Shown here in pieces: positions 1 through 64,000 of a stretch of 64,000 bases of DNA. Both the position numbers and the translations under genes were made by a program. The stretch is taken from assembly GCA_039621445.1 (NCBI GenBank), contig CP154954.1:3539715-3603714 (forward strand), given 5' to 3'. This DNA is from Euglena gracilis. Lineage: Eukaryota. The first letter of the stretch is position 1. The number at the start of each line of letters is the position of its first letter. The notes below the pieces were generated by a model. The model was not told the DNA's origin and did no database searches. It saw only the letters and a program-made list of their open reading frames with translations.

Positions 1-434
1 ACAAACCAATCCACCCGGATAGAAACATACTTCCTTATCCTTGATCACAGTGTTTCCCTTTTCCATTTTCCTCAAGAAATTGCACACGACTGATAGTGTG
101 AATCAAAAGCGTGTGGTGCAGCGCTGACTCCGGCTCGCAAAATTTGAAGCAGCAAAGTATATTATTTGGCTTCGTCTCTTTTGGTACGCCCAGAAAAAGA
201 ATGCAGACATCTAATAGTGCACCAAACCCATCCAACCCACACGCGCACGCGCACACATGCTCACACACACACCCACCCAATAAGGTGTCATTCAGCACAT
301 TACATGCATGGTGCATGCATTGCAAAATGAAATAAGACTGAGAAAAGCTACACAACTCATGCTGTGTCATGCTATGTCATCCACATGCACTCAGGTGGTC
401 GCTGGTCCTTCCTCCAAACCAGATGCCTCCCTCT

Positions 435-487
435 GCAGAACCAGCGTTTGCCTGACCCCCGGGGCCCCGTGATCAGGAAAGTTGTGC
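435..487 (-). CDS. Cyclase gene exon, Walker A-like loop (TTFLITGPRGSGKRWFC); 3' boundary unknown
   Basis: Acceptor gggtcCTG-gcagc|G pairs with the 1321 donor and the phase matches. GxxGxGK falls where sAC has its P-loop. Confidence 0.7.
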
Positions 488-3400
488 GCTGCCAGGACCC
501 TCACGAAACAGCAGAAAGTGTGTGTTGCAAAGTGTGCTGCAACCTCCACAATATCTGGCTGAACAAAACCTTTGTCCTCCCACACCGCTTGGCCCTCCAG
601 CAGTGTACAAAGGCAGAGGGCGCCGTAAACACCAATTGCGGCACGCACCATCGCCCAGCTTTTCAATCCAAACAAAGGAAAGGTTTTTTTTTAAGAACGG
701 GGAGGGGGAGGAGGGGGTCGGCACCCACCCATCCACACCCTGGGATGGGGCCCCCCAGAGGGGTCCTGGGGGACCTACCCACTTTTGCCCGAAAAATGGC
801 CAAAAATGCTAAAAATAGCCTTTTCAGCGCCGAAAAAGATATAACCACCAGCCCCTACCCCGACCTCCCCCCCGGGGGGGAGGGTGTCCCAGGGACTCCC
901 CAACCCCGCCCCCCTCCCGGGGGTGAGTGGGTTCCAAGAGAGCGGATTGGCACAGGCTGACAGGAGCCCCCACCCTTGGGACCATGTGGCACATCCACCA
1001 ACCAGACAATGCCCGCAGTGCGGCCTACCCCGGGGGGGGTCCGACCCCCGCTTTTTTCCCTTTGCGCTTTGCTCTTGCCCGTAAACCTCTCCAAATAACA
1101 CCCTCCCTTGGTGTGTTATTTGGGCACCCGAACTGGGGCCCCAGAGGGGGTGTTATTTGGGGGGGTGTTATTTTTACATGGAAAACCAAAGGGAAACTGG
1201 GGGGTGTATTATTTGGGGGGGTTATTGGGGGTGTTATTTGGGAGGGGGTTATTTGGGGGGGTTACAGGGATAGGAGCTCCGCAACCCTCCGGATCTGTGC
1301 CATGGCTGGGGGGGCCTGCGCAGCCTGGCCCCCGGTCGAGGAGGGGGTCCATGCGCTGCAGGAGGGCGCGGTGGAGGAGGGGGCCGGCGGGGGCCGCCGC
1401 GGCGGGGGCCGGTGGGTAGGCGGCGGGGACGAAGCCTGGCACGGGTTCCGACGTCCCCTTCAGGGAGAGGCGCTGGGGGAGCTCCTACGGGCCGTGGCAG
1501 GAGCTCGGACGAGCATGCCTCCGGGCAGGCGGCAAACAATCCGGCGCAACAGAACAAGAACAAACGGACACATATGGAGAACGCAGAGTGGCGCACTGTA
1601 TGCATGTTCGGTGCAATTTGTCCCACCCCGGGTTGCGTGAAACATTGCAGACTGACGCCTTGGTTCATCAAAGTTATGCGTGTGGTTTGTGCTTGCCAGG
1701 CATCCGATGTGTGTTGTGCTTGCTGTGCTGTGTTGTGATGTGCTGTGCTGTACTGTGTGCTGTGCTGTGTGCTGTGCTGTGCTGTGCTGTGCTGTGCTGT
1801 GCTGTGCTGTGCTGTGCTGTGCTGTGCTGTGCTGTGCTGTGCTGTGCTGTGCTGTGCTGTGCTGTGCTGTGCTGTGTGCTGTGCTGTGCTGTGCTGTGCT
1901 GTGCTGTGCTGTGCTGTCTTGGTGCAGGGGTGCATTGCGCCGAACTGTGCAGTGTGCTGTGCTGTGCTCTGTGAACACATGTGCACAGGTGCACATTAGA
2001 CGGCTGGAAATGCACTTTTCTTTGGGAGTCACAAAATTCTGGCAGTTTGAGTGAAAATGCGCATCCGCGCATTCTGGAAATGGAGTGCGCACGTGCGCAT
2101 TCCGAATGGTTTTGTGCCTCTTCCAGACTGGGTGTAAACACCACAAAATTGAGCTGTTAGGATTCAACACGACCAGAGGGACCACCCCTTACATACTGGT
2201 TCAACTATGTATCGTGCTGTTTACAGCTGTTTCACAACGACTGTGGCACAGTGCGTGGCTGGACACACACTCGGCACACTCCACACGACAGGCGGAAATC
2301 GGACAACGCAGGAAAACCTGGACTGGGCGTGCCACCTTGTGTTCATCGATGTGTGCTGATGGCTTCTGGGGGCAGGGCCTGGTGAGCCCGGGATGAGCAT
2401 GGGAAGGAACTCCTTGCAGTCATAGAGACACAGCCCTCCCAAGGTCGAAACGATAGGTGTCACTGAGTGTCAAGGCCGAAGAACGCGTACCTGCGCATTT
2501 TTGGAATGGACACAGGCTGTGAGAAGGGGGAATGCGCACACATGCATTGACGTTGAAGGACGGACTGGGTATGGCCTGTTGTTTGCCTGCCTTGAATCCG
2601 AGTTGTGCACCGCCATGATGTGGTTTTGGGCTTGCAGAGCACGGGTGTGGGGGGGGGGAGATGAACCAAAAGAATCACCCTTGTCACCAATGTCGCTGTA
2701 CCGACCACACCCTGAAACACGACACTTGCAGCGGCGTGGAAAACCCTGGGCTCGGCGACTGCAGGTGTCAAGGCACAAATTCATGTCCTTCGGTGACAAC
2801 TGCCCCCCTGCAGCTCAATTCGTCGAACAAATCAGAATGCGCACCTGCGCATTCCACTTCACCCACTGCAGTCCAGTGCCCAGCCCAGCCTACGCTGCTC
2901 TCGTGAACATGTGGAGCACGTCACAGTGCATCTGCAGCCGTACCCCACCCGGCGGAGGTGATGGGCCGGTTGCTGCCAGCGTTGTCCGACCCCACGCCCC
3001 AGAGCAGGCTTTTTTTTTTACCAACCCAGTTGTGTCCGAGGACGAGGCAGCCCTGGAGCGAAACATGGCAGAGGAGGACCACCTGTGGCCAAGTTGGCAA
3101 CAAACGCCACCCACCACACAGAACCCTTATTTATCATGTAGTCAGAGTGGACGCTCCAGCACTGAAACAACACCCCCCCTGGCTGCTGTGAAGACCAAAG
3201 TAAACACGTGTGCAGACACTTTCTCCATGCACACCCATTCCGCAATAGACAATCAAATATGGCACATTGGGGTGAATGCGCACATGCACATTCCCTTCTT
3301 GTGCACAGGGTCATGCCAAACAACTCACCACACAAGGTGGACGCACAGCCCAGGAGACGTACACCCTACCCTGGAGGCATCCACCTGTGCAATGATATGC

Positions 3401-6400
3401 CTCTGAAATCGCTAATAAAAAGGCCAGCAGTGCACCAGGGGGTTGCCCTGCCACAATGCTGTTCAGGAGTGCGAGACACTGCTTCCCACAACACAGAGAA
3501 TGCGCACCTGCGCACTCCCCCTGACAGAATGTGCACGCGCGCACTCTTGTGGATGCCCAGCGCTGCTCCCCTCCTGCTCTCCTGCAGATAAAACCACAGT
3601 CAGCCAGCGAAGGAATGGCCTCAAGAGTGCGCATGCATTCTTGTGCCTCATGCAACCTCGGAGAGGAGCCATTTTATATTGTTTGTGAGGGCTGTTCTGG
3701 AGGGTGTAGTCTGTGGCAGAAAGGGTTGAAGCAGGGCTTCGCTCCGTAGCTTTAAAAACCAGTGATGCACAGGAAAGGCGTGCAAGCCAGCCCCCCCCCC
3801 TCCAGACCCAGCACCCCATCCCAAACGTCACTAAACACAGGTGGTCCAACATGGTGACGTGCCGTGGTGCCTATGAGAAGGCACGTGCGGAGCGGAGGTC
3901 GTGCACCATTGGAGGGATGCCATGCTGCGTGTGTCGCGGAGGGGTGCTGTGCACAGTATGGAATGCAAACAGCAGGCTCCCTGTGGCAGGGCACCAAGTC
4001 CTCCCCTGCAGACACCTGGCATTGGTTTAAATAATCCGTTACCCACACTCGCTGAACACATGCTCCAGGAACACACTGACCACACACCATTCCCCCCTTG
4101 TGCCAAGTTCAAACACTGGGCACAGAACCTCCCTCCACTCCAACCGTATGGACAGCAGTGCCCCCACAACCACCCGCGGGAGCCACACTAAATGTCCAAA
4201 ACCCTCAGCAACGGGCCAAGGTGGGGAGGGTGGTGAATGCGCACCTGTGCATTCACTGGGCACCACAAAGAAGGGGGACGCCAGCGGGTACAACGGCTTC
4301 ACCTGACCAGGGTTGTCCCCGTGAAACAGCGTTTTTGTGTCGCACCTACCTCGGCAGACTGGTTTTCCCCCAGTCGACGGAGGTGTTAAACCATCATTTT
4401 CAAAACGGAAAAAGTCGGTTTACCCAGAAAAAAACCCGGGGATCGAAAGTAGTGGTACCTATTTTGGTACCACGGGTTTCAGCTGACGGATGCACCGCCC
4501 AGTGAAGTGATGGCAACGCAGTTGGTCAAAAAAAATATGCAGGTGCGCAAAAAAAACCACCAAAAGTGAAAAATGCATTCCAAGCCGTCTAAGTGCACAT
4601 GTGGACACACAGGTTTGGAACACATGAAACCGCACCTCTAGCACGGTGGGGTCCTCCAGCGTGTCCAGCACGCTGGCATCGAACAGTGCCGGGAGCCGCA
4701 GCTGCTGCGCCTGCTGCATGAGCCGGCACGCGCGCACGCAGGCGAAGCCCGTGATGTCCCAGCGGCTGGCCGCCCCGTTGCCCATCAGCCCGCAGAACAC
4801 CATCCCGTGGGCCACCGCCCCCAGGCCTCCGGTTCTGTTTTAAGGGCCTCCAAACGGTGATGGGCAATCCACCCCAGACCCAGACTGAGACCCTGACCCC
4901 CCAAAAAAACCTCGTTTTTACGAGTTCCCTTTTTTCTGCTGCCCTCCCCCCCCCCCCGGCTGAATTTCGTCAAACCCTGGGGAGGGCAGAGGGGGGTCTC
5001 GGTGTCCCTTTGGGGGCCTGCCAGGCCAGCAGGAAATCGTCCAAGAACTTTCAGTTTCCACATTTACTTTCCTGCTTCTGGGCTTCTGTGTCTCGCCCAG
5101 GGGTTTTTTTTAAGACCGGGGGGAGGGGGGTCCCCCACCCACCCACCCCCTGGGGGGGCTCCCCAGGGGGGTCCCGGGGGACCCACAAAAAAAATGGCCG
5201 AAAAATCGCGAAACGTGCTTAAAAAAGCACTTCTTGCATTTGGCGCCGAAAAGTATATCCCACCCCCCTCCGGGGGGACGGGGGGTCAGCCGGACCTACC
5301 CACCCTGCCCCCCCCTCCACCCCCCAGGGTGCATGACTAAAAAAAAACACCTGGTCCCTCCCCCCCCGAACAGCCCAGGGGTGTCGGATCTGGGTGCCTC
5401 ACTGGGCAGGCAGCCCCTGGGGGTGCAGTCGGGCTCTGTCTGCAGAGAAAGGTGGGGGGGACGAAAGAGAGGCCTGGTCCCGACGGTGCACCCCCGCAGC
5501 TCCCGCGCCACCATCACGCTGGGGGCAGGCAAGTCCGACGCGGCGCGATCGCCGGGGCCCAAATGGCCACGTTGGACCGGGCACACCCCCTGGACCAGGT
5601 CAGCTCGGGGAGATGACAACCCGCGGAGAATTTCGGGCCAATTTCAGGCGGAGGACATTGCCGCTGACGCGCAGGAAAGCAAACAGACAGCGGGTGAGAG
5701 CGTCAGAGGATGGGCCACTGTTTGACTGCAAAGCCAGACGCAAGCGTCGCAGGGCAGATGGCCGATTCCGTCCACCACAAAGAGCCGTTCCAAACATTTC
5801 CAATGGATGCCTCACAAACCCTACCCACCCGTCGTATAATATCTTCCCGCATCACAGATGTTGATTTAATTGACATCTGTTTATTATGATTAAACAAATA
5901 ATTTATTTTGATAAATTAATAAATTAGTTTAAGTGAAATTAATAAAATAAAAAAAAAAGTGTTTATCAATTGACCCCCGTGCTGCGTGCCGCCAGGGGGT
6001 ACCTCAAAATTCATCAGGCACCTTTTTGATTTAGTGCTTTGTTCGTCTGCCAGAGGGGGTTCAAGTTGGGGAGGAGGAAGGCCCATGGGGTGCTCACATG
6101 CAGGCTGGACGGAGACGAGCTCACATGAATGACGAAAGTACGAAGCGCACCGTGAGAACAGAACAGGGCACTGAGGCTGCCTGGGTGCGGTCGCCGGAGT
6201 CCTCACACGTCTGGTACAGGTTGAAGGCGGCCACCATGTGGATGCCCTTGTCGTCATCGATGACCTGCGGGGAGGGGGGCCACTGGGGCTCCAGCTGCGG
6301 TGGAGCCAGCTCGCCTTGGGGGGGGGGGTGCACACCCCATCCAATTAGGCATCGCCCCCACATCCCGTCCAATAAATGAACCCCAGGAGAACCAAGTCCA

Positions 6401-9400
6401 GAATTTTAATCATAATTAAATTGTCCAAATAAATTTTAAAAAAACATATTAATATATAATATTACATATATAATATGTAAAACACAATATAATAGTATAT
6501 AATATATGTAATATATAATATATTATATTATATATAATAATGTATTATAATACACAAATGTAATATAATATAATATATGTATATTATAATGATGTACGTA
6601 TATTATATTTATTAATTACGGTATGTACTATATTTATTAAAAACGGCGGCATCTATCTACTACTATAATGGGAGGGCCCACTTCTTACGCGATGGAGGGT
6701 TCAGACCCCTACAAGCTCCCTGCGGGAGATATCGATATAGAAGTGGGATGCGGGGAGCCCTCTTTGTGCAGGGTATTAAGTGAGAGTTGGTTTGCAGGGG
6801 GGGGGGGAGTGGATCACAGTCCCCGTCTGGGAGGGGGGTCCAGACTCCCCCTCTGGGACCCAGGAACCAAAATTTTTTCTCTGGCGCTTTGCGCCTTGAG
6901 CTGGAGAAGATGATGAAAATTTCGGTGTATGTTTCGACCGATTTTTTAGGGGAAAAACTGTGCAAAATGCAATTTTTGTCTTTTTTCAAGTTCCCAATAT
7001 TTTTATGTGCTTTGCACTTTGTGCCGGATTGTTTTTTTGCACAGGGGGAGGGGTGTCTGCCCCACCCCCCTTTGGGGGATGATGGGTCCAGACTCCCCCT
7101 CGATACCCTGCTTTTGTGGTACACGACATTGATCTTCTGTTGAATTGAAACCATAACAAGGGAGACACGAACTTCTGAGTTTCTATCATGCTTGGCTCTT
7201 TCCCTGGGGCGCAGCAGTGGGTGACCATGTTGTGTGGGAAGTGAATTATCATTGGGGAGCTTTCTCAAAGACCACAGGTCCGGTCAGCTGGGGGAAAAAT
7301 GTACTTGGTGGAAAAATGGTTCTTGGTCCCCTATCCCCCCCATGCCCAATAACTGGTCTCTGTGACCTTCAACACAAATTACAGATGGGGGGGCATTGTG
7401 GGTTCTGACCAAAAAGGTGTCCTCCGACCTTTAATGGCAGCATCAAACAGTGGGCCCCCCAAGTGGGGGGGGGGTGGGGGGGCAATGCAAGGCGATGGAT
7501 ATTTTGTTCGCATTTGTTTGGTGTTTTCTGTTATTTTTGGGAATGAAGTTAGGGTTACAGATGTCGTCAAGGAAGGGATCAGGGCCAGGCCAAAATTAAG
7601 AGGTTCGGCCGAAATTGGGCCTAAATTGGGCCTAAATTTCGCCAGATTTCAGCGAGAATTAGATTCAGTGAGATTCGCCAGATTCAGTGAGAATTACCAA
7701 AAATTAAGTCTAAAATGTGGCAAGAATTTCCTAAGGCAATTTCGTAATTTCAACCGTCCTCAAATAGACGGTTCCCCGCATCGCATACACCACCAAAGCC
7801 TTGAACCAACACAATTGATCCCGTTTCAACAACAAATAGAGCGCTGGATGGCTCCTCAGCGGGTCCCATGCAATTCTGGAATGGATGGATTGGGGCGGGG
7901 GGCACATTGCCAAAAGCAGGGTTCTTTTTTTTAAGACCGGGGGAGGGGATCCCCTCACCCACCCACCCCCTGGGATGGGAAGTGTGCTGCCCGCCACCCC
8001 CCCCCAGGGCAGAACGGGAAGACCTGGTGGGGGGGGTGGTCGACCCCCCACCCACCACAACATTTTTCCACCTGGCTCAGATGCGCTGGGAAACAATTTT
8101 TGGAGCGAAAATTGGTGCTCCCGAAAAAACGGGAGGAGACAGGCAGGGGGGGGCCGGAGGGAGTCCCGGTGACCCAGTTTCCTTCCCCCGAAAAGGGCAG
8201 AAAATCGCGAAAATTGCAATAAAAAAACACTTTTTCAAATATAGTTTGGTGCCTTCAGCCCCGAAAAGTATGCCCCACCCCCCCCTGGGCAGACCCCCCT
8301 GGGGGCCCCCCCCCCCGGGAGGCTCGGCCGGACCCCCCTCCCCCCCTGGGGTCCACGACGAAAAAAACCCCTGGCCAAAAGTGCCTGGGCACTGCCAATG
8401 CACTCTGGTGCAAATGAAGTCATTGGAGGCCAAGTAAAGGCTCACTTTGGGCCGATGTCGGCCCTTGGAGGCCCGACGCCACATCTGCCCCGGCACTCCA
8501 CGGCACTCCGAGACCTCCGAATCGGAGGTTGGTCAGAGTCAGCCTGGCGACCAGGCTTCTTTTACGAAGGGGGGGGGGAGCTTGTGTTGTGGAGTGGCTG
8601 CCCCTGTCCAGCACCCCCTTCCCGGGGGGGGAGGACATTTCAAAAAGAAGCCTGCGGGCGACTACTAGGCCTAAGGGTTCTTTGGTTTCTGTCTCCCACA
8701 AAAAACACCCTTTGACGTCACATAAGAGATACATCCTGCTGTTGTAGCTGGTGCCTCATTTGCATGGGACTTTTATGGGCATTCAGTGGTTGGTTGAAAG
8801 ACAAGGGTGCACTTTCTAGCCAAACCACGCAGAACCTCTGAAAAGGTGTCCTCCGACTCCGACTGGGGGGTGGGCTCGTTAGCCATAGGGGGCTCGTTGG
8901 ACATAGGGGGGTGCCCTGTCCACCGATCACCCTGGTTGCGAAAATTGTGACGTCAGTATTGGTTTGCACACACACACACACGCTCGCGCGCGCCCACACA
9001 CACAGAACACACACACACTCACACACAACACACACAACCACACCATAACCCAGCGTGACAAAAGCGAAGCACAGTACGACATTGCAATGGAACACAATGC
9101 AGCGCAACTCAATGGGGACGAACGAAGGGGACGAACAGACGCAGGATGCCTGCAGATGGGCACATGGAATTTCGGCACAAGCCCGCGGCGCACCTGCAGG
9201 ATGGCGCAGTGCTGCCGCTTCAGCACCTCCTGGACCTCCGCCACCCACTGGGCCACGTCCGCCTGGGCGTCGCAGTAGATGAACAGGACCGTCAGCATGC
9301 GGTTCGCCTCCATGGAGCGGAGGTCCCGGCCGGCTACGGGGGCCACCACTGTGCTGCTGGGGAACTTGGAAAGCATGACAGTTACATGGAAAGGGTTATG

Positions 9401-12400
9401 GGGAGAGGAAAACACTTGGGAGCCAACTTCTTCTGTTTGCATTTTGGAAACTGTGGAAAAATAAATATAAAAAAAGGTCTTGTAAAAGGCAAATGTTTCT
9501 CGATATCGAGAAACATGCCGAGATCCTCCCGCCCCCCCCCCCCCCACACACTGGGGCAGTTGGCTGGCCAGCACGGAGGACACAGCATGGCAATCCTGCG
9601 GCCGGTGGTTTGCATGCCATTAACGTGGGAGGGAGGGTGGCATGAGTTCGGTGCGAGGAAACGGAGTTCGGAGAAGAAGGGAATATGAGAAAACCGGGGA
9701 GAGGGGAGCGACCTGGGAGGACAGTCGGGACCCAACTCCCGGCAAATGCAGCAACCCGTCATGAGCAGGACATGCACCACACATGCGGAGGAGCCGCCAA
9801 AAAGGCTTCACAAAAGGCGGAGACCAAGCCGTCGGGTCACGAGAGAAACAACGCCCGGTCATTGGGCTCCGGAGCGGGTAGCGGGGGGACGGCCCAGGTG
9901 CAAGGGCGCCTCCGGCCCTGCTGCAGCCAGCTCAGGATGGTCGGGGAAACGAAGCCCGAGACCAGGTGGCGGAGGCAGGGGCAGGGGAACTGGTGTCCGG
10001 CGAGCCCCCAAACAAGGAACAAATGGTGCGCGGGGTCCCCTGTTTGCGTCGCGTGGGCGACCTCGGCGATCCTTCTTCAAAAGTTGGAAATTTAAGTTTT
10101 GGCCCCGTTTTCAATGCTGCTCGGACCATCAAAAGCCAGAAACACACAGTCGCAATTTGTCCCCAGCACCGCTACCTCTCGGCCGGCCCCTGGCCTGGGC
10201 TTCTCCAGGGCCAGCACGGGGGCCTGGATTGGGGAGCCGGACAGTGCCGAGAGGCGGACAATGGACGGGTGGCCGGTGGCCACCGTCGCCAGCCCCGGGC
10301 ACAGCGCGGCGCACGCCGCGGTGAGGCACACCTGATGGGCAGGGGGGGGGGGTTGCCTTCCTCCCCCTGAATACCGACCTCAAAGATACCAAGTGAGGCA
10401 GGGGGTTGAACCCCCTGTCCAAAAATGAAAATCCGGGGTGAAGCCCAGAAAAATTTAGGGCTCAAAAAAGCCCGAACAAATCGTGTTTTTGCGCAGTTTT
10501 TTCCCCCCGCAAAGAACAGTCCATGAAATAAGTGGAAAAAACTCACTTCACTCACTAATCTGGTGCTAAGCGCCAGGGAAGAAAAATCAGGGGGAGAAAT
10601 AATGCGGCAATTCTTTTTTCAAAATTATGCGGGATTATGCGGTAATTATGCAGGATTATGCTAAAATGAATACATTTTTTGCTGTTGTTGCATTGCTGTT
10701 GTTCGCATTCAAGGTCGAAACCCTGCAAGTTTGGCCTTGAGTACAGGACCAAAATGCCCAAAAACGACCCAAGCTGTCCCAAAAATCGCCAAATCAGCCA
10801 ATGTGAATGCAAAAACCTGAAATGACTTACGAAATGAATCAAATTAACCCAAACCAGTTACGGAAGAAATTGGACTTTGAAATGTATGGCTCTATCCTGG
10901 GCATTGCACCTCACGCAAGCTTTATGCCCGAAAAAAATTGCCAATTTTCCCGGGTGGCAAAAATGTTTGCCAAAAGAGTCAATATTTTTTGTCTGGAGCA
11001 TTGAAATACATTTGCCCAGAGCATACCATTACTTAGCGACCCCCCCGGGGGGGGAGGGGGTCACTTTCCACTCTGAAAAAACCAGTCAGTCACTTTACCA
11101 CCCCATGGGGGGGGGGGGACTGGCCACTCTTGAATGATGAGGAGGAGGCAATGAACATTTGCCAAAAAAAAGCCTCCAAATCCAAAAAAAAAAAAATCCG
11201 GCGCCTTTGGCGCCAGGTTAGCCAATTTTTTCATTTTTGGGCCCACCGGGGTTCTTGGCCAGAAAACCAGTCAGTCACTCTGAAAAAAAGCAGTCAGTCA
11301 CCCCCCCCGGGGGTGGGGTAGGGCAGGTATTAAGCAATGGTATGGCCCAGAGCTGGCATTTGTTGCATTTTGCCTCCAAAAAATATTTGTGCTTATTCCC
11401 AAAAAGTTGCATTCCACTGTTTTATTTTTGCTCAATGGTTAAAAAGTTTCACGGCACACCAATGGCTGCAGATTCATCCTTGCTTTGAACGAAAAGAAAA
11501 CTGTGCACCAGGATGGGGTCGACGCCCCCACCCACCATCCATAGGTTTCTGGGATTCCCGTACAGCCCTGTCCCTGCAGGGAGATAGGGGCAGGGCCAGA
11601 TCCCATTTTATCTAAATATCCCAGAGGGTTTTCTCTCATGTGGAGACAAAATCGTAAAACATAAAGAAGAAATTTTTTTTCGAAATGGAAAAGTCTTGTT
11701 TCTTCAACGTAAAATTCACATTTAACGTAAGAAAAACTCGAATTTTTTGGTGGCATTTTTGAATTAAAAATGAACTTTTGTTGTATTTTGAGGCCTTTCC
11801 CCGTATGTACGGTTTGGGAGCTGGCCGATGAGTTATGCCAAATAACAACCCCCTCCTCTGCCCGACAATGAGCCAAACAAACTAAGCAGATATTCAACAA
11901 AAATGTTGGAGTAATCACAAAGATCAATGAAATTGGGTGAAAAAGAGGATTAAGTGTGGAGAAAGAAATCCAAAAATTACAAAAAAATCACTTGGGAGTA
12001 CGTGATGAAATGATTCTTGACCTTGAAAATAACGTGGGATTATATGGGATTATGCGGGATTATGCAGTCCAAGAATTCACACTCTGTATAATCTGTATAA
12101 TGCTCATTTATATTGCTACTCCAAAAAGAAGGGAAAATATGATTTTAAAAAAATGATACAAAATCTTCCCTGAAACAGAAAGCAACTGTCTCAGATGCCT
12201 TTTGGGGCCTTTCCATGTGGATTATCCCAAAAAAAAATATGCGGGATTATGCGGTCCGCATTCCCCGCCCCCAGAAGAACCCCAAACTCCCTGGCCTGGA
12301 GGGGGTGGGGCAGGGTCTGACCCCCTGGGTTGGTCCAACCCCTCCCCGAACAAACCAAAATCACTTATCAACCTGCAAACCCAACAGGAAAAAAAAACTG

Positions 12401-15400
12401 TCTCCGCACAGGCAAGAATGGATATTGGTTATCGGCCCATATCGGGTTTTTATCGAAAATCTCGAATTTATCGGGTCCCTGAAAAATATCGTAAAATATC
12501 GGCTTTATCGGGGGGGGGGGGGCAAAAAAACCCTGCTATTTACCTTGTCAACGGATGTTTTTGAAAGGCAAATTCCTAATTTAATTCCTATTTTAGTGTG
12601 CCTATGCTTAATTTTGAGAAGCAAATTCCTAATTCCATGTGTAAATTTCTAATTTTGAGTTGCAAATGGCTCATTTTGGATGTAAAATACGAAAATTTGA
12701 GTGGCGACCCTAATTTGGTGTGCAAATGCCTAATTTTCAGCGGCGATTTCCTAATTATTGAAAAACTTCATAATTTTGAGGGGCAAATGCCAAATTTGTG
12801 GGGCAATGGCCAAATTTGGGTTGGAAAATTCCTAATTTTGAGTGTCAAATCCTATTTCGGGTTGAAAATATCCAATTTTGGGTGTCATGAGTGACAAATG
12901 CGTATTTCGGGTGAAAATTGCTCAATTTCAGCAGCTAATGCCAACTTTGGTTTGCAAATGCTTTAACCCCCCCGAATAGGGCCCCCCCCCAAAATAGAAG
13001 CCCCCCCCTCGGTTTTCGAGCAGTTTTCCAAATAGTGCCCCCCCCCCCGAATGGAAGCCTCTCAGTTGGGACGGCAAGGCAGGGGTTGAAGGCTGCAGCC
13101 ATTGCTGCTTTGAACCTCAACAGTCCTTTGGCTTCTTCAGCCATTGGTTCAATGAGGGTTGGGTTTGTTTACGTTTAGGGGCGACAGATTTGACATGGCT
13201 GGAAAAGGACATATGGACCCACGAAGAAACTTGTTGGATAGTGCTCAGACCCCTTGGTTTCAGACCACGTTTCCCCGAATAGTGCCCCCCCCCCCCAAAT
13301 AGAAGCCCCCCCCTCGGTTTTCGACCAGTTTTCCGAATAGTAGCCCCCGGGGGCTTCTATTCGGGGGGGGGGGGTATATTGGGCACCAAATTTTAACATT
13401 CACTTTAAATTATCTTTCAAATTCTGCAATAGGGGATGCTTTGGGCAATTTTGGTCACTTGAAAACTATTTCACACAAAGTTTGAGCCTTTTTTGCCCAT
13501 TATTATCCATATCTGAGGTAAATTTTGCCAGTTCTTTGGAAATGGGACACCAGTTGTGCAATTTTTGGTCATTTGAAAACTTTTTAAATGAAAATCCTTC
13601 ACAATGACCATAGAAGGACCCAAAATAGGCCAAAATGGTCAGAATTAGTAAAAAAAAAAGGCAAAATTGTGTTCATTTGGGTACTTTTTTCAACTCCATA
13701 TCGAATTTATCGGATTTATTGAGCATATTGGAGGGGATCAATATATCGGGTTTTATCGGGACCCCTCCAAACCCAATAGCAATATCCATCCTTGGCACAG
13801 GCCAACAAGCACAAAGATTGAAGACAGGTCTTGTTGGGGATGGGCTAGCATGTGCAGGCCCAGAGGACAGTATCTGGGGTAAATCAGAAAGAACTGCCTA
13901 AAAATGGATACCAAATATTCAATTCCACATTGCATGAAGTTAAGAAAAAAAAGCAACAAAAATGGCCCAGTGTCCCATTCGAAAATTCTGTTTTTTCCTA
14001 AAAAAAAGTTGTTGAATTTTTCATCTGCTCTGCTGTGAACTGTCGAGCAACGTCACACCCCGAAATGGAGAGGGGGCACACCTCTGCCGCATTGGCGAAG
14101 TCCAAGGCCTCCCCTGCCTCCTTCAGCGGTGTGCCGGACACAAAATGGAGGTCCTCACATTCGGCAGCAGGAAGGGGGAGCTCGGCAAGGGGAAGTGCAA
14201 CCGGGGGCGGGTAGCCATGAACTCAGATTTTGGAAATACGGAATTTCTTGGTGAAAAAGCCGAAAAAAAACGGCAAAAAATTGATAAAAAATTTGGTCTC
14301 AGAAAAAAATCTGGTCCAGAATGTGGAGTTCTTCTAAATCAAAATCATTTCCCAGCAGAAATTGGGGGAAAACCTAAGGCCCAGAAATTGCCAATTTTGT
14401 CAAATTTTGTAAAATTTGCAAAATTTTGGCAACTTAGCAATTAAGTAACAAAAAAAGCACCTGGGTTCCCTTGCGAAATGTTCGAGGACTGGCCAAAAGT
14501 CATCTTGCCTTCCGTTCCAGGTTCATACGAAAAAAATGCGTAAAGAAAAAAAAATTCCGAAAAATTGCGGAAATTGCGGAAAAATTGGGGAAAATTGGAA
14601 AAAATTGTGGAAATTGCAGATAATTGCGGAAATTGCGGAAAAATTGCAGATATCAATTTCCCCCCTTGATTTTAGCTGGGTGGAAATTTTTCAGTGGAAA
14701 TTTCTGGTGGAGACCTCCAAAACTCCTCAGAAAAACCTTTTTTGGCTATTCTTGACCCCAAGCCTGACTTTGCCGGGCTGGCCCCCAAAGGGGCTGGGCT
14801 CCCCCCATCCGGGGGGGGGGGGGTGCAGCCTCCTCCTCGGCAGCCTGGCTGGGAGACGGCTGGCTGGGAGAAAGTTGTTGACTGGCTGACCCCCCGGGAG
14901 TGGGTTCCACTTCGGCTGATAACTGGATCCCATGTGGGGTGGCGTCCTGTCAGAGTTCATGGGCTGCACCCACCCCCCACCCCCAACCTGGTGGGTGGGG
15001 GGTCCGACCCCCCCCCACCAGGCCCTTGTTGTATTTCTATATTTCCGAGGTATTTCCGATTTTTTGGTCAAAGTTTTACTTCAGAGCCAAAGGTTTTTTT
15101 TCTTTTCACGGTGAGGTGGTGGGTGGGGTGGTCCTGCGGAAAGGAGGGGAGGTCCCTGGACTTTGGCAGGAGATGCTTGGGTGTTTAGTTGTATTTCAGG
15201 ATTTCCATTAAAATCAGGGGCAGGATTACAATTTGGGTTTGTTCGGGGAGGGTGGGGGTGAGGTTGGGTCAGGCAGTTGAATACCCTCCCAAATTCCTCT
15301 TGTGCTCACCCCCCAGCCCCAGACGTTCTGCCGGCTCATGGGCTATGGTGATGGTGGGTCACATTCCACCCACCGGGTTTCAGGATTCCCATACAGCCCT

Positions 15401-16888
15401 GCCTTTCCAAACACCCGCACCGGGCGGTGCGGCGGGGCGGCGGGGGGCGCCACCGCTGCCACCGCCCGGTGGTGGGCGGAAGCCACGGCACTGCCGCCAG
15501 GTCCCCCGGGTGGCTGCAGTCCACCAAATACCGGGGGCGTACCCAGGTGGAGGAGGGGGGGGGCATCCCCCCCCCCGGGTCCAAATTGTTGTAACCCCTG
15601 AGAGTCGGTCCACAAAAACACGGCCTCGACATTCTGGGGTGGTTTAACGTCCGGCCAAGAATTGGGGGGGGGGGGGGGGAGACCCCCGACCCTGGTCGGG
15701 GCAGTGGGAGTACAGGATCTCGGAGCGCAGCGCGCCGCACGCAACGCCGATGTGGATCTGCAGCGTCTGGTTCGTGCCGGGGATCGGGGAGTGGCCGCAG
15801 TTCTCCTGCAACCACTGCGCACATGCCACCGCGTGCCGCACCGACTCCGCCAGCCGGCTGTTGGCCCACACCGTCACGATGGCGCCGGCAGGGCGGGGGG
15901 AGGGCAGGCGGCGTGTGTGCGTGTGCATGTGTGTGTGTGTGTGTGTATGTGTGTGTGTGTGTGTGTGTTGTGTGTGTATTGTATGTGTGTGCGTGCGTGC
16001 ATGCGCACGGGCATATGTGCGCGCACGCTTGTGTGTGTCTGTGTTTGCGTGCATGCGTGCGTGCGTGCGTGCGCGCGCGCGTGTGTGTGTGTTGTGTATG
16101 CATTGGACGAGGAGAAAGGAAAACACGCCTTGGGCGTTGGCATTTCAATGCATGGGAAAAAAAATGCAGCAAACCATCCCACAAAAGAAAGCCTGCTGTG
16201 GAAAATTTAATGGAACTTTGAAGAAAGTTCCAGGTTCAGGTCCTCCTGCCACTGTAGTCTGATGTAAACCAAAAGGTCCCCCCGGCCCGCAGTAGCAGTG
16301 GTGTTGCCAGCCTGCCAAATAAAGGAGAGTGATCGGTAAAAAAGAAACCGCAGACTCCGACTCCTGTTTCTTTGGAAGCACAAAGCCAAAGAATAACAAG
16401 ACCACTACCTGGTCTGTGACGTCATCAAATGGCTCAAGAGCCCACCATTCGATGCCGGTGGAGGACCCTCCCCTTTGGGGGCCACCCACCTGGGGGCCAC
16501 CCCCTGCCCTGGGCGTCCCCGGCGAACTTGATAACGTCGCCGCCGGCGGCCTGGATGTGGTCGATCATCGGGGAGAGGCAGCCATTGATGCAGCGGTTCA
16601 GGATGTGCGGCCGGAGATGGGCGAGCGCCGCAGTGGTGTGGCGAGCGCGCCGTGTGAGGCGGGGCGAAGTAGGGAGGGGAGTACTGGCAGATGTCGAGCA
16701 TCAGCACCGCAGAGTCGGGCGGCAGGTGGGGGGGGGGGGAGCAACTTCTGAGGGGAATACAATGTGCATTGGACACGGAGCTGGGGGACCAACGAGCTGG
16801 GGGGAGCACAAGCATTTTCAGTTTATCCACACGCGTTTGTATGTTTTGGGGTGGTAAATTCTTTAAATATATAAAATATATTATAAAA

Positions 16889-16928
<40 letters not shown>

Positions 16929-18772
16929 CGATGACGACGACAACGACGACGATGATAATTAAATACTAATAACTAATAATTTAATAATACTTCATAATAA
17001 TTAGCAATAATTAATACTAATTACCTCCCCCCCTTGTCCAACGACCGCTAATATTTGTCTCTGACCGGGGGGGGGGGGCGGTCGTTAAAATGGCCAATGT
17101 TCGCCTCTGACCAGGGGGGAGGGGGTCGTTAGACAAGGGGGGGGGGAATTTCCGGCGCGTCTCGCTGGAAATTTTTGGCGCTTCGCGCCTGGCAATAGCC
17201 AATCTCATGCACTGGCTCCCAACCCAGCAAAATGACCACAAAAAGCCCAAAATTGACCACAAAAAGCCCCAAAAAGCAACCAAAATAACCTAAAATGGCT
17301 TCAAATAACCTAAAATTGTCTTAAAATGCCAGCAATGTCCACAAAAAAATTTGAAAAATAACCCAAAATCACCAAAATGGCGCAAAATGGCCAAAAATGC
17401 CAAAGATGTGCTCATAATGACTGAAATTGGCTCAATATTTGCCAAATCAGTGCAAATTGATCCAAAATTGATCCAAATTGATCCAAGGCGGGTGTGGTAC
17501 TGGAGATTTGTGGAGAAATTATCCCAAAAATGGGTTTAATCCTTCAAAATATACAAAAAAAATGCCAGCATCGCCCTTGTCAACAAAATTTTCTGAAATG
17601 TCATCAAAACCTTCAGCTTTGGCCCAAATAACCCATTAGGAGGTGGTTCTTTGAGCAGCATGTGTTGCAGGGCCAGGCATAATGGCAGGAGAAGAGAGGC
17701 TGTACAGAGACAAGAATCAGTCGCACTGGAATTTGCCCCCCAGGGAAAAAGAAAATGTTAAGCAAAAAAACTCGAAAAATAATTGCAACAAATTTTTTCT
17801 CATTTTCGGCTATTTTCGGCCATTTTCGGCCATTTTTACTATAGGCGCTTAACCATCACCGTACCGGCAGGGGCCCACAACGATGCCTTCTTCAAGGTCA
17901 CCATTTGAGCGACGATAGAGAACACAACAACCCATTGGGTAGTGGTTCATCACAGAAGTCGGAGAAGCTGCAAAGGACAAAATCAAAAGCAAGAACATTA
18001 TCAAGTCTCATTTCCCCAAGATCGTATACGAAAAGATCGTCTCTGACCGGGGGGGGGGTCGTTGGGCAAGCCCGGTCGTTGGACAAGGGGGAGGGGAGGT
18101 GATAATAATTCATGCTAATCAATACCACTTGATAACGATTAATAACAATTAAAAAAAATTAATAACAATTAATAACAATTAATAACAATCTAATAATAAT
18201 CAATAACAGTTAATAACAGTTGATAGCAATTAACAACAGCTAATGACAGTTAATAACAGTTTAAAAAAAAAACAGTTAATAACAAATAATAACAAATAAT
18301 ACGAATTAATAATAATCAATAATAATTAATAAGAATTAATAATAATTAATAATTTTTAATAATTATCAACAATAATTAATAATTTTATAATAATTCAATA
18401 ATAATTAATGATAATTAATAATAATTATCATTAATAATTCAAAGTAATAAATAGTAATAAGTAATAATACGTAATAATAAGTAATAATAATGATTTATAA
18501 TAATGATTAATAATGATTATTATGATGATGATTAAAAATAATTAATAACAATTAATAACAGTTAAAAACAGTTAATAACAGCTAATAACAGTTAATAACA
18601 ATTAATAACTGTTAATAACTGTTAATAACTGTTGATAAGAATTAATAACAATTAATAATTAATAATAATAATAATAATTAATAACAATTAATAATAATAA
18701 ATAATAATAATAATTAATAATAATAACAATAATAATAAAAATAAGAAGAAGAACGACAATGACAATGACATC

Positions 18773-18810
<38 letters not shown>

Positions 18811-18916
18811 CGACAACGACAACAACAACAAGAATAAGAATAAGAATAAGAGTAAGAATAAGAGTAAGAATAAGAATAACAACAACAACGACGACGACGA
18901 CGACGACGACGACGGC

Positions 18917-18956
<40 letters not shown>

Positions 18957-20147
18957 TAAACCCCCCCAAATAACACCCCCCCAAAAAACACCCCCCCCCT
19001 CGGGGGCCGATTTCGAGCGCTCAAATAACACCCCCCCCCCCGTTTTCCTTTGGTTTCCATGTAAAAATAACACCCCCCCAAATAAAACACACCCCCTTGG
19101 GGCCCCAGTTCGGGTGCCCAAATAACACACCGGGGGGGGTGTTATTTGGGGGGGGGGGGGTTATTTATATTGAATGATTTTAAAAGAGAAATGATTCCCC
19201 CTCCCCAGGACGTGATGCCACCTAGAAAATCAGCTGGTGCAAGCCTTCGTGACAACTTCCCGGGGGCGGGGGAGGGGGGGGGGGTGGAGGAGAATTTCCA
19301 GAATGGCAAGTCCGTCGGCACGGCCCGAGGTGACAACTTCCCCGGTGCGTGACAACCTCCAAAGGCGACAACATCCCGGGGGAGGGATGGCAAATGATGC
19401 CGGCCAGACTGGCACAGGAAATGCCCCGGACGGGCTGTTGAGACCCCCCCCCTGGCTGATGGTACCCGGGCAGTGTGGCTTAGTGGAGTACTGCCTCAGA
19501 CACAGGCTGCTGACGAGGGGCAGCGCGTTGGAGTAGTACGTGGGGGCAGGACCCGGCAGCGACCGCCTCCACTGGGGGGAGGGACATCACTCTTCTGCCG
19601 TCCTCAGGCTCTGAAGTTCCATATTTCTGGGCTGTTTATTCTTTATTATGAGTTTTTTCCTTTTTTTTTTCGCAACGTGCTGGGCTGGTGGATCCTTTTA
19701 CTCCTCCCTCCACCCTTTGGCCCCCCTCCTCCAGTGCAACGTACGGGGACTGTGGTCCAACTTACAAAAACTGACAAAAAATTCAATATACGTTGTTGAA
19801 AAAACACAAACCATGTGGGCTTTTTAAAAAAAACAAATTGGATTATGCAAAAAATATGCAACTCCATTCCACACCCCCTGTGGGGGAGGGAAAATCACAA
19901 CGGAACACAACCCCCCAGGCACCCGAAAAGCAAAATGTGTCCCCACCAGCCCAGCCCCCCTTGGGGGGCCAGCCAGGCCCGGGCCGGGGACGTAATGGGT
20001 GGACCCGGAGGCCTGGTCCAGCAGCCCTCGCAGCACGGCCTCCGGCGTGATGCCCGGGTTCGCCTTCAGCTTGGACGCCGCCTTGTTGAGCAGCTTCTGG
20101 AGGGCCCGCTGCCGGGGGTCCTTGGCGCCACACCCGCGGCCGGAGCT
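435..20147 (-). CDS. Multi-exon gene (partial) for a soluble adenylyl cyclase (ADCY10/sAC)-like protein: C1 and C2 class III cyclase domains followed by a P-loop NTPase domain
   Basis: The GC-rich exons splice in frame and give sAC motifs in the expected order: AVLMLDICQYS, GGDVIKFAGDAIVTVW, LQIHIGVACG, HFVSG..AEVCLT, RMLTVLF, VIDDDKG, TVGVAHGMVFCGLMG..RWDITG..ACRLMQ, LSLKG, LITGPRGSGK. Introns are 3 GT-AG and about 9-11 non-conventional. The 5' and 3' ends are not resolved. Confidence 0.9.
1092..1264 (+). repeat. Dispersed GGGGTGTTATTT-rich repeat with an inverted copy at ~18957-19150
   Basis: The core GTGTGTTATTTGGGCACCCGAACTGGGGCCCC is shared in opposite orientations. Confidence 0.8.
1322..1484 (-). 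CDS. Cyclase gene exon, end of C2 and linker (ELPQRLSLKGTSEPVPGF..LLDRGPG)
   Basis: tag| acceptor and the LKG motif typical of cyclase C-termini. Donor gcgCAGGCCCC; an alternative donor in the same phase lies at 1330. Confidence 0.82.
1721..1968. repeat. (GTGCT)n microsatellite
   Basis: Directly visible pentamer array. Confidence 0.97.
4636..4816 (-). CDS. Cyclase gene exon, C2 catalytic region (VAHGMVFCGLMGNGAASRWDITGFACVRACRLMQ..PTVLE)
   Basis: Class III cyclase signature. GT donor at 4635. Confidence 0.92.
5098..5353. mobile_element. hAT-type MITE, family A (CAGG..CCTG ends); truncated relative at ~680-925
   Basis: Ends CAGGGGTTTTTT / AAAAAAACACCTG. Flanks GTCTCGCC / GTCCCTCC give a 6/8 TSD. 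Internally similar to 7917-8373. Confidence 0.75.
5480..5520 (-). CDS. Cyclase gene exon, C2 (SVMVARELRGCTV-G)
   Basis: 41 nt. Donor gacCAGGCCTC pairs over 8 bp with GAGGCCTG at the 4817 acceptor and restores TVGVAHG. Confidence 0.85.
6187..6264 (-). CDS. Cyclase gene exon, C2 (VIDDDKGIHMVAAFNLYQTCEDSGDR)
   Basis: DKG substrate-specificity motif. cag| acceptor. Donor accCAGGCA pairs with TGCCTG at the 5521 acceptor. Confidence 0.9.
7917..8373. mobile_element. hAT-type MITE, family A, with perfect 8-bp TSD
   Basis: Imperfect TIRs CAGGGTTCTTTT / AAAAAAACCCCTG. TSD GCCAAAAG at 7909-7916 and 8374-8381. Confidence 0.9.
9194..9331 (-). CDS. Cyclase gene exon, start of C2 (GRDLRSMEANRMLTVLFIYCD..HCAILQ)
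   Basis: 138 nt. The R-x-LTVLF motif compares with sAC ELRPVTIVF. GT donor at 9193. Confidence 0.88.
9918..9970 (-). CDS. Cyclase gene exon, C1-C2 linker (HLVSGFVSPTILSWLQQ)
   Basis: 53 nt and phase-compatible on both sides. Donor ggcCGG pairs with CCG-tagcc|G. Confidence 0.8.
10196..10331 (-). CDS. Cyclase gene exon (VCLTAACAALCPG..LEKP)
   Basis: cag| acceptor. Donor ggcCAGGGGC pairs over 7 bp with GCCCCTG at the 9971 acceptor, and the phase matches. Confidence 0.8.
11022..11344. mobile_element. hAT-type MITE, family B, with perfect 8-bp TSD
   Basis: TIR CATACCATT[A/G]CTTA. TSD GCCCAGAG at 11014-11021 and 11345-11352. Confidence 0.9.
12413..13794. mobile_element. Non-autonomous hAT-type element containing a nested TA-flanked MITE (~12966-13375)
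   Basis: TIR CAAGAATGGATATTG / CAATATCCATCCTTG (14/15). Flanks GCACAGG(C). The nested element has ACCCCCCCGAATAG / CTATTCGGGG..GT ends. Confidence 0.8.
14082..14162 (-). CDS. Cyclase gene exon, end of C1 (ECEDLHFVSGTPLKEAGEALDFANAAE)
   Basis: 81 nt. Acceptor CTG-ctgcc|G and GT donor at 14081. Aligns with the sAC segment HFLVIG..AQ..DV. Confidence 0.8.
15421..15492 (-). CDS. Possible 72-nt cassette exon (SAVASAHHRAVAAVAPPAAPPHRP)
   Basis: GC-rich and phase 0 at both ends. Acceptor CTG-gcggc|A and donor gtgCGG (both GT and N3-CDG). The domain alignment does not require it. Confidence 0.4.
15698..15883 (-). CDS. Cyclase gene exon, C1 (AIVTVW..LQIHIGVACGALRSEILYSHCP)
   Basis: 186 nt, in frame. 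Acceptor CTG-ccggc|G and donor gacCAGGG. Confidence 0.9.
15913..16100. repeat. (GT)n/(GTGC)n microsatellite; similar (CA)n tract at 8966-9045
   Basis: Directly visible. Confidence 0.92.
16515..16606 (-). CDS. Cyclase gene exon, C1 (ILNRCINGCLSPMIDHIQAAGGDVIKFAGD)
   Basis: GGDVIKFAGD signature. Donor gccCAGGGC pairs with GCCCTG at the 15884 acceptor. The 5' boundary is uncertain. Confidence 0.9.
16656..16716 (-). CDS. Cyclase gene exon, start of C1 (DSAVLMLDICQYS..)
   Basis: Matches the first metal-binding Asp motif (compare VLMFVDISGFT). Acceptor CTG-N6|G. The 3' boundary is uncertain (see finding at 16600-16680). Confidence 0.75.
17019..18103. mobile_element. TIR element flanked by AT-rich simple repeats
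   Basis: Inverted ends ACCTCCCCCCTTGTCCAACGACC / GGTCGTTGGACAAGGGGGAGGGGAGGT. Confidence 0.7.
18130..18956. repeat. Compound microsatellite (AAT / TTAATAACA / AAC / AAGAAT / GAC)
   Basis: Directly visible. (GAT)n also occurs at 16889-16955 and a TA-rich tract at ~6410-6640. Confidence 0.95.
19458..19541 (-). CDS. Cyclase gene exon (TYYSNALPLVSSLCLRQYSTKPHCPGTI)
   Basis: Acceptor cCTG-ccccc|A and donor agcCAGGG. It is 84 nt with only one open frame. Confidence 0.65.
20019..20147 (-). CDS. Cyclase gene exon, N-terminal region (..AKDPRQRALQKLLNKAASKLKANPGITPEAVLRGLL)
   Basis: Strong GC3 codon bias and donor gacCAGG at 20018. The start is uncertain (20135-20147) and there is no domain motif. 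Confidence 0.65.
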
Positions 20148-23100
20148 GACAACGGGGGGGGGGGGTGAAACAGGGTGGAAAGGAGTGGAAGCGAAACAAC
20201 AACAAAAAAACGGAGGCAGAGTTTACAGGTTTCCAGAAATAAATAAATGTTAAAAAAAAGTGATCCAGATAGCGCAGGTGAGCTAGGGGGGTGGCCAGAC
20301 ACACCCTAAGTAATGGACAATCCTGACCCTCCAGGCCCCTTCGTGTTAGCACGCTTGGTGCTCCACATCGAACTTTTGGCGAGATGTCACTAGTGGCAAC
20401 AATCTTCAGAAACCGACACTTGTTTATGAAATGGCAGTTTTCTTCATTGTTGTTGCCCTCAGCAAAAATAGTCAAGAAAGTTGGCCTCTTGTCTCCGGCT
20501 CAACCCTCAGGCTGGCGGAGGTACAGCCGCGGCATGGACGGGGCTGCCGCAGAAGACCTGCGACGACGGGGTCAGGGATCCGTTGGCCGGTTGATTGGGC
20601 AACCTTGGTCGGTGAGCACACCCTCCCCGCCGGGAAGCCACCTCCAACCAACTGGATTGGGCCTCAGGGGCAGCCTCTCCCCATCCTTGAGTTGTGGTCC
20701 AAAAATATATCCAATTAGGAATTTATCACACATTTTTGGCAAAAATTGAATCCTAATTTCGGTGCCAATTCCTGATTAGGTTGTCTTTTTTAACCATTTT
20801 TGGCTCCTACCGAGGGGGGGGGATTTTCGTGCCAGAGAAATTTTGCGGCGACAAATTTCGCGGACGACAAATTTCGCGGGATTCCTTAAAAATTTCGCGG
20901 GATTTTTTTCTGTGAAGCAAAAAAGGGAAGCCTTGTGCACCTGAAAGAGAACACGTGGACAAAAATTTCGCGGGATTCCTTAAAAATGTCTGGAAATATT
21001 TCGCGGGATTTGCTTCGGTGCCAAATTTGATTAGGTTGCAAATTTTTTTCTAGGACAAAATTCCCCCCCCGGTACTGGGATCTGGAAACCCTCCATATGT
21101 GGGTCGTAGGGGGGTTGCGGGGTCGCAGGGGGACCCCTTTGGACAGAGCGAATGGGGGCTTAAACAGAGCAAAGGCCCCGTGCTGGTTCATCATTCAAAC
21201 CCGAAGCCTGCAAATTCCCCTGGAAAATGGACCCCTTCAGGTTTCTTGATCGGGTCAACCCAACTAACAATCCACCTGCCTCCCGAAAATTTGCCTCAGA
21301 TTTCTTTCAGCCTACCCCCCCCCCCTCTTATTGACCCGGGTCAGCTTGGGACCAACAGGGCAGGGGTCAACTTTGGGCCCAAAAGCCTGGGGTCAATAAC
21401 CAGGGGGGGCAGTAACACAGGGGGCAGGGTATGGTCTTCAACCAACCTTCATCCACCCACTCTCGAAAACCCACCCTCCCGCCTCACTCTGCCCTACCTG
21501 GGGGCCCTTGGGGGTGTGGTTCACAGGCTTCCTTAAACTCTTTCTCGGGGGGGGGGGGGGAGACTGCCTTGTGCTGTGGGAGGCCTGCCAATACTCGATT
21601 TGGCATCCCGGTGCATGCCGACCAAAATTCCCTGAAACGGCCATTTTCGCCCCGGGTGGGGGGGTTCCAACAGGGTCGAAGATGCCTTGGCCCTCTGCCT
21701 GCCCATCCCTGGATAAATAGATAAGCCCTTAAAAAGAAGCCTGCTGCGTTAAGTGAACCATGTGAATCCATGTTCAGGTCACCCCCAACACAGGAATTTT
21801 GGGGACCATTTGCAACAGGTTTGGGGTGAGCAATGGGTTGGTAAGAGGACCATTTTTCCAGAGGGAGAAGGCAGTTCTTGTGCAAGGCTGACATACAAGA
21901 ATTTCTTGTGGAAAGTTCACATGGGAGGTCCCGCAGTCACCCCCCCAGGACATGAATCAAGGCAAAACTTGAAGCTGGGCAAACATAGGTTAACGTGCGG
22001 GGGGGGGGGGGCTGGATTGCCAAACTCACACTCTCAACTTGCTGGAAATGCAGCACATTTTGGAAAACACTCAAACGTTTGGTGGTGAGATTTCTCACAG
22101 GACACCACGTCTCACATTTCACACTATACACCACTTGGGGAATCCAACACTGAGTGCGGAGGACACCGGGCTGGGGACCATCACGGGGTCGTAGTCCGAC
22201 AGGGGGCTGGCGGTGAGCTCTACAATTGGAGGGGAGGCTGAGGCCCGGCGAGTGGGACCGGTGAGGGGGCGCTGCCCTTTTTGACGGCATGGCCCGCAAT
22301 GCGATTTGGTCTGGGGGGTTGTCGTTATTGGAAATCATTATTGGTGAATAAAAAAGAATTAGCACCTTGCCGAGAAAATCAGCAAACCAAAAGCGAATGG
22401 AGCGGGAGGGTACGAAATGAAAACAAACAGGCTCATTTCTGGGAAAGGAGGTGAAACAAAAGAACAAGGAACTGAACAATGTGTGCCTCATTTGCCAATG
22501 CCATCTGCCAACTTTTTGAGGACTGCATTGAGGAACTTCACTTAAAGGCAGGAAAATTTGGGGAATTTGGGCTGGTGCAGCTGGAAAAAGGCCACTGGCG
22601 AACCTCCCGCACACACTTCCGACCCCCCCCCCCCGAAGGTGCTCCTGGGATGGAATTGTATCCGGTGCAAAAAAAAACCGCAAACCTGATGCTAAAATAA
22701 ACAGCAAAACAGCAAGGCCGCCAAAAAACTAAAACATCAAGAACAGTGAAACCGTGTATTGGGGCTCTGGCTTCACGCCCAAGCCGGCGTTCAGGACGCT
22801 GGTTCGGCGCAGAAATTTCTGCGCCGAACCGGTGTCCAATTCGCCGTTTCGGGCGGAAAGTCAGCCTCTGGGGGTCCCAAAATGAAAGTGCCAAAAAAGC
22901 GTCCAAAATGGTCAGTAGACATGTGGCAATCATACCTGAGCAGTTTTTGGGGGGTATTTGACCAGAAATTGGGGTATTTTGTGCAATAATTTCCATTTGG
23001 CCAAATTTGGCGAATTTCTGAAATAGAATACCATGCAGCACGGCTGAAATCTAAGGCCATCTGCGGAAAGCCCTTGAGAAGAGCTGTCGATCAAGGGGCC

Positions 23101-23207
23101 AGGGTTGTTTGGGGAACCAATCTTCGGTTAATCGACCCCCCCCCTCGGTTAATCGATCGACCAAGGCCCAATCGGTTAATGTAAATCCCCCGCCCCCGTC
23201 GGGGCCC

Positions 23208-23320
23208 GAGGTTCATCCGAACAAAGAGCAGAGCATGTACAGACTGCTCTGACAGCCGGTTTCGCAAATCACTGTGCAAGAGCTTGAGATGCCTGCTTAT
23301 GGGAAAACAACGTACCCCCT
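23208..23320 (-). pseudogene. hAT transposase C-terminal dimerisation-domain remnant
   Basis: Translates RCFPISRHLKLLHSDLRNRLSEQSVHALLFVRMNL, matching the hATC pattern H..RNRL....V..L+F+..NL. Confidence 0.7.
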
Positions 23321-26300
23321 GCCGATCACAATCATCACCATTGGGGGGGGGGGGGTCCGTGCCGTGCCCAAAGGGAGAAAATTTGGGGCCTTGGCATTGT
23401 TGGGAAATAAACAGATCCCATGGAATTTTTCTGCTTCCCGCTTGTGCACGCCATGAATCGGTAAATTGATCGAGGAGCCCGGTTAACCACGGTTAATCGA
23501 CCAGTTTGCAAAATGTCCGGTTAACTCATCAACCCTGAAGGGGCAACATGGCAGGTGAACAGTGGATTTTGGAATTTGCGAAAAGGGTCGGAACATGCTC
23601 GGCGATTCTCAGGGCGCTGTACAATGTGGCTGGGTTCTGAGGGTACCAAGCGAAAGGTCTTGGGGGAGCTTTTGATTGATATGCTTGCATGGCACCTGAG
23701 GTGTGGGATTTCACAAATTAAGATGTCAAATTTTGGAATACACGATCGCTGAAAATAAGCGCTGTGTGCAGCATGGCTGAATCCTGTGGCCATCTGTCAA
23801 AATCCCTTGAGAAGAGCTTTCCATCGATGGGTAACAGGGCATCAGACATGCGACAACTTCAATCGGCCGATCGACATGGCCATGCGCAAAGGAGGTCACA
23901 AATGCCCCCAAAAAGTTCCAAAAATGGGTATTTGGGAGAAATTGGCTGTGGTTCCTTGAACGCTAGTTCGGGCGCGAAGCCAGAGCCCCTAATCCACAGT
24001 TTCAACAACTCAGAACGCCGGTTCGGGTGGCAGCCGAACCGGCGTTCTGAGCCACGGTTTCACGCCCGAACCGGTATTCTGGACACAATTTTTGTATCAG
24101 AAAATTGGCTGGATTGGCCCAAGCCAGAACCTGAAAACATCCCCAACCCCGGGTTGGATTCCGAAGGTTGGTTGGTCAGTTGTGGATTAAAGACAAAGAT
24201 AACCACCGACGTCTTCGCACCTCGGGCACCTTGGCCCAACCCTGGACGGGTGAAAGTGCCCCCCCCCCCCCCCGCCTGTCAATAGCACCGACCTCTTGGA
24301 GTGAGGTACAACCTTCCAGTGGGGTCTGTGGCTGGAAAAAAGCTGTTGGCTGGCCCCTACTGCCAACTTTGCGCTAAGCTGGGCATGGTTGCGGGGCGGG
24401 CTGAGTGAGTGTGGCTGGGAATGTGCGGCCAATGTTGCCGCACGCCTTCACCACTGCTGGTGCCTTAGCTGATGAAGGTACCACACAGCCCATCCCCCCC
24501 CACAACGCAAACATGCTGGTGAGCCAAGTTGTTGGGGGGTCCCAAACCTTCAGGTTGGAATGCTTATTGACTTTTTCTGAGAGCAAGGAATTTCTTAAGA
24601 ACCCTAGGGGACCATCCAGCCAGCTGGATAAGGGGTTGGCTGGAAAAAAAGGTGCTGGCGTTCCAGGGGAGTCCGGGAGAGGGTCTGTCTGGGGTCCTAA
24701 CGCCAGACAGGCAAAAAAAGCCTAAATCCAGCTGAAAACTCAAAAAAAAGTTTCAAGGGTGAACATTTGTTGGCATTTTTTTGTGATCTCTTTAAAAAAA
24801 AACTCGGCCGACTGGGAGCTGCTGGCTGGTGGAAAAAGAAAACACAATGGCTGTTGGATGCCTCTCCAGGCTGAAGAGAAATTCCTGACCAGCCAAATAA
24901 ATTTTGTTGACTATTTTTTTATTATTTTTTACTATATTTTTTTATTATTACTCCCAGAAAAATTCAAGCTTTGCCCACACCTTGCAACAAGGAGGTGGGG
25001 TGCGGGCGGAGGGCAGCAGCCGGGGAGAGTCTCCCGCGTCGGCAGGGAGGCGCGGAGAGCGGCTGAGGGGCAGGGTCACAATTTGGTCGGCGGGGGGCAG
25101 GGAGCTGCTGTCAACGGACAACGTCGGGCATCCGGTCAAGGTAATGCAGTGTCTAAGGTCCAACAGGAGACACGACACGAAAGCATATCACATACCGTTT
25201 CGTGAAACCGATAAACAACATGCTCTTGCCCCCCATATGACCAAGTTTTGAAATGGTTCCGAGCAAAATGACATACGGTTCTGCGGAGCAATAAAACGTT
25301 GGGGAAAAAGGCAAAAAAGACAAGGGAACAAAAAATAAGAGCATTAAAAAAAAGGCAGTCAACAACCCAATCCAGTGGCCCTCCGGTGGGCTGCGTTAAA
25401 CTGTCTCCTGCTCCATATCAGTACCGACTGGAGACAGACCCCCTGGGGGAAAGATTCATCGTATCACATCCTTATTCATTGCCAAATATGATCAATTCCA
25501 CCCATTCCTATTACGTTGGCCGGCATCCAACGGGGTCTTCAGCCAACCAAATTTCAACCCCCCCCCCTTGCCCACGGGTTCCTGTAACCCCCAACCAGGG
25601 GGTGGTCATACGCACCCCCTGCCCTGCAACCTCCGAAGGGAAAGTGGTCGTACGACCAGTTGCCAAAAAAAACCAGGTCTCCAACAACCCCCCCCCCCCC
25701 CGAGGGGGACGCACCCACTACGCACCCCCTTAGCTGCAACCCCCCCCCAACTTGCGACCCCCAACTGGGGGGTCAGTATTTTGGGCATCAGTGGGCAAGG
25801 GGGGGGACTTCAGGGTCTGGACTGGAAATTTCCTTGGACCGACCGAGGCTTTGGAAATCATTTCAGAAGGAGGGGAAAGAAGAATTTCAGAACTTTGGAA
25901 ATGGACTGATTTTTTTAAGTGGACATTGGACTGTGTGCAGTTTAAGCAAAAACATATCAGCGGTCCAGACCCCCTTGGGGGGAGGACAAAAGGAAAGGAT
26001 CAACAAAGAAACCCCAAAAATGATTTGGCATTTTGGTCGATTTGGGCTGGACAATTATTGGCGGTCCAAACCCGCTCTTTTCCAGGACTGATTTTAGGGC
26101 TGAAACCAAGCGTACACCCCAAACCTCACCTTAACGTTGACGATACCCAAACCCCATCCTTGATCCAAACCAAGCCAGGAGAAACACATGCAACACACAC
26201 CCTTGAAAATGGGGCGATAGAATCCCTACCAGAACCCCTGTGACACAAAAAAATACACATGTCTGTCAAAAAAGTGAGAATGGATGGTTCTCGTAGTTGT

Positions 26301-26560
26301 GTCACGTCCCCCACTTGTTTTGGCAATATTTTTATTTTGGTTTCATTTGTGTTTTTTTCCCTTGGAGATTTTCCGATTTTTTTGCAGGATTTTCCCCCCA
26401 CATTTTGGTATCTAATACATATACATAATAATGTACATATAATACACATAATATACATATACATAATAATAATATATTTATGTATTTTACATATACACAC
26501 ACATACATAACATGCTATATATACATATGTATGTATGTATACACACACACACACACATGT

Positions 26561-26663
26561 GGGTTAGGGTTAGGGTTAGGGTTAACCCTAACCCTAACCC
26601 TAACCCTAACCCTAACCCTAACCCTAACCCTAACCCTAACCCTAGCCCTAACCCTAACCCTAA
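26561..26663. repeat. Interstitial telomeric repeats in inverted (head-to-head) arrangement
   Basis: (GGGTTA)4, then A, then (CCCTAA)13 with one CCCTAG variant. Confidence 0.95.
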
Positions 26664-27800
26664 TTTACACATACCTTCATTCCTGTTTTCTGGTGGAAAA
26701 TGCCCAATTTTGGGTGGCATGAGTGGCAAATGCATATTTCAGCTAAATTTCAGCGGCTAATGCCTAATTTGGTGTGCAAATGCTTTTGGGGGGGGGTACC
26801 ATACCACCCCCCCCCCCCCTTTATTGTCCCCCCCCCTTTATTGTCCCTGGGCCCCGGCCGACGGGGGGTTTTTTTGGCCCGGCCAATGAAATTCCTTTGG
26901 TACCCCTTTATTGTCCCCCCCCCTTTATTGTCCGGTCGGGCCTCCCGGGGGCAGGTCGGTGGGACAATAAAGGGGGGGGGGGTGGTATCTTAGTTTCGGG
27001 CGTTCATTTTGCCCTCAATCCCCCCCTATTTGGAATGCCCGGGCTCCTGCAGACCCCCAATTGGCCAATTATGGGGGGGACAGTTAGTGGGGGCTCGAGG
27101 ATCCCTGCCCCCAAATTTTTTATCTATGCAAAATTGGTTGATTTTTTGTGCATAGTTGGGTTGGCTTTCCCACCGAAATTTAAAATTTTTGAAACGGACG
27201 TTTTTGGAGGTTTTCTGAGCCCATTTCGCAGCCTTGCCAAAATTGGCTGGTCTTGTCCCGGAGGCCAATTGGCCAATTGCGGGGGGGGGGGGTTCAAATA
27301 GGGGGGGGGGGCGTGAGGGTAAATTATCTTTTGAATTCAACAATTGGGGCTGCTTTGGGCATTTTTTGTTCACTTGAAACCATTTCACACAAAATTTGAG
27401 CCTTTTTCCGTCCATTATTGTCCATTATTTCTAAGGTAAATTTTGCCAATTCGTTGAAATGGGTGACCAGTTGTGGAAGTTTTTGGTCATTTGAATACTT
27501 TTTGAGATGGAAAACAATGACCATAGAATGACCCCCCAAAAAATAGGCCGGCCGAAATGGTCAGAATTTGGTCAAAAAGTCCAAAATTGGCAAAATTGAC
27601 AAAAGTTGGCAAAAATGACTTCAAATGGGCAAAAATGCAGCCTCGAACAACGATGAACATGGCCTTGAAGGGAGATTGACGGAAAAAAATTTCTGCATTG
27701 CAAGGATGTGGCTCGGGTCATTTTCCACTGAGTTGCACGGCTGGCCGACGGCTGGCTGATGGCTGGCTGCCGGCTGGCTGGCCATGCTCCCCCATATATA

Positions 27801-28067
27801 ACGTGACCCCCCCCTATTTAACCACCCTCCAAACGGCCCGGACCCCTTCTAGCCAATTAGGGGGGGGACAATTAGGGGGGGGGGGGTTGCCCCTAACCCC
27901 CCCCTCCCTAATTGGCCACTTAGACCCCATCCTTCATAGTCGCGAACCCTCGTAAAACACCCGAATGAAGGCATTTTCGCTTGAAATGAGTAACCCCCCC
28001 CCCCCCCAATTGGCCACCCGGGCTCTGGCCAATGGGGGGGGGGGGACAAATAGGGGGGGGGTCACGT
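27801..28067. mobile_element. TA-targeting MITE (Tc1/mariner-like), family C
   Basis: TIR ACGTGACCCCCCCCTATTT with TA on both sides. A second copy lies at 33193-33459. Confidence 0.88.
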
Positions 28068-28110
28068 TAATTATATTAATATTATAATTATATAATATAT
28101 ATAATAATTA

Positions 28111-28501
28111 CCATGCCCCCCCTTTACTGTTCCCCCCCTTACTGTTCCCATTGGGGGGACGGGAACAGTACAGTGTCATAGCACTTTTTGTAAAAGATTC
28201 TTGGAACACAAGGTAAAAAGGGGAATTTTTTGGTTGGTTTTAGGTGCTTTCCATCCCACCAAAATCCAACCTAATGCCAAAATGGATGTTGTGGAGGTGC
28301 AATTTTCAAGCATGTAAACCAAAAAAGCTTCATTTTGGTATTTTAGGTCGCCTTTGGGTCTAATTTGGTTGGTTGGTTCATGGCCCATGGGAACAGTAAG
28401 GGGGGGGGGCTTGTCCCCCCCCCCTTACTGTTCCCCCCCCTTACTGTTCCCATGGACCCAAAAGGGGGCCACGGGACGGGAACAGTAAGGGGGGGGCATG
28501 G
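28111..28501. mobile_element. TA-targeting MITE, family D
   Basis: TIR CCATGCCCCCCC..TTACTGTTCCC with TA on both sides. Confidence 0.85.
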
Positions 28502-28764
28502 TATATTAATATATATAATAATTATATTAATATATAATTATATTGATAAATTAGCAAAACATATTAATATTCTTACAATGTTGTTTTCTTACAGTTTTTG
28601 GATTTCTTTGGTTGTTTGGTTATGTGACAACAAACAACAAACATTGACAAACAACAAATGGAAACTTAGCATGCAATTTTCGGCTGATGATAGTTTGGGG
28701 CCAAAATGGCAATTAATTATTTTGGCACATTCATTTGGAGACTGTTGATGTAATTTGGGCCGGA

Positions 28765-28940
28765 TGTTCGGTTGGAAGTCTCACGGGGCGCATCCCATTG
28801 CTCAGGAACTGCTTCCGCCCGAGGATCCGAAGGTGATGGCGACCAAGGTCCTCTGCCTGTTCCCTCAGCAGCGTCGCAATGGAGCGCCCATGCACGCTAG
28901 GACGCTGTTGAGAAGCCATGCTGCTGAGAATCCGAAGGGA
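28765..28940 (+). pseudogene. Probable second hAT transposase C-terminal remnant (frameshifted)
   Basis: WKSHG..P..MATKVLCL in one frame and SSVAMER in the adjacent frame, matching hATC W..A.K+L..SS..ER. Confidence 0.5.
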
Positions 28941-29636
28941 TGAACTAGGGCTGATTTTTTTTAAAAAAAAAGTGTTTTTCTGTGAGAATAATCCTTTACT
29001 GGGCAGAACGGTCTCTTCACATCGCAGCTAAAGCACCTGCAAACCCAAAAATGCCCCCCCCCCAAAAACATTTCCAACAAAAAGAGTGCCAAAAGATGGG
29101 TGCAGTTTGTCACCAAAAATGGAAATTTTTCAGTAAGTGTGATTGTCAACGAGAAAAAATTTTACAACCCAAAAAAAAGCTGTCTTTTTGTTTTGGAAAG
29201 CTTTTTGTTTTTTTCTAACTTTGGAAAGCTGTGTCACCTCAATGTCCATAAAATGTCATAAAATGGCACCCAAAAAGGGTTTAAAAAAGCTCTAATTTTC
29301 TAAATCTCGCTCTAAATCTCTCAAATTCGGCAAGCTCAGTAGGTGCCGATAAGAGAAATTATCAAAACAGGATGCTTCAAAACCTTTAACCATTCACAGG
29401 CTTCCCACATGAGGAATTGGGTGCATTCATGGGTGCTGTATATTGCAGGGGTGAATGGTCACAATTGCCATACCCGTGAGCACCCGTGAGCCATTCATAG
29501 GTGCACTATGGCAACTGTTTTATGGAATGAAATGGAAAAAAGGCCAACTATTTGCCCACCCCGGCGGGGGGGGGGGTTAGGAGGGAGGGACGCATAGGAA
29601 GACCCAGTGCTTTCCGATTTTTTTGGTCTCCAGGGC

Positions 29637-29998
29637 CATACAATTGCTTACCGACCCCCGGGGGGGGGGAGGGGGGGTCACTCCACTTTTTTAAAAACCA
29701 GTCAGTCACTCATTTTCAAAAAACCAGCCAGTCACTACCCCCCCCGGGGGGGGGGGGGGGTCGGCCACTCAGAAAAATGGCCACTTTCCAGTCACTTTAG
29801 GCCATTTTAGGCCAAAAAAAAAATTCCGGCGCCTTTGGCGCCGGGGTCACTCAAGCCACTTTTGCCCACTCCTGGCCGACCCCCTGGGGGGGGGGGAGGG
29901 GTCCGGGCCAAAAACCAGTCAGTCACTTTGAAAAAACCAGTCACGCAACCCCCCCCCGGGGGGGGGGAGGGGTTGGTCAGTGCTTAAGCAATTGCCTG
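29637..29998. mobile_element. hAT-type MITE, family B copy
   Basis: Ends CATACAATTGCTTA / TAAGCAATTGCCTG. Flanks CTCCAGG(G)C / CTCCAGGC. Shares ACCAGTCAGTCAC motifs with 11022-11344. Confidence 0.8.
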
Positions 29999-32594
29999 CT
30001 CCAGGCGCCCCCGAACCGCGTCAAATCCGGCAACTGTCTAAAAAGTGCGCACCCCCCCCCTGAGAAGTCACTATCACATCCCACTATCACATCAGAAGTC
30101 ACTGTCACATCAGAAAGTACACACAATTCTCAGAACTGCCCTTCCCAGACCAAATACTTATATCCTCCTAGCCCAGATTTGACACATAAACGCTTGACTC
30201 GTTGCTTGACAGCACAAGAAAGGGAAAAACTGGAAAAGAGTGGTAGAAAATTACAGCGTTTACAATCAGGAGCGGCCATTGGTTTTCAAGTTTGGTCGCC
30301 AGGTCGCTGAGGTTTGGCCAATCTCAAATGGATCCTGTTTTTAATGGGAATCACAATTTCCTTTTTCAATTTAATCCTTTCAGGTGAACTCATTGAACAC
30401 GGCGAACTATTTTCAAGCTGTCAACGAACTTTGCAGGTCTGAGCAATTTTTATTTTCCTCTTTTGCCGTCGTCTGCAGCATTCTCACACACTGCAGCGTG
30501 TGGCCTATCTAACTCCCGATCTGATCTCTGGGAGAAGCATAAAAAATTTATATGGCAATGCTCATGATCATCTTGTCGTTTCAAAGGGCGTTCCAAATAA
30601 ATCTTTTACCTGTGTGTGGTCTCTTTCTGCCTTGTGTTGTTCATGCAGATTTTTCAAAACATCGACTGCAAATGTCACGTCAAAATGCTTCATGCAACCT
30701 GAAGTGAATAGAAAGAACATTCCTCCACCCAAATGAGCGTTATTTTTGTTCACATGCAGTTGGGGGCAATGTAACCCTCACTTGCAATAGGGGGGCCTTC
30801 AAAATTTTTTTGATTCAAATGCTATTTTTTTTTCCGGAAAGCTTTTTTTTTGGGCCACGGGAAAAAGTCCCCTAAATACCACCTCCCCCCCCCTAATTGA
30901 ACCCCCCCCAAATTGACCAAACGCCTCGGGCAATTTTTTTTCAACCCCAAACCGATGTCATTTTGTTGCACCCCAAACTGATGTCATTGAGAACCCAACT
31001 CAACCTGATCCGAAACAATCCGAGGATCCTTCTTTCCCTCGGGACTGCCAAGTTTGTGAGTGTCCTTTGCGTCGATGTGCCGCCGTCCAATGTCCCATTT
31101 GTCATATGTGTGGCTGCATGCTTTCTGTTCGAAAATGTGTAAAATCCCAGAGCTCGAAGGGCGTTGCTTGTTCTGCCTGCAGTGAGTTCTTCCAGATAAC
31201 GTGACCCCCCCCCCCTATTTGTGGCTCCCGGATCTGGCCTGGGGGGGGGGGTTGTGGGCAGACCCTAGGGTCTGCCCACGGTCGCCAAAGGTCGCCAAAG
31301 GTCGCTATGGGTATTTCCTACTCAGTCTTTTTTGCATTGTAGCGGCGTAGGCAACTGTTCCAGGGCCCTAAAAAAAAAATCCCTTGTGTGTGCAACACCT
31401 TTTGTGTGTATGTTGCGCTAATTTGCCGTGGAGCGCATTTTTTGACATCGACCCACCCACGACCTTTGGCGACCATGGCGACCTTTGCAAAAATTACCCA
31501 AAAACATGCAAAAATGGCACCAAATTTGAAGAAATTATGTAGAATAATGAGGAAAATGTACGTTTCAAAAAAAGTAAAAAATTTCAAATTTTTGCAAAAA
31601 ATTGCAAAAATGGTCAAAAAATGCGAAAATTTTAGAAAATCACAAAAAAAATGTGCCAAAAAGCAAAAAAATGTGCTGAAAAAAACGAAAAAATGCGCAA
31701 AAAATGCGAAAAAATGCGCAAAAAATGCGCATTTTTGGAAAATTTGAAAAAATGCGCAAAAATGCGCAAAAATGTGAAAAAATGCGAAACGCATCCCCCC
31801 CCCCCTGGTTATGTCACCGTTGCTTCACGCTACACCCGCCAATTACTACCTCACGCTACTACCCCCCCCCCCCCAATTGACAATGCCCCCCCCAATTGAA
31901 GGTCCCCCCCCCCCTAATTGACTGTACCCCCCCCTAATTGACGGCACCCCCCCCCCTAATTGAACCCCCCCAAATTGACCAAAAGGGGGGTCCCGTGGAG
32001 AGGTCCCACTGTCAATTGGGGGGGGGGTAATTTTTGCGGAAGAACACCAAAATCTCACCTTCGTTCCTCAGGGAGGATAGGAAGTCGACCCTGTGGTCCC
32101 CGACCCCCCCCCCCCCCCCCGTGACAAGGGTTGGGTGAGAATTCTCCGAGCGGCAATTTGACCCCCCCCCGTGACCCCCCCCCCCCCCGTGACTCGCACC
32201 ACCCCCGTGCATTTTTTTCAATTTTTTTCGACTTTTTTTTGACTGACTCAAAATGGGCCAAAACGAGCCCAAAACAAGGGGCATAGAAGCATGGGGGTGT
32301 CTGCGTTGGAATTTTTTTTTGCGCTCAAAAACACTTTTTTTGATGTTCTAAAGTGAAAAAAAAAAGTGTTTTTGAGCAAAAATATTCCCGAGGGGGGTCC
32401 CGACCCCCCTCGCCCAACCACCCTCGGACCAATGCAGGGGTCCCCGACCCAAAACAGGCCCAAAATTGCACAACCCGGCCTCGGGACCATCATAACTCAA
32501 TCAAACCCCCAGTCCGGCCTGGCCCGGCCCGGCGGCCTGTGTTCATTCTTAATTGATCAACCGTTTTTATTTTCTCTGTTCCAATGTCACACTG

Positions 32595-32840
32595 CTGGGC
32601 CACACGTGGTGGCCAGATTTGAACCAAATGTGGTGGCCAGCTTCGGCCACCACACAGGTTTTGGCCAGTTTTGGGCCAGATGTGATGGCCTGTTTTCGGC
32701 CATAGGTTTTGGCTAGTTTTGTGCCAGATGCGGTGGCCAGTTTTGGGCCAGATGTGGCGGCCAGTTTTGGGCATGATGTGGTGGCCAGTTTTGGGCCAGA
32801 TGTGATGGCCAGTTTTCGGCCATAGGTTTTGGCCAGTTCA
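32595..32840. repeat. Minisatellite of ~20-27-bp units (GTGGCCAGTTTTGGGCCAGAT); diverged relatives near 37280-37400 and 40830-40950
   Basis: Directly visible tandem units. Confidence 0.8.
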
Positions 32841-33192
32841 GGGTGACTATTTCTCGAACTTTTTTTTCTGCATCTCCGGAAAAAGTAGGAAATAATTTTC
32901 CCGATGACCAAGGAAATTTTCCTGAAAGTTCTCTGAGAAGTATGCCACTTTGGAGGTGGTCGGGAGGCAGCATCCATGTTGTTACATCCCATCACGAGAA
33001 GGCGGCACGCATCCTAAAATCGGTGATTTTTGGGTCCAAAAACATAATCATTTTTGGCCATTTTTGGGCCATTTTTGAACAAAAAAATGCCTTTTGGTTT
33101 GAAAGTGGTCATTTTGGGTGATTTTTATGTCCAAAATTGGTCATTTTTCATTTTTTTGAAAAGGAATTTTGTTAGGATTTTCTTGACCGTTA

Positions 33193-33459
33193 ACGTGACC
33201 CCCCCCCCCTATTTGGCCGCCCTCTGGGCGGCCCGGACCCCCCTTCTGGCGAATTAGGGGGGGGACAATTAGGGGGGGGGGTTACCCCTAACCCCCCCCC
33301 CCCTAATTCGCCACCTGAACCCCGTCCTCATAGTCGTGAACCCTCGTAAAACACACGAATAAAGGCATTTTCCCTGAAATGAGTGACCCCCCCCCCCTAA
33401 TTGGCCACCAGGCTCTGGCCAATTAGGGGGGGGGGCAAATAGGGGGGGGGGGGGCGCGT
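33193..33459. mobile_element. TA-targeting MITE, family C, inserted in another repeat
   Basis: The empty site TTGACCGTTACATTTTTTGG is present in the paralogous repeat at ~44270-44290, so the filled site duplicates TA. Confidence 0.9.
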
Positions 33460-33893
33460 TACATTTTTTGGGATGCATTTTGGGCCATTTTTGAAAAAAT
33501 GGCCCAAATGGCTATTTTTGAAGGGGGAAAAAATTGCAAAAAAATTCTGCTTTGGTTGCAGAAATGCACCAATTTTTGGCACTCTTTTTTAGGGGACAAA
33601 ATTTTTGGCTCGCCAGTGTGGGCCTCGTCTTTTATCAGTCGTTCAAAACATCGTTTTAAATCAGTTTAAAACCGTCATCGAAAATCAAAAAGACGGGTTT
33701 TCGAAAGTATGGAAAAAGACATAGGGGGCTGGACGTCTTGCTGGCTAAGGGAGGCCATGCCAGCGGTCGCCCTGGGGAGCTTGCTTTACAAAAATTCCAG
33801 TGTTGAAACGGAATGGTCTTTTATTCGTAAAAATGACTTTGCATCGTGCCAGAGGATGAACCTCTGGGGCGGAGGAGACGTGAAGCGTCTGTC

Positions 33894-34352
33894 GGAGGCT
33901 AGGCGCGCCGCTCGGGGGGGTCCGGGACCCCCCCCCTCCCCCCCCCTGCGCGGCCCCTGTGCGAGGCCGCACCGGCGGCGCATCGCCCCCCCCCTGGACC
34001 CCCCCCCTCCCCCCACTGTGCCTAGCATAGCCAAGAAAAAAAAATTTGGTGAAAAAATCGCGATTTTTTGAGGCCCAAAAATGACCAAAAATGACCATTT
34101 TCGGACACAAAACGGCAAATTTGGGGGCCGCGCGCTCTGCGCGCGGCCAAAAAAGCATTTTTTTGGTCAAAAATGGCCCAAAAATGGCAAAAAATGACCA
34201 CTTTTTTGGAGCCAAAAATCACCGATTTTAGGATGCGTTCCGCCCGCGCCGCCGCCCTCGGACCCCCCTCCCCCCCCCCCCCCCCGAGCGGCCGCCCGCG
34301 CGGCCGCTCGCCCCCCCCCTGGCCCCCCCCTCCCCCACTGTGCCTAGCCTCC
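33894..34352. mobile_element. MITE with GG..CC ends and 3-bp TSD (PIF/Harbinger- or Zator-like); partial inverted copy at ~41521-41725
   Basis: TIR GGAGGCTAGGC[G/A]C with GTC on both flanks. Confidence 0.8.
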
Positions 34353-34714
34353 GTCGCTTCAACCACCGCGATTCCGCGGCGTAAGGAACGCGAGCAGAGG
34401 CATTTTCTGTCACCATTCTGGAGGCAGCGCTGCTGCTTCTGACAGGAACAGCAGTGTCCTTCGTCTCTGCCACGCGAGCGGCAGGGGGACGATCGGTCCC
34501 CCCTGCACCTTCGGCGGCCACTTCGGTGTGCCCACCGGTAGGTGGACATGAAGAACACCTGCAGAGTGAAGGCGAGGGTGAAGGAAGCTCCAGCTACGTC
34601 GGCTTGTGGTTCAGCCTCCGGCACAAGCGGTGCAACCATATGTGGAACCCCTGCGGATGCGTCGTCTGGTTGGGGCTGAGAAGGAGTGGGAAGAGCAGCG
34701 CAGAGGACATATAT

Positions 34715-36985
34715 CTCTTTTCTGGGAATTCACTTGGATTTTCTGGCTTCAGCGCTTCAAAATACCACTTTTTTGTAATCCTTCCGCCGGAACTTCCACC
34801 AGTAAAACTGAATGCAAGGCATCAAAACAAAGTCTTCCAAGACGTTTTGAACAAGGTATTCAGCTTATTTTATTTTACCACCTACAAAGTGAAATGGCAA
34901 TTTTTTGGTTGAATTAGGCTTTGCTCTTCCTAATTTTTGCTGTAGCCAGCCGCCCTCCCACACACCCCTCCCAGGCCAATGCCGACAACGTACAAAATTA
35001 GGCGGCTGGCATTGATCTAGGGTTTTTGGTCTGAGGGTGGTTTTTTTTGGGGGGGGGGCGCTGTCACGGACGTAATGTACAACAAAAACCAATTAAAGCG
35101 TAAAGCAGCTGCTGCCAGCAATCCCAGCAAATACAACACAAATCCATGACCCCCCTTGCCCGCTCCAGGGACGCCTGGGACGCATTTGGGACGCCATCTT
35201 AGGAACCTGCGGTTTCCCCCCAAAAACCACAAGTTATCCCAGAAGGCCCCCCAGAAGCCCAGACCGGCTCAAGTTTCCAAATGTGAATGCCAAGGCTGGG
35301 CCCCCTAGAAGCGGCACCCACAAATTGGAAAGGCCAAGAACCAACAATTTTCAAAATCCAAAATTGACATTGAAATTTTGACAATTGATTCTGCATATCT
35401 TTTTTTTTTTGACATGGACATGTTGAACTTTCCTCTGCCCAAATTGTGTGCATTGATCCGAGCCGAATCAGGTACCATTGACTGCCCAAAGGATTTGCAA
35501 CACAAATGGACAATTGAAACTGATTTGCACAGTGTGTGGTGTGGCATAAGGGGCTGCTGGGCCCAAAAATGCTAAAGCATTTGCCTCCCAACCCATCACA
35601 ACAGTACATAACTTTGGGACTGGAAATGACATGTGCATTTTGCCTGGTGTGTCCTGGGGCTGCTGGGCCCAAATTTGCTTTTGGAAAGTGCCTCCCAACC
35701 CAAAATGGTGTGGCAAAAGGGGCTGTGTGGCCCGAACTTTCCATACCTTGAACATGAACACCTTGACTTAACTGAATACCTTGAGTTTTCTGAGATGTCT
35801 CTTTTCTGGAAATTCACTTGGATTTTCTGGCTTCAGCGCTTCAAAATACCACTTTTTTGTAATCCTTCCGCTGGAACTTCCACTAGTAAAAGCGAATGCA
35901 AGTGTGGGCGGCGGGAGGCGGCCTGGCGCCTGCGCACTGGAATTAGCGAATATTATACGCCATTCCGCTACTTTTTTTACCTTTGTACTCCCCCCCCCCC
36001 AGGTTCTCTCTTCCGAATGTTTCATTCAAAGAATTGTGCATGCTGAATGAAGAAGAATCAAAATATCAATCTGATTTCAATAAAACAATTGTCCAAGAAA
36101 TTCAAAAAAGTCAATCCGGAAGGTAAAGAAAAAGGGGAAACCAAGGCAGCAATTCAAATTCAAAAAAGAAGGGCAACCGGCGCTGGGAAGCAAGGTGAAG
36201 GTGATCTTCCGCCCCCCCCTCTACCCTTTTTTTAAATTCAACCCAGGCTTTTCCTCCCCCCCCCTCCTACTGCTTCCGAGGCACCCCCAAGGAGTTGGCC
36301 AAACATACCGTTCCCCCCCCCCCATTTTTTGAATTATTTGGCTGCCGGAACCCAGGTTCTGGCTGAATTCAGGGACCGAAAGACACAAAAAAAAAGGAAT
36401 TTTTGGGGCGCGTGTGCCTATTTTACCGGAGCGCCGGGTGACTGTTTTCCCCCACTCGGCCTGACGGGGAGCCCATTCCGCGCACGGTCACCGAACCGGT
36501 GAGAGGGGAAAACTGGTAGCAGAGGTTGATTCCCGAGGAAGGGGAGTGTGGCCGGTTCGAGGCCGGCCAACTCCCCCGAGCGAACACGGGCGGACCACGT
36601 GGCGGTAATCGGGCGACAGCCCAGGGTCGAGACCGGAGAAGGCCCTGCAGGCGGCACGCCTTATTATCGCCACCGGTACCCGAGTGGATCTGGCACTCGG
36701 CTGTGGTCCCAAAGATCCCGGTTCGAGTCCCGGCGGGCACCCCCAAGGGGGTAAAAAGAAATGCCCGACCGGAGAGAAAGAGAATTCGATCCTACGCCCC
36801 AGGCAACAGAACTAAAGGCATCAAAACAAAGTCTTCCAAGACGTTTTGAACAAGATATTCAGCTTATTGCCACCTACAAAGTGAAATGGCAACTTTTGCT
36901 GTGAATTAAGCTTCGCTCTTCCTAATTTTTGCTGTAGCCAGCCGCCCTCCCACACACCGCTCCCAGGCCAATACCGACAACCTAC
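34715..36985 (+). repeat. Local direct duplication (~34715-34990 and ~35797-36985); the second copy is split by a ~0.9-kb insert (~35902-36815)
   Basis: GAATGCAAG|GCATCAAAACAAAGTCTTCC is contiguous at ~34810 but separated in the second copy. Confidence 0.85.
36421..36756 (+). ncRNA. Candidate structured RNA or tRNA-related SINE-like element with a degenerate tRNA-His-like module (36676-36740)
   Basis: Several 7-14-bp helices, two GGTTCGA T-loops, a GTG anticodon-like loop, a terminal hairpin and an A-rich tail. There is no evidence of expression. Confidence 0.5.
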
Positions 36986-37531
36986 GAAGAAGGGTTTTAA
37001 GAACAAGTTGCCACACTTCAAGTTACAAGGTTCAAGGTCCAGGTGTTTTGCTTGAAAGTTGAGTACGTCGAAAGAAAAGTTAATGAACAGCTTGAGCAGA
37101 GTTTGAGGAGGTGCTTCAGAAGTTCATCGTGCTGTGCTGCAGAAGTTATTGGTACCTTGGTTCCGTTTATGTTTCAGCTGTGTTTTGCCTTGCCCAAATC
37201 TGGAAAAAAAAATCTTTCAAACTGATTTTGTTTTGTCAAACCAGCAACTGCAACATTCACCCCCCTCCCCATTTTTGTGCCGCATATTGGAGGCCACACC
37301 TTTGCCACATAGGGGGAAACATTTTGGGTCCAGCTTGTTGGCACATTTTGGGGACATTTTGGTGCACATCTTGGCGGCAGTTTGGTGCCACAGCTGGGAA
37401 CCAAGTCCGGACCGGGGGAGAAGGAAAACAAAGGAATAATAATGCAGCAGAATACCACCTGTGGAGAGAGAAGGGGCACCCATTAGGAAATCCTAATAGG
37501 ATGTTCCTCCATCCTAACTCCCTCATCGGGC

Positions 37532-37559
37532 ACACTTTCTGAGTGTCTATTTTTTTTCG
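37532..37559 (+). other. Euglena spliced-leader exon copy, probably the 5' end of a retrocopied trans-spliced mRNA
   Basis: ACACTTTCTGAGTGTCTATTTTTTTTCG matches the Euglena SL as recalled. It is followed by TTCGCATATC-ATG rather than the GT of an SL RNA intron. Confidence 0.88.
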
Positions 37560-37887
37560 TTCGCATATCATGTCGGACAACTGAAAGCCCCTGGTGGGGT
37601 TCAAGCTTTCAACTACCTGAAGTTACAACTTACAACTCAAGTCATTGAAATATTGAAGCTGCCTTGACAGAAGCACAAGTTCAACACAGAAGTACAAATT
37701 CGAGATACAGTACAGCAAAGACAATTACTGGAGCTGTATGGAGCAGTGAAGTGGTTCATCTCCTTGCGGCTGTTGCAGGAGCACACCATCCTCTGCTACA
37801 CCAGTTGGCTGGAAGCAGTGCCTCTGTTTCACTTTACTTTGCCGTACCATCTGTGCTGTAACGTAGCGACCACTGTCCCACCCTGCA

Positions 37888-38645
37888 CTGTGGCCCCAGG
37901 GCCTTCTGAACACTCCAGAGATGTGGCCCCAGGGCCCCCGACTTTTGCCATGATGATCCCAGATTTTGCCCCAGGGCCCAACAGATTTCAAGCCAAAAAG
38001 AACACTTACACAGAAAAGTTTTTCAGAGCTGTGGCCCCAGGGCCCAAGGCCTTTGCCATGATGCTCCCAGATTTTGCCCCAGTGCTCAACACATTACAAA
38101 TGAAAATGGACACTGGCACAGGAAAGTTTTTCAGAGACGTCTCCCCAGGGCCCCAGGCAGAGTTTTCCCCAGGGCTCAACAGATTTCAAGTCCAAATGGA
38201 CACTGGCACAGGACAGTTTTTCGGAGATGTGGCCCCAGGGCACAAGACTTTTGCCATGTTGCTCCCAAATTTTTCCCCGGGGCTCAACACATTTCAATGG
38301 ACACTGGCACAAAAAAGTTTCTCAGAGATATGGCCCCAGAGCCCAAGGCTTTTGCCAGGATGCTCCCAGATTTTGCCCCAGGGCTCAACACATTTCAAGT
38401 CAAAACGGACACCTGCACAGGAAAGTTTTTCAGAGATGTGGCTCCAGGACCCCAGGCAGATTTTGCCCCAGGGGTCAACACATTTCAAATCAAAATGGAC
38501 ACGGGCACAGAAAAGTTTTTCAAAGATGTGGGCTCAGGACCCCAGGCTTTTGCCATGATGCTCCCAGACTTTGCCCCAGGGCTCAACACATTTCAAGTCA
38601 AAATGGACACTTGCGAAGGAAAGGTTTTAGGAGAAGTGGCCCCTC
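37888..38645 (+). repeat. Tandem 108/90-bp repeat array, largely open (DVAPGPQAFAMMLPDFAPGLNTFQVKMDTGTGKFFR units)
   Basis: Unit spacings counted as 108, 108, 90, 101, 108, 90 and 108 bp. Confidence 0.9.
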
Positions 38646-38683
38646 GAATAACAACTGGGACAAACGTTAAAACACCCTACCAG

Positions 38684-38854
38684 CAAGGTTCCCGGGCTGT
38701 TTTTAAACAAGTTGTTTAAAACAGGGTTTTTTCCTATTTGTGGTGTTTTATTTAAAAAAGCACCCCTTTTTAAAACGAAAAACCGTTTTTAAACCGTTTT
38801 TTATTCATGAAAGTTTTTTTTGCTTTGTTTTAAAACAAAAAAACGGGAACCTTG
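38684..38854. mobile_element. 171-bp hAT-type MITE with perfect 8-bp TSD
   Basis: Perfect 11-bp TIR CAAGGTTCCCG. TSD CCTACCAG at 38676-38683 and 38855-38862. Confidence 0.93.
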
Positions 38855-38862
38855 CCTACCAG

Positions 38863-40291
38863 GGAGGACAGGATCTGTTCTCCTGCGGGGACGTCCCCAC
38901 GCACCCTGGACCGACGCATCACTCCAGAACAGACCACACGCACAGCCCGAACGTCTGGCTGGGGAGAGGAAGCATCCTCACCTGTGGTGACGTGGAACAA
39001 ATCCTGGGCCCACCGGGAAAGACGCCCCGAGTACGGCCACGGGAAGAAAACAATGCTGAACCGCAACAGGGCACAGATGATCAAATCACCGCCACATTCA
39101 CTGATTTAGCACACCCGGCAGGACCACCATTGGGGAGCACAGTTGCTGCAACAGTCACAAATGCGGCAGGCAATGCCTCCAACTTGCGAAGCTTACCCGA
39201 CCAACCCTTAGCATGCAACATGAGGGCCCCTTTCCCCATCCTGGAAGGGCTTCAAACGCCGGCTTCAACCATCCGACACCTCCCAGTCTCGACCCAACAA
39301 GCCTTCACCACAGTCTTCTCATGGGCACTACAAAGATACACGACACAACCAACGGAGGAGTCCCTATTCGGGGTTCTAGCCCTGCCGAAATGAACCCTGA
39401 GAGCTGTCAAACTCAAGGGGAAGTTCTCAAGAGACATTCTTGAAAGCACAATTCTCCAACGCCTCCACAGACAAGGAGGATGGGCAGAACTGACAAGTAG
39501 CTTGCTAGAGGGAATTCAGCAGCGCACAACAAACAGGAACAGAGGCCCGCTCCCAAAAAAAAGATCCGGGAGGACCCCTCTTGTGCAAAAAACCGAAATC
39601 TCTTGACCAGCATCCGGCGTCTGGTACAGAGTAGGAGAAGGGGCGGCGCGAAAAGCCATCCAGGTCCTACAGAGCAAAGGAACGCAAGACGTGCGAGACC
39701 CACGGGTACTTCAGAAATTGCAAGACTTACACCCAAAAGCAGACCGCCCAATTGTCACGCGCCCACCACCTGAAACCCTGAACAAATCACATGACGCAGC
39801 AGTTTCGTCAAGCATGGTGAAAGACGGTGCCTCAAATTCAACCGCACCAACGCGCCAGGACCCTCTGGTCTCCGCATCAGCCACCTCCAAGACTGCCTTT
39901 GCCGCCCGGGCAATGGGGCTCTCCTGCAACAACCCCTAACGGACTTCTGCATCAAGTGGGACAAAGGTGTATCCCGCAACCGCATTCCCCCATTTGGTGC
40001 TCAGCCTCACTGACAGCACTCACCAAAGAAGGAGGAGGGACACGACCAATTGCCGTCGGGGAAACACCGAGTAGAGTCGCCGGAAAAACAATCCTGAAGC
40101 ACCCGCAAGTCCGCAATGAATTGGAATCATTCCTACCAACACAATTGGGACTGGGAGTACCAAATGCTACAGAGTTCATCACGCAAGGTGTACAACACAT
40201 TGTACAAGCACTTCAAGAATCCTCCAATTGGGCGCTCTTGCAGGTGGACTTTCGCAACGCCTTCAACAATTCGCACAGAACCCAAATGTGA
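38863..40291 (+). mobile_element. Degenerate CRE/SLACS-clade-like non-LTR retrotransposon fragment (N-terminal region to RT domain 3)
   Basis: TIRHLP..LALPK, APGPSGLRISHL, LTALTKEGGGTRPIAVGE..R..K, QLGLG and LQVDFRNAFN. It contains stops and frameshifts and is truncated at the 3' end. Confidence 0.85.
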
Positions 40292-43200
40292 ATGAACCCC
40301 AGTGCGATTAAAATTTTAACTCTCACATGGTGGGGGCTGAAAATTAAAATTTAAGACTCACGAGGGGGGGCTGAAAATTTAAATTTTCAGTCTCACGGCA
40401 GGGGGGGGGGAAATTGATATCCGCAATTTTTCCGCAATTTCCGCAATTTTCCGCAATTTGCGCAATTTTCCGCAATTTTCCGCATTTTTTCCGCAATTTC
40501 CGCAATTTTTCCGCAATTTTCCACCATTTTTTTGAAGAATTTTTTCCCCACCACCGAAGATGGATGATGCAATGAGTTCAAGCCATTCTTCAAATGGATC
40601 AACAGGTGTGCTATTGTGTTTTGTTGTCCCCCCTCACTTTACCAATTTTTCTCACAGGTGCACCACTGGTCACAGGATTGGGTGCGTCCCACCCGTGCAA
40701 AGAACATCAAGCGTGTTGATTTGTGCTCGCCTGCATCGACGTGGGTGTTGCGGTGTTCTGAACCTCACAATTGAAAATTTTCTAAGTCCCCCCAAGCTGA
40801 AAATTCATGTGGAACAAAACCAGTTAGGTGTGGCAACAAAACGGTTCCCAGAAGTTGCACAAAACTGGCCAAAAGATGTGGTGCCAAAACTGGCCTCATA
40901 TGTGGTACCAGACTGGTGCCAAGATGTTGCCCGAAAACTGGCCCCCACATGTGAATCTGAATCAAACAGTTGTAAAGCAAATCATAATGACCCAGATGAC
41001 CATTACGTTGTAAACAAAATGGACAAACAAACAAAAAACCTTCGAGTTTCAAGGCACAGCAACCATAGTGGGCCGACCTGTTTTTATTTGAAGTTGTTTT
41101 CTTTGTTTTTTTTTTAATTCTAACAATGTTTTTATTTCAAAAAAAACAAAAAAAAAGCCTAGTGGGTTTTTAATGTAAAAAATTTTGAATGCACATTTTA
41201 AATGATTTTTAGCAACTTCTAGGTAATTTCTTCCAAAAACTTCCTTCCACAAAAATGAAAAAGTCTTCTTGGTGTTGACTTGTCACTTGTAACTTGAAGT
41301 TGAAACTTGATGTTGATAACATATATGATAAACCTTCCACCTTGATTTGCTCGAAACTCAAACACTACCCACTAGAGGCTTTCGGTTGTCGGGATGTGAA
41401 TCAAGAAATGGACACACACACACACACACACATTGAAAAAAATTGGGGAGGAATAGGTGGAAAATTATCTTTCGTGGTTCTTTTTTCGTTCAGCGATCCA
41501 CAACCCCCCCCACCGTTATTGGAGGCTAGGCGCAGTGGGGGGGGGTGAGGGGGGGGGGGGCGAGCGGCTGCCGGCGGCCGCGGGGGGGGGGGGGTCCGAG
41601 GCCGGCCGCGCAGGCGGTGCGGGGCCATTTTCGGGTCAAAAAAGTGGTCATTTTTGGCCATTTTGGGCCATTTTTTTGCTCAAAAAAATGTCTTTTTCTT
41701 GGCTATGCTTGGCACAATGCGGGGGGGTGGTCGAGGGGGCGCGCAAGTTTCTGGAGAGATCCAGGATCTTTGGCGTGGCTGTAAAATTCATGACTGGTGC
41801 TTCTGGTGCTGTTGGAGAATGTTCGCACCCATGCATTGGCCGGAACATTCGGGCCACCGAGGTTTCGGTGGGGAATTGCGTCCCAGACGTAGAATAGTCC
41901 ATCTTCGATCTCCTGAACGCATGCCAGAATAGGAATGCACATGCCAAGGATTTCTGTCGTTTTCGTCATGTACGGGAGGAATACCTCCCGCTGCAGCGTT
42001 CCGCCGACCCGGCGCCGCAAGTGATCCTCCAGCCTCATATCTGCCGGGTGCCAAGCGGGACGCAAGTTGGTGAACGGATGACCTCTAATAGGGAAGGGAA
42101 ATTCCAGCGGCGGGCTATTCAACTCTGGCCTGTCGTCCAGGTTGTAACGGAGATGTATATGCACGTCTATAACGTAGGTGGTCCAAGCCCGCCACCAGAA
42201 CTGTTGCAGCATAAAATACGCTGCTTAACGGCACGTTGAATCTTGCGCCGGAAAAAAACAGGTGTGTCGCGCCACGCATTCATAAGCTTTTGGCGTCCCA
42301 CCTCCACTTTCGGGTTATCCCAAGGCGGTGGAGGTCGTCCGCGTACGCCGAATCCCCAGAAGTCGACAGAAAATTCCTGCCCACAAAACTTACACAAGGG
42401 GTCCTACCTCTGTGGGTAAGCCAGTGAAACGCGCAGGACGTGGAACGTCGAGCCGTAATGGCTCTCCAGCCACAGCTGGAGTTTTGCATCCAAAACACCT
42501 CGACCATGCGTTCAATGGCGGGGTGCAGTGAGTAGTATTCCCACTGTACTCCGAGGGGCCGATTGAATAAATACAACCGAAGTAGGCCTTCAATCTCCGA
42601 GCCAACACATTGTGGTCTCGGATCACGAACTGGTGCACGTAACTGCGACCATTGGAATCGGTTAAGAGACCCCAGTTTTAGCAATAGTATCCTAGATAAA
42701 AGCAGAGCTCCCAAAAACCGGGCTGGGCATCCAGCAAGGGTCTCTCGACTTGCACGTCACCTTCGAAGGCGTACAGATCAATCCCCTAAAGGAATTTTCT
42801 GGTTCTGTCCTCGGTGCGGTACAATACCGCATCAATGAGGGCATGTGGAGGAGTGACTGTATTTTTTTTTGCCACGTGGGATCCATCTTGCATGCGCTAG
42901 CCGTTACCCTCCAACTCCTCCTTGAACCTGAGCACATGCTCAAAAGTCCGAAGGGGCTTCCTCAGGTCCTTCCTCTTCCTCCTGCCTTCCGTGTCCCTTA
43001 CCTATGCCTTCACCTTTACCCTTGCTGGCCACGCCTTTGCGTTCTCCCTTGCCTATGCCCACTCCCTTGCCGGTTCCCCATCTGCCGAACACCTGTCGGG
43101 TACTCGGTGCGGCAGGAGTCCGGCTCGGTTCCTTCCCATTCAATCTCTGGTGAGGGACCCTGCCGGTCTGCTGCACACCAAGGTTGTGGGTTGCCTGGGC

Positions 43201-43529
43201 GTTGGCTGGGAGCCTGGCGTGGGCTTGGCGTCGGTGGTCGCAGTTTCTTCCATACCGGAGGGATTGGCGGCGGCATTATGGCCACCGGGTCGGCTGATCG
43301 CCTCCTGTGCCTCAGGCAGAGGAGTCCCATCCGGGGTATCCTGGCTTGTCTCCACCTGCATCCTGGCTTCTACACCTGGCTGCCGTGTCCTTGCCGTTCA
43401 ATCTGGCCTTTCTGGCCTTTCACTTGAGCCTGGCCACCAGGGCCTTGGATATAAATTCGGCCTCCATGGCCGGGGAATCCATTTATTGACGTTTGTATCC
43501 AGCTCCAGCTGAAATCTAGGGGGCTCTAA

Positions 43530-43960
43530 TCCCCCCCCCCTCTTCCCCTTGGTCGGGGGTGTGGCGTTATGGAAATTTGGTGCGTTTGACAGAACGTTTC
43601 TGCCCCTTCCGGGAGTAGCTGCTTGCAGAATTGGCCACCATGGCCCCTGAAGTCCCCCTCAGCTTTGATTCCATCTTCCCAGGTTCTGGCAATGTTGTGT
43701 TCTGGTTTCTTGGTCACCATTCTGGTATTTGGCCTCGGTATTGCATCTTGAACCATTCTTTATAATGTAATCGTCCAGTGAGACCCAAATTTGCAAGTAG
43801 TTGATTGGCTTGTTAGGCGGCATTAGTCTGGTCCGTGCTCATTTGGAAATTGAATTGGAATTTGTGGCTCTTCTTGAACCTTCTTCGTTCGAAGCTTGAC
43901 TCCTTTATCTGGTGTCGAATGACAAATTATTAATCCACCAACTCCGGCGGCAAAAGGCAA
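43530..43960 (-). mobile_element. Remnant of a further DIRS copy (inner left ITR plus probable gag start); the outer ITR piece is at 45620-45655
   Basis: 43905-43960 resembles 50400-50455 (TCTG..TGTCGAA..CCAACTCCGGCG..AAAGGCA). Confidence 0.55.
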
Positions 43961-45610
43961 TGGGGGTGGTGCGGGCCACGGGGGGGTCACGGGGGGGGGT
44001 CACGGGGTGGGGGGTCACGGGGGAAGTATGCCACTTTGGAGGTGGTCGGGAGGCAGCATCCATGTTGTTGCATGCAATCACGAGAAAGGCGGCACGCATC
44101 CTAAAATCGGTGATTATTGGGGTCCAAAAGAAATCATTTTTGGCCATTTTTGGCCCATTTTTGAACAAAAAAATGCCTTTTGGTTTGAAAGTGGTCATCT
44201 TGGGGTGACTTTTATGTCCAAAATTGGTCATTTTTTCATTTTTTTGAAAAGGATTTTTTCAGGATTTTCTTGACCGTTACATTTTTTGGGATGCATTTTG
44301 GGCCATTTTTGAAAAAAATGGCCCAAAATGGCTATTTTTGAAGGAAAAAAAATGGCCCAAAACGGCTATTTTTGAAGGGGGGGGAAGCCAAAAAATTCTG
44401 TTTTTGTTGCACAAATGCAGCAATTTCTGGCACTTTTTTTAGGGGACAAGATTTTTGGCCATTTTTGGGTGTGGAGGTGCGTGGGGCGTTGGGTGCCAAA
44501 AAGGGGGTTTGTTTTCCAAATGGAAGGTGGGGTGGGGACAATTATTTTCTGTTTTTTGGGGGGTTTTCTTCCACAAGAATTTCATGTTTCTCCCCCTTTT
44601 TGCGATTAAATTCTTTCCTACTTGCGCAATCTCCCTTTTGCCAATGTTTTGGGTCAAATTGGCCGCGAGCGAGAAATTGGTGATGGACTTTTTGGTGGGT
44701 CGCTAGCGACTAGTCGCCAGTGGCCATTGGTGGTCGGAGCGACTAGTCGCTCCGACCACCAATTTTAATTCCACCCCCACTTCGAAAAACTTTTTAAGCC
44801 CCCCCCTCGAAAAAAATTCATTCAAATTTGGAGGAAAATGACTGAAAACCCACCCAAATGCCTTCCAAAACCTCCATTCGGGGGTCAATTTACAAAAAAA
44901 TTGAGTAATTCTCTTTGCGCCTGTTCTGTGAAGCCATAGCGCAACTTTATCCTTACCTTGCACACATAAGACCGGAGCGCGACTCAGCCATCCTTGCCTT
45001 GCACACACAAGGTGATTGTGTTACTTTGGGCGGGGGTCCGGGGGGGGGCAGCAGCCCCCCCCCCCCCCGGAGGCGGCCATAGGGAGCGCGATTCGGCCAT
45101 CCTTGCCTTCCACACATTGCAAATTAACCCGGAAAATTAAACGTCGAATGGAGGTTTTGGAAGGCGTTTGGGTAAAAAATTTTGGTGGGGGCTTAAAATT
45201 TTTTTAGAGGAGGGTAAACTTAAAATTGGTGGTCGGCCCGACCACAATGGTCAGTAGACTTGGTCGCTAGCGACTGGTCTACCACCAAAAAGCGACCACC
45301 AAAAAGTCCATCACCAATTTCCGGCAATGAGCCGGTCAAATTCATACGGCAAAGAAGCGCCATTGTTTGGGTCGAAAAAATTTTCACCTCAAATCTTGGC
45401 ATTTCTTTCCATTTTTAGACGATGACAAGGCAAATTTTTGATGGTTTGAACAAGAAAATTGATGAAAACGACCAAAAACGCAATGAATGAAAGAAAGGCT
45501 GAAGTGATGAAGGTTGATGCATTGTATGAAAATTGAAGGCTCGATTCTCGGGTCACGGGCGGGTCACGGGGGGGTCACGGGGGGGGTCACGGGGGTAGCA
45601 CCCCCTCTAA
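43961..45610. mobile_element. Non-coding element with GGGTCACGGGG subterminal repeats; relatives at ~32930-33610, 57374-57690 and 59781-59900
   Basis: Long internal stretches are shared between copies. Ends GGGGGTGGTGC / GCACCCCCT. TSD not resolved. Confidence 0.6.
44673..45321. mobile_element. Nested MITE with 26-bp perfect TIR
   Basis: GAAATTGGTGATGGACTTTTTGGTGG at 44673-44698 and its reverse complement at 45296-45321. Confidence 0.85.
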
Positions 45611-45655
45611 GACGGGACATGTCTCGCAAGGACAAAGCGCGGAGCCTGAGGTGTC

Positions 45656-48600
45656 AGGGACCCACAAGGCCTTTTTGTACTCCCTCGAGGCAGACCAACA
45701 AGGGAGGAAGGGACACCGAGGACCAGACCAACAAGGGACGAAGGGACACCGAGGGCGAAGCACGAAGACCTTGTGAGGCCATGCCTTGCTCGCCGGCGGT
45801 GTTGTTCGAATTGTTTGCTGCGTTGTGTTAGGGGGTGCCCCTTAGTGCTGCTTCGCCAGAGATGGCTGACGATTCTGCTCCGAGTTGGCGACGTGGCTTC
45901 TTGCCCCTTGGGGGGAGTCCCCCCCCTCTGCCCCCCCTGGCCCCCATTTTCTGACCGAGTGCATTTGAAGACGTTTTTTTTCCGGGTGGGGGTGTCGGGC
46001 TAACAAGGTGTTCTTCGCCCTCGGTGTCCCTTCCACCTTTGTCTGTTGTCCTCAAGGGAGTACGAGACACCACGGGCTCCGCACTTTGCCCTTGTGAGGC
46101 CAGATTTTGCACTAAAAATAGGGGGGCCAGGGCATTTTCCAGGGCACCTTGAGCACCAAGTCTTTGATAGAGTGCTGTAAAAGCCTCCACCCCCCTCCAC
46201 AATTTCACAAACCTCTTGCGCACAAAGGCCCAAGTTTTTGAGTAAACCAAACCCTGCCCCTCTTGTGGAGTGGGCCCCCCACACCTGGGTGGTTACCACA
46301 TGCCTGGCCAAATATCCTATTGTTATAGAAGCAACGGTATCTGCCCCTACAGCCCTGAAGGGGGGTTTAACGAAATCAGAAGGGGCCCCCAGGTCTGACG
46401 ACTGAACGTGTGGCAGTCACATAAGACATCATTAAATGAAAGGCGCTTATTTGTGGACATGGGGGAACTGACACCACTCTCTCCCACGTGTGACACTTCT
46501 GGCCTTTACGCTTAATTTTGTGTAGGGTGCCCTACCCAACACACTGGTGGTTCGTTTAATCTGTGCCAAGTCTGAGGACCTGCATAAACAGAGGAAGCGT
46601 GAGAAAAAAAAGTTGTGTACGTAATGTACAAATATCAGTGGGCTTTGGGGCCTTGGCCAGCCCCAGGTGTATTGAGACCATTGGGTCTCAATGAGTGGAA
46701 ACTTCAAAATCCCTGTGACGGAAACTTTTCACCGAAATCCTTGTATTTTTCATAGTATTTGATACACAGCACCAATTCAAATGCTTGTGGCTTTCTGAGT
46801 CATTGTGTTCAGGCTGGTTGCGGTCTGTGTGAAATTGTGTGATTTCCCCCTTGAATTAGGAGGCTCCGCTCCTAATTTGTGGCTCTGAACCTGAAATTTG
46901 GTTTTTCTGGCTGCAGGGCACCGGGCCGCCCACACAGGAGGATTGGGACGGGATCCCAAAATGCCCCATGCTTCTCCACGTTTTGGTTCCAAAGACTCTT
47001 GTAAGGGGTTAACAGGGTGTGGAATCTTGGCCCACCAAAACCAGGAATCAGAAGCATAGCACTGTATGCGTTACGGCCTTGGGACTTATAGAATTGGAAT
47101 AATTGTACTAAAGCGTCAACCACCTGGTCTGTGGTTGCTTCAGGGAGGGGGCACGCCCATGTGTTCCAAAATTACCCACAGAAGTGCAAAAGCACTCTCA
47201 TAAAGTTTTAAACCGTGCTTTCTCCCCAGGAAATCGTGAATGGTTTGCACCTGAATTTGTTTCTCCTCCAAAATTTTCCTCAGCATGTCATGCAAAAAAT
47301 GCTGCCAATCTTGGGGGTGGCATTTGTTCCCCCATGCAATTGGTGAACCTACCCCTGTAGGGGGTGATTTTCAGGCAGGTGGTCCCTGGAACTATCATTT
47401 TTATTGATTAGGGCCACCATTTGGCTGACTCCCAGTAGGGGGTGACCATCAAAACTTTGGTCTGGGGAAACATTTCCAACCTGGGCAGAAATTTTGAACT
47501 ATTGAGCAGGGGGGTTTTCCATAAAGATCCCCCATGTTGTCCAGTGGACATTGTAGTGCACTTACTGCTGTGGCCTCCCAGTGGGGCCATCTGGCCACGA
47601 AATTGGGCAGTTTTTTTTGTTGCCTCTGGAGGCAAATAAATCTGTTTGCAAGTGATTGAAATTCTTGAAATGCTGTCTTAGCCAGTGAAAAATCTGGGGG
47701 TCCAGGGAGTAATCCCCCCTGTCCATTTCCCATCTGCTGATGGGGGGATTCTTTTGAAGGAACGCAGCTGACTGGTTTTGTGATGCACCATTGGAAGAAT
47801 GGTCTTAGCTTTTTGTTGAATGGGTCTTTTCTGCCCCCCATTTTTGTCATTTTGTCAGGTAATAGTAAATGACCTGGTTGTCCACTGACAAAGAAACTGT
47901 TGCCCCAGGTTTGCTCAAATTTTTCACGGTGCTGATTGCTACACTGAGCTCCTTTACATTCATGTGCAAAATGGAGTCTTTCCTCCACATTTCCTGCACA
48001 ATTTCTCCTGTGATGATGTCCAGCCCCCCCTCCCCCCAGGTATGGGTGCTGCTGTCTGAGTGTAACTTTCTGGTTGCGTTTTGGGGAAAGGTCCGCCCCC
48101 CAGGTGTCCAGTAAAATTATTATTTCTCTTAATTGGGACTTGATTTCCTGGGAAATGGGGTGTTTTTGAGTCCTAGGTGGCTGTGGACTTTGCAATCAAA
48201 AAATTGCCAGGGTGTCTTTAAAGCCATTAAAAAGGGCAGGGCCATTAGGTTGCATCTTATTTGACACAAAATGGCAGCCAACTGCCTTTTTGACATGTAA
48301 TCTTTTTTCACAACTTTTCCAAGCTCCTTTTTTATGGTTATGACATTCTGGAGGGTAGCTGTAACTTTCCTTCCTGGAAGTTTAGTTGAAAGCCCAGATG
48401 GGTTACCACTTGGGTGGGCTGCAGGGTGGACTTTTTCAGATTGATTTTGAACCCTCAATTCAGAAAATCTTTGACAACTGTGTTCAGGTTATTTTATAAA
48501 AAACTCGTGTGGGGGCCACCAGCAAAATGTCGTCCAGGTAAATAAAGACCTGGATGCGCCTTTTTCTCGACACCTTTTCGAATGTTGTCATTACTGACAT

Positions 48601-50555
48601 GAAAATTTGGGGCATTACATTTAGCCCAAAGCAGCCTGTTTGAAATTCCCAGATCTGTCCCCCTACCTGATGCCTTAAAAATGGCCTGAGGCCAGGACTT
48701 ACTGGAATATGATAACAGGCATCCTTTCGGTCTATTTTTGCTGCCCAGTGGCCTTTCCCAAAACTTGAAAAATGTTTTGCATATGATCCAGCTTGAAAGG
48801 TTTTACCTGAAACTGCTTGTTTATTTCTCTGCAGTCGCTGATGATTCTCCATTTGGTTGTTCCCCCTTCTGGTTTGAAATTAAAAACCATGGGATCAAAT
48901 GCTGGGTTTCTGAATCCCAAACTCGTTTCACTGACCCAGTTTTTTCGTAATCCAGCAGAATTTTTTCTGCCTGGTTCAGGTCCAAGTTGGATCTGGGTTT
49001 TGGGTGGGTGGACAATTTGGGGGGATTTACCCAGGGGGGTTGAATTCCATTCTTTTTTATCAATTGACATGTTGCGTGGGGTGCAGTTTTTGTCCATCAT
49101 TTTTTTTGAAGTCTCTGGTACAAGGGGTGTCCCCCCATTTTTCCTCCATGGAATGTATTTTCCCAACTAGATGATTTTCTGGGTGCTGGGTGGGGGGTGT
49201 TGGACATTTCACAGCCACTAGAGCCCCTAGGGCTTGAGCACTCTGAAAAAGAAAGTGTTCCTGGGGGTTTTGCATGCACCCTCTCCCTCTCTGCTCACAC
49301 TCTCTCTGGAGGATCTTGTTGTTGGTTTCCATACCATAGGACTTACTGCCCCTGCTTTGCCTATCTGGATTGATGTTAATGGGGTTTGGTAGCCGTACCA
49401 TAGGGGGCCTCTGTGGGTCCCCCCTTGTTGATTGAATTGTAATAAATGCTGGTGGGGAGCCTCCCCCTTCCTGTTCCTCCTTGCTGGCAGTTGGGGGGGC
49501 CATATTTCTTCTGGTGCTGGACAGGGGGCTGCCAATTTAAATTTTAAGCCCTTGCAGGGCTGTCCCTTAGCTTCTGGTGGGCCTGTGAGGGACCTCTCCT
49601 GTGGTGTTGTTGTGATTGTTGATCTTCTTGTTGATATTTCTGGCCCCAATGTCCTTGATGATAAATTGAAAGGCCCCAATGGCCTGATTTGTTTCTGGGT
49701 CGCCATGCCCATTTGAAATCTTGAGGGGTTCTTGGGTCCCCCACCCAGACCCCTGAGTGGTGGTGTGATTGAGAAGTGGTGGGGATGTTGTGTAAGACCT
49801 TGTCTGCCCCTGCCATGTGCTGTGGGGTCTTGCTGCTGGTTTCCACCTTGGCCTTTGTTCCAGCGACATTTGTAAATACACACGCGTTCATGGCCGTTTT
49901 GTGCCGCCATGGCCTTTGTTGCCTTCACAGCCTGTGCGGTTCTGGCTACCATAGCCACGCTTTGATGTGCATTGTGTTGTGGAATGTTGGCCCCCATGCC
50001 CCTGGTTGCAATGGCCGTAGTGGCCTGCTGACTGTTGCTTCTGCCCCTTGCGGGGTCTTCTGCCAACTGTCTGCCAGGGTCTGTTGCCATCACTTTGGCG
50101 GGGGGGGGTTGTGGAAATTCTTTTGGGGAAATTTCTTTTGTGGAAGGGGCAGCCACGGTTGGCCACAGTCGATCCGCGCCGTCAGGTTGTCCGGTTGTCC
50201 GGTTGTCAGGTTGTCTGCTGCTCCCTCTTGAAATTCTCCAGCGCTGTTCGTCTTGGAAATTGCATTTTTTATTGAAATCTTTCAGATGCTTCAACAATTT
50301 CTGCGTTGAGGTTCTGCACCAGCGTCTTTTCCAGGATAATTTGAATAGTTTGATTGACTTCTTCTTCCTCCAATTGATAAGGTATTAGGCGTTCCTTTCT
50401 TCTGGGTGTCGAAGGGAAAACTAATAATCATCCAACTCCGGCGAAAAAGGGCACTAGGCGGGACCTCCTAACCCAACGCAGCAAAACAATCCAAACAACA
50501 CCGCCGGTGAGCAAGGCACGGCCTCACAAGGGCAAAGTGCGGAGCCCGAGGTGTC
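45656..50555 (-). mobile_element. DIRS1-like tyrosine-recombinase retrotransposon, copy A (near full length, degenerate)
   Basis: gag-like region; RT (WRIISDCREIN, KID.KDA.YHIPV, FGLNVMPQIF, YLDDILL); RNase H; methyltransferase-like region; tyrosine recombinase (R.SDL, HSTRGAG, YQRLG); ITRs and internal complementary region (ICR). Many frameshifts. Confidence 0.92.
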
Positions 50556-51500
50556 GTGCTTCGCCGTCGGTGTCTCGTAATCCTTCGAGGAAAACCGACA
50601 AGGGAGGAAGGGACACCGAGGGCGAAGCACAAAGACCTTGTGAGACCATGCCTTGCTCGCCGGCGGTGTTGTTTGGATTGTTCTGGTGCGCTTGGTTAGG
50701 AGGTCCCGCTTAGTGCTGCCTCGCTGGAGTTGGCTGACGATGCTGCTCCGACAGGGCGACGTGGCTTCTTGACCCTGGGGGGTGTCCCCCCCTTCTCCCC
50801 CCCGGCCCCCACTCTCTGACCGAGGGCTTTTGAACACAAATTTTCTTTTACGGGTGGGGGGGGGGTCGGACTCACAAGGTCTTTGTGCTTCGCCCTCGGT
50901 GTCCCATCCACCTTTGTCTGTTGCCCTCGAGGGAGTACGAGACACCTCGGGCTCCGCACTTTGCCCTTGGGAGGCCAGTTTGTGCACTGAAATTCGGTGG
51001 GCCAGGGCATTTTCCAGGGCACCTTGGGCACCAAGTCGTTGGTAGTTGGCTGTAAAAGCCTCCACCCCCCTCAACTGACCAATTTCACAAACTTGCTTGG
51101 GCAGAAAGGCCCAAGTTTTTGAGTAAACCAACCCTGCTCCCCTCGTTTTGTGGGCCCCCCACCTGGGGGGTTACCCTATGTTTGGCCAAAAAGTCTTTTG
51201 TGATGGAAGCAACGGTGTCTGCACTTATGACACTGAAAGGGGGGTTTTAATGAGACCAAAAGGGGGCCCTCAGGTCTGACGACTGAACATGTAGCAGCCA
51301 CATAGCACATCATCAAGTGAAATGGGCTTATTTGGGGACACTGGGGAATGGACACAACCCTTTCCAACTTATGGAATTTCTGTCCTTTACGCTTAATCTT
51401 GATGTAGGGTGCCCTACCCAATACACGGGTGGTTTGTTTGACTTGCGATAAGTCTGAGGATCGGTATAAACAGAGGATTCGTGAGAAACAAATTAGTTGT

Positions 51501-54500
51501 TGTTGGGGGGCTTGGACGACCCTCGCCGCCCGGGGGGGCCGCTGCTTTCGCTGGGGCCACAAATTCCTTTTCCTGGCCCTGGTGGGCTCAGGCCAGGGCC
51601 TTTGGTAAGTTGGGCCCCGTTTTAAACAAGTCAACAGGCGGTAATGGGGGTGAGGTGTGCCCCCCCGAGCCAGGTCCCCCTGTCTCCCCGCGTAGGATCG
51701 TTTTTAGCCTCCACTGTTTTGCCTTTTCAAACATTTGGATCAAAAGGTGAGCAAAGACAAAACCAACCCACCTACTTGGAAGCACACAGCAGAGCACAAC
51801 AAACCTGCTGGCGAGGGTAGGTGAGTACCTTTGAGTTCAGGTGTTGAGTGAGAAAAACAATATGGAAATGAATGTCTTGGCTTCTTTGGAATTGTCCTTT
51901 TTGATCCTTCAATTCTGAATTGAATTTTCTGCTTTTCTGATTCTCAAATCGAATTCTCGAATTCTTGCTGGAATTTGCTGGGGTTCCAATTCCTCGCGCG
52001 TGGCGGTTGACTTGCTCTGGTGGTTCCTACTGGGGGTTTTTGTCAATTTTCCGGGAAATTTTTGGCTGCCGCCGCCAGCGGCAGCCGACACCCCCTCCCT
52101 TGCGACGTTAGTCGGACCCGTTTTTCTGCCTCCTCCCCGAACAAAACGAGGAGTGAGAATTTGTTTCATTTTCTTTTTTCTTCTTTTTTTGTTTTTGTGG
52201 GGGGCGAAAATTCTGTGTTTTTTTGTAACGGGTCCTGTCGCGTTTTTTTTTGTGTGTGTTACGAGTCCACCCCCCCCCAGCCATAATATCGGGCACCTTG
52301 GGGGACTCTGAAAAAATCAGGTCTTCGGGGGAAGCCCCCCCACCCCTTTCCTCCGACAAGCATGGAGAAGGGGTCTTTGAACACAAAATCTGAAAAACGA
52401 TTCCAAACGAAACAAAATCTGGGCACTCCCCCCCAAGGCCTAAGTTTCCACGCTACCCCCTCGTTGAAAATCTTTTTTTTGGCAGCTTTCATTCAGTGAG
52501 ACTTCGACTTCGATTTTTTTTAAAAAATCAGGGACTTTGGCCAACAGTGCCTGAGAAACCGACTTGTGTGGGGAAAGAAAAAGAGAAACCCAGGCATTCC
52601 TTTCCAATTCGGGACAGAAAGGGTAAGGAAAAGGCAAACGGTGAGCAACAGTGCAAAGGTGAGAGGGTAAGCAGTTATATGGAATAGTGTACAAATGGGT
52701 GTGTGGGTTCGTGTGCGTGTGCGGTTGTGTGTTTTGTGTGTATGCACGCTCACTTCCTTGTCATGCACTCCAACCGAAAATGACTGGGCCGTTTTTTTTT
52801 TGAACGCAAAGAGAACAGCGCTTCGCAATGGCCCTCAGCCACCATATCACAGGGCTTTAGTGCCCACGTGGCTGGGTTTTTTTATTATATTGCCCCACAC
52901 CAGGGCCTTTGGACGGAGGAGGGGTCATCTCCGGTCCAGGGTCCCCCCCCAGGATGCCTCCATGCTGTGTTCCATGAAAATATGCCTTTGACGAATAATC
53001 AGAATCCAAACCAAATCAAAAAAACTGAGTTCTAAAACTCCAACTCGTTCTGCCGCCCACCAGAAAAATTATCAAAATCCCAGGTTTTTTCCAACTGTTT
53101 GTGTAAAAGTCCTCCAGCAACAAAAATCCCCAAAAAAATCTGAGTCCAACCCACAAATCCAGGGCCTGCAAAAGCCCTCAACTAAATCCAATCGAGAATT
53201 CCAACTGCCACATACAACAAACAAAGTCCAACCGAGATCAACCAACCCAACAGAAGCAACATCCAGCAGCACACCATTGCACAGGGGCCAGGCCATTCCA
53301 GCCCAACCCTGGGCACAACCAATTCACAGCCGAAACCAACCAATTCGGCTTGCCAATTAAAATCCACTGCCCCCCCCCCCCAATCACACAGGGCAATGGG
53401 GGTCAAATGGTCAAATGACATGGTAAACTCAAAAATACTGAAAATTCAAATCCAATTTTCTCAGCCAAAGCGATTTTTTGCTGCCCCCCCCCCCAGGCAC
53501 ATGGGGCCATGGGGGTCAATCTGGCTTCTGCCTCCAAACAAAAAAATCACAAACCTGGGCCGTAATATCCAAAACGGCTGAAATATCTCACATGTCAAAG
53601 GACGGGCCTTCACAATGTCGCCCCCACCCCCACCGTCAACCAGTGTGGGGAGGGCCACGGGTTAAAAATTCCTGTCTGCAAAACTGAAATCCCCATTTGA
53701 CGAAAAAAATGGGGAAAATGGATCTTTCATCAAACCCCGCCAATTCTGGGGTATGACCAAAGCAATCACGGTCACCATTTGATGCAATCCTGTCCCCACC
53801 CAAACGTCTCACAGGGGTATCCAATTCTGAGTCAAAAAATTCCAACCGTAGAGCCAAAACTGATTTTGATCCACACCAACAAAAAACATGGCTCACCACA
53901 GCCCCCCCCACCAGCTGCACGAGGAGGGAGAAAAAATGGCTCCAAACCACAAGCAAAAACCTGAGACCCAAAAACATGAAAAATCTGAATCAGCGCTGTG
54001 GGAGCAGCCAACCTGGGCCTGGGCTTGGCCGTGCATCGGGCCACTGCCCACTGCAGGCTCTTGAGGTCATTAAGCTTCTCTCCCCAGCACTTCAGTAAAA
54101 TAAATGAATCCACCATTCAGTGGTTCCATAAACAGTCCACAGTTGTAATCATGACAATTATAATCATGTGATTCAATTTCTTGGGTCCCATTGATGTCAT
54201 TGAAATCTGTTCTCATCTCATCATCACATTGAAATAACTCATTCTTTGAAGTCGATTCTTTGCAAACTGTTGAAATTGTTGAATTCAATGTCAAAATCAA
54301 TCAAAGTCCAATCAAATCAATCAAAGTCCTTGATAATTGACTGTTTTGCTCCTTCCGTTGATTCTCCTTGCTCGGTGATCGATTGCTTGAACCTGCACGA
54401 CAAGGCAACACACACGCACAAATTCACCACTGGCAACACACAAGGCAGATTTCTTAATTTTCTCACTGAACCGAACCTGAAAATGCCACTGAACTCTGAA

Positions 54501-57119
54501 CCATAACGGCACTTAAAAATCTGATCATGATCCATCAAATGGGTCACACGAAAACTGCTCAAACAAGCCTCAAACTGCAAAAATTACCTTTGGGAGTTTT
54601 GCATTGTGAGGCGTCCCCCACTTCTGAGTTTTTCTCCCTCCAGCAAACTCCACAGCCGAAAAAAATGCCGCAGAAAGTGCCACCCACAGAACAACAGATT
54701 TTCCACAAACTGAACCAAATGATGATGATGCCACTGATGGGCCCAAAAATGAGTTTTCCTCAGGGGTGTCTTTTCCTCCTGGGTTAATCCACCTTGGTTC
54801 CCACTTGGACTGAAAATTGAAAACTGTTTCCTGAGCCCTTAGATGGGTGGCCACAGGGGTGTTTATTCCTTGCCTGGGTCTAGCCCCACCCTTGGAACCC
54901 CTCTTTGCGCACTTTCCCAAAAACTTTTTGGTTCGAGTGGTCCATCAGAGGTCTCCCCCCGACACCAGGCTTTGGCAAAAACCCAGATAAAACCTGCCAC
55001 AGGACTGCTGGGCTGCCACACTCGAAAACCACAATGAAACTGGACTGGAAAATCCCGAAAACTGTGCCGATTCTCCAACATGTGTCCCTGTCCGGGGGTG
55101 AAGTTTCTCACTGGAAAAACTGTCCCGTGACAAAAGGGACCAGAAAAAAAACAAATCAAAAATCCAACCTGAAATGACTTATTTGTCCCCGTCTGGGATG
55201 ATGACACATGTCAATGCCGTGCCCCACCCCAAATGACATTTGGGACAACCGAAAAATGAAAACTCTGAAACTGAAAATGAAAGATCATTGATCTGGCTGC
55301 CTTAACACTAGGAGAAATTTCCCCAGCATCGTGGCTGGGCGTCTCCATTTAAGTGGAAAGCAACTGGGGAAAAACATGCACCCCAGAAACCAGATTCAAA
55401 AAATGTTTGACTTGGCTGTTTTTCATAAGCCAAACTCTGCAAACTGAAAATCCAGAATTTGTCCCCGACCTGATTGCACGTCTGCCTCCAACGCTAGCGC
55501 ACCGTGAAAAACGTATCACAAAACAAACACAAAACAACCCACAGAAACACACTCGACACTGCAAAGTGCTGTGCTGTGCAAGTCAGTGGTCAGACCTGTG
55601 CTAAAAAAATCACCACCACCACGAAACCACCCCCAGCTGTTCCATGGACTTAAATGCCAGTCCCAACCCCACCAATCTTGAAACCAATTTGGCCTCAAAA
55701 ATTGAAAGTCGTTCCAACTGTTTTTGACAGGCCTCCAGATTTTTTTCGTCTGTCTGAATTTTCTTGGCTGTGCAGCAAAATCTGAGGAAGATTTCTCAGA
55801 AGACACTGTTGACGGCTGCAAATTGGTGACATGTCCAGAAGTCAGGTTCTGGACATGTCACCAGCAGGCACAAAAATGTTCTGGACTTGGCAATTTTTCA
55901 CTGGGTTGCAGCTTTTCAGCGATTTGCAGTTCCAACATTTTAATTTGTTCCCCCAATCGTCCTATTTCTTCTGTTGCCACACTTAATAAACATTGCACGT
56001 CAACCAGCTGTTTTGTCAGAGCCTCGTCTCTCTCAGACAGGAAATAATTCTCAAAACGGACTTCAAGGTCATAACAACAACCTCGGACAGTTTTGTCCAT
56101 TCGTTCCATTCGTCGTTCAATTCTCCGACGCCACTCAGCCAGATCAAGTCCCTCAAGATAACTGGGCTCACGCTGGTTGGATCCTTCCTCAAAATTTTCA
56201 CTGTCAAAATCCTCAAAAACAGGAGGACGGTCTTTTATTTCAGTTTCACCTTTCAGAGATGAAGAACCACCACCTTCAGCATCTGAATAGATTCTGCTGG
56301 CAGAGCCAACAGATTCAACCCCTCTGCTTTCCACATTGCGGGGTTCAGAAACAGAAATTTGCTGAGAAGATGATTGCACTGAAAAATTTACTGGCCACAT
56401 GCCAGCAGCTTTCATTCGACGCTCAACCATTTCTTGAATTATTTCTTCCTCCGTTTGGGTTTCTGATTTGTCACAGACCAAATCCAGAAATCCTTCACTA
56501 ACAGAGTTAGTGAAGCCACCTCTGCTACCATGTTGGGGGGCTTGGAGGACCCTCGCCGCCCGGGGGGGCCGCTGCTTTCGCTGGGGCCACAAATTCCTTT
56601 TTCTGGCCCTGGTGGGCTCAGGCCAGGGCCTTTTATAAGTTGGGCCCCGTTTTCAAACAAATCAACAGGTGGTAATGGGGGTGAGGTGTGCCCCCCCGAC
56701 CCAGGTCCCCCTGTCTCCCCGCGTAGGATCGTTTTTAGCCTCCATTGTTTTGCCTTTTCAAACATTTGGATCAAAAGGTGAGCAAAGACAAACCAACCCT
56801 CCTACTTGGAAGCACACAGCAGAGCACAACAAACCTGCTGGCGAGGGTAGGTGAGTACCTTGAGTTCAGGTGTTGAGTGATAAAAACAATATGGAAATGA
56901 ATGCCTTGGCTTCTTTGGAATTTTCTTTTTTGATCCTTCAATTCTGAATTCAATTTTCTGCTTTTCTGATTCTCAAATCGAATTCTCGAATTCTTGCTGG
57001 AATTTGCTGGGGTTCCAATTCCACTCGCGTGGCGGTTGACTTGCTCTGGTGGTTCCTACTGGGGGTTTTTGGCAATATTCCGGGAAATTTTTGGCTGCCG
57101 CCGCCAGCGGCAGCCGACA
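51501..57119 (-). mobile_element. Degenerate LTR retrotransposon nested in the DIRS recombinase region
   Basis: ~590-bp direct repeats 51501-52090 and 56531-57119 with TG..CA ends; 4-bp TSD TTGT; primer-binding site (PBS) TGGTAGCAGAGG (56519-56530, tRNA-iMet); polypurine tract (PPT) AAGGGAGGGGG (52091-52101); gag-like coiled-coil ORF ~55858-56500; weak integrase-like GSEFSG ~54490. Confidence 0.9.
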
Positions 57120-59600
57120 TTGTGTACACAATGTACAAATATCAGTGGGCATGAACGCCTTTGCCAGCCCCAGGAGGATTGGGACGGGATTCCAAAATGC
57201 CCCATACTTCTCCACGTTTTGGTTCCAAAGCCTCTTGTAGGGGGTTAACAGAGTGTGGAATCTCAGCCCACCAAACCCAGGAATCAAAAGCGTAGCACTG
57301 TAGGCATTACGGGCTTGGGCCTTAGAAAATTGTAATAATTGTATTAAAGCGTCAGCCGCTTGGTCTGTGGTGGGGAATTTGTTAGGATTTTCTTGACCAA
57401 GACGTTTTTGGGATGAAGTTTGGGCCATTTTTGACGAAATTCCGTTTTGGGTGCGGAAATGAAACAGTTTTTGGCACTTCTTTCAGGGGAAAAGATTTTT
57501 GGCCATTTTTGGGTATGAAGGTGCATTGGGCAGACAAGGATACATGAAAGTTCATTCTTTTTAAAAAAAAAATGCTTTTGAAAAAAAGAATGGCGGAGGA
57601 TGGATTCTCGGGTCACGTCACGGGGATGTAACGGGGGGGGGTCACGGGGGTGGCACCCCCTGAGAAAAAAAATTCTTTTTTTAAAAAAGACTTCAGGGGG
57701 GGGCACGCCCATGTGTTCCAAAATTACCCACAGAAGTGCACAAGCACTCTGATAACGTTTTAAGCTGGGGTTTATCCCCAGAAAATCGTTAATGGTCTCA
57801 ACCTGAATTTGTTTCCCCTCCAAAATTTTCCGGAGGGAATCATCCAAACCAGGGTCCATCTGGGCGGTGGCATTTGCTCCCCCCTGCATTTGGTGAACAT
57901 GCCCCTGTAGGGGTTGATTTTCAGGCGGGGGGTCCCTGGAACTTTCATTTTTATTGATTGTGCCCACCAGGTTGCTGGATCCCAGTAGGAGGTGACCATC
58001 AAAACTTTGGTTTGGGGAACATTTTTCAACCTGGGTAGAAATTGTTGCACTATTGACCAGGGGGGGTTTGGCAGTTTTCGGGAGGCAAATAAATCTGTTT
58101 CCAGACTTTTGCAAAATTTGAACCGTTGTTTGAGCCAGTGAAAAAGTTGGGGTTCTGAATAATAATCCCCCCTATCCATTTCCCATCTGCTGGTGGGGTC
58201 TGCTAGGCATTCTTTGAAGGTACCCAGTTGACTTGGAGGTTTAGTTGGTGCTCAATGCGCCACTTGAAAAATGGTCTCAGCATTTTGTTGAAGGGGTCCT
58301 TTCTGCCCCCACCTTTTGTTAGGTAAAAGTAAATTACTTGGTTGTCCACTGACAAGGAAACAGGTTCCCCAGGTTTGCTCAAACTTTTCACAGTGCTGAT
58401 TGCTGCACTGAGCTCCTTTACATTCATGTGCAAAATGCAGTTTTTTCTCCAAAATTCCTGCACAATTTCTGCTGTGTGGATGTCTGCCCCCCCCCCAGGC
58501 ATGGGTGCTGCTGTCTGAGTGCAACACTTTGCTTGCATTTTGGGGGAAGGGTCTGCCCCCAGGTGTCCAGCAGAATTTTTATTTCCCTTAATTGGGCTTT
58601 GATTTCCTGAGAAATGGGGTGTTTTGAGTCCCAGGGGGATGTGGCCTTTGCCACCAAAAAAATTGCCAGGGTGTCCGTAAAAGCCCTTAAAAACGGCAGG
58701 GCCATTAGGTTGCACCTTATTTGGCTCAAAATGGCGGCCAACTGCCTTTTTGACATGTAATCTTTTTTTCACAATTCTTCCCAGCTCCTTTTTTATGGTT
58801 TTGACTTTCTGGGGGGGACCTGTAGTTTTCCTTCCTGGAAGTTCAGTTGAAAAACCAGACGGGTTACCACTTGGGTGGGCTGCAGGGTAGACTGTTTCAC
58901 ATTTATTTTGAACCCAGAATCCAGCAAATCTTTGACAACTGTTTTCAGGTGACTTTGTTTACTGTTTTGGGTGGGGGCCACCAGCAAAATGTCGTCCAGG
59001 TAAATAAACACCTGGATGCCCCTTTTTCTCTCCACCTTTTCGAATGATTTCATCACTGACATTAAAATTTGGGGCATTACATTTAGCCCAAATCAGCCTC
59101 TTTGAAATTCCCAGGACTGCCCCCCTACCTGATGCCTTAAAAATGACCTGAGGCCTGGACTTACTGGAATATGAAAACAGGCATCCTTTCGGTCAATTTT
59201 TGCTGCCCAGTGGCCTTTTTCCAAATATCATCCAGCTTGAAAGGTTTTACTTGAAACTGATTTTTTTTTCTCTGCAGTCGCTGATGATTCTCCATTTGGT
59301 TGTTCCCCCTTCTGGTTTTGAAATTAAAAACCATGGGATCAAATACTGGGTTTCTGAATCCCAAACTCGTTTCACTGACCCAGTTTTTTCGTAATCCAGT
59401 AGAATTTTTTCTGCCTGGTTCAGGTCCAAGTTGGATCTGGGTTTTGGGTGGGTGGACAATTTTGGGGGACTCACCCAGGGTGGCTGAATTCCATTTTTTT
59501 ATTATCAATTGACATGTTTCTTGGGGGGCATTTTTTGTCCACCATTTTAGTCTTTTTTTGAAGTCTCTGGTACAAGGGGTGTCTCCCCATTTTCCTCCAT

Positions 59601-60870
59601 GGGGACAGGGCAGTACAGTTTGGAGAGTTGGTCAAACCTTGGGACCCCCCCCTCCCCCCCTGTACAGTTCCAACCCACCCCTCCCGGGACCCCCCCCTCC
59701 CCCCCACTTCCAACCCCTCCGAGACAGATGGAAAAAAAATTAAAAAAACGGCTTTTTTTGAAACAAAAAAACATGCTTTTTTAAGGGGGTGGTGCGGGTT
59801 GGGGGGGGGTCATGGTGGGGTCACGGGGCGGGGGGGTGTTACGGGGGAAGTAGGCCACTTTGCAGGTAGCCGGGAGGCAACATTCATGACGTTGCATCGT
59901 GATAAAATTGGTCAAAAAACCTCATGGAGGGTTTGGGGGAATTTTTTTGAAACTTTTTTTTAGAAAAAAGGTATTTTTTCATCTCTGCAGCTTCGTAGTC
60001 CGTGAAGAGTGCTGGATGAAGTGTGAGGAAAAACTAAAAAAACGTCACTTTTGATGACCAAAAAAAATGACCTTAAAACCTTTTCCGCAAAAAATGGCCA
60101 TTTCGCAAGGAAAAGGGGGTGTCTGGGACGCGGGGGGGGGACGCGGGGGGGGGGGGGACGCGGGGGGGGACGCGGGGGAGACGCCATTTTTGAAATGGTG
60201 AAATTAGGAATTTGCTACCAGAAAATTTTAGCCAAATTAGGATTCTACCACAACAAATTAAGAATCACCTACCCCAAATTAGGAATCACAGACCACAAGT
60301 TAGGAATCACCCACACCAGATTAGGAATAACCAGCCTCAAATTTGCCTGAAATTAGGAATCAGCCTCCTAAATTTGGCTGTCTCCAGAACAAAATTTTGG
60401 TTCCAAAGTGGTACGCGGGGGGGACGCGGGTGGGGACGCGGGGGGGACCCGGGGGAGACACCCGCACAAGGTCAATTTTTGCTTTTTTAAAAAAAGAAAA
60501 CATGTTTTTTGGGTTTTTTTTGAAATAAACATATTTTGTTCTTTGTTGAAAAAACAAAAAAAAGTCAACCCTGGCTCAATTCCGCATGGTGTGCCAAGTG
60601 GGTGTGATTTGAAGCTGCTTCCTGCCTTTCTGCTAAGTGTTTAAAGTGAAAACACTGGCTACCATTCTTTTCACAAGACACAAATATTTTGCGAAATGCA
60701 TCTGAATTTCGCAAAATCCACCATTGCCAACCTCAATTGGATGAAAAATGTCGCAACTGTCTCGGGGGTGGGCAGTACAGTTGTGATTTTCTGGGGACCC
60801 CCCTCCCCCCCCCCCCTGTACAGCTTCCAACCACCCCCCTCGGACCCCCCCCCCCCTGTGCCTTGTCTCC
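59601..60870. mobile_element. TIR element with GG..CC ends and 3-bp TSD (CAT), composite interior
   Basis: Ends GGGGACAGGGCA / TGCCTTGTCTCC. The empty site CTCCATGGAATGTATT is seen in DIRS copy A at ~49144. Confidence 0.8.
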
Positions 60871-62241
60871 CATAAAATGTATTTTCCCAACTAGCTGATT
60901 TTCTGGGTGCTGGGTGGGGGGTGTTTGACATTGCACCCCTGGTGCCCCTGGGGATTGAGCATTCTCTAAAGGTGGCTGGGGGGGGTGTGCATGCTCTTCT
61001 CACAGGTTCTCTGATCCTCCACTTTGTCATTGGTGCTGTCGATTGACATACCATAGGGGCCCCTTTTTGGGTCTCCCGCTGGTTTTGGTTTGCCCCTGCC
61101 ATGGGCATTGACAGAGAATGTTGAGGGGGGGTTGCCCCCTTGTCCACCACTGCCCCTTTGGGGGCATCCTCCTGGGGCTGCCACCGTACATTGAAACCCC
61201 CTGCTGGGGGACAGCCTGTTAGAGTCTGCGGTTTTTCCCCTTCTGATAATTGATGGCCCCAGAGGCCTTGAAATTGTTGATGTTGTTGATGATAAATCTG
61301 GCCCCCTGGCCCTCTTGATGTTGGCTCCACTCTTAAAATTTTGATAGTCCCCATTAACTTCTTTTGGATGTTGGGTGCCATGCCCATTGAAAAACTTGGG
61401 GTACCACTGGCGGCCCATCCTGTACCCCTGATGGGGTTTGAGATGAAGAAATGATTGGGGGTTGTTGACCTGTCCTGGCCCTGCCACTGGGCCTCTGTTT
61501 GTGGAATTTGGCCACCCTGGCCTTGGTATTGTTGGCCACCCTGGCCTTTGTTCCATCGGCCGCCATGGCCATTGCTGTTTTGGCCGCCATGGCCCAGTTT
61601 GCCATTGTGGCCGCCATTGCCCAGCTTGCTATTGTGGCCGCCATGGCCCAGCTTGAACAAGGTATTGGTGTAACTGGCAGAATGTTCGCCCCAATGGCCC
61701 TGGCTCCAATGGCCGTAGTGACCTGCTGGTCGTTGTTTCTTCCCCGTTCAGGGTCTTCCGACCACTGTCTGCCAGGGTCCGTGGCCATCACTTTGGAGGG
61801 TTTGAGTTCTGGAAATTTCTGTGGGGGAAATTTCTTTTGGGGTAGGGTCAGCCACGGTTAGCCACAGTTGACCCGCGCCTTCAGGTTGTCCAGCTGCTGC
61901 TGCTGCTCCCTCTTGAAGTACTCCAGGGCTTTGCTTCTTTGAAGTTGCATCTTTCATTGAATTCTTTCGAAAAATTCAACAACTTTTGATTTCAAGTTCT
62001 GCGCGACCGTGATTTTCTTGATAATTTGAGTGGATTGATTTTCTTCTTCTTTTCTCAATTGGTGAGGTATTTGAAGTTCCTGTCTTCTGGGTGACGAAGG
62101 GCAAATTAGGAATCAGCCAACTCCGGCGAAAAAAGGCACTAGGCCGGACCTCCTAACCAAAGCGCACCAGAACAATCCACACAGCACCGCCGGCGAGCAA
62201 GGCATGGCCTCACAAGGGCAAAGTGCGGAGCCCGAGGTGTC

Positions 62242-64000
62242 GTACTTCGCCGTGGGTGTCTCGTGCTCCCTCGAGGAAAACTGACAAGGGAGGAAGGGAC
62301 ACCGAGGGCGAAGCACAAAGACCTTGTGAGACCATGCCTTGCTCGCCTGCGGTGTTGTTTGGATTGTTCTGGTGCGCTTGGTTAGGAGGTCCCGCTGAGT
62401 GCTGCCTCGCTGGAGTTGGCTGACGATGCTGCTCCGACAGGGCAACGTGGCTTCTTGACCCTGGGGGGTGTCCCCCCCCTCTCCACCCCCCGGCCCCCAC
62501 TCTCTGACCGAGGGCTTTTGAACACAAATTTTCTTTTACGGGTGGGGGGGGGGTCGGACTCACAAGGTCTTTGTGCTTCGCCCTCGGTGTCCCTTCCTCC
62601 TTTGTCTGGAGGGAGTACGAGACACCTCGGGCTCCGCACTTTGCCCTTGAAAGGCCAGTTTGTGCACTGAAATTCGGTGAGCCAGGGCATTTTCCAGGGC
62701 ACCTTGGGCACCAAGTCGTTGGTAGTTGGCTGTAAAAGCCTCCACCCCCCTCAATTGACCAATTTCACAAACTTGCTTGGGCAGAAAAGCCCAAGTTTTT
62801 GAGTAAACCAACCCCTGCCCCCCTGGTTTTGTGGGCCCCCCACCTGGGGGGTTACCCTATGTTTGGCCAAAAAGTCTTTTGTGATGGAAGCAACGGTGTC
62901 TGCACTTATGGCACTGAAGGGGGGGTTTTAATGAGATCAGAAGGGGGCTCTCAGGTCTGACGACTGAACATGTAGCAGCCACATAGCACATCATCAAGTC
63001 AAATGGGCTTATTTTGGGACACTGGGGAAAGGACACAACCCTTTCCCACTTATGGAATTTCTGTCCTTTACGCTTAATCGTGATGTAGGGTGCCCTACCC
63101 AACACACTGGTGGTTTGTTTCACTTGCGATAAGTCTGAGGATCGGTATAAACAGAAGATTCGTGAGCAAAAAATTAGCCGCGTACACAATGTACAAATAT
63201 CAGTGGGCATGAACGCCTTTGCCAGCCCCAGAATGATTGGGACGGGATCCCAAAATGCCCCATACTTCTCCACGTTTTGGTTCCAAAGCCTCTTGTAGGG
63301 GGTTAACAGAGCGTGGAATCTCAGCCCACCAAACCCAGGAATCAAAAGCATAGCACTGTAGGCATTGCGGGCTTGGGCCTTAGAAAACTGTAATAATCGT
63401 ATTAAAGCGTCAGCCACTTGGTCTGTGGTGGCTTCAGGGGGGGGGGAGGGCAAGCCCATGTGTTCCAAAAATACCCACAGAAGTGCACAAGCACTCTGAT
63501 AACGTTTTAACCTGGGGTTTATCCCCAGAAAACCGTTAATGGTCTCAACCTCAATTTGTTTACCCTCCAAAGTTTTGCGGAGGAAACCATGCAAACCAGG
63601 GGCCACCTGGGCGGTGGCATTTGCTCCACCCTGCATTTGGTGAACATGCCCCTGTAGGGGGTCATTTTCAGGCGGGGGGTCCCTGGAAATTTCATTTTTA
63701 TTGATTGTGCCCACCAGGTTGCTGGATCCCAGTAGGAGGTGACCATCAAAACTTTGGTTTGGGGAAAATTTTTCAACCTGGGTGGAAATTGTTGAATTAT
63801 TGACCAGGGGGAGTTTGCATAAAGATCCCCCATGTTGTCCAGTGGACAATGTAATGTATTTACAGCTGTGGCATCCCAGTGGGGCCACCTGGCTACAAAA
63901 TTTGGCAGTTTTTTGTTGCCTGTGGAGGCAAATAAATCTGTTTCCAGACTTTTGAAAATTTTGAACTGTTGTTTGAGCCATTGAAAAAGTTGGGGTTCTG
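62242..64000 (-). mobile_element. DIRS1-like retrotransposon, copy C (3' part; runs off the window)
   Basis: ORF 62857-63981 is tyrosine-recombinase-like (LYRSSDL, KRKGQK, LLISLKPP) and overlaps a methyltransferase-like frame (LYANSPW..YWDPATWW). Right ITR and ICR at ~62260-62650. Confidence 0.92.

Follow-up and report, generated by a model that had tools for sequence, protein, structure and literature searches.

The locus and its insert

The window analysed here is a stretch of 64,000 nucleotides of euglenid DNA: the spliced leader of E. gracilis occurs in it letter for letter, and it holds a single reverse-transcriptase fragment (48487-48879) whose closest relatives are E. gracilis transcripts, a protein-atlas comparison of this fragment having yielded no usable taxonomy. 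Within the window, an insert of 911 bp (35903-36813) splits a duplicated host segment. When the region was compared with the window by blastn, 34717-34818 matched 35801-35902 on the left side of the insert and 34816-34996 matched 36815-36988 on the right; the paralogous host-repeat copy without the insert lies on the plus strand at 34717-34996, as delimited by blastn and junction comparison. The empty site reads GAATGCAAG followed by GCATC, with the break at 34819/34820, while the filled site reads CAAG, the insert itself (TGTGGG to GAACT), and then AAAG and GCATC. The matches on both sides and the empty site bear out an earlier note on this DNA, which had proposed an insert of ~0.9 kb splitting a duplicated segment. 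The insert is also bypassed in five contigs of the DNA run X1, with 915-1042 bases skipped. Junction comparison indicates a probable 4-bp target-site duplication, CAAG on the left (35899-35902) and AAAG on the right (36814-36817); it is imperfect, the two copies agreeing at three of four letters, with AAG exact on both sides.

Among the 143 open reading frames of at least 120 amino acids in the window, one has a Pfam match (RVT_1), which lies outside the insert, and no match was obtained for the reading frames across the insert. The repeat that holds the reverse-transcriptase fragment is without the 12-mer primer-binding site described below, no recognisable signature of a long terminal repeat (LTR) or primer-binding site marks either end of the repeats, ~0.9 kb long, that belong to this reverse-transcriptase-bearing element, and no autonomous partner was identified. 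Region 36421-36756, which the earlier note had read as a candidate multi-domain structured RNA, is CpG-rich as claimed, with an observed/expected ratio of 0.94 vs 0.56 for the whole window. All the motifs listed for it were located, with the exception of the three hairpins within an 11-bp stem and of the tRNA-His-like fold, which are discussed below.

Terminal repeats, primer-binding site and copies

The 5' part of the insert is an LTR-like terminal repeat of 611 bp (repeat A, 35903-36513, plus strand), which starts with TGTGGGCGG, adjoins the primer-binding site (PBS) at its other end and was delimited from contig boundaries. Its left boundary is visible at 35901-35906 in contigs of X15 and X20, with the purine-rich GGTAGGAAGGGG directly before the repeat in an X20 contig; the right boundary lies at 36513/36514, X1 contigs of repeat A losing their match at 36514-36520. 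Repeat A has collinear similarity to the 590-bp LTR of a proven LTR element elsewhere in the window (described below), with a z of 2.9 in the sense and -0.7 in the antisense orientation. It begins with TGT, and canonical TG...CA termini are absent, the repeat running from TG to AC(T). The letters ACT before GGTAGC are common to the end of repeat A (...AAAACT), the end of the element (...GAACT) and the head-to-tail joint found in other copies (...GGACT).

Repeat A closes with 93 nt (36421-36513) that form a putative U5 end and hold a 9-nt helix formed by GTTTTCCCC (36444-36452) and GGGGAAAAC (36505-36513), which are 100% complementary, together with an alternative pairing of GGTGAC (36437-36442) and GTCACC (36487-36492); the fold of 36444-36513 has a z of -2.4. 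The single multi-domain RNA of the earlier note is not upheld, since its first 93 nt are the end of an LTR-like repeat and the repeat boundary runs through it.

Two further features of repeat A were observed. In one X1 contig its end is joined to its start, with 12 letters between. Its 3' half (36272-36491) is uncovered in X3, X15 and X20, whereas in X1 no other part has deeper cover.

Directly after repeat A comes the PBS, TGGTAGCAGAGG (36514-36525, plus strand), the complement of the 3' end of initiator tRNA-Met (...CCTCTGCTACCA). The same 12-mer recurs at 56519-56530 on the minus strand, which makes two matches in the window, against none in any of 100 shuffles, and confirms the identity claimed earlier between this site and the PBS of an LTR element. 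The latter, at 51501-57119 on the minus strand, is a bona fide LTR element on the evidence of its LTRs (51501-52090 and 56531-57119, 96.4% alike), PBS, perfect 4-bp target-site duplication (ACAA) and empty paralogous site near 63177/63182; the polypurine tract before its 3' LTR reads AAGGGAGGGGG. In published work, the PBS 12-mer serves as an initiator tRNA-Met probe or as a PBS. For the pairing to take place, the E. gracilis initiator tRNA-Met would have to end in ...CCTCTGCTA(CCA). A literature search found no report of PBS-bearing LTR elements from Euglena.

The PBS is followed by a non-coding, GC-rich internal domain of 219 nt (36526-36744, plus strand) and by a polypurine tract, AAGGGGGTAAAAAGAAA (36745-36761, plus strand), in which 16 of 17 letters are purines and after which this copy continues with TG. 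This tract is what had been described as a terminal hairpin and A-rich tail. The last 52 nt of the element (36762-36813, plus strand; TG...AACT) form a short 3' terminal repeat, recognised from contig joints. Most other copies have six extra letters (CCCTGG) in this repeat, nearly all have G where this copy has TG at 36762, and in most of them the short-repeat sequence also appears to stand directly upstream of the PBS, where the present copy has the 611-bp repeat. The end repeats of this copy are unlike: the best local match of 36752-36813 is weak and falls in the middle of repeat A (z 2.9, with 6 of 300 shuffles scoring equally).

Both repeat A and the core repeat (unit B, taken as 36511-36813, with the PBS at its start) are extremely abundant. 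In X1, 4704 contigs aligned to a segment of 1301 bases, 1104 of them at an identity of at least 99%. Contigs of unit B in X3 and X15 begin their match at 36511 and end it at 36808-36809, contig 9 of X15 begins at 36763, and past 36809 the loose ends have the consensus CCCTGGAACT, after which the letters are mixed. Three of the four runs compared, the DNA run X1 included, show head-to-tail joints (36809 to 36511), although in such k-mer contigs terminal repeats are indistinguishable from tandem arrays or circles; individual joints, which link the ~50-58 nt after the polypurine tract to the PBS, leave the unit at 36803-36810 and re-enter it at 36511 after 5-11 intervening letters, in at least six contigs of X1, one of X15 and one of X3. 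Relatives of both repeats were found in nine contigs of X20, a metatranscriptome run that may hold DNA, two of them at an identity of at least 95%.

Inside the window, no copies were found beyond a PBS 13-mer and low-complexity poly-C matches. Exact-pattern scans gave no match for two stretches of the unit in metagenome contigs, for one in viral contigs or for one in prokaryote genomes, and a search of the literature for six sequence strings of the unit found no occurrence. Two of the three frame translations tried were without homologues in a word-index search. An exhaustive search with the third returned one long protein without an aligned stretch and P0019, from a metagenome contig, which is 65% identical in translation over 36506-36679, PBS codons included, and differs in sequence upstream of the PBS; P0019 is itself a translated copy of the element.

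With its exact PBS, its polypurine tract, its empty site and its very high copy number, the insert agrees with the non-coding, tRNA-iMet-primed mobile element that the earlier note had put forward as one possibility. We consider it probable that it is a non-autonomous, gene-less LTR retroelement of ~0.9 kb, primed by a tRNA and resembling miniature retrotransposons with terminal repeats (TRIMs), in a euglenid host (Euglena gracilis or a close relative). The supposed structured RNA is most likely the succession of an LTR end, a primer site, a folded core and a polypurine tract, an anatomy that comes close to the ordinary LTR leader which the earlier note had itself named as the case against its proposal. 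The core family runs from the PBS through the internal domain and polypurine tract to the short terminal repeat and measures about 305 bp, which gives it the look of a TRIM-like element of very small size.

Folding and tRNA likeness of the internal domain

Three parts make up most of the internal domain: a hairpin (36541-36576), a stem domain (36599-36673) and, at 36676-36740, a degenerate segment derived from a tRNA. The 7+7-bp hairpin was found as described, with a folding energy of -28.6 kcal/mol and a z of -5.3. The 11-bp stem (36599-36609/36663-36673) is likewise present, its module having a z of -5.5, but in the minimum-energy fold it encloses one long branched hairpin and not the three hairpins reported. 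The whole 336-nt region (36421-36756) folds with a z of -4.0 on the plus strand and -1.8 on the minus strand; for 36514-36761, the z is -3.3 in this copy vs a slightly worse -2.7 in a version carrying the majority letters of the other copies. Two of these letters (36573 C>A and 36599 G>C) break stem pairs, while a third (36738 C>T) restores one and yields a perfect acceptor-like stem of 7 bp.

The tRNA-His-like fold proposed for 36676-36740 did not materialise: the segment does not form a cloverleaf, its fold (z -0.4) is equalled by 63 of 200 shuffles, ARAGORN detected no tRNA gene in the window, and the Rfam tRNA model, with GUG in the anticodon loop, reached 13.2 bits (E 6.6), its gathering score being 29. 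The best Rfam match was mascRNA-like (18.9 bits vs 42.5), and no family exceeded its threshold in the region. The two tRNA-mimic modules are in this way reduced to one sub-threshold tRNA score and one hairpin with a T-loop-like loop.

Some tRNA likeness persists nevertheless, in the form of two exact B boxes on the plus strand (36554 and 36720), an A box matching at 10 of 11 letters (36677), which lies 43 nt upstream of the second B box, and a tRNA-model alignment that is full-length though weak. Together with the acceptor-like stem perfected by the majority letter, the head-to-tail joints and the very high copy number, these traits recall tRNA-derived SINEs, and unit B could be an independent SINE or satellite of this kind, transcribed by Pol III, copied by a LINE-type machinery and placed beside a solo LTR by insertion preference or chance. 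We regard this as unlikely. No run of four T occurs on the plus strand of 36449-36843, so that a Pol III terminator is missing, and with it support for the Pol III unit suggested earlier; the A-rich or simple-repeat 3' tail of a SINE is also absent, and the tRNA-like part sits in the 3' half of the unit instead of at its 5' end. The unit opens exactly with the 12-nt PBS and has a polypurine tract, neither of which a SINE needs, as well as probable terminal direct repeats. LINE-mediated insertion typically produces target duplications of 5-20 bp, and the duplication flanking the insert measures 3-4 bp.

A second alternative holds that the hairpins are without function and simply follow from the GC-rich and partly palindromic make-up of the repeat DNA, the copy being a young one of an element in decay and the tRNA likeness a relic or due to chance. 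The shuffle-level fold of the tRNA-like segment, the stem pairs broken by majority letters, a diverged hairpin variant in X1 with two uncompensated mismatches and the fairly good folding of the minus strand are all consistent with it. Against it stand the z values of -5.3 and -5.5 of the two stable modules, the distribution of variable sites, where paired positions make up 66% of the total but account for only 4 of the 12 sites among the best-supported differences (P 0.018; 33 further differences are not counted), and an X20 contig that is 92% alike over 36532-36737 with different flanks. On this evidence we judge the alternative improbable.

It is comparably doubtful that the ~305-bp unit, with terminal repeats of ~55 nt, ranks among the smallest LTR-type retroelements known and carries, as its conserved internal domain, a self-expressed, tRNA-derived structured RNA, either transcribed by Pol III from its A and B boxes or circular/multimeric; if true, this small unit would represent a hybrid of a SINE with a TRIM or retrozyme in Euglenozoa.

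Very unlikely, in our view, is a retrozyme-like origin in which unit B would be an abundant structured RNA of ~0.3 kb, circular or processed from multimers by an unrecognised cleavage/ligation mechanism. The plus strand does fold better than shuffles, as given above, head-to-tail joints and relatives in the metatranscriptome run were observed, and plant retrozymes, according to PMC4918200, also combine a PBS for tRNA-Met with a polypurine tract and duplications of 4 bp. However, the joints occur in DNA as well and are what k-mer contigs of terminal repeats would show. In addition, X15 is labelled as RNA by guesswork, and DNA may be present in X20. The self-cleavage considered in the earlier note found no counterpart either: the hammerhead core CUGANGA is absent from both strands of 35903-36900, and no ribozyme family was detected at E values up to 10 in an Rfam search whose scope was the contiguous window sequence. 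A suspected similarity to the HDV ribozyme was not borne out by any Rfam match.

Finally, a nonconventional Euglena intron, with the empty copy as the processed one (compare PMC6221363), is an unlikely explanation of the insert because the insert has the anatomy of LTR, PBS and polypurine tract and because each of the two repeats is abundant independently.

Relation to known elements and significance

The TRIM-like retroelement that we favour has several properties of this class, whose defining features, according to PMC6934838 and PMC7215508, are a PBS, a polypurine tract and the terminal repeats: it is shorter than 1 kb, lacks coding capacity, has a probable short target-site duplication and reaches a high copy number. 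TRIMs in tandem, TRIMs with left and right repeats that differ and TRIMs with tRNA-like stretches in the internal domain have all been reported (PMC6934838 and PMC7215508). It departs from them in that TRIM repeats are typically identical and 100-250 bp long, whereas the inferred family repeat measures ~52-58 nt; in addition, the 5' end of this copy is an unrelated repeat of 611 bp, the termini are not TG...CA and the host is a euglenid. The plant TRIM Cassandra, according to PMC7215508, is likewise a non-autonomous LTR-type element that contains the sequence of a Pol III-type cellular RNA and forms head-to-tail arrays, but its LTRs contain 5S RNA complete with promoter and terminator, whereas the tRNA-like piece is internal here and has no terminator. 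Plant retrozymes share the non-coding character, the tRNA-Met PBS, the polypurine tract, the (here probable) 4-bp duplications and the head-to-tail signals, and PMC4918200 states that the PBS and polypurine boxes are the sole sequence they have in common with other LTR elements; they are defined by hammerheads in LTRs of 300-400 bp, of which this element has none.

In such an element, the RNA would be copied by a reverse transcriptase supplied in trans, with the minus strand primed by tRNA-iMet and the plus strand by the polypurine tract. The stable hairpins would then be cis signals for packaging or dimerisation and not tRNA mimics. The unlike ends of the present copy could have arisen by recombination, or by a strand transfer in which two types of element were linked through the PBS that they have in common.

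As a structured-RNA discovery, the finding is modest: what the evidence indicates is the leader of a transposon, not a novel class of functional RNA. The element is most likely mobile DNA of an ordinary type, and it is the host that has been little studied. PMC11252322 describes an E. gracilis assembly of 2.37 Gb, about a third of which is unclassified repeat and in which 4882 tRNA genes are predicted; the transposable-element library of that study may already include the present family. With the family defined, a very abundant share of this unclassified repeat fraction would be assigned, and the tRNA-like relic of the element may contribute to inflated tRNA-like predictions. LTR elements primed by tRNA-iMet would also be worked out in a euglenid for the first time, and they would offer a simple setting in which to ask which RNA hairpins a gene-less element needs for being copied in trans.

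Two repeat units and the primer-binding site at their boundary

The region 36421–36756 is better read as part of a euglenid TRIM-like retroelement family, comprising an LTR end, the primer-binding site (PBS), the internal domain and the polypurine tract, than as the novel multi-domain RNA carrying two tRNA mimics that the earlier note had suggested. The note's observations are largely correct, and its inference of a tRNA-primed non-autonomous mobile element is supported. Parts of 36400–36820 are present in 20 of the 24 public sequencing runs listed, with at most 0.58 of the sampled words, and contigs from four runs were mapped onto 35700–37000. In the DNA run X1, 4704 contigs match this interval: 1104 at ≥99% identity, 1802 at 95–99%, 1387 at 90–95% and 411 below 90%; the host repeat flanking the insert (35903–36813) is itself highly repeated. 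Contigs of the left unit (repeat A, 35903–36513) lose their match at 36514–36520, and those of the right unit (unit B) start at 36511 and end at 36808–36809. The contigs thus separate A from B, and the region spans a repeat boundary at 36513/36514, where the PBS starts.

Unit B, on the + strand, opens with the PBS for initiator tRNA-Met (36514–36525), followed by a GC-rich folded core, a polypurine tract AAGGGGGTAAAAAGAAA (36745–36761) and a closing terminal stretch of about 52 nt, TG...AACT (36762–36813). As the earlier note had observed, the 12-mer TGGTAGCAGAGG at 36514–36525 is identical to the PBS at 56519–56530 (−); these are its only two sites in the window, and it was found in none of 100 shuffles. 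Elsewhere, copies have the sequence that follows the polypurine tract joined directly to the PBS via CCCTGG-type letters absent from the window copy. Such joints, from 36803–36810 to 36511, occur in X1 (at least six contigs), X15 and X3 (one contig each), and imply that the same ~55 nt are present twice, once behind the polypurine tract and once ahead of the PBS; contig 9 of X15 starts at 36763, the start of the post-polypurine stretch. The duplicate would fit LTR-type terminal direct repeats, and a tandem array or circle equally, k-mer contigs not discriminating between them. Past 36809, nine X1 contigs run on as CCCTGGAACT and then split (agreement 0.63), a divergence compatible with an element end at AACT, where the window copy ends (36813).

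Folding and conservation

All sequence motifs listed in the earlier note are found where it placed them. The helix 36444–36452/36505–36513 is perfect over 9 bp, the hairpin 36541–36576 is well above shuffles in stability (z −5.3), and the CpG observed/expected ratio is 0.94 in the region versus 0.56 across the window. The 11-bp stem closes a stable module (36599–36673, z −5.5), but its interior folds as one branched hairpin instead of the three proposed. The supposed tRNA-His-like fold is weak (z −0.4), with no ARAGORN call and an Rfam tRNA score (13.2 bits) short of the 29-bit threshold; an Rfam scan of the whole window gave no family at gathering score. For the entire 336 nt, the fold scores z −4.0 on the + strand against −1.8 on the − strand. 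With two B boxes and an A box close to perfect, the region would suit a Pol III SINE, an unlikely origin given that terminator and tail are missing and that the PBS, polypurine tract and terminal repeat would be left unaccounted for.

The hints on structural conservation are indirect and mixed. Paired positions make up 66% of the sequence but hold only 4 of the 12 variable sites listed (P 0.018; 33 further differences exist), which counts for structure. So do the majority letter at 36738, which mends the acceptor-like stem, a contig of the metatranscriptome run X20 with 92% identity over 36532–36737 and unlike flanks, and the metagenome-contig ORF P0019, with 65% translated identity over 36506–36679, PBS codons included. 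Against structure count two stem pairs (36573, 36599) broken by majority letters, the slightly poorer fold of the majority-letter version (z −2.7 versus −3.3 for the window copy) and a diverged hairpin variant with uncompensated mismatches. That the hairpins are functionless features of a young copy appears unlikely. A retrozyme-like circular RNA, with which head-to-tail joints and a PBS/polypurine pair are compatible (PMC4918200), is very unlikely: neither a hammerhead core nor any ribozyme family was found, and the joints are present in DNA as well.

Surrounding sequence

The 26-nt E. gracilis spliced leader, as given in PMC6242988, occurs exactly at 37534–37559 (+); the next letters, TTCGCATATCATG, are not a GT splice donor, and the copy looks like a retroposed trans-spliced mRNA rather than an SL-RNA gene. 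Just downstream lies a tandem array (37916–38596; periods of ~90–108 and 299 bp, 83% matches), and upstream of the host repeat, 35549–35735 is an imperfect three-fold repeat of the motif GGGGCTGCTGGGCCCAAA...GCCTCCCAACCCA. Two copies of a ~5.8-kb repeat (45717–51500 and 57124–63998, 82–90% alike) contain ~310-bp palindromic inverted repeats (50428–50737 and 62113–62423) and bear the window's sole reverse-transcriptase fragment (48487–48879, −); no LTR or PBS junction was recognisable in them. This fragment, RVT_1, is the single Pfam match among 143 window ORFs of at least 120 aa, and its best relative, at 76% identity, is a transcript from E. gracilis (EukProt). Together with the spliced leader, these results indicate E. 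gracilis or a close relative as the host. Across the window, TAG and CTA trinucleotides are at ~0.3 of even expectation, both strands contain long frames free of stops, and poly-C and poly-G runs of 10–12 are common.

Insertion site and relation to a proven LTR element

The insert does split a duplicated segment, as had been noted: 34717–34996 is a continuous paralogue of 35801–35902 plus 36815–36988, and the junctions are clean. The empty site reads GAATGCAAG/GCATC and the filled site CAAG[TGTGGG ... GAACT]AAAG GCATC, which gives an element of 911 bp and a 4-bp duplication with three of four letters agreeing. The window copy, with terminal repeats that differ from each other, is therefore no canonical TRIM. 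Recombination may have produced it, or strand transfer between two element types at the common PBS. TRIMs with differing left and right repeats are on record (PMC6934838). No published account of Euglena LTR elements with a PBS was found, nor any publication for six strings of unit B, in a search outside which the assembly paper's repeat library lay.

Repeat A starts with TGTGGGCGG, preceded in an X20 contig by the purine tract GGTAGGAAGGGG. We read it as an LTR; its final 93 nt, a putative U5, open the region. In one X1 DNA contig, the end of repeat A is followed, after 12 other letters, by its start (36513/35902). Several contigs omit 90–195 bases within its first half, indicating that repeat A is internally variable. 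It shows collinear likeness to the window's proven LTR in sense (z 2.9) but not in antisense orientation (z −0.7). That element (51501–57119, −; 5.6 kb) has LTRs of about 591 bp, 96.4% alike, with TGT...ACA ends, the same tRNA-iMet PBS as unit B, a polypurine tract AAGGGAGGGGG and a perfect 4-bp duplication ACAA, and sits in a larger repeat with an uninterrupted paralogous copy at ~63177/63182. Its internal ORFs of at least 120 aa carry no Pfam domain, so it is probably non-autonomous too. The proven element demonstrates that tRNA-iMet-primed LTR retrotransposition operates in this genome. For E. gracilis, a genome size of 2.37 Gb has been reported, LTR elements making up 21.8% and unclassified repeats 32.7% (PMC11252322).
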